Assembly: GCF_000315625.1 (NCBI RefSeq)
Contig: NW_005434655.1
Coordinates: forward strand, 680,807 to 744,806
Direction of reading: 5' to 3'
DNA length: 64,000 bases
Source of the DNA: Guillardia theta CCMP2712
Lineage: Eukaryota; Protista; Cryptophyta
The notes beneath the pieces were generated by a model. It ran no database searches and was not told the origin of the DNA. It was given only the letters and a program-made list of their open reading frames with translations. Below are positions 1 through 64,000 of this stretch, piece by piece. A program made the position numbers and the translations under genes. Every line of letters begins with the position of its first letter. Within the stretch, counting starts at the first letter, position 1.

Positions 1-171
1 GAAGGAACGGCATCCTTGAGCTCGTCGAGCAGTTGTGAGAGAGGAGGAGATAAGTAAGGAGGAGAGACAGGCGAGTTGAAGCGAAGGCTGAGAGCAACAG
101 CGCTGAGAAACAACATCCTTTGACGACTCCTGTAGATAAACATGAGATTCTCTTGAATTACTGAATTGCCG

Positions 172-262
<91 letters not shown>

Positions 263-708
263 CCTCGATCAAGATGCACTTTCGATTCCTGAGCGAACTC
301 CCTTCCATCTCTACATGCGTTTCCTCCCACTTTCCTTCTTTCTGCAGAGCACGAAAGCACCTGCCTCATTTCCTCTCCTCTCCTCTTAACCATCGTATGC
401 TTTCTCTGCTCTCGCTGCCTCCCTTTCTTCTCCTCACCCCCTTGCGATTTGCTGCCATCCAGGATGCTCTGCAACCCGGTCGATGAATGATCGTCCTGCG
501 TTGATGTCACCAGGGGAAACAACAGGGAGAAGATAGTGTGCGCCAAAGACAAAGACAAACCAACAGATCATTGCCTCCGTCATCACCGTCGTCGTCATCA
601 TCATCATTATCATCTCCATCATCGTCATCGTCATCGTCATCATCATCATCATCATCATCATCATCGTCATCGTCATCGTCATCATCATCGTCATCGTCAT
701 CGTCATCG

Positions 709-758
<50 letters not shown>

Positions 759-3700
759 TCTGTCATGATCATCTCATCATCACCTGCCGCTGAGCCCAGA
801 ATAGACCCCAGCGAGCAACACGTCAGGTCCAGAGCCTTCACGTCCTCCTGCCCCTCCTGTCACCAACAACACCCCCGCGCATGATCTGACCTGCTGGAGG
901 AGGAGGAAGAAAACTCGTAAGACTTCTTGCAGAGTCCGAAGCCCCTCCTCCATCCTGTCCTGCCGATCGGACGGCAAGCAGTGGACACGAGAAGCAGCCA
1001 AGTTCCTCAAGATGCGGACTGACTTCTTGGTTGCACCCGAGTCGCCCGTGCTTGTCACTAGCTGGATCAATCGGCTGACTGTATCATCTATACTGTCACT
1101 GTATATGAGAACACTGTGTAGGTTCTCGGTGACCTGCCGTTTCGTGAGCTGTCAGCACGTTGGGTCCTCAAGGTGAAAGGAGAGAGTGTTCAAGGAGATG
1201 AGATACCAGTAGGTAGAGGAAGGGATGTATCAGGATATGAGGAGGCTAGGATGCATTATGAATCTTTCAACACTCACCGTCGTCATCAGCCTGTCTTGGT
1301 CCTCCTCAGGTCGATTGTCTTTGCATGACATCAGCATTTTCAGCACGAGGTCCCCGACCGTCCGTTGACGTCTCTTGCTCAACGACGGAAGCTTCATCAT
1401 CTCCGAGGCAAAGATCGTGATTGCCTCAGCACTGCTCGCATCACAAGCTCTTGTTATGTTTGCAAAGTCTTCCATCAGTCTGTCACACTCCGAGCTGATC
1501 TCCAGACACCCAGCAACAAGTCTGGCTGACTCCCTCCTGACCATCCACCATTGCGATCCAAGGAAGTGAACGCCACCGATCTGGCGTGCAAGCTCCTCGA
1601 TGAATGCTTTCTCCTCCTCGTTGAAGCTTGTCCTCGATTCGACCAACGTTACGGCCATCTTCAACAATCGCATCGACGACATGTAACTTTCCTTCTTTGA
1701 GCTCGTCAATACTTTGAGCTGTGAGTGCAGGAACTCCAACATCTTGCTCGTGATCTTGGAAATCCTCATCTCCATAACTTCCCGGGCAGCAAGAGCTAAA
1801 AGAACAACCCCGTCCAGCTCTTGTGATAAGAAAGCAATCTCGAACAACTTTTGTGAAAGAGCCACAAGATGACCGTCCTGAGCCTGGAAAGACAAGAATG
1901 AGCGTTGATCGAGATGGCGGGCAAATGACAATTAGTGGTCTCAAAACGACGAGTGTGATAGAACGTCTCAACGTCGGGCAACGTGAACAGTTTCTAAGGG
2001 TGTTACATCATTCACTCACCTTCATCTCTGCTGCAGCCTCCATCATCCCAACAATCGCTTCCCCAACAAGACTCGCATGACTTCTACTTGCCGTGGGATC
2101 TCTGGCGATCTCTATCAGACTGTCTTGGAACATTTCGGAGAACTTGTCGGGCGGGAGGAAAACGCTGAGGGTCCTCCACATCTCAACATGGCTGTAGCTC
2201 AGCAGCGAGAGGAACGGATGGAGCTGAGATTGTTGATTCTGAAACTCCTTGACCTTATTGAGATCTTGTGAGCACATCCAACTCCTGATATTCGTGAAGA
2301 CTTTGCAATCTTCTATCATCGGAACTGTCAGCTCCTCGTCGCTTTGCTTGTGATCAGTCTCGTGATCGTTGACAAGACGGGATATCCACAGCCTTCCTCT
2401 CTTCTTGCTGGGTTGAACCAACTGCTCTCTCCCTTCCTCCCTCCCCACCTTCTCCTTCTCCCCCGTCTCCTCCTCCTCCTCCTCCTCCTCCATCGCAACC
2501 TGATTGCTCCTTCCGGAGGATTCCACCTTGTCCTCCGACTTCTCTTCCAGCTGGAGCATGTCGCTGAGATCTTGCTCCTCCTCTCCCTCCATGGCCCTCT
2601 GCAGGCCCTTGCTGAGAGCAACCCTGACGTCATCACTCGCGCACGTGAGGAAGGAGGAGCGAGAGAGGAGGCCCAGGGCCCTCAGGGACACCCGACGGGC
2701 CGGAAGGTCAGACGAGAGGAAGTTTGTAACGATGATACTTGTGAGTTGAGAGGAGAACTGTAGGAACTCCGCCGACGTGGTCAGTCCTTGGTCGACAAGA
2801 GCATGGAGGAGGAAGAGGAGGAGGTTGAAGAGAGCAAACAGCTTTAACTTGGTCTCGATGAGCTGACGAGACGCAAGGTCGACAAGCTTGGAGATCTGCG
2901 GCCTCAACGAGCTGAGCTGTCGACCAGCGCAGAAAGTGAAGTCCATCCGGAACAAGCTCGAAGCTTTCATCCACAGCTGCTTGACCGAAGACTGAACGTC
3001 GTCGTCCGAGTACTTATAAGACAGCAGAAGACTGTTGACAAGTCCCGTGATGCCCTCCAGGCTGCCCGTCATGACCGTCAGAATGTGCATCTCCTGGTAG
3101 CATTCAAGGACTCTGTTGAGCGCTCGAACCCTTCTCAGCTTGTTGGTCTCCTCGTCGTCCTCGCTCTGGTCGTCCTGCTCTGCTGTTGTGAGTTTCTGGA
3201 CTTGTTCGTCAAGAAAGCGGAGGAGGTGAGACTTGAAGGAGGAAGGGTACAGCTGGGACAGCAGCGGAACGAACGTCGCAGCGGAGATCATCATGCTGAG
3301 CCGGTCGGAGAGCAGGGACTGGAGGAACTTGCTCAGCAGCGGCAGCATCTTCGTGGGGATGCTCGAGGGAGACAGCGCTTCCATGTGGCCCCAGAGGAGC
3401 AACTTCCTGACGACGAGCTCGTCCTGGAGGTCTCGGAGGGACTGAAAGTCGACCCAGGCATCGTCTCCCACCTCCGACCAGACCTGCAGGCTCTCTTTCA
3501 CTCTCCTGAGTTCCCTGATGGGGTTGAAGAGAGACGATGAGTCGCCCAGCAGCTCTCCAGCTGCCAGCGTCCAGCACTGCACGCTCTGTTCATCCGAGCA
3601 GGTGGCATGCACGGCGTCAAGGCAGCCCAAGATCTCCCCGACGGTCTTCCTGGCCCACTGACGGCACATCTCCTCCATCCCTGGGGGAAAGACAAGTTGT

Positions 3701-6700
3701 CGGAGAGGAAGGGAGGTGTTGCCACAGGCAGTGACGTCAAACTCCTCGTAGATGGTCGTACACTCCTCCATCATCTCACTCCCATCGTACAGGCTGTACT
3801 CAAGGGCGACGGGCTTGGGTGAGAAAAACGAGTCACAAACACCCCCTCGCCCCCACAGCAGAGAAGAAACATCATCGTTGTCCTCTAAATGATCTTTCCT
3901 GTTCCTCAAGTCCCACCCTGCCCTCGTAAGGATCGATCCTGCTCCTTGCATGACAGCGCGCAGGATGCCGAGCGCGTTCTGCTGCACAACCCGCTCTGAG
4001 AGCGGGGTCTCCTCATATTCTGTTTGGTTGATGATGCTGCGAGGGTTTCTGAGAACCATGAAGCAGACTGTCTTCTGCTCGTCTACAATTCTCATGGCTG
4101 CTCTCAGCCTGTCGGGCTCGACTGGATCACACCTCATCTCATTCTGGTTTCCGTGCGATCTGATCGGAGGACATGATGTCCTCAACAGGCCAGAGATGTA
4201 CTTGTACAAGAGGGTTTGCCCCATCAGTCGGATGTTGTCATCGATAGACCACAAACATCCCGCGATCACCTTCTCGAGCTGTTGTGACAACGAGACGCAC
4301 ATCTTGCTCGACTGCAGAAGCAATCATCAGTGCGAAGAGAACAGCGATGCTGGGTGAGACGATGGACGAGAGAGGAAAATGAGAGAGGAAAAACCATCAG
4401 TGATCATATCAGCAAGAAATGGAAGGGGGGCTGCAGGATTTGAATTTTTACACCTGCATGAGGATCCCAAGCATGCGCATAGTGAAGATGATTTCCTGAG
4501 GACTGCTCGTTTCGAAGAGGTCGAAGTGCAACCCTCGGATAAAGTTCTCTCTGTTTGAAGAGGCGGGGGAAGGGGAGGGGGAGGAGGAGGAGGAGGGCTG
4601 GTCTCTCCAGAAGTCTTCATCGAGTAGGACGTTCAGAATCGGAACATGAAGAGTTTCCCAGGCCGCGTCATCGTCAGCAGCCACGGCAGCTTCAAAGAGA
4701 CGAGAGACCAGCAACGAGCTGCAGAATTGAGCAAACATCACATCATTGAACGAGGCTCGCATTGCTTGCAGAGCGATTGAGCGAACTCTCGGTGGGACGT
4801 TGCGAAGAAGCGACTGAGCGGTGTGTTACTCAAGGCGAGTGAAGGGGAAGGGGGACGAGGCAACGCGAGAAGAGAGGGGAGGAGAGGATATGAGGGTTGA
4901 AGACGGTTTAGAGGTAGGAAGAAGGCGAGAAGAACAAAAGTCGATGAGACAAGAGACGGACACAAAGAAAGAGGAAATAAAGAATAGGGTCAACATCTGA
5001 GCTCACCTGATGGACCAGCTTAAATCTCTTGTAGATTATTCCAAGAGGGCTCTGATGATGGTACGAGTCCGCTGTCGGGATGTTCTGCATGAAGGTAAAC
5101 AATTTGTCCATGTAAACTCGGATCCAATGCTCTAGGAAATCGGAGAAACTTTCTTGGTGGTTTTGCTTGCTGCTCCAGCTCTCCAAGAAGGACCACGACT
5201 CCTGCTGTCGAGCCATTTCGCCAATCCGCTCGAAGATGGCGAACAAGAGAACCAACGCGGCATCAACGACTTGTAGGTTGCAGGCATCCAGGAGGTTTGG
5301 AATGGAAATCAGAATGTGAGACAATCTCGATACATCTAAGAGCTGCAAAGTAGTCAGCGACAATGAAAGATGACAAGAAGGAGGGAGAGAAACGCTACGA
5401 CAACGACTATGATACGAAGGGGACGGAGGGAATCAGGAACAGGATTATAAACTGGTCATCACCAACTCAGCTAAGTAACTATAGCACCTGAACGTCACCC
5501 CTCCGGTGGGTCTTGTTGAAGATAACATCCGGCGATCGAGCAATGATGTTCGCAAGAGTTTTCAAACTGCTCGTTGCACCTTCAGTGGTCTCTGGATCTA
5601 ATATCGTTGAGATCATCCTATCAAGAGTGATTGATAGAGAAGTTTGGAGATGAGAGTTGTGAGAAGTTTTCGTCATGTGGACGAGAGCGTTGACACCTTT
5701 CTTAACTGCAATGTAAAGATTCAGGGAAGGGCGATGAAAGAGAAAATTGAGAAAAGTTTGTACCAAAGGATTCGTTCTGTGCAAACATGGCATCGCAGAC
5801 TGATGGAAACAGCACTTGTTCAAGTTCTTCAACCTTTTGCCGTAACTGTACAAACCGATGATGTGATTCATTGAAGGTCGCCAAGCGTTCAACCACGCTT
5901 TCCATCATTGAGAAGATAGGTCCCTGCCAGTGACCAGGAAAGTGCGGGCTGAAGTTCAAATGTAAGTACGAAGGCATCTTGAAGACTTCATGAGCAATCG
6001 TTACCTGGTGAGCTGTTGCGAAAGAGTGATAAGATGATGAAGATAATTGATCGAGAGGTCCGCACGTTCCGCAGAAATTCCCTCGCCCTCCAAACAATGC
6101 AAGACTCCTTTGGTAGTGATCTTTGCAATCTCGGCCGCGACATCCTCGATATATTCAAGATCGTGGTTGTCATCGGCCTCATCAGAAGCAAGAGGGGATC
6201 TCAAAGTGCTCTGAGTATACACGGACAATGCAGAGAACAACCTAGCAATGAATTCATTCTTTCTCTCTCTCACGGTTCGATCCTCCAGCCCAAGGTCTGT
6301 GAAGCAGCTCTCCAACGACTTCACCAACCTTGGCCCTGGAACGTGAGAGAGATGGCACAAGGGAAGATCGCAGGGCAGCATCAGACTCCTCCCAAGCATG
6401 TTCAGCAAACAACGTGTAACGTTGAAGTGCAAGTCAGGATCCTCCACCCCAAACTGCAGTGCAGTCGACAAAATCTTTGCAAAGTGCAGATCCCATTCCA
6501 CACTGCTACCAGGAGATTGCAGCCAGCACTCCACCATCTCCATCACCAAACTTGTGTTCTTTGCGAAGGACGGCGGCATGCTCGTTTCCAGAAGCTGCAT
6601 GACCTGTCTGTGGCTGTGAAACGTCGGCTTCAAGGAAGTTTTCATGTCCTCCCATAGGACAGACGGCAAGGAATCAGGCAAACAGTGTTTGCTCGCTGCT

Positions 6701-7637
6701 GCTATGCATCTTGACAACACGTTCCGATGACGAAACTTAACAAGATCCCCCGTGCTCAGCAGCGCAACCTCGGATGCGAATGACCTTGACTTGATGCCCA
6801 TCTGAGGAATATGCATCTCCACATACAGATCGATCATCCTTCTCCAAACAAACCCAATGCATTGCTCCTTCGAACCCATATGAGATGTACAAGCCTCTCC
6901 TTTGTCTTCTCCCCCATCCGTACCGACATCCAGGCATTCAAGCAGGTTTGCCTGAGAAAAATTATCACTCGCCGCTACCGTGCCATTAAGCACAGCGCAA
7001 ACTCACAATGCAGTCTATGTACAAGAGTTCATGAGCGATGGTCATCTGATGAGCGAACAAACTGTTGGCAAGGAGGCAAGCTGCCGTTCTCATGCCCTCT
7101 TGCCCGACATGCGTCGCTAATCCATTGCCTCTGAACGAATCCAGCTAAGTCAGGAGCACGACGCGCATGATTCATCTTCACTTACCCGTCGAAGAGTCTG
7201 CTGATCAGTTTCAGCCTTGAGGCGGGGAGAGGTCGCTCGAGAAAGCTTGGATGGCTCCCCTCCATCAGAAGCTCCTGGATGGTTCTGTTCGCATATTGAA
7301 CCATGGTGGAATTGCTGGATAGAGCACTGGAGGGATTCGTCACATAGTGAAGATGCAAGACAACATCATGCCTGAGTGGCAGATACTTCTCCTGCTCCTT
7401 CGCAACACACTTGCGCTCTCCTCCATCGCATCTTCCTCCCCGCAATTCAAGGCGCCTCATCGAATGAATCCAGCTTGGCCGTGCAGGCCCGGCACCACTC
7501 AGAGATCCAGCATGCCTGTAGCATCGTCTTGTAGGAGAGAGGCTGTCAGTGTGACTTTCTGTCGGCCTCTCTCCCGCCATCATCATCAAGATCCCCACCG
7601 CCCACATCGCACCCTTCTGCATTGCGACCACTCCCAC
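1..7637 (-). CDS. Very large multi-exon alpha-helical (HEAT/ARM-like) protein, tentatively Blm10/PA200 (PSME4)-like; 3' end probably runs off the window start
   Basis: Chain of long same-strand Leu-rich ORFs (7182-7637, 6001-6993, 5479-5892, 4908-5363, 4448-4762, 2008-4323, 1230-1931, 780-1070) separated by short intron-like gaps. Segments 'FQDSLIEIARDPTASRSHASLVGEAIVGMM' and 'PYLSPPLSQLLDEL' loosely resemble PA200 motifs from memory. N-terminus is hydrophobic and followed by LELRGG. The gene is well supported, the family call is weak. Confidence 0.45.
174..263. repeat. (CTCCTG)n microsatellite
   Basis: Hexamer run read directly from the sequence. Confidence 0.95.
580..757. repeat. (TCA/TCG)n trinucleotide microsatellite
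   Basis: Read directly; would encode poly-Asp on the minus strand if exonic. Confidence 0.9.
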
Positions 7638-7685
7638 GATGGATCGCTAGGGGGTGCCAGCCGGGTTCGCCTCAGCCGACCTACG

Positions 7686-7860
7686 TACTTTGAGTAAAAA
7701 AGGTACATTGCCGCCACCTCAGAATTCAGTGATCACTCGACCGGGTGACGTAGCGGGCCGGCCGGGAGGCCCGGCCCGGGCCTGAGGCCTGCCACGTGTA
7801 AGGCGCCACCTAAATAACTTTTTTCTTTACTCAAAGTTAAGTGTTTTAAATTAGTACGGG
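7686..7860. repeat. GC-rich island flanked by inverted copies of the ACTTTGAGTAAA motif
   Basis: gtactttgagtaaaaaa at ~7685-7701 and ctttactcaaagttaagtgttttaaattagtacg at ~7825-7858; the reverse complement of the latter resembles 37656-37695. Lies between divergent genes. Confidence 0.7.
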
Positions 7861-8170
7861 CAAGGCCCCCGCTAGCCGCCGTGGTAGTACCCGGGTTGTA
7901 CCGAGAATGGATCGGAGGTACGGGAATGGTACTAGAGGAGCTGTCATAAGAGTGATCACTAAAAGTGAACTAAAATATTTCTAAGAGACTAGTACACTTT
8001 TGTTTACTTAACACGAACGTATATTTACGACAGTGACAGTCAAAACTCCTGCAGGGGCGGCGAGCAGGTCGATTGCGAGAAGTCGAGAGGGTTTGAAGGA
8101 GAAAGAGGTTGGGAGGATGGGGGCCGGGGCGGGAATGATGGGAAGGTCAACAAGGCAGAAAGCTTGGAGG

Positions 8171-8937
8171 ATGAACGGAGAAGCAAACTGTAAAGAATCT
8201 CTCTTGCTCTTGTATTCTTACATGACTTGATAAATCTCTCCTGCAATCTTACGGGACATTGTTCATCCAGTTAGTTTGCATGGGAGCCGACGTCTCGACA
8301 TTTACAAACGACTTCTGTGAATCCACTTGCCAATGTCCTGCTGCATGGCAGTCCGGCTTCCATCGGCAAGCTGGCATCCAGAAGTCAAGCGAGGATTCAG
8401 CAAGAAAGGCACGCAAGGTGAGGGTTCGAATCTTGACACACAAGGTCACATTTGCTTGCAGGAGTACTTGAATAAGATCGTCCGAGAGAACAAGTATGAA
8501 CCTGTTCCCTATACCACCAAAAACATGCGATACCGTGAAGACCTCTTGACCGAGGATGACCCGATGCATGACATCATCAGCAAGCATCATCGTAGTCACT
8601 CACATGGAAGATCTGTTCACTCTGGCAACCTCTCGATGGATCATAGACATAGTTCCAGCCTCCCCCCCCATCATCACAGGATCATCGGGCGGCAGAAAAC
8701 GACAAGCCCCCAGCCAATGCTCCATCCAATGACGTCTATGCCGAGACCCTCGACGCTGTCCGAGCTTACAGGAGCGAGGTCAACGTGAATAACGTTGAGC
8801 AGCGGAGCAAGGAGCTTAAGGAGCTGAAGCGGAGGTGAGGGAGGGAGGGAGGGAGGGAGGGAGGGAGGGAGGCTGATGCACATTTCCGCAGGTTGCTGGA
8901 AGAACACGACAGGAGACTAGAAGCGAAGCGCGCGTGA
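8171..8937 (+). CDS. Small multi-exon hypothetical protein
   Basis: ORF 8327-8788 plus a likely last exon (LLEEHDRRLEAKRA*) after a (GGGA)n-containing intron; no recognisable domain; start uncertain. Confidence 0.4.
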
Positions 8938-9239
8938 TAGCATCGAGAACCAAAGGCTTCAGCTGTGAATCTAGATGCAGCTAGAGTTGGAGTGTCAATC
9001 TATCGAGCAAAAGGAATGAAGATGTTGCTATCAAACCTCGTGCTTATGTGAAACAAATTCTATCAGAATCGTCCAGCCGACAAACATTTTGATCCCTTCA
9101 CAACGAAGTCTCTCGTTGTAAAGTATTTGTGTACCCCGAGAGGAACTGAATAGGTAGTGATACAGAGAGAAAGATCTAAAGCAGGAAAATAGAATCTCCT
9201 GTTAACAACCAAGAAGCCCGAACATCTCACAGTAGCCTG

Positions 9240-11049
9240 GAAGAAGAGCTATCCCCCTTCGACCCGGTAAGGTCGTAGCTGTTCTGCTGCAACTTGTAGA
9301 CCCATCTTAGCCTTGCGCTGAAAGCTGCCAACAGAAGTTCAAACGAATACCCCCCGGGACCCGGGGAAGAAGGGGCGTACCTGCAACTTTGTAGTCGAAC
9401 TCTACCTCAGGAGCACTACACCAGCATATCGCCTCCAGCGCCTTGACGTACTCCTCCATCTTCATTCCGGATCAGAGGAGGAACAAGGGCAAGTGGTTGA
9501 ACCTTGTGGTCATCTATCATCCTGGTTATCCTGTAATGGATCTGATCTTCGGGAAAGCACTTGACATCCCTGCGGAGAGGATGATGAGGGGAGGAGGGAT
9601 GACGAGAAAGCACGGAGGATACGTGGGAAGTTGAGAAAGGTACTTTGCTTCACAAGAGATCTTGGCAAACGCCATCTCCCGAGCAGATCCATGGTTGTTC
9701 TGAACGAAAATCACCTGCCCTATGGTGCGATACTTTTCTGAATGCTTCATGAACTCCTCCAGCATCTTGCAGAAAGACTGCTTCAGGTGCCCTCCGACGC
9801 CAAGGATGCCCCCTCCTGTCCAGAACGCCGGGTACTCTGCCTTGATGTGGTTCTCCACCAGCTCGGCGAACCTCGGGGCATCTCTGAAGAGCAGCATGCG
9901 GGTGATGATGTCAAATCCGTGCACGTAGAGCCTCGTCGACTTGGCGATTTCCTGTAACGTGCTGGAAGCCGCGGGATCACTTGCGACGACTGTCAGAGTC
10001 TGTCAGAAATCGCAGGAAAGCAGCAGTGTAGCAGCAGCAGTAGGAGCCAGGGCAAAGAGAAGAAGGAGGAGCACTAGGAGAAGGACGAGGACAAAAAGAT
10101 GTAGAGGCGAAGGAGGAGGAGGAGGAGGAGGAGGAGGAGGAGGAGGAGGAGGAGGAGGAGGAGGAGGAGGAGGAGGAGGAGGAGGAAAGCACGTGCAAGG
10201 ACGGGGCATCAGGGGAGTAGAACGGGCAATAGCCACCTAAAGGAGCTCCAAAGCACACGACGTCTGCTTCTTTGATGCCTGCTGCATGATGCATCGAGCG
10301 GCAGATCAGCGCTAGCCCCCCTCCCAGCGAGTGACCCGTATACACAATCTTAGCGCTTCCGGGGTCCTTCAGCGTTTGCTTGCCGACGTTGATGTACTCC
10401 AGTATCCGCCCATCGTACGACATGCCATGATCGTCGGCCTCCCCCAGACGCCCGTGAATGCCGTTGTGCACGTTGAACTTCTGCCCATCTGGACCGATGC
10501 CGTAGAGGTTCGAACCAAGGTTCACGATCCTAGGAAACGAGCACACGTCAGGCAAGGAGAGCAGGCGCGTCCAGCCCACCAGTCCATGAAGGTGGCGGAC
10601 CCTCGGAAGACGACGATGATCAAGTTCAACCCGATCTTGTCTGCCAACACAGCAAAACCAGGCCCTGTCTCCTCCGTCCCTTCCCCTTTAGCGAGTCCGT
10701 TGGCGCCGACCAGGTGGAACTGATCCTCCACCACGCTCTTGAAGCTGAGCCTGTCCACGTCGCCATGGTAGATCAGGTCCGACAGGAAAGCGCACAAGGA
10801 GTCGAGGTGCAGCGACTTGCAGCTCTGAAGAGACTCGAGGCTCTTGCTGAGGCAGTTCTTGCAGCATCCTCCGTAGATGGTCAGGTCGTGGCCCCTCATA
10901 CAGGCGCAGTGGCAGCAGAGGCAGTCGTAGAACTTGGCGTATCGATTTCCCCTCTTGTTGTACCCGTCCACCCGGTTGCACTCTCCCTTCCGTGCTGAAT
11001 CGCTGGAGCTCCTTGCCGCTCCGCATTCGTCGCAGGTGAACTGAGGCAT
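9240..11049 (-). CDS. Class 3 lipase (alpha/beta hydrolase) with Cys-rich N-terminal extension; multi-exon, 3' end uncertain
   Basis: IIVVFRGSATFMDW lid motif, nucleophile elbow YTGHSLGGGLA, CFGAP, and DDHK|MEEYVKAL (catalytic His region). N-terminus has CDEC...CLCCHCAC...CCKNC. Confidence 0.85.
10112..10186. repeat. (GGA)n microsatellite in a lipase intron
   Basis: Read directly. Confidence 0.95.
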
Positions 11050-11640
11050 GAGGGATCGCTCGAGCCCAGCAGCCGATGCTCAACCTGCGAGGGAGGAACG
11101 CGTCAAGGCCTTGGACATAAAAGGCAGAGACTGAGGAGGAGGACGTCCACGGAGAAATCTAGAGCGACAACGGAAGGAGAGGGGAGGGGGGGGGGGAGGG
11201 GGGGATGTCAACAACATATCATGATGAACAGGAGGAGGGAGGGGCAAGGATCGCATAGGGAGGAACACTGTCACAGATGAGGTTTCTAGTCGAGACAAGA
11301 CTTCTTCATCATCCACACAAGACAGGGGAGCAACCAGGACAAGTGAAGTAGCTTGCAGAACAAGACATCTCGATCATCAGCAACCTTGTGTTCGTGCTGT
11401 TAAAGTGCCTACTACACCATCGAGCCCTCCCCTAACGTCTCCTCGTCATTCCTCGCTCACCTGTGTTGCTGCCCTGTCCAATCTGATCGGGTTTCTCGAG
11501 TATTGAAATCAATATTGAATTACTGTCTTTAGTCTATCTATCTATTTGAAGTGAGGCTGGCCGAGAATCTGTACTTTGAATATGTCACAAAGTTTACTCA
11601 AATGTGTTTTTGCGCCCTTGGAGTGCGTTGAGATTCGGGT

Positions 11641-12169
<529 letters not shown>

Positions 12170-12170
<1 letters not shown>

Positions 12171-15162
12171 TGACGGGAAGTTGCATCAGAATCTTCTCAG
12201 CTCGGAAAGTCTCGCCTGAGACAAGCAAGGGTGTTCCTCTTGCCAACATCAGGGTACCTCGCTTGCAAAGAGGGCTCGACGCGAAGCCATGGAGTCTGCC
12301 TCCTGGGCTGAAGCAGAAGCTGAAGGCCGTGTATGAAAGGTATAAAAAGTCAGGCGCACAAGGAGGAGGAGACATTGAAGAGAGCGAAGTTTGGATGAGT
12401 TTGAGCATGAGCCCCAAACAGATCCAGCAGCATGCCGAGAGCTCACGATCGTTCAGCGTGTTCGAGAAGACGATCGCGAGAGAGTGGGAGCTGACCTGCA
12501 AGACTGAGCGCCTCTCTCAGCTCGGTATCTTGCGCTCCATCGCCGAGGTCATCCCAGGAGGAGACGCCAGTGACCCCCTAGCAGATATCCTTGAGCTCGC
12601 GCCGGAGGCGCTGCGTGAGTACTGCGCGTCGTCGATCAGCAATGCTGTGGAACGAAAGCTGCTCGGGGAGCGATCAGATACAACAGGAGGTGACCAGGAG
12701 AAGGAGGAGGAGGAGGAGGAGGTCATGTCGGCGGGCAATGGAAAGTTCCTTCTCTCTGATGCCCGCACTGCGACGTTTGGGGGGCTGGAGAAGTTTCATG
12801 GGGGGCTGGTGGAGCTGATAGGGCTGCCTAGCGTCGACCTCCTGCATGGGATGGCGAGTGAACACTCTGAGAGAGGAGACTCTGAGGAAGAGTTCAGCCC
12901 CGGCAACTACGCCATCATCACAACACCCAGGCAAGAGTGGGAGGCAGTCACTGACCCTGAGCAGCGGAGGCTCCGCTCGGTGGCTCCGAGGAGGATCCGG
13001 TCGATCGAGGAGATCATGAAGGAGGAGAACGTCGAGAAGGCAGGTTTGCGGAGGGAGGAGGCACTTGCCTTGCAGCTGTATACAGGTTCGTAGGCGTGCA
13101 TTGCGGGATCGCTCGAGTGATGTTGATGACGTGGACAGGTCCTATGTACTGGAAGTACAACACGGTGCTCCGGAACCCCCCGGACATGCTGCAGGATCCT
13201 CCACCGGACGCGTTTGTGCGGCTGCGAGGCAACAAGTACACGACGACCATCTACTGCATCGTCAGTGGGATCATCAAATTGTCCAAGGTCACTCCTCTCC
13301 CTCCCGCCCGCGTCGTCTACCGGGGGCTCCACGGGCTCGAGATGCCGTCCAAGTTTGTGTCACAAGATGATTACGGGGTGTCAGGTGGGGTGGAGCTGGG
13401 GATGTTGAGCACGAGCCAGGACATGAAGGTTGCCGTTCAGTACGCTGGGAAGGGGTTGCTTCCTACCGTCTTCGAGATCAGCTGTGGGGCGGTTGACCGC
13501 GGTGCTTCGTTGACGTTTTTGTCGCAATACCCAGGAGAGGAGGAGATGCTGTACCCTCCACTCTCTTACCTGGAGCTGATCAGAGAGCCGCAGATCAGGA
13601 CGCTCGAGGGGAAGTCCGTGAGGATCTTGCCGCTGAAGATCAACTCGAACATGACGTGCTCGACTATCGAAGATATCCTGGCGAAGAGGAAGCAGCTGTT
13701 CATTGCTCTCTTGGAGAATATCATGGAAGAGATTGAGCGAGATCTGACCAAGATCATGGAGTCGCCTGCGCTGCAGGAGCGTTTGGCAAGAGCTGCCTTC
13801 GACAAGACATGGGATGGGCACACCAAACTTCGCCGCTCCATCTCGAAGCAGTGCAGAGCCATGCACGACATGTATAAGCAGAAGGACGTTTCGTGGTACA
13901 ATGATGACAACAACTACAACTATGCGCTGGATCAGGCGACCATGCTCAAGAAGATGGCGATGAACAAATTCCAATTCTGGTTGAACGACACAGACGGGGA
14001 CAATCAAAGTCTCCCAATCTCCAAGGAGAGTCTGCGGGATGTCTATCACAGTAAGATGGCTCACCTGTATAGGAGAGTATGGAGCAGCGAGGAGAATGAG
14101 TTGACTCGTAAGCAAGCAGCAGTTGACGCATGCAAGATGCATGGAGTGTGGGCGGAAGGCGAGATAGAGGAAGAAGCTCCTCCCATGATCCGAGCCGTGC
14201 TCAAGGGGCAGCTCGAGATGCTCCCGCTGCTTACCGCTGCGGGCAGCAACGTGAACGCTACCTCTCAGAACGGCACGTCTGCCCTTCACGCGGCTGTGAT
14301 GATGGGGTTCACTCGATGTATCCTCCTCCTGCTGGAGATGGGAGCCGACCTCGAGTCCAGGACGGAGGAAGGGATGACGGTGCTGCACGTCGGAGCGAAG
14401 CATGGGCACGTAGAGGCGTTGAAGGCTCTCATGCAGGCTGGTGGACAACACCTCGTCTCACAGGTGGCAGCGGACGGCAAGACCTGCCTGCACTACGCCT
14501 GTGAGCACGGGCATGTGGACGCCGTGAAGGCGATCACAGCGGTGGGGGAGGAGGGGCTGGTGATGGCTCCGGACAAGTACAAGAGGACATGCGCCCACTG
14601 GGCCTGCATGAACGGGCAGGAGCGAGCTCTCCGAGCTGTGCTGGAGGTGGGCGGAGCAATGCTGGCCATGGCTCCAGCAAATGATGGGAGGAACTGCGCG
14701 CACTACGCGCTGCAGTATGGGCAGATCGAGTGCCTCGAGGCAGCGCTGGTCGTGGGAGGAAAGGAGCTCGCGCTCGCGTCGGACAAGTCGGGCAGGAGCT
14801 GTGGGCACTACGCATGTGGAAACGGAGATCTGCGAGGGCTGGAGGTGCTGCTGAGGGTAGGAGGGAGGGAAACGGCCATGGCGGTGGACAACGATGGCAG
14901 GACATGCGCGCACTACGCCTGTGATCATGGGCTGGTGGAGGGGCTCAGGGTGCTGCTGGAGCTGGGGGGGAAGGAGCTTGCGATGGCGATGGACAAGTAT
15001 GGGAGAACTTGCGCGCAGATCCTGTACAAGAAGGAGCTCACGCAGGGACTAAACCTGCTGTTGAATGTCTGCGGGTGTGAACTGAGTTCTCTAGTCGATT
15101 CAAGTCTCCTCGCATCCAAACCTGGGGTGGAACCAAGTCCAGAGCTTCCAACCAAAGAATGA
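12170..15162 (+). CDS. R-S-E (cholera-toxin-like/ARTC) mono-ADP-ribosyltransferase domain protein with C-terminal ankyrin repeats
   Basis: ORFs 12170-13093 and 13096-15162 are joined by a GT-AG intron at 13086-13138, giving LQLYTG|PMYWKYN. Motifs VVYRGL (R), MLSTS (STS) and YPGEEEMLYP (ExE), then about 9 ankyrin repeats (GTSALHAA, GMTVLHVGA, GKTCLHYAC, GRTCAHYAC). True start may lie upstream. Confidence 0.85.
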
Positions 15163-15166
15163 GCGA

Positions 15167-15360
15167 CTTCTTCCCTGTCTCCGAAGTTTGGAGTTTGCTT
15201 ATGAAGACAAGTGCCGCATGCGCTGCTTTCGACCAGAGTGTTCTTCTGGAGCTGGGCAAGGCTTTTGATTGGCCCTTGGCGGACGGAGGCTTGGACGCTG
15301 ACTTCAACCGTTGAACCTGGCCAGCTCTTCTTCCCTGTCTCCGAAGTTTGGAGTTTGCTT
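15167..15360. repeat. 34-bp exact direct repeat, copies at 15167-15200 and 15327-15360
   Basis: cttcttccctgtctccgaagtttggagtttgctt occurs twice, 160 bp apart. Confidence 0.9.
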
Positions 15361-16576
15361 TCTTCAAGCGTCAACTTCCATACCAGGAGGCCCGGGGGGA
15401 GACGGCTTCACCCCTCAAGCAGGTGTCAGTCTATCAGCTTATTACATCGCCACGGCCAGTTTCTTACAATGGAGCGCTACTTTACCGTGTGTGCAGTGTT
15501 GGACATTTTCGACCCCTCCACTGTTCTCCCAGTTGGATGGTACCCTCCGTCGAGCAGACGAGCCGGATATTGCACTCCCTCCCCTACTCGCTTCCTTCCT
15601 GCGGGTGCATCAGGCTCTGCTTGATCGTGGAGTGCCGCGATACCTGGACCCCAGTGATCTGGAGGACGCACGCTTGCACAATTCGATCCCCTCTCCAGCG
15701 CTCTTTCAACTCGCGGGCGGACCTCCATTTCTCTCCTCCCCGCGCTCAGTCACTGGACGGTTGATGGCAGACTATTCCCCCTCATCTGGAGCGGCAGGCG
15801 CGATTATCTCAGGTTCAGGCAGCTCTCCTCCGGGCTCATGGCAGCTACACTGTGGAGCTCTATCCCCCCGGCGAGTCAGCGAGTCAGTCTTCGACCCCTT
15901 TCCCCCTTCGGAAGACCCAAAACCCACAGCGGCGCTTGCAATACTCTCTGATGGAGGCCACCAACGTTCACCCCTCTAACCAGTGTCCCATCCACCTCGC
16001 ACGAGGGGTCGATCGCTTCCTGCATGGGCTACCCCCGGCTGGACTGCCTCCCACTTGTGATCGATGGGCTACAGCTCTGGATCCCTCGGCAGGAAGCAGT
16101 GTCTCTCATTTGGCCAACTGTCGTCATTGCGCAGCTCTCTGGGGCCCCACCAACCGACACATGGGCGCCTCTGGCTCCCTGGCCTGAAGTCCAGAACCAG
16201 CCCATTCCAGGTGGTACCCGGGCCTGGCGGACCACCATGGAGCTACGCTGACGGCAGAGTGGGATGGACGCGCTCAGGAGGCGGTGTATGGGGACCCTGG
16301 CTTTCATCGTTTGCGTGCTCGCCTGTTTCGGCAGTATCGCTCTCGCATGGGTCTCGCCGTCCTCCTCGCAGGAGCCTTGCTCTACTGCTGTTTGTCCTGA
16401 TCTTGTTCCCCTGCTTATCGTGCATCCTGTCGCTTGCGTGGCCCAGTTGGAGTAGCGGTTTTTGCTGCCTCTTCCATTTGCTAGTGTTTTATTGAGGCGG
16501 GTTTGTTGGATTTATCCTCGTTCTCCTCTGTTAGGCTCCGGTTTGCCTTTTTTTTTTCAGTCAATAAACAAAAATT
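15361..16576 (+). mobile_element. Putative degenerate, 5'-truncated retroelement-like repeat
   Basis: Broken ORFs ending in a T-run plus cagtcaataaa. The terminal ~130 bp (16443-16568) has a diverged copy at 47386-47489. No RT or endonuclease motif recognised. Confidence 0.4.
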
Positions 16577-16588
16577 TCAAGGGCTGGT

Positions 16589-19060
16589 ATGCATGATCAC
16601 GTTGATGCGAGGTCGGAGGGATTCAGCATGAGGAGACTGTTGTGTGTCTGTGTGCTTTGGGTTGCAATCTTGGATAGCATGTACCAACAGGCCGAGGCGG
16701 CAAGCAGCGTGAGCTGTGGAGGCTGTGTGTTGTATGTCTCGGATGAGGGTTTGTTGTCGAGGGAGGGGAGCTGTGGCAGCGACTGTGGAACTGATATTAG
16801 CGGTAAGAAAATGTTGATTCTGAGTTCCCTGGGTATTCGAAATATCGCAAATGGGACCTTCGACGGGCTTTCAAGCTTGCAGGGACTATTTCTTTACTAC
16901 AACAACCTGCAGACTCTGCCTGCAGGGATCTTCGACGGGCTCTCTCGCTTGCAGTGGCTATATCTGTACAACAACAACCTGCAGACTCTGCCTACAGGGA
17001 CCTTCGACGGGCTGTCGAGCTTGCAGTATCTACACATCCACCACAACAGCCTGGAAAGTCTGCCTGCAGGGATCTTCGACGGGCTCTCGAGTTTGCAGGA
17101 TCTATATATGTACAACAACAACCTGCAGACTCTGCCTACAGGGACCTTCGACGGGCTGTCGAGCTTGCAGGATCTACATCTTAACAACAATAACCTGCAG
17201 ACTCTGCCTGCAGGGATCTTCGACGGGCTCTCTAGCTTGCAATTGCTATATCTGTACAACAACAACCTGGAAAGTCTGCCTACAGGGATCTTCGACGGGC
17301 TATCGAGCTTGCAGACGCTGAATCTCCACTACAACAACCTGCAGACTCTGCCTGCAGGGATCTTCGACGGGCTCTCGAGCTTGCAGACGCTACGTCTCCA
17401 CAACAACAACCTGGAAAGTCTGCCTACAGGGACCTTCGACGGGCTGTCGCGCTTGAAGTATCTATATCTTAACAACAACAACCTGGAAAGTCTGCCTGCA
17501 GGGATCTTCGACGGGCTATCGAGCTTGCAGTGGCTATATCTTTACAACAACAACCTGGAAAGTCTGCCTACAGGGATCTTCGACGGGCTATCGAGCTTGC
17601 AATTGCTATATCTTCAAAACAACAACATTGCCTGCATTTCCTCTCAGGCCTTTACTGGTTTGTCATGGCTTTCCTCTTTAGACCTAACAGGCAACATTCT
17701 ACCGTGCTATCATCCGTCTTGGCCAAGCTTTGCCAGCAAGGATGCGGGCCTAAATCCTTGCCTCAACGAGACTTATTGCAACAACAGGCGACAAAGTACC
17801 TCCATCGCAAGCTCCTTCAGCCCAACCACAACGCCACCAGCATCCTCTCCCACAGCTTCTGACACCACTGCATCACTGTCACAAGAGACCACTGTTGGTC
17901 CCTTTATCCCAACAACAACACCAACTGGTGTAGATCCAGACGAACCATTGCCGATGGAAGAGGAAAAGAGCGGAGTGCTCAAACCCATTGTCTGGTATAA
18001 ATTTGATGACCCCAATGACTTGGGAAAAGACAGCAGCGGCAACAGTTACAGTGCAACAAACTATGGAGCTACATATGATTCTGGCAAGAACTGTAAACAG
18101 GGAGATGGCTGTGTGCACTTCAGCGCAAGCGGGACCCAGCAGTACATGACAGTGGATAATCGTTTGGATCTTGGTACAATCCAGCAGCAGAGCGGCATCA
18201 CCGTTAGCTTCTGGGGCTACATGACGGAATTGAGTGGATATTGGGCTCGTTACTTTGACTTTGGTGGGAGGAATAGCACCTACTTCTACCACGGTGGAGG
18301 CGCGAACCTATACAACTGGTTGTTCGCCGCCCCAAGTACTTCAACATACCCGACATGGCTTCAGCTTGATATCTACGGCGGCAAAGGATATTTTTCGGTG
18401 CCTTTTTCTAAGCACGTGATCTCGAGTTGGCATCACTTTGTTTTCTCCATCAGCAAGAATGGAAGCGCGTCGGCAAACACATGGTCGGTATGGATCGATA
18501 ACGAGCTGGTATGCGATGCGTGTCATGCTAGTGGACTGACTTCCATTCCAATGGATGAAAGGGGATGGTATATTGCGCGTTCTCATTGGGAAGTAGACGG
18601 AAAGACTGATGGTGGCATGGACGACTTCCGTATTTACGATCAAGCCCTCACTGCCTTGCAAGTCGCAGAACTTACAGAAATATACTATGATTCTGTGGAA
18701 TACAATCCTGTTTCAACCCCGTCCAAGGCATACTGGTTTCTCCGCCCAGTCTACGTCAATTGCCAAATGAATCACACTTGGGATGATGTCATCCACGGAC
18801 AATTAGCGAAGAACCAGACCTTCAAGTCGGGTGGACTCGGGAAGCTGATGACTCGAGGCGAGTTCGAGGTGTGGGTGTGCAGCTATCAAGACGAATGTGC
18901 TAAGCCCCGCAATCCCTTCTGTTACGTTTTCAACGAGCAGCAAAAGCTCTTCATACCATGGTGAGTTGTCATTCTCTTCATCGAAAAACTTGAACGACTG
19001 GGTTAGTCAGTTCTAAGGCATTTCTACAGGGGTCTGGAGGATGAGCTCATGCTCAGTTAG
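16589..19060 (+). CDS. Secreted leucine-rich-repeat protein (24-aa typical LRRs) with Ser/Thr/Pro stalk and LamG/concanavalin-like domain
   Basis: Signal peptide MRRLLCVCVLWVAILDS..., Cys cap, 13 LRRs (LxLxxNNLxxLPxGxFDGLSSLQ), PTTTPP stalk, and a LamG3-like domain (VWYKFDD...ITVSFW...WHHFVFS...GGMDDFRIYDQAL). Probable last intron 18961-19029. Confidence 0.9.
16855..17620 (+). repeat. 72-bp coding tandem repeat (LRR cassettes), about 10-11 units
   Basis: Near-identical DNA units aacaacctg(cagact/gaaagt)ctgcct(g/a)caggga(t/c)cttcgacgggct... Confidence 0.95.
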
Positions 19061-21102
19061 AGCTAGTACCTCCGAATGCGTTGACTTCGAAAGCAAAACA
19101 TACAAAACTTGCCAAATTGTAAAACCGGGCTGTCGACGTTTGTCGGGCCTGACTATCTAGGCTATGACCGCCGCCGGTGTTAAGATCAAGCATGAACTAC
19201 GCCTCTACTAGGCTGCTGAGTCTAGGCTGGCATACATCCCCTCTAAAGTTTCAGTTTGTCTCACAGACCTTTAGTTATCTCGTAATTGCTAAATCCCGAG
19301 GCACATGCCCCTCAGCCTCGATTGGTAGAGGTCTATCTTTCTTGTCCACCTGCGTGTTAGTCGCTTGTCGAGGCAGCAAGGTTCACTTAGAAGTTCTTTA
19401 AGTAGCACGGTCCCTAGGTGAAAATGTAGAACCGGGTACCTTTTGGCTTCTTTTCAATACCTCGTCTTGCACAATACCCTCCTAGGCTACTGCTCATCGT
19501 TTGTAGTATTCAGGGCAATATACGATTTTCGAGCATTGTAATGGTGTGTGAGATTATGACACGAAATTTGAAGCAAATGAGGCATGATGATGATGTTCCG
19601 ATGAAGGTGAAAGCTCAGAATGAGATGTGCAATGAGATTACGCCATTTCTGAAGCATTCTATGTGTTTGCTTTTGGATGTTCATTGGTATGAGGTTATCC
19701 GAGGAGTTGAAGGTTTGCGAAGCATGGTTGAAGGATCCTATTGCTCCCTGCTCATTTCCCGCCTACTGATCCGTCTAAAGGGATTCCTAACTTTGGGAAG
19801 TAATTCTGAAGGAGCAGACTGATTTATTTTTGAATTCTGTAGCATTGAGCAGGTTTACAAGTTTGGGAGATCTTTCGGGTGATTTTCTTTCGCTGCCATC
19901 GCTACTTCATGGGTATTTATTTTCTCTTCACGAATCTTCAATCCCAACCCGAAGCTTACCAGAAGGCTTGCTCTTTCCTTCATAAGGAAATAATACAGGA
20001 ACAGTTCTAGGTCAGCAGATGCCGATGACTTCCAAGATCCTTCAGTCAGGCATCTTGTTGTGTGCGATAGCTGACTTTTTATCTGCGAACATGGAGTTGT
20101 ATCGATTTGGTCAAGGAGACATTGATGAGTTCCGAAAGACTATAGAAACTTCGTTGAGGAACGTTTGTTTTTGCAAGGAGGAAATGTAGAGCTTTGAGCC
20201 CTCGTCCAACTTTGAAGATGAGCTCGCCATGTTGAGGATGGATCCAACAAAGACACTATGGGGAGGGATGAGTGGGGAGGTTGGAGTTCCTTTCATTTGA
20301 GGGCCTCTGCTATTTCAAGTTTTTGAAGTTTGTTATGCGCGTGACGCTGAGAGTAGCTGCGGTGCTTGTGTTTCTGATCATGTCGGACGCATGGGAGCAA
20401 GGTGATCAAGTACATTGCTCTTGTTCTCCTATAGAATTGTGCCACCTGTAGTCTCCGGTTGGATCGCAAGTTGAACTCTTTTCTATGGCTAAGTAACTTT
20501 GTTCTCCCTTGTCCATTTGTGTACTCGAGCGTCGATAATCTACTTCTTGACCTTTCATCGAAATGATTATGCCATATGGCATAGGATCTGAAAGCCTCAC
20601 CTGCTTGTCAGGTGAGGGATTGAGCTGCTATCATCTAGCAAAGACGGTTTCAATCCAAGATATATAAATTTGGAAGCGCTGGCTGTGCCCCCGTCATGGC
20701 CAACACTAGAGTCATATCCTAATGGACTGATAGAACATGATTGTAGCTTGCTAAAGGAGGAACAAGATTGGGGAACAGGAGGATATTGCCTGAAGATTGT
20801 GATGCACAATTCATCAATTAAGGAGGATATCGCTACGGGCTCGTGTTACCGATCTTTGCTGGTTGAGACATACAATGCGACTCCAATGGCAAAAGTGGCC
20901 AAGCATATTCGATCTTCACGAACCAGACTTACACATATAGGGAAAACTGAGATGTTACCGTTTTCTGACTCACTTTTGCTCGGAAGGTGCAATCAATCGC
21001 CAAGAGCTAGAATGATCGCTCACACGACTCTTGTAATATCTTTGCTGTCTTGTGACTTGTTTGCAGCTAGGATGACTTTCATACATGTATGTATGTAATG
21101 TG

Positions 21103-21891
21103 TTAGAGAGGAAAACGGTGTGTCATGCTATCATGCCTCCATTGCCGCCCCATGCGACGCCATGAGACTTGTGAAACCTGAATCGGGGGTGAGAAGCCCT
21201 GAAACATCTTGAATAGTTTGCCGGCTTCCCCTGTGAAGGTTTTGACGGGCATCATGTATGGCCTTGCAAGAGAAGGTCTAAGTTCATAGAGAATCGCTGC
21301 TAGGTCATCCCGCATGTCGCTTGCACTCGTGTACCTGAAGCTCTGTGAGAAGCGAGCAAACGTGAGGATCTGATACAACCAGTTTTCTACTTGCTTATGC
21401 AGCGCTTTGTTCGCAACCTGAGCTATCCTCAGCATGTGTGAACGATTCCCTCGTGGAACCTGAGCGAAAGACGGCGACATGCTAACACGTGTTGATGTGT
21501 TCTTCAGATCTTCACGTGTTGATGTGTTCTTCAGATCTTCACGTGTTGATGTGTTCTTCAGATCTTCACGTGTTGATGTGTTCTTCAGATCTTCACGTGT
21601 TGATGTGTTCTTCAGATCTTCACGTGTTGATGTGTTCTTCAGATCTTCACGTGTTGATGTGTTCTTCAGATCTTCACGTGTTGATGTGTTCTTCAGATCT
21701 TCACGTGTTGATGTGTTCTTCAGATCTTCACGTGTTGATGTGTTCTTCAGATGCTCTTCAATTCGGGGGCTTTCAAGTCCAAGTCCCCGACCATCGTCTT
21801 CCCCCATGAGCCTTTTGACACCTGTGGTTGTCTCCTCCTCTCTCCTCGTCCTCTCTCCTCGTCCTTGTGGCGCAGTGCACCTTCCAATCAT
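21103..21891 (-). CDS. Hypothetical protein exon containing 10x (D/H)LKNTSTRE; probably continues in further exons toward ~19500
   Basis: 262-codon ORF that stays open through the 27-bp array; no domain recognised. Confidence 0.4.
   Translation of the reverse strand: MIGRCTAPQGRGERTRREEETTTGVKRLMGEDDGRGLGLESPRIEEHLKNTSTREDLKNTSTREDLKNTSTREDLKNTSTREDLKNTSTREDLKNTSTREDLKNTSTREDLKNTSTREDLKNTSTREDLKNTSTRVSMSPSFAQVPRGNRSHMLRIAQVANKALHKQVENWLYQILTFARFSQSFRYTSASDMRDDLAAILYELRPSLARPYMMPVKTFTGEAGKLFKMFQGFSPPIQVSQVSWRRMGRQWRHDSMTHRFPL
21486..21753. repeat. 27-bp minisatellite, about 10 copies
   Basis: Unit cacgtgttgatgtgttcttcagatctt repeated head-to-tail without spacers. Confidence 0.97.
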
Positions 21892-23599
21892 TCAAACTTG
21901 AACAAGTTTGGAGTGCGTTACTTTTGATCATCGTTTCCCTCTTCTGCCAATGATGTTTCCTCCCTTTCTTCTTGTCTCTTGTATGGAATCTAACGTGATT
22001 TCGTCTGCAGAGATGATCGGTGGTGTTCTGGAGCCTATATCCCAACCGAGGAGTTATATCAACCATGCTGCTTACGAGGTAGAGCTACAACATTTCGAGA
22101 TCATATCAAGATATGTATGTCTTTGATTTTTATGAAAATTTCAGAGCATCAACGATCAATTCGGAACTGGTGGCAATGATGACATCTTTGGAGAGTGGTA
22201 CGAATACCTGAATGCATTCTTCGAATCTTTTGTTATATTCTTCACTTTCTAATAGCTATCCAACAAGGGTCTGGATAAAGACCACATCGTGACGCTCGGA
22301 CAGGCTATTGGAATGGCTGTTATCGGTGCAATGCAAGCTTTGTAAGATGGAGTGCAAACCTGATTTTTTATCGTTTTCACAGGCTTTAGCGTCTTTGGCA
22401 TTTTCTGGCGGTACTTGGAAGCCAAGAACATTCAACCAGTTGCTCTGAGAAATCAATGTTTGCTGTGCCATCGGTTTGACGAACCTTGTTATTTGTGCAG
22501 GCTCCAAGAGAGGGCGTTTGGAGCATGGAGTGAAATGAGCTTGTACTTTCGCGCTTTCGAATGTCTGATTGCATTCTTTCTTGAAAATAGGCGATAGTGT
22601 AGAGAAATAAATTGCGACTTTAGTGTGAGCTTCAAGATGCACTTCATTGCAGTGTTGGCTGCTGGTTGTACTCAACCATTTATCACTCCATACACATCAA
22701 TATCCCTTAACCGGGAAGTGATATCCTCTACTTCTTGCTTCTTCCTCTCCCGGTGCCCATCTCTCGTCTTCTCCTTTCCCTCCCTCCTTGTTCTTGGTCA
22801 TGCCAGGTCCCTTTTGGAGAAAATGGAAGGGTTGGTGAGGGGAGAGAAAAAGGAAGGATCAATGAAATTCCGCAGGGAGATCTGACATCGATCAGGACAT
22901 CGATGGTTTCCGCAGACCTTATGGCGTGTTTTCTCTGACGACTTGTAGACCCAGAGATGAGCAAAACAGCCATCAACGTCCTCTCGGCTGCATTCGTTCT
23001 TCTGCTCTTAGCGGACCTGACAAGGGCTCGTTGTGCACTCGCTTGCGTTCTGCTCCCACCCTGTGTATCATGCTGGGCTTTACGAGCGGTCACAACAAGC
23101 TGACGCTAACACGCATCTCCCACCCACCAAAAGCAACTAGATTGCGAATGTGGCAAGTTTGGTGAGACCCTGAGACCGTCTACGCCGACTAGCACGCGAA
23201 TCTCACCACTAGCAAAGACATTTCCTTTAGAAACTTGTAGTGAAGGTATTACTCATATTGTATAATAGAAACCACCCGCCTCAGGGATTGCGTATAGAAT
23301 TTCACACGGGCAGCAAACCTCGGAACGCGCGGCCTATTGTAATCGTGAACGGACTTTGTAGGGTAGTCATAGGGAGCTCGGGCCGGGTTGTAGGAAACCG
23401 GGCTCCGATATCGGATGGAGTACCCCCACCCCTGTAGACTTCAAGGGTCTAAAACACCCTGGGTAGTCATCGGCTTTCACAATGCAGCCAACAGCAGCAT
23501 ACTAAGGGCGTCGCAACGTTGAGCGGGAGATCGAGGTAGAGGAGGGGAGATCAGTGAAGGAGAGAGAAGATGTGCAAGGGCATACATGCGTCAGATGCC

Positions 23600-26282
23600 T
23601 TGTGGGAAGTGAAGCACGACTGCACGACTGTACGGCACTTCTGATTGAAACAGCATGCGGTTTTGGAACTTCAACTATCAGATTAGACCTGGCCATTCTT
23701 TGAGCATGCCTACCTTCTGCATTCGGTTTGTATATGCTCGCGAATATCGTTGTAGGTAGGACTGATACACGCATCCAGTTGCTGCCCGGGAAGTAGATTT
23801 GAGGAGGATTTGATGCAAGATGAATGTCACACAGAAAGTGAGATGGTTTGTCAGGATGGTGAAGATCTTGTTGTTCAATTGCCGAAGATCCATCTTGACA
23901 TCTAACATGATCAGATGATGACCGGAGAACCAAAGAATCAAACAGATGGTGGAATGACAGCTCGCAAAATAGACGAGGCTCGGACAACTCATCGAGTCAG
24001 GACGGTTCTCCTTTCAGCCCTGGGAGTTGTACACGGAACATCTGCTTCTGCAAGCTATCTGCATGCTTCCCTTACTCGAAGACAAAGAAGGATCCCTTCC
24101 GAGTCGAGGCTGACTTCGTGTTGGTGGATGCTAATGTAAGTGGACCGGAGGATGGGAGTTTGCGAGGTGAGCTGACATGTGCCCAAGAAATCCAAGGTTG
24201 AAGAGAATGACGAGATACGATACTGTAAGGCAACAGAGCTCCCTGATCTTAGCCCTATCAATGAGGTAGCGACTAGACTTCATGTTTGCACCTGCCTGAC
24301 CTTTCAGTAGAAGCGGTCCCATGCTATTTGTACCCCAAGTGAGCACCGCCGGAGTGAGACCATTGGGACGAGATCTGATGTCTGCAACGAAATAGCGCGA
24401 GTAGACCAGGAACAAGAAACAAGGAAGGTGAATCGCAATACCGTTAGAACCAAAATGATCCTCACTGACATCATCATGTTAGATGGGCACAAGTTCTGGC
24501 TATGCAAATGTAGATGATACCATGTATACAAGAGATCAGATCATAAGAAACTTTTGTGAGTTTGTTGGAGGGTGCTCTAGAATTGATGCAGACACGCTGA
24601 TGTGATTCAACAGCTTTCTTCGTTGACTTGAATGCGCCTCATGTAAATCCCTTTGCCTTTCCATTTGATCTGATAAATCGACGCAGTGGGAACTCCCTCC
24701 AACAGCAGCTGTCAACGCGAATAAGGTGACTATACTTGGATTCCATGGTCGAGCTAAGATCGACTTCTCCGCTGTAGCATCGCACGTACACATCTGCCGA
24801 CGATTATGAAGACAAGTGCGTTTTTGATTTCAGCATGTGTGAGTCGACCTGACATGCGCGAACTATCTAGGCACACCTCACTTACCAGAAAAGGTAGCAA
24901 TTGATACGATACCTGCTTGCGATGACACTTGTTGAGTAGAGAGCATGTACAAGGAGCACTTTGAGCTGTCGTATAATCGGTGGGCCTGTTCAAGACGAGT
25001 GGAGGAGTCTTCCGATTATTCCCACAAGAAAATCTCTCTTGAGGCATATGCAATGTTTACGAGCAGTTCATCTGAAAGCAACGAGTACACCATGTATCTT
25101 TCCTTGCACACACGTTGTTCATCAGTCTTTTAACCCTGTGGTGCAGACTGAGAGATTCCCACGAGTTCTCACGAAAGAGCATGATATTCAGGAGCTTGTT
25201 CCCCTTGGGTAAGCCTGTGGCTCTAGCTCAAACACGATATACTCTACTGTATTGTTGTTTGGTATTCAATGTTGCGAACTATGGCATTGAGTACACCATG
25301 TTTTGCGTTTTGTTTCTCTTCTAAACTCAACGTTCTTACCCGAATGCAGATCAAGCTTTCAAAGATTTGACCTCCAACATCAGAGTTGTGGATCCTCCAG
25401 AGAAGATATTCTCTGCCATGCTTGGAGGTCGGAGAGATATCATAGAGTGTTGATAATCCGCATCTACATCTTCAGCAATCAGGTACGCGAACACTTGTTG
25501 CCACAGAGTTATAGTAACATTGCTATGTTCAGAGCCTAACTCGATGATCTCCCTCCCTCCCTCCCTCCCCCTCCCCCTCCCTCCCTCCCTCCCTCCCTCC
25601 CCCTCCCCCTCCCCCTCCCTCTCTCCCTCCAAGGCTTGGAAGATTGAAAGTGCCGGACATGAACTTACAATGATCGAGCCAACGGGGAAGTTGGGTGCAT
25701 ATTTTGATTCGACATGATTCTGTACATAGCAATAGCAGTATACACAGCAGGTCTGTTCGCGATAGATATTCTGTTCACAATGGATATATTGGAGCAAGAA
25801 GTAAACACTTGTTCAGCAAAACCATAGAGAACATTGTTCAGGAAATGATGATTTGATTCAACATGTTTCATTAAACCATCACACCTAGAATTCTAACTAT
25901 TGTACAAACGCATAACACACAAATCAGCTTCGGGGAGTTGTCATCTTCTCTATCCTTGCTGCTTTTGAGTGATGGTGCTTGATTCCCATTGAATGACATC
26001 TCCGCGCGCATTGTACACTGTTGCCTTTCTCTTGATGAGCCTCACAGACTTGGCAAGGCACATCAGCTGCTTCAGGCGAGAAGGACACCCGTGCTTGTGA
26101 CTCCTCTCAACATCCTTTATCTTCGTTGCCATATTTGCCTCCTCCGTGTTCTTGATTGTTATCAACGAAGATTTTCGTATTTTCCTGTCCTGACAATCTG
26201 ATTCTGCTTCATCGGTTGTCTTCTTTGAGCTCGAGGTAAGAATCGAAGGCAGGGATACGCGGCGGCCAGTGATGAAACTCAT
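23600..26282 (-). CDS. Probable multi-exon hypothetical protein(s)
   Basis: ATG-initiated ORF 25950-26282 and several further minus-strand ORFs, with a (CCCT)n intron-like tract at ~25550-25630; no motif recognised; boundaries approximate. Confidence 0.3.
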
Positions 26283-27159
26283 TCTAGCAAGACAGGTGAA
26301 CTACCAGGAAAAGACTTGATGGCACTTGTTTTTGTTGTAGCAGAAGCCGAGGAGTAGGAGGAGTAGGATTAGGAGAAGTAGGAGGAGTAGGAGGATTCCG
26401 TGGTCGTGGTGGCGGAGAAGGAGGAGGAGGAGGAGGAGGAGGAGGAGGAGAGTCTGTGAAAGGATCGCGTTAGGTCAGCTACTTTTATCACCCCTTGCCT
26501 CTTGTTGCCCCACCCCCACCCTCAAACGGAGGCCGAAGCATTCCCATCAAAATGGATGCAGATCACCCCTGCATCTGACCAATAAATGCATCTCAAAGGA
26601 GGGGTAAAATTCTAACCCCACCCCCTAAAGGTTCAATCTTTGTCTTTAAAACATTTTTAAAAACGGATTCAAGAATGAAACGTTGCGCTTTGAAGATATG
26701 TGATGACTCGTACACTGAATTGATCAATCGAATCAGTACCCTTCGCAAGGACCCTGAGTTTGAACCGAAATTGTACCGGTGGTATGACTCGGGTCCAAGA
26801 GACCACTCTGAAACAGCACCTTTTCGATCTCACGGTGTTAAAGAGCTCTTTTACAATGATTTAGCTCAAAGGGGCGGCCAACGGAGGCAGCAGATGCGAA
26901 GGCCTATGTCAAAGTCAGGAAACATCATCTGCCCTGGTGCCCTCCTTCTGCTGAATCTGAGGTTGGCCCATCATCTTTCATATCCTGTAGCATTACTGCT
27001 AGCCTTTGAGTAAACTGTAGCCAAGTAGAGCGGTCGCCGCCCTTGGCCCGTGGCCGAGAAAGGCCGTGATCACTTCCGTCAGCCTCACGTCACCTCGTTA
27101 CGACCTTTCGAACGATCACCACCTTGTGGCCGGAAAATTTGAGTAACTTCGGCGGTACG

Positions 27160-27390
27160 GAATGGACTGATTTTTAACTTAACTTTGAGTAAAAAGACTG
27201 ACTCAGTGAGCAAAGAACTGAGAGACCCGACGGCAGTGACAGTCAAACGGTTGCCGGTGAGTCAAGCCGGGCGGCATGGCCCGGCGCCGGCCCGCCGGGT
27301 CCGGCAGGCGGCTGGCACGGTCACCGGCCGGTCCGCCGCCGACACAGAGTCCTGGCCCGCCGGGCCGGCCCGGGCACCATGAGTGACTGC
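27160..27390. repeat. GC-rich island with the conserved actgatttttaacttaactttgagtaaa end motif
   Basis: 28 nt at ~27166-27193 are identical to 37667-37694 and are followed by a CCGG/GGCC/GAGTC-rich core. Confidence 0.75.
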
Positions 27391-27469
27391 CTAAATAAAA
27401 GGCACTCCTAAGCGACCAATCCTTCCCAATCCGCCTGGAGGCATCGCTACTTTGTCGCTCGCTTCTTCT

Positions 27470-27609
27470 CCTCTCCCTTGCCCCATCCTCCTCTCCCTTG
27501 CTCCATCCTCCTCTCCCTTGCTCCATCCTCCTCTCCCTTGCTCCATCCTCCTCTCCCTTGCTCCATCCTCCTCTCCCTTGCTCCATCCTCCTCTCCCTTG
27601 CTCCATCCA
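27470..27609. repeat. 20-bp tandem repeat, about 7 copies
   Basis: Unit ctccatcctcctctcccttg. Confidence 0.95.
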
Positions 27610-27761
27610 GTCTTCCCAGTTGACTTTCGCCTTCGCCCCTCCCCTCCGACCTTTTGCTGTCCCATGTCCATCTAGTTGTTGTCTCCTGTCTGGCTTCACT
27701 TGGTTTCGCTCCTGCTGGCATTACCCTCGCTTTCCCCCTTCCCTTTAAGTGTACGTCCAGC

Positions 27762-30280
27762 ATGCCAGTGGGTTTTCTTTCCTTGCAATGTCCTTGTGTT
27801 TTGATATCCCTCCTCCTCGCGCTTTGTCTCCCTCCCGCACATTCATTCTTGAACACACCTCTTAAGCTTGCCAGAGCCACTTCAAGTCTATCGACCTGCC
27901 GCCCTCACTCATCGGCTCGTTCCCATCGCATGTCGCTCTCTCCTCCTTCATCAAAAAGCTGGCAAGAGCCTTTTCCAGACGGGAAGTATGACCCAAACAA
28001 GGCTGCCTCGTACTTTCAAATGAGGTTTCCTTTGGCCGTCAAGAGGCTGATCGAGATCATCTCTGTCTCGGCGGGGTTCTTGTTTCGACTCTACCTGGAC
28101 GAGAGGCTCGGCCGAGCAGAGGAGGAGGAGAGAGCAAGATCCAAGGAGCTGGTGGCGCTGGTAGCACGGCTGGGGCCGACCTTCATCAAGATAGGACAGT
28201 CGTTGTCGGTGCGGAGCGATATCCTCCCGCCATGCTACGTGCAGGAGCTTCAGAGCCTTCAAGACCGCGTCCCTCCATTCCCTTCCTCACGCGCGATCGA
28301 TCTCCTCGAGGAGGCGTGGGGAGATAGCGGCGGAGTGAAAGGAGTACTGAGCTACATCTCGCCGGAGCCCGTGGCTGCGGCCTCCCTCGGCCAGGTGTAC
28401 AAGGGGAGGCTCAAGGACGGGAGGGAGGTGGCGATCAAGATCCAACGACCCAACTCGCTAGAGCAGATCGCATGCGACTTGTACCTGCTGCGGCTGGCCT
28501 CCCCGCTGATCGCCAAGTTCGAGCTGTTCTCGGGGGTGAGCAGCGTGGAAGACATCATCGACGAGTGGGGGTTGGGGTTTGTGAACGAGCTGGACTACCA
28601 GCTGGAGGCTGAAAGCTCCAAGAGGTTCATCCAGTCCATGAGGGACTGCGGTCTGACCAATGTCATGGCGCCGGAGGTGGTGGAGGAGCTCTCGACCAGG
28701 AACATACTGATCACTGAGTGGGTCAATGGCCAACGGCTGGACAGGGCGCAGGGAGGAGACATCGGAAAGCTCTGTGCCCTTGCCCTCAACGCCTACCTGA
28801 CCATGATGCTGGACACGGGGCTCCTGCATTGCGACCCTCACCCCGGGAACCTCCTGAGGACCGACGGGGGCAAGCTCTGCATCCTCGACTGGGGGCTGGT
28901 GACAGTGGTAGAGGAGGACTTGCAGTACTCCCTCGTGGACTACATCGCACACCTGACGACGGGGGACACAGCTGCGATCCCCAGAGACCTCGAGGCCCTT
29001 GGGTTCGTCCAGAGGGGGAGGGAAGCGGACGTGCGGGAGGCAGGCATCGTGGAGCTGCTCACAGGGGTCCAAGAGGAGCTCGCAGACGGCAACGCGCTGA
29101 AGAAGATCGACGTGCCGAGGGTGATCGAGAAGCTCGTGGCGATGACGAGGAAATATGGGAACCTCTTTCAGATCCCTCCATGTAAGCTGCTTCCTTTGCT
29201 GACCCTCTTCCACGCTCTCTCGTTCCTCTCCTGTCCTTGTCTTGGACTTGGTCATCATCGCATCGTTTTGCTCTGATTACGCTCTGCTCCACCTCTCCCT
29301 CACACACTGTGGTCTTCCTTCCCTCCCTCCCTCCCTCCCTCCCTCCCTCCCTCCCTCCTCCGTCCTTCCATTCCATTCCTTGCATGTCCTGACGTTCAAT
29401 CTCAGACTTCGCGTACATCATTCGAGCTTTCACTGTGCTTGAGGGCATCGGCATGATCGCCGACGACAACTATTCCATCCTCCAGGAGTGCTACCCCTAC
29501 CTCGCTCGCCGCCTCGTCACCGACTCTTCCCCAAGGACCAGGGTCGCCCTCAAGGAGATGCTCTACGGCTCTGCCTCTGCCTCCTCCCTCAACGTGTCGA
29601 GGCTCGTCAACCTGGCCGGCGGCATGCAGAAGTTTGCTTCCTCCACCCGAGAGGACGGATCCGCAGCTGTTGACGAGGCCCTCGCCATCCTGCTCTCCAA
29701 GGAGGGCAACTACCTGCAAGAGCTTCTCCTAGAGGAGCTGGCGAGGCTGCTGGAGGCCCTCGGACGTCAGACGGTCTCCCAGATATTTCGAACTCCTGCT
29801 GGAAGACTCGCCACGTCCACCCTCAAGCGGCAGCAGAGCATCGCTGAGCGGATCGGCCCTGCTGCTGTCTTCCTCCCCTTCGCCCTTCCTGCCCGCCTCT
29901 TCTCCACTGTCGAGCCCTACCTGGAGGTGAAGGAGGAGGACGTTGAAGCGCTCAAGACCGCACGGGACTTCCTCGTCGTCGCCCGCCCCTTCCTCTCCAG
30001 CTTCCTCCGCGACGCTCTTAACAGCAACCAACGGCTCGACTCTCGGAGCCTGCGCGCACTGGCGCAGGAAGTGTTGCCAAGGATGCAGGAGATGGGGCCG
30101 GGAGCAAGCGCCCTCCTCGCAAGGTCTGTCCTGTATCTCTCGCCCCCCTTCGCTAACTGGACGCGGCAGGTTGGCGGAGACGCTGCGGGAACGGGCGAAG
30201 AAGCGACTTGTGCGAGACGGCAAGGCAGTCCCGACCAGACTCGCCAGGCCCCTAGGGAGCGGGTGAAGGGAGGAAGATAG
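27762..30280 (+). CDS. ABC1/UbiB atypical kinase (ABC1K family), probably plastid-targeted
   Basis: LGPTFIKIGQSLSVRSD, PVAAASLGQVYKG, VAIKIQRP, ELDY..EA, LHCDPHPGN, LDWGLV and FQIPP|YFAYIIRAFTVLEGIG. Bipartite leader ...LALCLPPAHS/FLNT followed by a Ser/Arg-rich transit peptide. Confidence 0.93.
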
Positions 30281-30349
30281 AAGTGGCTTGTGTAGTTGTA
30301 CATTCCTGTGAGATACTCCGGCCGGGACGCTGACGTCATGAGATTGAGT

Positions 30350-32418
30350 TCCTCATCAGGATGGCCTGGATGATCGCCGGGTCTTTGACCTCCTGCATGT
30401 CAAACGTCAAGTCCCCTCCTACCCCTCCCGTCGCCTGTCAAACTCACGTAGACCTGTCGAGGAAAGAAAAATGTCAACCGCACTCACAAGCTTACAAGGG
30501 ACTCTTTTACATCTTCTCGGCTTGCCAGGTTCGAAGATCTCAGATCCTGCGGGTCCATGGGCAAGACCAAATGTCTTGCAAAGAACGACATCAAGTCCCT
30601 CACCTACATATCCATCACTCCTCTTTCCTCCTCCTCCTCCTCCTCCTCTTCCTCCTCCTCTTGTACCTCCTCCTGCTGGCGAACCATGTCGTGACCCTTG
30701 TTGTACTCCTTCCACTCCATCGTCTCCTCCTCTACCCAGCCTCTGAGTCGATCTCGGCATGCACGCGCTTTAGTGATGGAGACTCGCTCGTCCGCCACCC
30801 CATGCGTGAGCAGCATGGGGGTGCTTGACTTCCCTCCAGGAGGAGGAGGCCAGGAGCTGCGCATCGGAAAGTTCATGGAAGAGAGGGAGAAGGAGAGGGA
30901 GAGGGAGAGGGAGTGGGAGTGGGAGAGTGGGAAGGGAGGAACGAGGGTCAAGGTGACCTGTCATGCTGCTCCTGTATCAAACTCCCGCTCACTCCCACAA
31001 CCCCCCCAAGGTTCATCCTCAGCCCAGCATTGACCGCCTGTCATTACTCACTTCTAAAGCGGAGAACTACGTGCTCCTCTCACAACAATCGCTCCCTGTG
31101 AAAACCCAAAGATCTGCGGTGACGGTTCAGAGACAAGCGCAGGGATGGAGCAAGGAGCGTGCTGCCCGGGCTCACAAAGGTGCTCTTGGGTTTGAACTTC
31201 TCCTGTTGCCACACTCTCCTCAGGAAGACTTCGAGCTTGTCAAGCGTGCTGCGGCTGCGTCTCAACACCAGCAGGTCCCTCGGACGTCACCTCTTCAGTC
31301 CCCTCGTCCTTCGCTCCTCAGTTCGACTCTGCCAGGCGGGTCAGCGTCGCATCGCGTGTGGGCGCTGGGGACTACTGGCACGATCATGTTGCCATCGGCT
31401 TCGAACACGGGAAACCAGGAGAAGCCCATGGCGAGAGGAAGTGAGTCGCAAGCTCGCAGCGCCATGACCTGACAATGCACGGAAAGGGGGGAGAAAGAGG
31501 AACCAGAGGAGGTGGAAGAAGTACCAGTGGAGGAGGAGGAGGCACCAGAGGAGGAGGTCAAAAGCCCGAAAGTATGGCGTACTGAACTCTTACAGATGTC
31601 TTGGGCAGCTCGAGCTTTTTCCCGAAGCTCAGGAATGGCTCGTGTGAGTCGCCGAGCCCGTGCAGGAGGATGAGAAGGTTTGAGGAGCTGCCGAGGGGAA
31701 ACGTCATGCCCACTGCGACAAGACTTGGTGTGGTACCCGGGAGGATCATGGGTGGCATGATGGAAGAGAGTCTGCAGAGGAACGTGCTTGTCTAGCTCCT
31801 GCTCTGCTATCACTACCATCGTTGAGCAAGAAGCTCGTGCCTTCACTTGAGGCGTCGTTGCCTCCCTCCTGCTCGCACCTTCGATCTCTGACCTGCAATG
31901 GCGGGGCAGGAACAGTGTGAACAAGCAAGCAGCCATGCCAGGTTCAAGACCTCAGCTTCGCAAAATCCTTGTCGTCCGGCTGTAGCAATGTTGCTCTTGC
32001 AATCTGCGAACATGGCGTCATGCCACCACCTCTTCCTCCTCCTTTTTACCGCTGCTTCCGCTTCAACGAGGTCACCCAATGAAAGGTGCGCTGATGCCTG
32101 CGCTCGTCCTGAGACCCTCATCGCAGCTCCCCGCAGGAGCACTCGCACACCTTTCTCGCCCATCCCTTAGCCCATCGAGGATTCAGCTCCGTGCTCCTGA
32201 TCGCATGCTCCAGCGACTGATGATACCTTCCGAGCTTGATACAGCATAGCGCCAGGTTCCCGTGGACCACCTGACCGCAAGGAGATCACTCTCCCTCCCT
32301 CCCACGTCACTTCTTCCCGCACCTCCTTCGCCTCCTCCTCCTCCAACGCCATCGTGAACGCTTGTAGCGCCTCCTCTAGCTTCCCCTGCATGAAAGCTGT
32401 GCGACCGGCCTGCAGCAT
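30350..32418 (-). CDS. TPR domain fused to a phospholipase/carboxylesterase (acyl-protein thioesterase-like) hydrolase; multi-exon
   Basis: TPR-like GRTAFMQGKLEEALQAFTMAL, then LILLHGLGDS, GFSWFP and TPMLLTHGVADERVS...KGHDM (Asp/His region); 3' end approximate. Confidence 0.75.
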
Positions 32419-32828
32419 TTTCGCGTGCTAGCAGGATGACACCGGGACTAACAGATAGCTTTTTGGTCGCCCAATTGGAAGAATCCTACCAGGTCCGATG
32501 GTCTATGGAGGGCGGAGGAGAAGAGGAGAGGAGGAGAGGAGAGGAGAGGAGAGGAGGAGAGGAGAGCACACGGAAAGAGATCAGAGGAGAGCAGATGCAG
32601 AGGATATGAGAGCAGAGAGGAAGGAGAGGAGGAAGGAGGAGGAAAAGGAGGAGGGGAGATGAGATTAAATCACGGAAGACGAGGGCAGGAAGAGAGGAGC
32701 AGATAAGGAAGGCTGCAGGTCAGATAGGACAGAGTCATGCAGGAAGGGGAATGTCCCAGGGTTCCTTCCCGAGCAAGTAGAAAGCGAATCTATGCCGGGG
32801 TTGTGGAGGGGGGATAACGCTGTAGCAG

Positions 32829-35276
32829 ATGGTGTTCAAGGTGTGGCTAATGCTCCTCTTGCCGCTGGTCGGATGCATCCACGTGCCGCCGCTTTCCTGC
32901 CATGGACCTGGTAAGGGCAGACAGTCAGGCATGCTTCTGTCTCACTAGCGTCCTGCCAGGTGTGCGCCTGTCACTCCGAGGAGGAGGGTGCATTACAGAA
33001 GCTGGTACCGCCATGCCTGCACTGCTCGTGCTGACCGGAGCCTCAGAACTGATGGGGCCAAAGAGCAACATCGTGCAGAGCATAGCGAGCAAGGTTGGGC
33101 GAAATCTGCACAGGCAGGACGATCATCCGCTGCAGGTTCTTCTCTTCCTACCCCTCTCTTCCTACCCCTCCCTTCCTACCCCCCCTTCCTACCACTCCCC
33201 TCTCTTCCCTCCCTCCCTACCCCTCCCTTCTTACCCCTCCCTTCCTACCCTTCCCTTTCCTTCCCTCCCTCCCTTCCCTTCTCTCCTTGCCGTTCCCTTC
33301 CTACAGCGCCTGACTCGTTTGCCCGCCAAGATCATCAAGACCTGGATCAACCAGTACTTCCTCGACAAGTACAAAGCTAAGGACGGCAGCTGCATGTACA
33401 TGACGCGGGGCTGCCGCCTCCTCCCCCGAGTGACCTGACAGCTGGAGGACAGGTTCACTACGTTCGACGACCTCTCCCCTATCGTCACTAAGGCCATGTG
33501 CTTCGACGATCTGCTCACACCCGAGGACCACCCCAGCAGGTGTACACAACTCGCCCCAGTCTATCTGCGCTGACGCCGATGGCCCAGGTCGAGGCAAGAT
33601 ACCTACTACGTGGATGACGACAGGTACGAGGCTTCCGGCGATCTGTCAGGCGTGCTGATGCCCGCAGGCTGCTGCGATCCCACATGACGGCCCATCAGAC
33701 GACCCTGATGAGGGAGGGGCACAGGCAATCCGTGCTCTTCCTTCCTCCTGCCCTGGAGGCTGACGCTTCCCCCAGAGCCTTCCTGTGTACCGGCGATGTG
33801 TACAGAAGGGATGCTATCGATAGCTGTCACTACCCCTGCTTCCACCAGGTTCGTGCTCCCTCCCTCGCTCTGCGTCCTCAGTGGTTGACGGCAGATGGAC
33901 GGGGTAAGGATCTTCAGCTGGGAGGAGCTGGGAGTGGATTGTCATGAGAAGGCAGAGGAGATTGTCCTCAGCGATCTCAAGTATTCCCCTGACACCTGCT
34001 ATGCTGCGACTCGACCCTGATCCTTACCGAAAGGAATGCGCTCGCTGGGATGATCGAGGTCGTGTTTGGGAAGGTCGAGGTGGGATACAAGAGTTTCCTC
34101 CTCCATGGGCTGACAAGGGCGAGGATGCAGATGAAGTGGACAGAGTCGTACTTCCCCTTCACGCACCCGTCGCTCGAGCTAGAGATCTTCTTCAACGGGA
34201 AATGGCTGGAGGAGAGGAGAAGCCGGGAAACCCGCCCGACGGCTGACCGTTGGAGCAGGTCCTGGGATGCGGGGTTATGAGGAAGGAGATCCTTAGGAAC
34301 GGTCAGCTCGTGCAGCACAGTGGGTGAGGCAAGCCGTCTCCTCCTCCTCCTTGGTCACACCTGAGCAGATGGGCCTTCGGGCTGGGACTCGAGCGGCTGG
34401 CGATGATTCTCTTTCAGGTGAGAGGGCGAGGTGCGAGGGGTGAGAAGGGGGGCTGACACGTGTGTGAAGATCCCTGACATCCGACTGTTCTGGTCAACGG
34501 ACAAAAGGTTCACAAGTCAGTTCCAAGGCGTCCTCTCCAGGTTCGTGACCTCTACTTGAAAACTCACCCCCGAGACGAGCAAGACGTGCTGACGTGCTGG
34601 AATGCAGCGGGAGGAAGAATGTTGTGTTCGCTCCCTTCAGCAAGTATCCAATCTGCTACAAGGTGCCTTGGTCGTCGGAGAGGGGGGAAGGCACTGCTGA
34701 CAGGTCTTGTAGGACGTGTCTCTCTGGCATCCACCTGTGATGCATGACAACGATGTCATGGAGATCATTCGTGAGGTGGTCGGAGACTCCGCCGAAGATG
34801 TAGAGGTTGGAGAACATGCTAGTTTGACATACTCCTCTCATAACTATCAGGTCATTGACGCCTTTGTACACCCCAAGACGGGTCGTTCGTCCAAGTATGC
34901 TCCTTCCCCCTGCAGCATGAGCCGGCGGGCTCACGGGCTCTGGCAGGTGCTATCGGATCAGCTACCGTTCGATGGAGCGAACTCTGACCAACGTGAGCGC
35001 TTGACCTTCATCTGCTCCGTTGGCTCAATACGTAAGCTCGTGTTGATCATCGCAACGTGCAGGAAGAGGTGGACGCGAAGCAGAAGGAAGTTTGCGACAT
35101 GCTGGTCAGCAAGGTGAGACTCTTTCCTATCCCTCTCCTTCCTCTCCTCATCCTCCCCTTCTTCATCCTCCCAGTCCTCCTCTTCCTCATCCATCGCTCC
35201 CTCAACTATCCTGCCCTGTCACCCTTGTCCCTCATTGTTTTCTGACGCGCAACAGCTCGGTGTTGAGCTACGCTAA
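32829..35276 (+). CDS. pheS: Organellar (monomeric, FARS2-type) phenylalanyl-tRNA synthetase with N-terminal signal peptide
   Basis: Spliced motifs GRNLHRQDDHPL, FDDLLTPEDHPSR..DTYY, LRSHMTAHQ, GDVYRRDAIDSCHYPCFHQ, YFPFTHPSLELEI, WLE|VLGCG, WAFGLGLERLAM, IPDIRLFWS, and a C-terminal FDX-ACB domain (HPKTGRSS.CYRISYRSMERTLTN...LGVELR*). Confidence 0.95.
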
Positions 35277-35419
35277 GTGCGCGAAGATCATGTAGCAAGT
35301 CCAAAGAATGTCGCCTGTCAAACTTGAACCGCAAAATGGCACAAACGGGCGCCTCTTCCTGCCCTCTCCGTGGCATTTCGGCCTTAGATCACCGTATTTC
35401 TATTTATAGTTAGTTATCA

Positions 35420-36520
35420 TCATAGTTCGTTATGCTCTTTTGCTTGGCAGAAGCAATTCCCCTCTTGATCCCACGCAATCACCGGCTGCAGACAGTCAGT
35501 CACATAGCATTTCCTTTCTCCTCCTCCTCACTGTCTCAGGATTCGTGTGACAGGCAAACGCCGGACACGGATGTCGACTGGAACATATCAAGTCAGACAA
35601 ACAAATCGATGCCTGACAGGCCATGTGGCCGTACCGACAGAAACAGTCCAACTTGCCATTCTCGTCATAGCTGCAGCGCAATCGTCAAGCCGAAAGAGGG
35701 GATGGCAAAGAAGAACCTGTAATCCAACATCGGAAACATTTCTGAATCACAAGTAGCTTGTTTCGTTGCCGCACACGGATGAGTCTTGCAGATGCACTCC
35801 CCGTTCTCCAGTGCCAAGATCGGATGCTCCTTCTTCGGACAATGCTTGTTCTCCTGATAAGGGGATGTCAAAACACAGACAGCCGCGTCAACGCAGACGG
35901 AAACCTGTACACACTTGACAGGTTTTCTCTGTCCGGCACAAAAACCATGAGGGCAGTTCTAAGAAACAATGTCAGTGATCTCAGAAGGTAGAAACAGTTC
36001 CCTGCTACCTTGGTGCAGTAGCAAGTTAACTTCCCGTTGGCATCAAATTCATAATCTAAATGTGGAAACTTCCTGTAGAAACGGAATCAGTGAACTAGAC
36101 ATTTAGTATGGCTGCAATTCTCCCACACTTCCTCTTTTCCCCTTCCCCTTCCCCCTCCCCCTCCCCCTCCCCTTCCCCTTCCCTTTCCCCTTCCCCTTCC
36201 CCTTCCCTTTCCCCTTCCCTTTCCTCTTCTTTTCAGAGAGCAAACATACATGTCTGTACATAGATGGCCTTGACAAGGGCTCGGGCTACAAAGAACAAGT
36301 CAAGGAGGGAAATTCAGAACACGTGCAGATCTCACTCGCAATAACAAGTTCCGTTGTATTTCATCACGCCTCCTGGATCCGAGTCGATCAAAGATCTTGA
36401 CGCCATCACCAGCATCACGAAAGTCTCACCATTTGGGCAATGGCGATCTTCACACTCCTTGGGAGATCTAGTCGCAGCATCGATCGCATCCATTGCTAGC
36501 AACCCCACACACAAAAGCAT
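35420..36520 (-). CDS. Secretory-pathway Cys-rich repeat protein ending in HNEL (ER-retention-like signal)
   Basis: Hydrophobic N-terminus and ~5 modules such as MKYNGTCYC, FDANGKLTCYC, LENGECICKTHPC, YDENGKLDCFC and WDQEGNCFCQAKEHNEL*. Confidence 0.65.
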
Positions 36521-37655
36521 GCACAGCCTACTATCGAGTAGTCAGCAAGGAGGTCGAAATTCAAATCCGAACAAGCAAAAGAATCGATGTTTGCTTGCTC
36601 CCATCGATTCTCTCTTCTTTCCTGGTTGAGCCCCCTCCACTTGCTAGTCTGCAGCCTCCTTCACGTGAACTACAACCCCTAGGAATCCAAGCGTTGTGCT
36701 CCCCTATGTCCCTCCATGGTCCTCAGCTTGTTGATTTCGAATGCTAGAAATTTCTCTCTCTATCCCAAATATCGTAATCCTCACTCACCAATACACCTGG
36801 CCTCTACTTCCCTCGGACCGCTCCTCCTCCCCTGGACAATTCCGACCGTGTTGCAAGCAATGTCCCACTGCCAATTTTCTCCTCTCTATCCGGAATAACA
36901 GTTGTTCCTTTCGTGTTTAATTCTACCACTGATGTTTTAATCCACGGCCTCACTCTTCGTTTCTCTCATCCATGTCGAATACTGTTCTTCCTCTCTACTC
37001 TCTCGTATCTTAAATACTAACTTAATGATCATGTCCCTGCCATATCCCCAAAACTTCGAGTCAGCGCACCGAGCATGCTCCTGCTTCTTTTCTCATTCAT
37101 CCCTTCCTCCTCTCCCCCTCCTCTCCCTCTTCTTCTATGTCTCTCTCCTCCCTCCTCTTCCCCATCTCGTCGATTTACCTGCATCGAGCTGCTGCCATCG
37201 CTTCCTGCAGATCCCAACCACTGACCCCTACCCCCCACGCTCCCATAAATGAACCACCTCCCGTGAGCTTCCATCCACACCACCCCTACCCAGCAGATTA
37301 ATATCGGTGCCTTCTGAGGACCGGTGTTACATGACAGTTTTGTACCAGGGGATAAGGTGAAGAGAGGTTAGGGTGTATTGACTGGGTGGGGTGTAGTCGA
37401 AGGACCGGTCCTTGTAACCTTACAGGGTACATCCACAGTCAGCTGGAAACCTACGGGTTACAGGCACTTTTCTTTCCATACCACGTGGGTTGGGGTGGGT
37501 AGTTAATTTTACTTATTTGTTTTTAGATGTTCCTCATGTAAAACTATATAGATGACCTTTCAGTTCGAACAGTTATATCAATTAATTCCTCCCCGGGCCA
37601 GCTGCGGCATTGCGACCACAGGGCCGTTACAACACTCAAGGCTGTGACTCTCATT

Positions 37656-38168
37656 ATTGTCCTCGTACTGATTTTTAACTTAACTTTGAGTAAAGAAGAC
37701 ACGGTTAGTCACGGAGTCCGGTTGGCAGTCGCTACACCGTTCACTCAGTCAGCCCGGGCCGCCGGCCGATGACCGGGCCGTCCTACTCCGATCATGAGGC
37801 CGCCTCAGGCCGTCGCCGGGGCCCGGCCCTCCACTGACTCCCGCCGCCGCCGGCGCATGAGAGTCGTCTGGCAGTCACAGTGACTCTCAGGCTCGGGTCC
37901 TGGGGCGCGGCCCCTTCCGACGCCCGGCCGCTCAAAGGCAGTTAACCTCACTCCCAGTGCGTGAGTGCGCGGCCGCAGTGCAGTGCGGACAGAGGCTCCC
38001 GGACGGTGGAAGCCGGGCGCCGTCCGATCATCGGATTGAGGACCGTACCGTACTCCAACCGGAACAGCCGTGCCACCGTGACTCGAACCGTTTTAACTTA
38101 ACCGAGTCGGCGGCGATGATCCCGCGGCCTTTACTCGAAGTTAAGTTAAAGATCAGTACGAGGACAAT
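37656..38168. mobile_element. MITE-like element: 40-bp terminal inverted repeats around a GC-rich core
   Basis: 37656-37695 attgtcctcgtactgatttttaacttaactttgagtaaag against the reverse complement of 38129-38168 attgtcctcgtactgatctttaacttaacttcgagtaaag (38/40 match); no clear target-site duplication. Confidence 0.65.
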
Positions 38169-38441
38169 CAGAAGAGCAAGACAGCGAGAACTAAAGAACC
38201 ACATGATGTCCGTCACTGTCAAACTCAACTGTTCAGTGTCGGAGTTCATCCTCATCTCCTCCTTCAACTTTATCTCCACTATCGCCATAGCAGTATGTCC
38301 CTGATTGGAACATTCAAGTGGAGGACTACAACAATGTCTCTTCCGAGTTCAAAACTTGAAAGTGGTCACTTCGAGACACTTCGAGTCACTGAATATCTGT
38401 AGTCGTTTTCGTCGGCTCATGGAGAATAAGAGAGGAACGAA

Positions 38442-39034
38442 TCAACAGTGATGTAAATGAAAGATGCTCCCCTTCTGGTACTCTTGTGATACATCAAGCT
38501 CCTGTGGGGGTGGGACAGTGTTCCCTGGTTTCTTGAGCTCCACTGGCCCAGCGATTGGCTGAGCTCGGTAATCGGGGGAGATAATGGCATGGCTCCGGCA
38601 CATCCTCGCAGTTGCTCCGTTCTTCACATGAAGCAGAGACATCGGACATCTCACTCAGTCCTTGTAGTTTGCCTCGAGGAGAACAACCAGCTCCTGACCC
38701 TCTGGCAGAAGGTTTGCCGCTTCCCTCCGTTCTGCCTTTCCAGGAGTTCAGCGAGTCGCTCCTGTTCGCTCTTTGGGCAGAGACAACAGGCGCCGTTGAT
38801 GCCGAGGATGATGAAGACGATCACAGCCAGGACCGCCTTGAAGGACAGCAACGCCGTATACATCGCATTCATCACCACCCTCTGTTCTTCAGCACTCAGA
38901 GCTCGTTTCTGCTGGCTGCCATGGTCGGCCTGCCCTGCTCTCGTGTCCTGCTGGGCGTCTCCTGCAGCAGCTGAGCAAGAGGCCAGGCAAGCAAGGAGCA
39001 ACAAGCCTCCTCGCCTCCTCATCAGCCCCGCCAA
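38442..39034 (-). CDS. Small signal-peptide plus single-TM membrane protein (hypothetical)
   Basis: GLLLLACLASCSAAA signal and ALLSFKAVLAVIVFIILGINGACCLC TM segment; 3' exon approximate. Confidence 0.55.
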
Positions 39035-39098
39035 CTCTCCTTCCGGCTGCCTGCTGCATTTTTAGTCAACTCTCTTGAGGCTCCAGACCGGCCGCATT

Positions 39099-41218
39099 AT
39101 GCACGTCACGATCCGAGCCGCCCTCGCGCTGCTGCTCGCGCTGTCAGGACGATGCTGGGCCGAGGGATCGACGAGGATGGGATGCGAGACGATGACGCGC
39201 ATGGCAGCGGGAGCGCAGGGAACTTTGATGACGGGGATGGCACTGCAGCATGAGGGAGAGAGGGGGAGCCTGGGGGATACGAGTTTCAGAGTGTCGGGAT
39301 GGAAGGAAGACGCAGGCAGCATGGCTTTGCGATCAGGTATGGGGGAGACGAAGCGCTTGCTCTGTCTTGAGTGTGCGCAGCGCATGCAAGGGCGTCTCTT
39401 CGGCTGAGGGGTGGGGCCGGTGAAGATGAGGACGAGGTATGTTTGCAAGGTTCGAATGCGCGGAAGGATTCAGACCTGCCGGTTTGCAGGTCCAGCGCCT
39501 GATAGAGAATGGATGCTCGTTATGGGATGATGAGAAAGATGCAAGTGGGGCAGAGCGATGCTTCCTCAAGGCCATTGAGCTGAGCCCCAAGAACGAAGAG
39601 GCGCTTTCCTCCTACGGCGTTCTTCTGCACGAGTCCTCGAACAACTTCCAAGAAGCCACGAAGGTTTGCGGATCTCTGCCAGTGCTGCTGTCTCTCGTTG
39701 CTGAGGTTGTGTTGGAATCCTTGCAGTACTTTGAGATGGCATTAAGCTCAAACCCATCCCACATCGATTCTCTTCACTTCTACGGTGAGAGGCAGGTGAA
39801 ATGAATTGTACCACCTCTTGAGCGTTCCTGCAGGGAACATGATGCATGCTATGCACGAGGACCTCAAGGCAAAGATGCTGTGAGCAATTGCACAAAGATC
39901 TGTGTTGCCTTGTAATGGATGTCTGCGATGCGCTGCAGTTACGAGAGGGCGATCCAGGAAGCAGAACGGTGACCCGATGGCTCCTTGTGCATTCGGGTGA
40001 AACTTTATCAAAGCATGATTGCAAATGGAGAAGAACCTCACATTCTCTATGTTGAGACCCTGTGCAACTATGGTGCACTGCTCGGTAAGGAGTGAACATG
40101 CGAACATGTGCTGGGAGTTTGTGGATGACACCACCTTCCAATCTCACAGAGAAGGCGCTGGGAGAAGTTGATGCTGCTGAGGTTTGATCCTTCGCCATCG
40201 AATTTCTGGTCTTTACCTATGTCAAACGCAAAGATGGCGTACAAGAAAGCTCTAGAAGTCAACCCGGAGGATACGTCAGGTGTGTTTTTTCTGCAAGAAC
40301 GAACAGGGGCTTTCAAGACATTGACAAGACAACGTGCGGTGCAGTCCTGTTCAATTACGGAGTGCTTTTAGAAGATCGTAAGGATGACGTCGACGGAGCT
40401 CAGGTTGGACAGCATCATGAAGTCTTCCGCTTCATGATAACGATGCGCAGACTATGTACTTGAGAGCATTAGAAATCGATCCTGAAGATCTCAACGTGCT
40501 GATGAACATGGCGTTGTTGCTGCAGGTTACATGTCTTTGCAGATGATGGCCAAAGCTTCAATCTGAACTTGAGATGTTGGATAAAACAGAATCATCGGCA
40601 TGATTATCACGCAGCGGAAAAGTACTTCACAAAGGCGATGGAGGTGGACTACTCTTTTCGAGTTGTACTTGATTGATGTTTGTTCGAACAGGTGAACCCG
40701 GACAGAGTTGATCTTCTTTCCAACTTTGCTGTTTTCCTTGAGGACATTCGGCACGACACAAATCGTGCGACGGTACTGGCTGCATTCTTACCTCCGTCTT
40801 TCCCTTGCCTTCTGGCAGTTTCCTCAGTTTCGCCTCGGGATGAGTTCTCCCCTGACCGACTCTGTCTATCCACTTCTTCACCCCCTTTGCAAACCCTTGA
40901 ATCTTTCCTTCGCCCATAACAGCCTGCAGGAACTTTACTTGAAAGCTCTGACAATCTGCCCTGAGGACGTCGTGACCCTTGCTCACTACGGGTGATTGTT
41001 CATGCCTTCGATCAAGCTGTTCACCTGATGACGATCACAGCGGCTTCCTGCTGAGAAACGGGAAAGCAGAAGAGGCCGAGCAGAGGTTCAAGCAGGAAAG
41101 AGCATGCTTGCCACAAAACGTCATGTCTGATTCCGTGATGACCAGGCCATGGAGATCGACCCTGAGGTTGCGAAACCTATCATCGAGCTACGACGATCCC
41201 TTGTGGGAGAATCGTTGA
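39099..41218 (+). CDS. Multi-exon tetratricopeptide-repeat protein with signal peptide and LRLRGG motif
   Basis: Repeated TPR units: AERCFLKAIELSPKNEEALSSYGVLL, YKKALEVNPED, YLRALEIDPEDLNVLMNMALLL, VNPDRVDLLSNFAVFLED, YLKALTICPEDVVTLAHY. Confidence 0.85.
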
Positions 41219-41439
41219 TGCAGCAGATGTGAAACGTGTGCGTGTGTGGATGTATCATGTTGCCATCCTGCTCCAAACATGATTGCAAGCATTGGTGATG
41301 AATTGAATGCACAATGGACCTTCATGTGTCAAATGCAAAAAAATGATAAAAGAAAATTATGCAAGAAGGAGAGGAGAGAGAGGAAATGAATCTGATAGCA
41401 GTCTAGTTTCTTCACATGTGAGGCATCTTTACAGGAGGC

Positions 41440-42573
41440 AAGTATCCTGACAAAGTGTTACTCATCCAAAAAGCAACACAGCACCAGTCTTGAACACACC
41501 AGCCTTGTTGCCGTATCCAGTAACTTTCTCGAAGTCAGCAGCAATCTGGCTTTGCAGGGCTTTCATCTTGCGAGCAATTGCACGTCTCTTCTTCAACTCC
41601 GCCTATATCACATTCAAACATCCAACAACCAACCGTCTGCTCTTTACCTCATTCGTTCTCGCGCTGCTTGTCGTCTTCATGCTCTTCTCTGCTTCCTCCG
41701 CCTCTCTGAGCGCCTTGCTCACGTGGGAGATACCATGCCTGACGCTGCTCGGTGCAGAGTCGTTGACCTTGCTGTCTGACAGTTGAAGTTTGGCTGTCAA
41801 CAGGGTTAAGACTGGAACGCGGGTGCTGCAATCTTTACCACTCTTATCCTTCTCGTTTCCTGAACGCGCCGCGTGCGTGACCTTGTCGATGTGGGCGAGG
41901 AGACCGTCGATGGTCTTCATGCTGGAGTCTTCGAGCTCCACGTTCTGTCATAAACTCTCGTCACTCCCCTTGATTTTTCCCTGTGAGTTCAGCAAACCTG
42001 CGGCTTCTGCGTGATGGTTCCAGCAACGGCCAGGAGGACGATGACGGCAACGGCTGCCATCACGATCTTAAGCGCCACCATAGCCCTGTTGCTCCTGCCA
42101 GATTGATTGTTCTGCGCGAAAATCAGAAGAGCGCTTCCAGGGCAAAGACAGCGTTTACCTTGATAGCTCCGTAGCCTTCCACAGGCTCAAAGGGCTGCAC
42201 GGTACTCTGAAAGAACTTGATGTCATTGCAAAGCAAATTCCGGCAAATGAAACAGATAAAACACGTATCATGACTTGTTCAATGGATGAACGCAGTATGG
42301 TGTTTGAATCTTTCAAGGTCTATCCTATTCAACATAGCGAACAATGCGCATCTTCAAGAGAAATCCCTTGTTTCACCAGCAGCAGGGTTTCATCTCCCCT
42401 TCAACACAATCCCTATGTTTTCATGGAACTCCCCCTGCCTTGCCATAAAATTTCCTCCTAACAATTCCCAATGCGTCGTGTGAACAAAATCCCCTCACTA
42501 GAAGCAATCTGCTTCCCCTATTCTCAGAGACGGCATCTCGTCCTCTCAGAGCTTGTTCCACAACAAACCATGA
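41440..42573 (-). CDS. Hypothetical multi-exon protein with a TM segment and coiled coil
   Basis: Minus-strand ORF pieces (41603-41941 and a hydrophobic stretch near 42030-42080); boundaries approximate. Confidence 0.35.
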
Positions 42574-43027
42574 TCCTCTGACTTCTCATAATTCCTCCTC
42601 CTCCTCTTCTCCCTCCTGCGCTTTACCTGCATAGGCGCCGCTGGATATGTCATGGCGCGCTATTTCGGGCAATGTGAAAAATCTACAGGGTGCCCTGGTT
42701 TCTTACTAGGGGTAGGGTACTCCTATCACCGGTATGTATGCCTGTTTTGGTTTGAGAAAGGTATGGTAGGGTCTGACTTAGGGTACCATTCCGGTTGGGT
42801 CCCAGGGTCTGGGCTATGGGGCTATGTGACATCCGGGCTATGGGGCTATGGGACATTGGGACACCAACCACAGGTGGGCTATGAGGTTTGGAGCGAATAG
42901 CGGTGCGAGAGGGAGGGAGGCAGGGGGAGAGGACAGAGGACAGAGGACAGAGGACAGAGGACAGAGGACAGAGGACAGGAAAGTGTGGAGATATGATGAT
43001 TCAGACTTCTAGATCGAACTGGCGTGC

Positions 43028-44023
43028 TTGCTGACATTGGAACGTGGAACGTCTCTTCCTTGCGTACTACATTCATCTGATCCCCGGATGTCGCGAGGCA
43101 TTCTCCTTGCCCTGAGTCTACTAGGGTACTCTCTGGCTCATGAAGATGCACAAGACTGGGGAGGATGCGTTTGTGGCGATACGATAAGGAGAATGCAGGA
43201 AGCATGGAGAAACGGTTTGAAAGTGACTCAATTTAGAAACTCCAGCAGGGAGTATGCAACCTACATCAAAGCTGGGGTGTATGGACAAGGATACGTCTTC
43301 ATGTTTGAAGATCAATCGACAGAGATGCTCATTGACAGGAGTATGATCCAGAACAAGGGGCTTCCTATCTTCGACCCGGCCTCGAGAAGACTGTCCGACG
43401 ATGCCAGTGATTATGGCATGCTCATACAAAGAGCCGCTGAGATCCACGTGGTGGACAGCTGCTTCTCCATGCTTGCCGAAGTGCTGGGGAGTGTCGGCGC
43501 GAAAGCTGCGGTCATTCACAGGTTTGCCAGCAGGATAGTGAGGTCGGGTCGTGCTACCTGCCGACAGCATGAAATGTTCCAACTCACATCCGAGATGTTC
43601 TCTATCCAGGCCGTCCCTCTCGGAGCCGGGAACATTGATGTAGAGATCATCTACCCTTCAGAGAACATGGTGATCGAGAGCCGTGACCTGCAATCGGCCA
43701 CGACGCTTGAGAGGGCCGTGCAGCTCAGCATGCAGAACTTCCAGGTTGGAGCCGGAGATATCCGGTTGCTGCTGAAGTACACTCGTTACAACCACACCGA
43801 GGACGCTTTCTACACAATCTCTCTGCTCGACAGTGTCCTCGTCCCCGTCATCGGAGCCAAGTGTCCACACCTTCAGGGAAGGCAGATGGAGATGGAGAAT
43901 GGACGCTGTCTAATACATAGCACCGCAGTCTTGAAGGATCCAGGGAACTTCTCTACTGAGATTCAGATCTTTAGCAAGGGCAAAAGATTACATGCGCATG
44001 AGGTGCAGTTTCAGGTAGTTTGA
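43028..44023 (+). CDS. Intronless hypothetical protein with a glycosyltransferase-like (GT-B C-terminal type) segment; probable start at Met 43088 with signal peptide
   Basis: 331-codon uninterrupted ORF. YVFMFEDQS...GLPIFDP...DYGMLIQRAAEIHVVDSCFSMLAE recalls a motif I remember from phage/giant-virus GT-like hypothetical proteins. Confidence 0.55.
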   Translation: MLTLERGTSLPCVLHSSDPRMSRGILLALSLLGYSLAHEDAQDWGGCVCGDTIRRMQEAWRNGLKVTQFRNSSREYATYIKAGVYGQGYVFMFEDQSTEMLIDRSMIQNKGLPIFDPASRRLSDDASDYGMLIQRAAEIHVVDSCFSMLAEVLGSVGAKAAVIHRFASRIVRSGRATCRQHEMFQLTSEMFSIQAVPLGAGNIDVEIIYPSENMVIESRDLQSATTLERAVQLSMQNFQVGAGDIRLLLKYTRYNHTEDAFYTISLLDSVLVPVIGAKCPHLQGRQMEMENGRCLIHSTAVLKDPGNFSTEIQIFSKGKRLHAHEVQFQVV

Positions 44024-44029
44024 CACATC

Positions 44030-44690
44030 ACTGAGCGGTCGCCACTCGGCCCGGGCCGGGCCGGGCAGTGACCGACATCAACTGAGTTTTCAAAGTTCAA
44101 ACTTCGGCCATTCAATCACTATTTTTCTCTTGAATGAAGTTTTTCGGATGTTGTCAATGCAGGCTAAGTTCCGAGGCTCGGTCAGCAGCCTCAGTCAGCG
44201 CGGCCCAAGTCCGGTGACCCCTGGGCCGCGCCCGGCGGCGGCGGTCCGATCACCCCGACTCCGCCGAGCCTCGGCGGAGCCGCCGCGAGCCCGCCGGGCG
44301 CCGCGCCGCGAGGGCGGGGGCGGTGGCGCGGCGCTGGCACCCTGGCAGCCGCCGATGGCTGAGTCAAACCGTACGGTCCGAGCGGCTCACCCCGGCGTTT
44401 TCTCAAAGTTAAGCCTGCCAGTGCCGCTCAGTGCCCTGGCACTGCAGTCGGAGCCCGGCCGCACTGACTCGGCGCCTCGGCGTGGTCGCGGCGCCCGGGC
44501 CCCTCGTGACTCGTGCCTGTGCCCTCACCGAGTCCCCCGATGATCCGATCAGGGTCAGCCCCGGGGGCTGACCGCACCCGGCCCCCGTGGTGACTCAGTG
44601 ACCGTACGAAGGCCGGGCCGCCCGGGCCCGCCGGGCGCCCGCCCGGGCTCCGCCGGGCCCACTGGGACTCAGAGTCTGATCGCACTGAGA
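44030..44690. repeat. GC-rich palindrome-dense intergenic island of the same family as 7.7, 27.2 and 37.7 kb
   Basis: Dense CCGG/GGCC/CCCGGG/GAGTC/CAGTG words; partial end motif ctcaaagttaag at ~44402. Confidence 0.6.
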
Positions 44691-44904
44691 TGTCTCTTTC
44701 CCAGGGCATAACTCTCATCGTGGCATCTCCTTGCACCTCCATCGAACACAAGACAAACAAGCACAAGGACGATACATGGAGGAGAAGAGAGAGAGAAGAG
44801 AAACATGGAACAGTGATAGATAGATCACAGAGACAGAACAGCAACAGAAAGCATGGCGATCTCATTTCAAACTCCATGATGGTCGGGCGCCTTGGAGACT
44901 CAGC

Positions 44905-46518
44905 ATGCTGAGATCGCGCGAAGGTGTCGAGATGAAGAGAGAAGGGAAGGGGAGGGAAGGAGGGGAGGGAGGAGACAACGAAGGAGTAGGAGCAGATCGT
45001 TATGGGTCGACAGGCTGGTACCTCAGAACAAGATCCCTCCATGCAGTAGCTTCACTGGGCTTTACGTGGGTGGCAATTATGATGGAATTCAGACAACGAG
45101 CAATGCAGGATGAAAAGGTTGCGAAGGACATGACTCCAACAAGAACTTTCCTTGCTACCCTTGTTGTCTCTCTTTCGTTCCTTGGCATTCCTCACGGAGC
45201 GACTGACCACCTCGTCGGGGACAAGATATTCAAAGACGCCTTCCCGAAGACCTGGCTGCTCGTGTTTGTTGTGGTTTATCTTGTGATGATGGGGATGGTC
45301 ATAGCAAGCTGGATGATGGCGCCGATCTTCAGCCTTGCTGTCTTTCTCGTGCTGTCTGTCGTACATTGGGGGTTGGGGGATACAGAATGTGACATCGTTC
45401 CTTCGGTGTTGCAGCCTGTGGAGGTGACCCGTAGCATTCAGCGTCGAACGAGCTTATTTTCTGAATAGTTTGTTGAAAGGTTGTGGTAAGGGGGTCGATC
45501 CCGATCTTGCTCCCGAGTGTGTTGCATCAAGATGCTGTCTCGCAGATTTTCTCCTTCCTGGTTTGTTGAAACCAACCTTGCTTAGTTGTTTGACTTGTTC
45601 TATGTAGGTGGGGATGCACGGGGATACACGTAGTGTTAAAGTGATCGTGAACGGAATGGCTTCGAGCATGCCTCTCTTCCTGTGAGACATTGCTTGCAAG
45701 GTCTCTGGTCATCAATCCTGATTGCTGTGCAGGTTTGGCTGGATCGCTTGCTTTGCCTATCATGCCTTTCAGGCTGTGAGGCATATGAATGCTGCGGGAT
45801 GTCAGGACTTGAGGATTGGAAGCAAGGAAATAAGGTCATGCTTCAATCTGAATGCATGTCCCTTGTGAACAAATGGTCAGACATTTTATTTCGGCGGTGG
45901 AGCTAGTTTCACTGACAGCCATGTGCTCGGTAAGCTTTGCAACCTTCTGCTACGCGCGATGAACGGGACAGCAGCTTTGCGCGCCCTTGGTGTCCTTCAT
46001 GATCTACTTCTGTGTGTGGCATTCGTGTCGGCACATTCTGTGTGTAGCAGCATCAACGTTCGACAGCAGCAGGTTGGCATCGAAAGTAGACACTGGTTCT
46101 GACTTTCATGGTGAAGGTGCCTGCGCGCTCTAATGAAGTTCAGTCAGCATGCTCTGCCATTTACCATAGCAACGCTTCTCATGGCAGGGTGAGACATATA
46201 ATGTGCTACCCCTCCATCTCCTCACGTCTTGATGAAGCGTGTGGTACTTGAGACTGGAGCAGACCGAGTGGGACAAGGGTGAACAGGATGGCAATGGGGT
46301 GGAGCTGAGCAGCACGTTGAGAAAGTTCGATGCTCTTTCCCAGGTTGTGCAATGTTCAACTTGTTTGAAGCTTCGGGTCTCAATGAGCATGACAGGTGAT
46401 TTTCGTCGGCCTCAGCGCTGTCACTGTGCCGCACATGATTGTTACAGAGCTATCCATGGTGAGATTATGCCCCCTTGGCAAGTTGTACAACATCTTGAAG
46501 AGGCTGATGATGAATTAG
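44905..46518 (+). CDS. blh: Brp/Blh-family beta-carotene 15,15'-dioxygenase (retinal-forming), multi-exon
   Basis: Spliced motifs LGIPHGATDHL, FLVLSVVHWGLGD, PLVSFMIYFCVWHSCRHI (45973-46040) and VIFVGLSAVTVPHMIV (46396-46443) are the conserved His motifs of Blh in a polytopic membrane protein. Confidence 0.9.
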
Positions 46519-47385
46519 CACCCACAAGCTTGTCTTGACATGATTTAACCACTGAATGATTCATTCGTTAAAGTAAGACACTGACATTTCTACCAAGGTA
46601 CGCCAACGGGCGCTAGAAGGGAATGCAGAGAAGGTGATGGAATAATAAACAAGCTCCACTCTCACAAAGCTTTGCTCGCTGGGGGGAAACAAACACGCCA
46701 TGTTACATCAACTCATCCATCTTCCATATTCCCCGGCATCCCACCTGAGACTCAATCAGGAATGAGAGGACGTACAACTTCTCCGTCAAGGACCTGCTCT
46801 AGTGCGCAGTTGGCTGGGTTGGACGTGCACGATTTCTGATAATCGATGTAGCGACTAGAGGCGAGAGTCACACAACATGATGTGCATAATCTTCTGTTTG
46901 TATCATCACCTGCTTATCAGGGTGGAATCACAATCTTCCACCGCCTTCAGAGGGTAGGGAAACACGCCGCGACTGTTCGGAGACTGATATCAGTTGAAGG
47001 CCACACTCGCGCACAACGAACCTGCACGACTTGATACACATCTGTCGAAAGGTATAGAATGGAACCTGACTTAACTCCACTTGTCTTGCATTGAAACCTG
47101 AAAGCCTCGTCGTCAAAAACATCGGTTAGACCTTTCCGCTTCGCTCTCAGAATTCAAAGGTGTCCCATCATTCACAGGCGGACCATTCGAGGCTTCACAG
47201 AGCGCAAGGTCCTTCCTTCCCCATGACAGTCTTCGTACCTCTCTGCGATGTTGCGATGAACATGAGGCAGAGCGCCGCGATCGCCGCCAGCCCTCCGCCA
47301 TGTTGCCACCACCGGCTCACCATGTCCACTTTCTTTCGCAGCAACCTGGACCACATCCCCTTCCAGACCAACCATTGGTTGGAGT

Positions 47386-47489
47386 GGCAGTGGAGTGGCG
47401 GTTTTCGCTGCCTCCTCCGTTTCCTAGAATTATGTTGAGGCGGGCTTGTAGGTTTATCATACTACTTTGTCTTTTTCAGTCAATAAAAC
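47386..47489 (+). repeat. Short dispersed copy of the 3' end of the 15.4-16.6 kb element
   Basis: gcagtggagtggcggttttcgctgcctcctccgtttcctag...ttgaggcgggcttgtaggtttatc...tttttcagtcaataaa aligns by eye with 16443-16568. Confidence 0.8.
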
Positions 47490-48161
47490 TTTGTCTGGGG
47501 TTCATCACTGAGTTTTCCCGGCATGCGGAAGTAGTGCCGACCAAATCACCCGTCAACTGTTTGAAAGTGAGAGACTTGGTACTCGCAGGCAAACAAGACG
47601 AGTTTTTCAAAAGCAGGGAATGAGGACAACTTCAGGGACAAGCTCGGCAAGAGTCTGTCGATCCTTGCAGGCTCCAAGAAAACCTCGCCCTTGAGTCTGC
47701 GAGGGAACAGTCCTGGTGCGTCGTGTCGAACGGCAGAAACTGACTTGAAAGTGATTCATCTCTCCGCTGCCTCCTGTCGCCTCCTCACTCTCCTCCACCC
47801 CAGAGCGGTATGATTGAAGCTGAGAACTGGACCCAAGGAAAGTGTAAGGTGCAAGCCATCTCATCAGTGAAGCTGATATGATCGGCCCTGACAGCAGAGG
47901 AGGCACGGAGGGCGTCGGGCACTCCGAACGCTGAGATGGAATCTGGATAGTGGCAACATCTTGATCGCTGCTCGCAAGTGAAGTCGGAGCAGGTTCTGTG
48001 CGAGGGCATCGAACAGAAGGAGAGCATGCGAAAAGGTGGGACAAGAGGTCAGCATGTAGCACAGGCAAGAGTGATTTTCATTCAGATTTTCACTCTTCAT
48101 GACCTGAACATCAAGACTTCCTCGCCCTCACAATGTGATCAGCCTTGCCACAATTAGCATT

Positions 48162-49949
48162 TCAGGCTCCGAGGTAGTCTTTCGCAACCTAAAGAGCTTC
48201 AGTGCGCACCGGAGCTTCAGCTGTATTTTCTCACCTTCAGCGCGAGATCTGCCATCCTCATGGAGTAGCCCCACTCGTTGTCGTACCATGCGTAGATCTT
48301 GACCATCTTCCCTTGAACGACCATGGTGGAGGCAGCGTCGACGATGGAAGACCGATCATCATTGATAAAGTCTGTAGAGACCAGCGGACGCTCCTCGAAC
48401 CCAAGAATGCCCTTGACGCGCACGATCAGAATCCCCTCATCTCACGCTCTGCTCTCCTGCTCAACCTTGAGCGGTGCGGTCTCGGAGGCCTCCTTGAGAA
48501 GGCGGTTGACCTCCTCTGCTGTCGTATCTCGGACGACATCAAAGACACAGTCTGCATCCTGCACGTTAGGAGGAAAGCTCCCCTCCCAGCAGGAGTTTTC
48601 GCACCTGTGATGGAGCCATTGCACAAGGGAACTCTGACAGCAAGTCCGTTCAGCTTTCCCTTGAGCTCAGGGAACACCTGGAAAAGTCATCACGATGAGC
48701 CACCATGGCTATGCTGACACCTCAGCGATGGCTGTTGCAGAGCCGGTGGATGTGGGCGAGAGGTTGACCATGCCTGATCGTCCTCTCCTGAGGTCCTGGT
48801 GGACGGAATGAGATGGGCAGAAGAACGAAGAAGAGGTGTGAGCAGGACGAGATCATGGAACATAGATGGAAGACAAGATGCAAGAGGATGGGATGTTTCA
48901 TACCTGCTTCTTGCCCGTGTCACACATGTCCACCAGAGTTTGTGTTCCAGTGACGTTGTGGATGGTAGTAATCATTCCTTTCTCGATCCCGATCTTCTCA
49001 TGGATGACCTGCAAGAAACTCATGTCCTCTCCTCTTCCTCCCCTCCCCTTCTTGCTCTGGCTCTTCCCCTCGTCCTTTCCTCACGTTTCACACCTTGACA
49101 ACAGGAGCAAGGCAGTTCGTTGTACAGGAGGCAGCAGTGCCTGTCAAAGCACAACCAAGATCAATCGCACGGCGCGGTGAGGCAACAGGGCAGTGTTACA
49201 GATGAAGTGATCCTTGGTCAACTTGTCGTCGTTGACTCCCATCACAACGTTGAGGACAGATGCTTCCTTGATAGGAGCACTTGGCGTACATCAGCTACTT
49301 GCCAACATCAACATCACCTCACCTGACCACCACTCGCTTCACCCCGCAGTCCTGGTAAGGCTGGAGGACCTTAGTGCTGAGGAAATGGCCTGTGCACTCC
49401 AAGACGAGCTCAACTCCAAGTTCCTTCCATGGCACTCCCTCGATGGTGGGCGATTCAGAGAAGGTGATCTTAATGCACAAAGTGAGGGAGTCAGGCCCAT
49501 GGCGTCCACGCATGCACTCTAGCTCGCACCACTTTGTCGTCAACAGTGAAGGATTTGCCATCAGCCGCTTCTCGGCATTCATGGTTCCATCGGCCATGCA
49601 CGGAGTCGAACTGGAGCATGTAAGCAGAGGTCTTGGCGCCTCCTTTGATCTCGTTGACATGAACCTTGAAAGCAAGAGTTATCATGCAGGCAAGTTTACA
49701 TGTGTGGAAACAGTGCTCATGGGAAAGGAGGAGATAGTTTGAAAACAACACCTACAGGGGGGAAACAAAGCAAGTGCTGTTGTTGGGAGTTTGATGTCGC
49801 AGACACGAGCCAACTTGAGCAACAGAAGCAGGATTGGGAGGGAGCAAGGCAGTTGTCACGCTCACAATCTCAATCTCCTTCATGTCCCAGGCGGCTCTCA
49901 TCGTCAGCCTGCCGATCCTGCCGAAGCCATTGATCCCCACTCGTACCAT
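48162..49949 (-). CDS. gap: Glyceraldehyde-3-phosphate dehydrogenase of the ArsJ-associated (Gap3/GapB-like) type; about 10 exons; no targeting leader
   Basis: [120 protein letters not shown] and [24 protein letters not shown] and EERPLVS are the subfamily-specific variants. Confidence 0.93.
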
Positions 49950-50265
49950 GCTGCCAACAAAGATGAAAGGGCTTGGCTAGAGCTTGCAGTAGGATGAGGG
50001 TTGGTGGAGGGTGAAGAGGGCGGGAGTGAGGTAGTCGAGGGGCGCAATGATCCATGCAGGCGTAGGGAAGCAAAGGCAAAGAGACGTAGCATGACCATTA
50101 TTTTTAGCAAGGTAACGAAAAGAAGTCTTTTCCAGGCAGCGGAAGGCTGTTAGACATGAGACAAAATAATAGGGATTTGACAGACAGGGAAGAGGGTAGA
50201 GCAGAGCAGAGCAAAGCAGAGCAGAGCAGAGCAGAGCCAAGAAGAAGAGGAAGGAAGAACTTCTT

Positions 50266-50365
50266 NNNNNNNNNNNNNNNNNNNNNNNNNNNNNNNNNNN
50301 NNNNNNNNNNNNNNNNNNNNNNNNNNNNNNNNNNNNNNNNNNNNNNNNNNNNNNNNNNNNNNNNN
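50266..50365. other. Assembly gap (100 N)
   Basis: N run; probably hides the 5' exons of the arsJ-like gene. Confidence 0.99.
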
Positions 50366-50548
50366 CTCTCCCCCTCCCATCTTCCGCTTTTCTTTCGTGC
50401 AAATGTCTAATCATCATATTCTTCTGTTCACCTCCATGCTGTACTCTCTCCCCGCCCTCCCGTGTCGTTTTTCTGTTCCGATCTTCCTGTCTCCTCCTCC
50501 TCCTCCTCCTCGCATTCATTCTGCTGTCGCTCAACTTCTCTGTCACAG

Positions 50549-53500
50549 TGGGGGATCAAGTGGACTCTCCTCGTCGGTCTCACATTGCAGCTGATGGGGT
50601 TGGGGATGCTGTTTGGTTGGCAGGTCTGAACCTTTTTTTTCTTGCGCATCACAAACAATGACATGTCTTCATTGTTGTTCTTGCGCATCACAAACAATGA
50701 CATGTCTTCATTGTTGTTCTTGCGCATCACAAATACTGACACGTCTTTCTTCTCCTGCTGACGCAACAGAATAGTTGGAGCAAGTCGACTGCGATCAGTA
50801 CGATGAATGTCATGTCCTTCTGCTCAAATTGACTGTCATGCTACAAAACAGTTTATGTGACCATCGCTCAAATGCTCTGCGGGATTGCAAAAGATCTCAC
50901 GAAACTTGGTAATGTCGGACTTGTTGAATCTTGTTGCAGATGAAGTGAAGTTTGATCTGATGATTGAAATGACGATGATACCCAGGGGGGAAGACCGTTA
51001 CAAAGCTTGTAACCCCGGAAGAAAAGCAGGTAGATGCACCTTGACTTCTCTTTGGAGGGAAGAATTGATGGTGATGGCTCAAGGGCGCTCTCTTCAAGCT
51101 CGTCTCCTACATCACAGGGTGGAAGAACTCTCTGAAAGGAGTTGGATACTTCATTGGTGACGCAATCTCTTCCTCCTCTCCTCCCTCCACTTCCTCCTCG
51201 CCCCTACCTCATATCTTCTGTTCCTCCTTCTTCCACTATCTTCCTCCTCTTCATCTTCCAGTATCTTCTCCGCCTTTTCCCGCCTCCATTCCCCCTCCTG
51301 CAGAGCCCCACCATCGCCTTGTCCTACCTTATTCTTCCACATCCTTCCCCAACTTTTCTCTTACCCCAACTCGCGCAGGAGCGGCGTGTCTGGGTGCGAG
51401 TGACGAGTGGGGCTTCTACCTTGCTCTAGGTGGAGAGGAGGAGATTAGGAGTGGAGGGTAGTAGGATGAGGAACTCATGAAACATGGGCAGGTGTAAACG
51501 TTTTCATGATCTTGTGCGCATATCCCTGGGCCATTGTGCGGTTTAAAGCAGAAATCTAATCATGCTGATATGCATGCAGATTGGCCTTGATAGCAATCTT
51601 GGAACTGCAAAATCGAAGAATGTGACCTTGAGGTTTGCGCACGTGAATCATGTTGAATATTTCTTATGTCTATGCTGGTGATATTGATGGAGTTGGACAT
51701 GACACAAAAAATTAGGATAGTGGGAGACCGTGTGATACTGAACATGATTTTGTAGGGATGCGCTTTTCTCTGGAAATCACAACCTGAACTGGTGACTTTG
51801 AATTTTTATCATGAGTATGTATGTTCTCATTGTACTTCAGGCTTTCGTTTGCAAGACTTTTCCTGTTTGCATCAAGAGACTTGTGGTTCGAAGTTCCTCT
51901 TCCCTTCTACCTGCGCGCTCCAGCTTGCACAAGTATATCAATATTGCGATTGTGATGATGATGTCAATAGAGGCTGTTGTGGTAGTGATGGTTCTGAGAA
52001 CCACTCTCTTTATCAGCAAACACTCAATGATAGAGGCGAGAACAGACGAACAGATGATGTGATCTTGTTTTGATAGGTTTGAATGCCACCTGCTCGGCCG
52101 ACATTGGTTGTGGAGGAGGAACAGAGTGTCTTCTTGTAAGATACAACTGTCTCTCCTCCAAATTTTGTTGGTAATGACAGCAACGCTTGTTACTTTCCAG
52201 ACTGGGGATCAAGGAATCTGTCAAAATGTGAATTCTGGCTGTGGAGGTCTCGGGCTGGCAAGAGTCACTGTGGGAGCATTCCTGGTATGAGATGATGCGA
52301 ATACGATGACGATGAGTGGGAGGGGTTGAAAGAGTCATGGAGGGAAAACACGGTCAAGAGAACCAAGAGCATGTGGGAAGGAGAACAAGAGCGATGTGGA
52401 GAAGAGGAGGGGCGATAAATGCAGGAGACAAGGAAGAGGGATGAACGGGCGGGGAGAAGAAGGACAGAGGGCGCAGATTGACGAAGAATGCGCAATGAAA
52501 TAAGAATGGATTGCGGAGGATCAGCTCGAAACGAGCTTTTTACCCACCTCCTCACTTTCCCGCAGGCGATCTACATCATTCTCTACGGTCAGATGCAGGC
52601 GTACACCCCTCAGCTCGTGCTCAATCCACTCAAACAATCTCCTCCGAACAAGTGGGTGGAGGTGAAAAACTCGAAATGAGACGAGGGACTAGATGACAAA
52701 TGTGCGCCATGATCAGGTGCTCTGGGGCTACTTGAACTGTGTACCTCCTTTTGTGCTGGCATTGATGACACTGGTTTCACCGGAGTTTCAGAATCAGGAA
52801 TACAACCAGGTAATGAAGTTGACAACATGGCAATGGAGGTGCCGGTGAAGCTGGAGACGATGATGACGATTATCTCAACGGATCATGCTTGTGATAATGA
52901 TTTTATTCATGTGCTGATTCCAGTTTTCAGATGTTGTCAACCATGATCGTTGGGATTGTAATCTTCGCCCTCATATTTGCCATCAATTCGTCAATTCACT
53001 CCTACCTAGTGAGCTCTCCTCTTCTCTCCTCTCCACCCCACCTTAGTGTCGTCCTCCCTCCGCCCCTCTCCTTACCTCGCTCTCTTCCTAGGTGGTGCGC
53101 TATGCAGAAGGTGACAAGGTCGCAACTAGCGTCGGCTTCTACTACATGTCCAATGCTGCTGGGAGGCTCATGGGGACCCTCGTGTCGGGAGCTCTCTACT
53201 CCTACATCAACCCGGAGGATGTGTCGAAGGGCATCGGGGCTTGCTTCGTGGCCGGTGAAGCTTTTACTCCCAATCTCTTTCTCTTGCTTGCTGTGCAATC
53301 TCCTTGACCTCGTCGTCGTCGCTTCTGTTTTCTTCTCGTTCTTTGCCATCGCTTCACTTGATCGTCGGAGTGACAAGCTTTTCCAGGCACCATTTCCAGT
53401 CTCCTCGCAACTCTCATCACTTACAAGATAAGAGATAATGCTAGTGGGTTGGCCTGCGGCAGGTGATCCACTCTCCTTCTGCTCCTCCACTCCAGCACTT

Positions 53501-53663
53501 GTCTTTCCCCTTCTACTCCTTTCTTCCCCCCTCATTCCAATGATGCAGCTGCGTGATCGTCCCTGGAGAGTTCGAAGAGCCGAATGCTCAGCAGGGAGGG
53601 AGGAGTAACAAGAACAAACATCAACAATCTTCAACAAACATCAACAATCAGTCGTCTGTATAG
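50549..53663 (+). CDS. arsJ: ArsJ-family organoarsenical efflux MFS transporter; about 16 visible exons, 5' exons missing in the gap
   Basis: Spliced exons give WGIKWTLLVGLTLQL, IAQMLCGIAKDLTKLGGKTVTKLV, LFKLVSYITGWKNSLKGVGYFIG, NWLSFARLFLFASRDLWFEVPLPFYL, VGAFLAIYIILYGQMQAYTP and FAINSSIHSYLVVRYAEGDKVATSVGFYYMSNAAGRLMGTLVSG. These are collinear with bacterial ArsJ motifs as I recall them (AQALSGIAKDLNKM, LTGSKNALKG, ARLFLFGARDVWF, NSSLHSYLI, VGFYYMANAMGRL). Confidence 0.92.
50639..50748. repeat. 39-bp tandem repeat (~2.7 copies) inside an arsJ intron
   Basis: Unit cttgcgcatcacaaacaatgacatgtcttcattgttgtt. Confidence 0.9.
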
Positions 53664-53667
53664 CTAA

Positions 53668-55038
53668 TCATTTCTTTACATATTTACACATGTACTGGCG
53701 TACAAGCCAGGATCCGCAACATTTACACATGTCTTCCTCCTTTTTGAGACGCATTACAAGCATCATCGAGAGCCCTGACAGGAAAAGGAGACGACATGGC
53801 TCTGACAGGAAAAAAGAAGATGTAACGATAACTGCTCTTTGACTTGGGGTCAGGCACTTGACCAGAGTTTTGCTTGCAGGTGAGAATTGTTCATTGCTTG
53901 CATCATTAGGGAGAAGAGAGATGTTATTTCCCATAGAAATGCAAAGAGGACGAGCCTCTGACGAGGAGTGCATGTCGCCCTTCAAGATGAACGAATTTCC
54001 GCTTTATATTCTGTACAAATGTCGACGCCATGATAACGACCGAGTGTCAACGCATTTCTCGAAAACAAATCGTGAAGGGTTTCGCTCATTGTAATTTGAA
54101 TGAGCTGAAACAATCACAACATCAGATCCATCTCTCGCATTTGAAATATGGTTATAGTTTTTCCTAAGAAGAAGAACAAAAAGCACCAATCCAGTGCTTT
54201 TGAAAAGAACACCTATCACCTTTAAGCAAAGCATCACGGTATGAGATTCCCAAAACTCAAAACAGTTCCGTTCAAAACAGTTCAAAATGTTTTGAGAACA
54301 AAATCCATGTGAGCTTTTGGTTTCGAGCTCCCCTCCTTCTATACAACCTGTCTACAATCTAGTTGGCTAACATCCTGTTAGCATGTAAGTGACATCATCT
54401 ACCAGTATGAGCACTTGAATCTCCGGCACGTCTCCCATCCCGAGTAGACTCTCCGATTTCAAGGGACGGTATCCTCTGCGTTTCATATCCATTACGTCAT
54501 TTCTGTCTCTTCGATTTCCTCGCAATCTACCTAACAATATCATTGCCTTGTACATCATTTGTAAGTTTGTGAGAGAGCAGAGTATACATCATCCTAGAAC
54601 TATTTACCTGTCTCATTCCTCAGAAAATGTGAGTATGTGTGTGTGAGGGCTCAGTCTCAAACGATTGGTAGCAACCTGAAGCAACATTTTACTCGGTTGC
54701 TCGCCCATAATTTACAAGGAGATGTAACAACTTCAAAACCAGTCCATCATCTTCAAAAACAGTCCATCAGATTTGTATCCTCATGGTGTCTAGTGCCTCC
54801 TGGCACACAGTTCCTTCAGAGGGCGTGAGCAACTATAGGAGGGGACCATTGACGACCACAATGTTACATGTCATCATCCAACACTGCAACCATTTGTCTT
54901 CATCTGCCCCTCAACTAAAGAGTGCAGAGTGAAATCATGCAGCTTACAGGTTACATGGGTCTCCTTGTTGCATCGTTTGATAACTAAGAGCGACTCATGA
55001 ATGTCTGCTGCCATCCGTCGCCATCACAATCTGCCATG
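53668..55038 (-). CDS. Probable multi-exon hypothetical protein convergent with arsJ
   Basis: Several short minus-strand ORFs with intron-like breaks; no motif recognised. Confidence 0.3.
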
Positions 55039-55709
55039 GCTGAAAACCCAGCACAACGGCCGCACCGGGTAACTTTGTATCCGATAACGGTGAAATAACG
55101 GTGTAAAAGGTATGGCGGAGGCCAAGATTACATACGACCGCTGACCATGTTCGCGGTCCTAGTCCTCCTCCCCCCCCCTCCTCCTCCTCTCCATCTGATC
55201 TCTACCTTGCCTCTCTTCTTCCTCCTCTCCTTTGTTCTTGACATCCTTCCTTGAGCTCGTTTCCGGAATCTTCTCCATTCCGTCCCCTCCCACCTTCTCC
55301 AAATTGGCTTGCCTTGCTCAAATGCTATTTCTATTAGATACTCATTCTACACCTCCCTGTCCACATCATGCCTGCATGCTCTGTCTGTTCTGTTACTTTC
55401 AAACTCTATCCATGCTGCCTCTTCTCTATCAACATTCATCTCAGGCACAAGCAACACAAACAACCAAATCTTATTCATGATCTAATCCCTTTGTCATCTC
55501 TTCACATTCATCCTTGACCCGAACCTCCCATTAGCCGCTAGCAGTCGCTTGTATTCTTTGAACTTTAAGCATGCGATACCGAGCTGATGAGGATTATATG
55601 AGAGAAAGATTTACGTGCGCGTATTAACGCCGAGGTAGCGATTGATTGGTCTGAACATCATCGTTACTCGACTCGTATACGGGCGACGCTCACGTCATCG
55701 TCTGACAGG

Positions 55710-57874
55710 ATGGGAGCGCTACGATTAGCCTTTGTGCTCCTCCTGCTGCCAGACATCTGCGTGCAGGTACAACTAGGCTTCAGCGTTCTCCCTCGCCCAC
55801 TCGCCGACGAGACGATCGTTCCACAAAAGCACTTCATGGCAAGTCAGGCTGGGATGGGGCCCGAGCCTCTGTGCCGTGCTCCGCGCATGCAGCAAGAGAG
55901 GAGAGGAGGATGCAGACTGCTTCAGTGGCAGCGAGAATGCTCCATGGGCTCGCCTTCGCGGTTCAGGAAGAAGTTGACAGTAGCTCAGGGCAGCAGAAGA
56001 GCTGGATCCTCCAACATGTCCAGCACCAAGGTCTGACCTGCCACCAGCTCTTCCTGTCCCTGTTCCTATCCCTCTCCCTCTCCCTCTCCCTCTCCCTCTC
56101 CCTCGTCCCGCTCTCCCTCTCCCTCTCCCTCTCCCTCGTCCCGCTCTCCCTCGCCCTCGCCCTCGCCCTCGCCCTCTCTCCCCTCCCCTCCCCCTCTCTC
56201 ACTCTCTCTGTTTCTTATGGGGGCTGAAAGTCCGTACCAACCTTCACAGCAGGAGGGCGTGGAGGCATCATGGAGGGGGCTGGATAGAGAGCGGGTGCGA
56301 TCGCCTATCACGGGCAGGCTAATCAATGTGGACGGCCCTGCATACCAGAAGGTGATTGAACTGGGATACATCCTTGTTGACGGCCAGTTCATTCATCGCA
56401 ACAAACTTGACTTCTCGGCCAAGCTGACCGAGCTAGGTGGTCTAGAGAACCTGGCAAGGGAAACAGAGTCGTCGATGCTGAAGCGAGTGGGCAAGATGGA
56501 CTCGCAGGGCTCTGTGGGTTGGGCCGGGGAGAGGAGCAGGGGGAGGAATGAGATGCTTCCCTACGCACAAGACGTGGAGCTCTGGAAGAGCAACGAAGTT
56601 GTGGGGATGGACGGCCAGGGCCAGGAGAGCATGGAGGGCCCGATAGACGAATTCCAGGAGTCTTTGTTGTGGGACAGTGTGCACCTGAAGCTGATTTTCG
56701 ATGAGCTGAAGGACAGCAATGGTAAGATCAAGTTGATTGAGTTGAGAACTGCTCTGCTGGCCGTCAACCTGACCATCAGCAACGAGATGCTGTGGGATCT
56801 TCTCAACATTGCAGACTCAGACGGGAGGATCCGGTTGGAGTACGAGGACTTCGTCAAGCTTCTGATCAACGTCCTTAACCACAACAACAACAACTTCCCG
56901 CTCTCTGCAGCAGGCGACATCAGGCAGGAAGAAGCCTCCAAGGAAGTTCGAGATCCAAAGGCGACGAGGACGGGGAGGGAAGGAGGAGGGGCAGGCAAGG
57001 AGCAGGAGAAAACTCCGAGCAACACTGAGAAGTACCTGGAGAGGCTGAGCGACGCGCATGAACTGACGCCTGTGCGGCTCAACAACTGGAACCTCATGAG
57101 GAAGTATCATCTCGGTGTCTGGAAGGGAGTTTGGTCGTGCTACGTGATCCCCGACATGGAGGAGGAAGAGGAAGAGGGAGGGCAGCGGGTGTTCCGACTC
57201 GAGTTCGAGGACGCAGTCGTCCGCAACAGGGTCATCTCCTCCTTGGACTCCGACAACAGCCCAGAGAGGATGCAGTACATCGACACTGACCTCGGCCCCT
57301 GGCCGTCCTCTCCTCGCTGGCCCTCGCCCAAGAGCTCTCCGCCCCCCCGGGAGCCGCTCCCGCTGCTTTCCGACCTCTTCGGGTTTTTCGACAAGGTCAG
57401 GACGTGCAGGGCGACCAACCTGCAGTCACATCATGTTGGGGAGACTTTCATGTGGTCCACGAGGAAGAAGGACCTCTGGTGCGTTGTGGGAGCCGTCGCG
57501 CACAAGGACTGGAGGGCGCGAACGGTTCTGGTGTACAAGGATGAGAGGAGGGGAGCGGATGGGGTCTTCGCTCCGAGGTTGAGGTATCCTCCTCCGACCG
57601 CTCGTCCTTGCATGCTGCCTGTCTGATGATAAACTCCCTTCCCATCCCTCCCTCCCTCCCTCCCTTTCCCTCTTCCCGTCCCTGGTTCACCTCCGTTTCC
57701 ACTGCTTTCCTTCCCTTGCCTTGCCCCCCTTCCCTCCCTCCTCGTTTGCCCTAGTTTTCTCAATCTAACGTTTTTCCTCATACTCTCAGGTATCTTATCA
57801 CTATCTGGGAGCTCCAGGATGATTTTCCGTCCGACGAGCTCTTTGAATTGCAAGGGTATTGCTTACTTTCTCCT
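55710..57874 (+). CDS. Signal-peptide protein with an SPxTGRxI motif, an EF-hand pair and a probable DUF3598-like beta-barrel; runs into the gap
   Basis: MGALRLAFVLLLL leader, RSPITGRLINVDGPAYQKVI, EF-hand-like loops KDSNGKIKLIEL and ADSDGRIRLEYEDF, then NWNLMRKYHLGVWKGVW. Confidence 0.6.
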
Positions 57875-58608
57875 NNNNNNNNNNNNNNNNNNNNNNNNNN
57901 NNNNNNNNNNNNNNNNNNNNNNNNNNNNNNNNNNNNNNNNNNNNNNNNNNNNNNNNNNNNNNNNNNNNNNNNNNNNNNNNNNNNNNNNNNNNNNNNNNNN
58001 NNNNNNNNNNNNNNNNNNNNNNNNNNNNNNNNNNNNNNNNNNNNNNNNNNNNNNNNNNNNNNNNNNNNNNNNNNNNNNNNNNNNNNNNNNNNNNNNNNNN
58101 NNNNNNNNNNNNNNNNNNNNNNNNNNNNNNNNNNNNNNNNNNNNNNNNNNNNNNNNNNNNNNNNNNNNNNNNNNNNNNNNNNNNNNNNNNNNNNNNNNNN
58201 NNNNNNNNNNNNNNNNNNNNNNNNNNNNNNNNNNNNNNNNNNNNNNNNNNNNNNNNNNNNNNNNNNNNNNNNNNNNNNNNNNNNNNNNNNNNNNNNNNNN
58301 NNNNNNNNNNNNNNNNNNNNNNNNNNNNNNNNNNNNNNNNNNNNNNNNNNNNNNNNNNNNNNNNNNNNNNNNNNNNNNNNNNNNNNNNNNNNNNNNNNNN
58401 NNNNNNNNNNNNNNNNNNNNNNNNNNNNNNNNNNNNNNNNNNNNNNNNNNNNNNNNNNNNNNNNNNNNNNNNNNNNNNNNNNNNNNNNNNNNNNNNNNNN
58501 NNNNNNNNNNNNNNNNNNNNNNNNNNNNNNNNNNNNNNNNNNNNNNNNNNNNNNNNNNNNNNNNNNNNNNNNNNNNNNNNNNNNNNNNNNNNNNNNNNNN
58601 NNNNNNNN
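57875..58608. other. Assembly gap
   Basis: N run. Confidence 0.99.
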
Positions 58609-61600
58609 GGATTCAAGGCGACAGGGAGGGAGAGAGGAAGCGGATGAGGAGGAAGCGGGAGCAGGATGGAGGATTCAAGAGGAGGACGGGCCTTGTGTTT
58701 GACTCGAGGACGTCGTTGGCAGTCAAGTAGAATCGCTCGGCTAGCCCGCTGACTGTCTCTCCTCCTCTGGTGGTGTAGGGGACGCCGATGCTGAGGACGT
58801 CGATGGAGGAGCGGATCCTGTTGGGGTTGCCGATGTTGGGGTTGGTGAGCCAGAGCTGGAGCCAGTCGGTCTTATACTCTAGAGCAAGGGAGCTGAGAGT
58901 CTGCCCGGCCCGGATGCAGGCCTTGCAGGAGCCCAGCTGGAGGATGACGCAGCGGGAGATGGAGGAGATGTTCCAGGGGTCGGAGGCGAGGAAGCAGAGC
59001 TTGAGCTTCCGGCCGGCAAGGAAGGGAGGAGGCTGGTACAGGAACTTCGCGCTGTGGAGAAACTCTGGCTGGGGGCCGAGCTGGGGGAGGGGGGTCGGGC
59101 TAGAGGGGAGAGGAGCGAAGGAGACGCCTGCTAGCGTACCGTTCCAGGGGGAGAAGACGCCTTGAAAGTCCATCAGGAGCTTGTCGTACCTGAAGAGGAC
59201 GGAGTACCACAGGGAGGCGACGTTCACAAGGACCTCAACGTTGCAACCCGGGTACGCCAGCAGGGAGGACCCCTCCTCTGGAGTGTCTGCCGTCCATCGG
59301 AGCTGGGGGTGGAGGACGGTGAAGGAGAGACAGCGGCGGATCTTGGTGTTGGGGCCGAGGGGGTTTGAGTTGCTGTTGAGAGCGAGGAGGCAGACCTGGA
59401 AGGAGAGTCCGGTCTGGGATGAGCTTGGGATGGCAGAGAGGACGCGGGAGGCCACGTTGGCAGTTCCTCCGTCTCTCCCTGAGATCGCAGGAGGAAGAAG
59501 CTCGAAACCGTCCGGCAGCCCGACCGAGTCGTCCACCAGTATCGCCACCTGATCTGTGATGTCCCCGTCGAAGGCCTCGATGAGCTTCTCGAAGCTCTCC
59601 CCCACGTAGAGGGTGTAGGAGGAGGAGGAGGAGGAGGAGGAGCTGGCAGTGACATTGTCGCTCCACTGGACGGGAAGGAAAGGAGTGGCGAGCGCAGAGG
59701 AGGCGAAGACTGCGGGAGGGCCGTAGCCAATGTCGTTCTTGGCGAAGATCCGTGCGAAGTAGAAGCCTGTCGGGAGGAAGCCAGAGGAGGCAACGGTCTG
59801 GGAGGCGTCGAGGACGAGGGTTTGGTTGGGGTTGACCTGGAGGAAGCTGCTGCTGGACTTGTCGAACTCGATCTTGTAGCCGAGGAGTCTTGCTACAGGG
59901 TTCACTCCTCCTGTATACTGCCGGGGAAGGTCAGAGGGAGGGAGGGAGGGAGGGAGGGAGGGAGGGAGGGAGGGAGTCAGAGACTAAGGACATGGAGTCT
60001 ACCTGAGGAGGGAGCCAGCTGGCTGAGAGAACGTTGGCGGAGCCGGGACGAAGGAGCCCAGGACGAGGAGCCCCGGGGTAGTCGATGATACGAACTGAGT
60101 TGCCCTCACCCGCGATGCCATAGGAGGAGGCGTTAGGGCCGTTGGCTGCCTGCACCCGCACGTAGAAGACGTTCTTGTTGAGGGAGCGGGTGGTGACTGA
60201 GATGACGCCAGGATGACCGCCCGCATCGATGGTGAGAGTCTGCAGGGAAGCTTGAGACGCGCAGGGGGAGGGGGAGGAGGGGGAGAGGGAGAGGGGAGGG
60301 GAGGAAGCAGTGGTAGGGGATCAGGGAGAAGTGAAGCAGGGAAACGAAGGCTGGAAAATGAAGCAGAAGGGAAAGGAGGGGAGGGAGTTATGGAGCAGCA
60401 GAAGAGGAGAAGGAGAAAAAGATGAGAAGGCAGAGAAAGAGCGAGTAGAAGGGAGGACAGAGAGAAGAGGGGGGGGTGGGGGGGGGGAGCAGAGAAGCAA
60501 GACAGACGCGAAGAGAGAAGCTGTTTCAGAGCACCGACCTCCACCGTACTGAAGTCAGCGGCCATGGAGAAAGAGATCATGTAGGAGACGATCTACAGCA
60601 GAGTTTAAGGCAGGGACAGGAGGAGGAGGCGCGGAGTTCACCGGAGATCCTCCGTCATCCAGCGGCTGCTCGAAGGAGATGGAGAGGCAGAAAGGATTGG
60701 TTTGCGGGTAGTCGGCAGGGCAGTTCTTGACCTCCACGTTCCTCGGCTCCGATGGACGTCCTGTCAGGAGGATGAGATGCGGTCCTGTTCTCAGCTCTAC
60801 CACCACCCTCCACCTTCCTCCTGCAGACCTCTCGCAAATCCCTCCTCCTACTATCGCTTCCTTCCTCGCTCCTGCTCCCTTCCTCTCCCAGTCTTCTTCT
60901 CTATCCTTGCCTTGCACCTTCTTTGTTACCCTTCTCTCCTCTCCCTCTCCTCTCCTCCCTCCTGTCCTTCCCTCCTCCTTCCTCCTCGCCTTCTCTTCTC
61001 TTCTCCCCTCCCCTCCCCTCCCCTCCTCCCCCGATCCCCTCCTCCTCTTACCGATGTTATTCGGAGGCAGCACTGCTATCCCCAGCACGCCTCCGTCCGA
61101 GGACAGCACGCGGAGGCTCGCGACTCCCGTCAGCCCCTCGCTGGTGGGTGATCGAGCATTGCTCACATTCACACGTACAAGGGACCCGCTGCTGATCACT
61201 TGCGCGTTCACCTTCCGCTGCATACTGAGAACGATGAAGCCGCCAGAGCTCGCGGTCGTGTACGACATGCTAGCATCTCGGTAGCCCGCTGCCTCGAAGC
61301 TGACCTGCGAATCGGAGAGGAGGAAGGAGGAAGGGAGCGAGAGCTCGATGGTGGATCCTGCCGGCAGCTCCACGTTGAGTGAGAATTGGAGGAAGAGGAG
61401 GCCGAGGTAGCCAGGGACGAGACTCGCTGGGAACAACCTTCCTGCTCCAGCTGGGAACGAGCTGATGGTGTTGGGGACGATGAGCGCTCCTGGCGCGTTC
61501 CTTGTCTCGACCAGCTCGCCGCTGCTAAGGAGGGTCAGGACGAGGAAGGTGCTGGTGACCTGGTAGCCTCCTCCTGCTGCTGCGGGGCGAGCGATAGAGT

Positions 61601-64000
61601 TCTGGATATGGGAGAGGAAGAACTGAATGACGTCGGAGGAGGAGAGGAACTCGATCCCCGGGCTGCTGAGCCTCACTTCCACCATCCTCGCCCCCTGGTC
61701 AAGGGAGAGGATCACGGCAGTCGTCGGGTACGTAAGGGACAGCCGGGTGATGGAGGGGGAGGAGACGGAAGTCGTGCCGCCTGCGCTAATCAGGAAGCCG
61801 GGGGGGAGCACGACCCTGACGGCTCCTATGAGAGCGAAGGTGTTGTTGATGACGAGCGTGACGTTTGCTGTGGTGATCATGCTCGACCCAAGATCCTTGA
61901 GAGTCACTGCAGCAGCAAGTCAAACGCCCTGAAACAGCTCTGCCCTGCCCTGCCCTGCCCTGCCCTGCCCTGCCCTGCCCTGCCCTGCCCTGCCCTGCCC
62001 TGCCCTGCCCTGCTCTGCCCTGCCCTGCCCTGCCCTGCCCTGCCCTGCCCTGCCCTGCCCTGCCCTGCCCTGCCCTCTCCCCTCCTTCCATCCGATCAAA
62101 GTTGCCTTCTCTCCCCTTCTTTCACCTCCCTGTCCTCCTCGTCTCATCTTGCATCCTCCACTCCTTACCTTGCGCGTCCTTCAGCTGTCCCACCACCAGG
62201 ACGGGCCCGCCAACATCCAGCTTCTGCGCTATCGCCGGGCTCTGCGCATTTTCTCTGGCGATCATGGTGAAGATGCCGGAGAAACCTCCGGCAAGGTTGC
62301 GGATGTTGTCAAGCACGAAGGAGAACTGAGTCCCCGAGGGGATCAGGAGCTCAGCTGGGAAGCTGGTGGGGGTCCGGACGCAACTTTGCCCAGCAGGGGA
62401 GCAGGAAGCGGAGGAGGAGGCGATGCCGCCGACGAGGCCGGTCGATCCCTGGACAAGGATGGACATTGTTCCATTGCCGACGTTCTTGGACAGGATGGCC
62501 ATGCTTCTGCTCCCTCCTCCGACCGTCGGGGAGAGGATCTGCGTCAGATCCCCATCGTCCATGAGGAACGAGCCGGGGATCTGAAGCTCGAGGAGGAACG
62601 AGGAGGGCATGACCGCAGGGGACTGGAAGGAGAAGGTCAGCTGGGAGCGGACCCCAGCTGAAGGGTCCTGCGGGGTGATGGAGATGGAGGCGAAGGAGTT
62701 AACGGTGACGTTCTTGCCCGGTATCGTCAGATTCTGCTCCACCACCGATGCCCCGTCCTCCCTGTAGGCGATAATGGAGAAGTTGTCCAGCAGACCCCCA
62801 GCTATGTGCCTGACGTTGAGGATGTCAAACTCCAGCACGTTCGGCTCAGCCCAGCTGTCACTCCAGACGTTCTGGAGGATCTGGAAGACAACCCGTCTGC
62901 TCGCCGTGTCGGAGCTGAGAAGCCCCATGCTCGCCGGGCGGATTGCTCTGACCTGAGAGACGGAGGAGGGCGAGGAGGGGGTGGCGGAGCAATCGAGGTC
63001 GTTGACCTGAACACCAGGAGGGAAGCGGAGCTCGATCACGGCCTTGGGAGGAAGCGTCCCGCTGATGTTGATGCGGGCTCTGTAGAAGCCGCAGACTCCG
63101 GCAGCTGGAGGTTCGAGGAGCGAAGAGTCGCTCCCGCGGAAGAACTGGAGGAGGAGGGAGGGGTTGAAACTGCCCGGGAGGATGGAGGTGCTGTCAACGT
63201 CAATGGCCTGGCTAATGATGGAGATCTGGTCGGAGAGCAGGAGGGCGATGTCGATGCCGTTCTTGGGGCCAGCCCAAAGGTTTCTGACGTTGGCCAAGGT
63301 GAAGGAGATCCGGAGACCCTCGGGGAGGTTGGTGGCGCCCGACCCGAAGAGCCTGAGGTAGAGGTCCTGTCCTTGCACCATGTACAGGGTAATGTTGCAG
63401 GTGAAGCAGGTGGGACCGTCGCAGCAGGTGGAGGAGAAAATGTAGGAGGAAGTCGGGAGGTTGATACCGAAACCGTCAGGCATGCCGACATGGATGATGG
63501 CGTTGTCCGGGACGTAGCCGACTGTTGAGAAGTTGACCGAGATAAGAAGCTGCTGGCCTGAGAGAAGGTTGGAGTAGGTAATGCCCCTTGTGGGGAAGAC
63601 CGACGTCGTGATTGAGACGCCTGAGTCGTACGTCATGATGCGACAGAGTCAGGGAGGCATGAGAGAAAGACGGGCAGGAAAGAGCAGGATGGGAGAGGAG
63701 GGGAGAGAACGGAGGGAGGGAGGAGGAAATCGAACGAGAGAGAAGGGAAGAAGGGGAAGGAAGGGATGGGGGGAAAGGGAGGGAGAGTAGCAGGATAGCC
63801 TGCAGTCGTTACCTGGCACTGATGAGTCGTCGATGATGCGGGTTGGATCAAAGAACGTCGTGCGGATGGTGAAGGAGTTTGTAGACCCCGCCCCCGGGTT
63901 GACGATTCCGCTCACTCCAAAGGTGAAGGTCCCTGGAAGGAGGAGGAAAGAGCGTGAGGAACTAAACGGGGAGAGAGTGGAAAGGGATAAAATGGAGTTG
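58609..64000 (-). CDS. Giant multi-exon extracellular protein: tandem beta-sandwich repeats, fibronectin type III domains and C-terminal LysM domains; starts beyond the window end
   Basis: Long beta-rich ORFs (62122-63636, 60555-61907, 58613-59905). FN3 motifs PSEPRNV...SFEQPLDDGGSP, YVRVQAAN and YFARIFAKNDIGYG. LysM-like GQTLSSLALEYKTDWLQLWLTNPNI and YTTRGGETVSGLAERFYLTANDVLESN. Confidence 0.8.
61940..62075. repeat. (TGCCC)n intronic microsatellite
   Basis: Read directly. Confidence 0.95.

Follow-up and report, generated by a model that had tools for sequence, protein, structure and literature searches.

The window, a 64,000-nucleotide stretch of DNA from Guillardia theta CCMP2712, carries one of two paralogous copies of an ArsJ-GAPDH3 module in the nuclear genome of this cryptophyte alga. 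Its two genes, which encode a GAPDH of the ArsJ-associated type (GAPDH3) and an ArsJ-type MFS transporter, are transcribed divergently, spliced and expressed. Judged by homology, the pair is likely to serve in arsenate detoxification.

Structure and expression of the gene pair

The features of the locus are as follows (window coordinates).

48162-49949, minus strand: GAPDH3 coding sequence (gene model, RNA joints, NF033735 exon matches, trees)
49949-49866, 49664-49530, 49468-49323, 49279-49200, 49140-49094, 49008-48904, minus strand: GAPDH3 exons 1-6
48795-48721, 48677-48605, 48551-48466, 48411-48235, 48188-48162, minus strand: GAPDH3 exons 7-11
49950-50077, minus strand: GAPDH3 5' UTR, minimum extent (X7 RNA contig colinear from 49864 to 50077)
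50078-50548, no strand: divergent intergenic region and hidden 5' part of ArsJ, including the N gap at 50266-50365
50198-50237, no strand: high-copy simple repeat of (GCAGA)n type at the left gap edge (word depth; assemblies break here)
50549-53608, plus strand: ArsJ-type MFS transporter, visible part, TM3 to C-terminus, ~418 aa (models, RNA joints, NF033734, tree)
50549-50623, 50770-50797, 50852-50908, 50986-51029, 51084-51156, 51379-51429, 51492-51535, 51580-51632, 51756-51791, plus strand: ArsJ visible exons 1-9
51841-51932, 52077-52135, 52201-52284, 52566-52655, 52717-52809, 52931-53008, 53092-53254, 53387-53462, 53549-53608, plus strand: ArsJ visible exons 10-18
51841-52284, plus strand: three exons encoding the TM7 end, a ~35-aa six-cysteine loop and the TM8 start (alignment)
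53597-53598, plus strand: missing G, an assembly error

GAPDH3 runs on the minus strand from an ATG at 49949 to a TGA stop codon at 48164-48162, in 11 exons separated by 10 GT-AG introns of 43-201 nt each. Joints for all 10 introns are present in RNA contigs (runs X7 and X8, from two studies), and these joints corrected the donor of intron 2 (49469-49529), adding one Val to the product. Frame translation places an in-frame stop 10 codons 5' of the ATG. The spliced product of 344 aa starts directly with the Rossmann motif, without a presequence, and its catalytic Cys (SCTTNC), His (TTIHN) and NAD-binding GxGxxG are all intact.

The transporter gene, on the plus strand, comprises at least 18 exons from 50549 onwards, with 17 visible GT-AG introns of 44-281 nt; at least five of the joints in RNA contigs match the model. 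Visible coding sequence begins where bacterial residue ~75 would align and spans TM3 to TM12, while TM1-2 fall inside the gap, their exons being evidenced by the paralogous copy on contig C86 and by a loose RNA end. After position 53597 the assembly lacks a G that is found in every X1 DNA contig and every X7 and X8 RNA contig, and the annotated ArsJ end at 53663 is consequently frameshifted. The true stop is the TAA at 53606-53608, giving a C-terminus ...QQGGEE that agrees with ...QQGAEE of the C86 copy. The gene models and RNA joints thus bear out the intron-rich, divergent pair set out in a preliminary description of this DNA. For the transporter, the MFS gene proposed there is present, but its 5' end is missing in the gap and its end at 53663 is the assembly error; public G. 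theta models at the locus are incomplete in the same two respects.

The window ArsJ keeps the family-invariant motifs AINSSIHSYL and VGFYYMSNAAGR. In the alignment, its six-cysteine loop is common to Guillardia, Baffinella, diatoms and diplonemids, and is missing from ArsJ of green algae, Ptychodera, Tribonema and bacteria. MFS topology would place this loop on the non-cytosolic side.

In the 6% of raw RNA run X18 that was sampled, the locus is almost without coverage. The few X18 reads at 48261-48292 resemble cross-mapping from other GAPDH transcripts.

The N gap and the second copy of the pair

No MFS-like frame was found in the window to the left of the gap, and 50366-50548 consists of CT-rich intron sequence. 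The repeat at the left edge has a word depth of ~54,000 versus ~70 in its flanks. Closing the gap, as had been suggested, failed with public contigs: those of the independent DNA run X1 stop at 50227 and at 50366, at both edges. Upstream of 50547, one RNA contig extends by at least 255 nt of sequence missing from the window, ending in the codons for NLLAGIAGAK and continuing into exon 3 (WGIKW). The gap thus conceals real sequence, including the two 5' ArsJ coding exons, of ~114 aa judging by the C86 copy. The interval that contains the gap measures 2.63 kb in the C86 paralogue versus 0.6 kb here, and the missing sequence probably amounts to ~2 kb. The first TM exon has no further copy anywhere in the assembly.

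Contig C86 holds a gap-free head-to-head GAPDH3/ArsJ pair with the same order and orientation as the window pair (contig C19), and the two loci are colinear, with homologous flanks on both outer sides. The C86 GAPDH (P0304), listed by NCBI as a G. theta protein, is 94-95% identical to the window GAPDH3. In the C86 ArsJ copy, one TM exon is put out of frame by a 1-nt difference, which may be an assembly error.

Family placement of the two proteins

All four window GAPDH3 exons tested have NF033735 as their best model. Whole-protein scores on this model come from relatives of the window protein: with a cut-off of 450 bits, P0304 passes at 484.3 bits, and the cryptophyte orthologue P0305 scores 497.3 bits. 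The window GAPDH3 is 73% identical to the GAPDH of the ArsJ-PGK-GAPDH cluster of Edaphochlamys, 59% identical to a Pseudomonas plasmid ars-GAPDH and 38-43% identical to three other GAPDHs of G. theta. Phylogenetically, it is placed with 21 bacterial arsJ-adjacent GAPDHs and eukaryotic GAPDH3 in one clade (three eukaryotic sequences; support 100/99), apart from the G. theta GAPDHs on contigs C27, C6 and C9, which group with the GapA type. In a wider tree, eukaryotic GAPDH3 forms one clade, sister to the bacterial ArsJ-associated GAPDHs, and the window protein has a cryptophyte sister. The signature motifs quoted in the preliminary description all occur in the spliced product, and exon matches and tree position agree with its assignment to the ArsJ-associated subfamily.

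The window transporter exons match NF033734 only. The same model is the sole match (E ~1e-103) of the three ArsJ orthologues that were scored, from Baffinella (P0154, 344.8 bits), Edaphochlamys (P0042, 363.7 bits) and Fistulifera (P0224, 354.8 bits), all of which miss the curated equivalog cut-off of 400 bits. Because of these scores, the window gene is filed under a eukaryotic ArsJ-like clade and not under the bacterial equivalog. Its product is 70% identical to a Baffinella frigidus protein, its sister in the tree (support 99), 50-54% identical to green-algal and diatom ArsJ-like proteins (~51% for Edaphochlamys) and 33% identical to bacterial ArsJ. A branch with a support of 100 separates all the sampled eukaryotes, Edaphochlamys among them, from proteobacterial ArsJ, the bacterial sampling being narrow (gamma- and alphaproteobacteria only). 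The exon matches and this eukaryotic ArsJ clade confirm that the MFS gene is of ArsJ type, as proposed, and the phylogenies came out as the preliminary description had anticipated, with the GAPDH apart from the other G. theta GAPDHs and the MFS protein among ArsJ. Model scoring, envisaged there for both proteins, succeeded for the GAPDH through its paralogue (484 against 450 bits) and fell short for the ArsJ orthologues (345-364 against 400 bits).

A loci search with a mixed ArsJ alignment returned gammaproteobacterial loci only. A search among representatives, with a single ArsJ exon of 54 aa as query, gave mostly fragments, and the window's own protein was not among the results.

Linkage of GAPDH3 and ArsJ

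Both GAPDH3 and ArsJ are found in cryptophytes, diatoms and diplonemids alike, and in most other eukaryotes with both genes the two are unlinked. The only other head-to-head case found is locus L131 of the xanthophyte Tribonema minus, where a GAPDH3 and an ArsJ-like gene are separated by ~200 bp between called genes. In the synteny comparison suggested earlier, head-to-head order was seen in the second G. theta pair and in Tribonema, but not in most other eukaryotes with both genes. Matches to PF00162, used to search for a PGK3/PGK4-like neighbour, occur only on contigs C144, C133, C2 and C5, with none on C19 or C86.

The preliminary description regarded the pair as a bacterial operon kept as a divergent cluster. 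The divergent adjacency stands; its descent from an operon is less certain. It is a reasonable possibility, if short of probable, that the linkage is real without being such a relic, the genes, acquired once or separately, having become neighbours secondarily in the Guillardia lineage, or having remained neighbours by chance alone and then been copied as a block. The head-to-head order differs from that of bacteria, where gapdh lies upstream of arsJ on the same strand at 79 of 79 loci, and from that of Edaphochlamys (ArsJ+, PGK-, GAPDH+). Moreover, the genes are unlinked in a pedinophyte, Nitzschia, Phaeodactylum, Ectocarpus, Fistulifera, diplonemid-like genomes and Ptychodera, and the Tribonema pair uses an ArsJ-like gene from a different, divergent clade. 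On the other hand, both gene trees show one eukaryotic clade beside bacterial arsJ-linked sequences, as predicted by joint transfer, and GAPDH3-ArsJ adjacency in three distant eukaryotic lineages is unlikely to arise by chance for two specific genes.

It is plausible, then, that the linkage has been maintained since transfer. In its full form, which we put forward only tentatively, this view would have ArsJ and GAPDH3 entering an early alga as one bacterial operon, linked and co-regulated ever since, and reaching several eukaryotic supergroups through inheritance as well as endosymbiotic or lateral transfer. The Guillardia and Tribonema pairs and the chlorophyte cluster might accordingly represent what survives of a single, very old eukaryotic operon relic, held together by selection against a labile or toxic intermediate.

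Proposed function

In the arsenate-detoxification module favoured here, arsenate would enter the cell via phosphate transporters, and cytosolic GAPDH3 would substitute arsenate for phosphate on glyceraldehyde-3-phosphate, yielding 1-arseno-3-phosphoglycerate. The ArsJ-type permease, presumably membrane-located, would extrude this product ahead of its hydrolysis. Divergent transcription, presumably from a shared upstream region, might allow co-regulation of the two genes. Arsenate export by the G. theta pair is proposed from homology to characterized systems: the gapdh-arsJ pair makes Pseudomonas aeruginosa resistant to As(V) (Chen 2016, cited through PMC7826186), mutation of arsJ or pgk3 leaves Chlamydomonas sensitive to arsenate (PMC7826186), and in Nodularia phosphorus limitation induces ArsJ and its GAPDH (PMC9846622). 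The substrate of eukaryotic ArsJ could nevertheless differ, given scores under the bacterial cut-off and the insertions present.

We consider it improbable that the module serves another role, with GAPDH3 acting, for example, as a glycolytic isoenzyme in the cytosol while the MFS protein moves another phosphorylated or acidic metabolite. Such a role would fit the scores of the eukaryotic ArsJ-like proteins, their lineage-specific six-cysteine loop and long N-terminal tails, and the retention in GAPDH3 of every catalytic residue of a normal GAPDH. It fits poorly with the arsenate sensitivity of the Chlamydomonas arsJ mutant, with the joint presence of GAPDH3 and ArsJ across green algae (PMC7826186) and, in the present analysis, across cryptophytes, diatoms and diplonemids, and with the three conventional GAPDHs that G. 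theta already has. As a counterpoint to the module reading, PGK3/4, which is needed in Chlamydomonas, adjoins neither G. theta pair.

That the juxtaposition across the unclosed N gap, at both edges of which independent DNA contigs break too, reflects a scaffolding mis-join or bacterial contamination is very improbable and was rejected, given the gap-free C86 locus with the same order, orientation and homologous outer flanks, the 27 visible, RNA-supported spliceosomal introns, the sister position of cryptophyte sequences in both trees and the naming of the C86 GAPDH by NCBI as a G. theta protein.

Scarcity of phosphate leads marine phytoplankton to take up arsenate. By homology, the G. theta pair would extend to cryptophytes a bacterial-type route of arsenate export that had been shown for green algae alone. 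The two genes are widespread in algae whose plastids are of red origin and in diplonemids, and are present even in the genome of a hemichordate; if widely shared, a GAPDH3/ArsJ route would matter for arsenic cycling in phosphorus-poor waters. The recurrent linkage in distant eukaryotes also offers a small, clean case for the survival of operon-derived gene pairs.

Comparison with known systems

The pair is real and, for the most part, a further instance of a known module. An ArsJ-GAPDH3-PGK3/4 neighbourhood in green algae, mentioned in the preliminary description, was indeed published in 2020 together with mutant data (Foflonker & Blaby-Haas 2020, PMC7826186); in Chlamydomonas, ArsJ is Cre07.g354150 and PGK3 is Cre07.g354250. 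In both settings the same two core proteins are encoded by adjacent, nuclear, intron-rich genes, and G. theta GAPDH3 groups with the GAPDH of the Edaphochlamys cluster. Unlike the green-algal neighbourhood, the G. theta pair is head-to-head, duplicated and without an adjoining PGK-like gene, and its ArsJ belongs to a separate sub-clade with the six-cysteine loop. What G. theta adds is the cryptophyte lineage, the presence of two copies, a head-to-head order that lacks a PGK partner, and the loop, which diatoms and diplonemids share.

With the bacterial gapdh-arsJ operon (P. aeruginosa; NF033735, NF033734), the G. theta locus shares the two-gene unit and a GAPDH of 59% identity. The bacterial genes, however, are co-directional, intronless and part of ars operons, and eukaryotic ArsJ is ~120 aa longer, 33% identical and below the 400-bit cut-off. 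In Pteris vittata, as summarized in PMC7826186 (citing Cai 2019), a GAPDH likewise arsenylates and a transporter moves the product; GAPC1 and OCT4, a plant GAPC and an OCT4-family transporter, are unrelated proteins and a convergent solution, and their product is described there as sequestered, not exported.

Tribonema L131 resembles the G. theta locus in its head-to-head order and in a GAPDH3 from the same eukaryotic clade. Its ArsJ-like gene, by contrast, has no cysteine loop and groups with unnamed metagenomic proteins in a divergent clade. The two head-to-head arrangements may not be homologous.

Gene models of the divergent pair

Models of both genes were built by six-frame translation and splice-site enumeration, which resolved the pair in the window into two divergent genes, both rich in introns:

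48162-49949, minus strand: GAPDH3, an ArsJ-associated-type GAPDH; ATG at 49949, stop at 48164-48162; 11 exons and 10 GT-AG introns of 43-201 nt
From 50549, plus strand: ArsJ-type MFS gene; 18 visible exons and 17 GT-AG introns of 44-281 nt

These models and spliced RNA contigs together confirm the divergent, intron-rich GAPDH/ArsJ pair proposed in the preliminary description. Among public contigs aligned to 48100-53700, those from RNA runs of two studies (X7 and X8) show splicing of all ten GAPDH3 introns, and of ArsJ introns at five listed joints and 14 more unlisted ones. An RNA-based donor correction places GAPDH3 intron 2 at 49469-49529 and adds one Val, and an RNA contig extends the transcript to at least 50077. 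The spliced product of 344 aa contains all the ArsJ-associated GAPDH motifs previously claimed for it. Its N-terminus begins right at the Rossmann motif and, since an in-frame stop is found ten codons upstream of the ATG, it carries no targeting presequence.

The visible ArsJ exons encode an MFS protein that starts at the position matching residue ~75 of bacterial ArsJ and runs through to the C-terminus. The gene end first assigned, at 53663, was not borne out: in all contigs, DNA as well as RNA, position 53597 is followed by one additional G. Because the window lacks this nucleotide, the 20-aa Asn/Gln/Ser-rich tail ending at 53663 is an artefact of an assembly frameshift. The corrected C-terminus reads ...QQGGEE, followed by TAA at 53606-53608; the second G. 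theta copy similarly ends in ...QQGAEE. Inside an ArsJ intron, at 50640-50740, lies a tandem repeat with three copies of a ~45-nt unit.

A duplicated pair and the gap in the window

Searching the whole G. theta genome (87.1 Mb, 669 contigs) with the family models revealed a second head-to-head GAPDH3/ArsJ pair on another contig, C86, where GAPDH3 corresponds to NCBI hypothetical protein GUITHDRAFT_158520 (Guillardia theta CCMP2712). The proteins of the two loci are 95% (GAPDH) and 88% (ArsJ) identical and the exons share 72-88% DNA identity. Intron positions are common to both loci but intron sequences are not, and brief homologous patches directly outside both genes occur in the same order. 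The two pairs represent an old block duplication. The gap-free C86 copy supports the view that GAPDH3 and ArsJ are also neighbours in the window, despite its gap.

Sequence to the left and right of that gap is not continuous. Closure from public data failed, as DNA contigs of the independent run X1 break at both edges, at 50227 within a (GCAGA)n repeat and at 50366. No MFS-like sequence was found between 49950 and 50265, and 50366-50548 resembles intron sequence. At least 255 nt 5' of 50547 in an RNA contig have no counterpart in the window; their last codons read NLLAGIAGAK, and exon 3 comes next. The first transmembrane exon of ArsJ has a single copy in the assembly, located on a contig other than that of the window. 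From the GAPDH ATG to ArsJ exon 3, C86 measures 2.63 kb: its start codons are 1.38 kb apart, and exon 1 is followed by a 590-nt intron filled with tandem repeats, then by exon 2 and an intron of 322 nt; the same interval in the window is 0.6 kb, 100 N counted. The window is therefore short of some 114 codons, expected to form two exons for the N-terminal tail and TM1-2, and probably of about 2 kb in total. At 50198-50237, bordering the gap, the (GCAGA)n-type repeat reaches about 54,000 in word depth in a DNA run versus about 70 in its flanks, hence it is very abundant in the G. theta genome; it probably caused the assembly to break here.

The C86 locus has peculiarities of its own. An ArsJ exon at 276726-276802, encoding the helix MLSTMIVG..., is one nucleotide short, and only an alternative donor keeps the frame, at the cost of replacing half the helix; the copy could be decaying, or the assembly could be in error here as well. 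In ArsJ intron 1, at about 273215-273640, a long array of short-unit repeats leaves one frame open for 316 codons.

Family placement

The NCBIfam model for ArsJ-associated GAPDH, NF033735, was the best model for all four GAPDH3 exons tested from the window, and the C86 paralogue scored 484 bits against its 450-bit cut-off. GAPDH3 of the window shares 73% identity with its counterpart in the Edaphochlamys ArsJ-PGK-GAPDH cluster and 59% with a plasmid-borne Pseudomonas GAPDH that is annotated as ArsJ-associated and encoded directly upstream of arsJ, but only 38-43% with the three other G. theta GAPDHs. In a maximum-likelihood tree it falls with Edaphochlamys within a clade of 21 bacterial arsJ-adjacent GAPDHs (100/99), while the other G. 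theta GAPDHs group with the GapA type. In a wider tree the eukaryotic GAPDH3 sequences all fell into a single clade (SH-aLRT 90) next to the bacterial ArsJ-associated GAPDHs; its members come from cryptophytes, a haptophyte, diatoms, Ectocarpus, Tribonema, Pyramimonas and Edaphochlamys, with the two G. theta copies as sisters inside a cryptophyte group with Rhodomonas.

The transporter is of ArsJ type. The permease model NF033734 was the sole model matched by its exons, but eukaryotic orthologues reach 345-364 bits, below the 400-bit cut-off of this bacterial equivalog, and for that reason the gene is assigned to a eukaryotic ArsJ-like clade. Its closest relative (70% identical) is from the cryptophyte Baffinella frigidus; full-length relatives from diatoms, diplonemids, green algae and the hemichordate Ptychodera flava are 50-54% identical, and bacterial ArsJ 33%. 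A starred branch with support of 100 divides the eukaryotic ArsJ-like sequences from proteobacterial ArsJ. G. theta and Baffinella group together (99, starred); diatoms and diplonemids join them in a larger starred clade that excludes green algae.

Comparison of the window exons (51841-52284) with six proteins (P0154 of Baffinella, P0224 of Fistulifera, P0026, P0151, P0170 and P0225) uncovered a six-cysteine insertion in the TM7-TM8 loop, common to cryptophytes, diatoms and diplonemids and absent from ArsJ of green algae, Ptychodera, Tribonema and bacteria. This rare change ties together the ArsJ genes of the first three groups.

On Ptychodera flava chromosome CM083794.1 (25.05 Mb), a lone intronless gene encodes a 529-aa ArsJ-like protein, with no called gene within 10 kb. 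The protein groups with a pedinophyte sequence, and the gene may represent a lateral transfer into an animal.

Relation to known ArsJ-GAPDH3 modules

By homology, the G. theta pair is most likely an arsenate-detoxification module. This kind of system is already known: as the preliminary description had cautioned, green algae possess a similar neighbourhood, ArsJ-GAPDH3-PGK3/4, in which ArsJ and GAPDH3 were proposed to derive jointly from bacteria, and Chlamydomonas arsJ and pgk3 mutants are arsenate-sensitive (Foflonker and Blaby-Haas 2020, PMC7826186). Cyanidiales carry arsJ alone, monophyletic with other eukaryotes (Cho et al. 2023, PMC9812998). In the cyanobacterium Nodularia, phosphorus limitation raises both gapdh and arsJ (PMC9846622). 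The text and accessible supplements of PMC7826186 and PMC9812998 do not mention Guillardia, Tribonema or Phaeodactylum, and no literature on ArsJ in algae was found beyond these two papers. Novel features are the occurrence in cryptophytes, the presence of two copies, a head-to-head form lacking PGK, the Cys loop in common with other lineages, and the corrected gene models.

The notion of a retained bacterial operon is plausible as regards linkage, but orientation differs: the genes adjoin head-to-head in both the window and C86, whereas all 79 informative bacterial loci (79 of 79) have gapdh immediately before arsJ in the same direction. In Edaphochlamys, ArsJ and GAPDH are adjacent with PGK between them, as published; no PGK-like gene was found near either G. 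theta pair. Fusion genes of HAD-phosphatase and glycerol-3-phosphate dehydrogenase lie on either side of the Edaphochlamys cluster. Tribonema minus shares the head-to-head arrangement of G. theta, yet the ArsJ-like gene there falls into a divergent clade, unlike G. theta ArsJ, so the two arrangements may not be homologous. Adjacency was not seen in a pedinophyte, Nitzschia, Phaeodactylum, Ectocarpus, Fistulifera, Ptychodera, two diplonemid-like genomes and two further eukaryotic contigs.

In three long contigs (L019, L020 and L132; ENA ERZ25333188 and ERZ25333217), nearly all called genes are on one strand; ArsJ and GAPDH3 lack introns and are located on different contigs. Among named organisms, the diplonemids Sulcionema and Diplonema are closest to these contigs.
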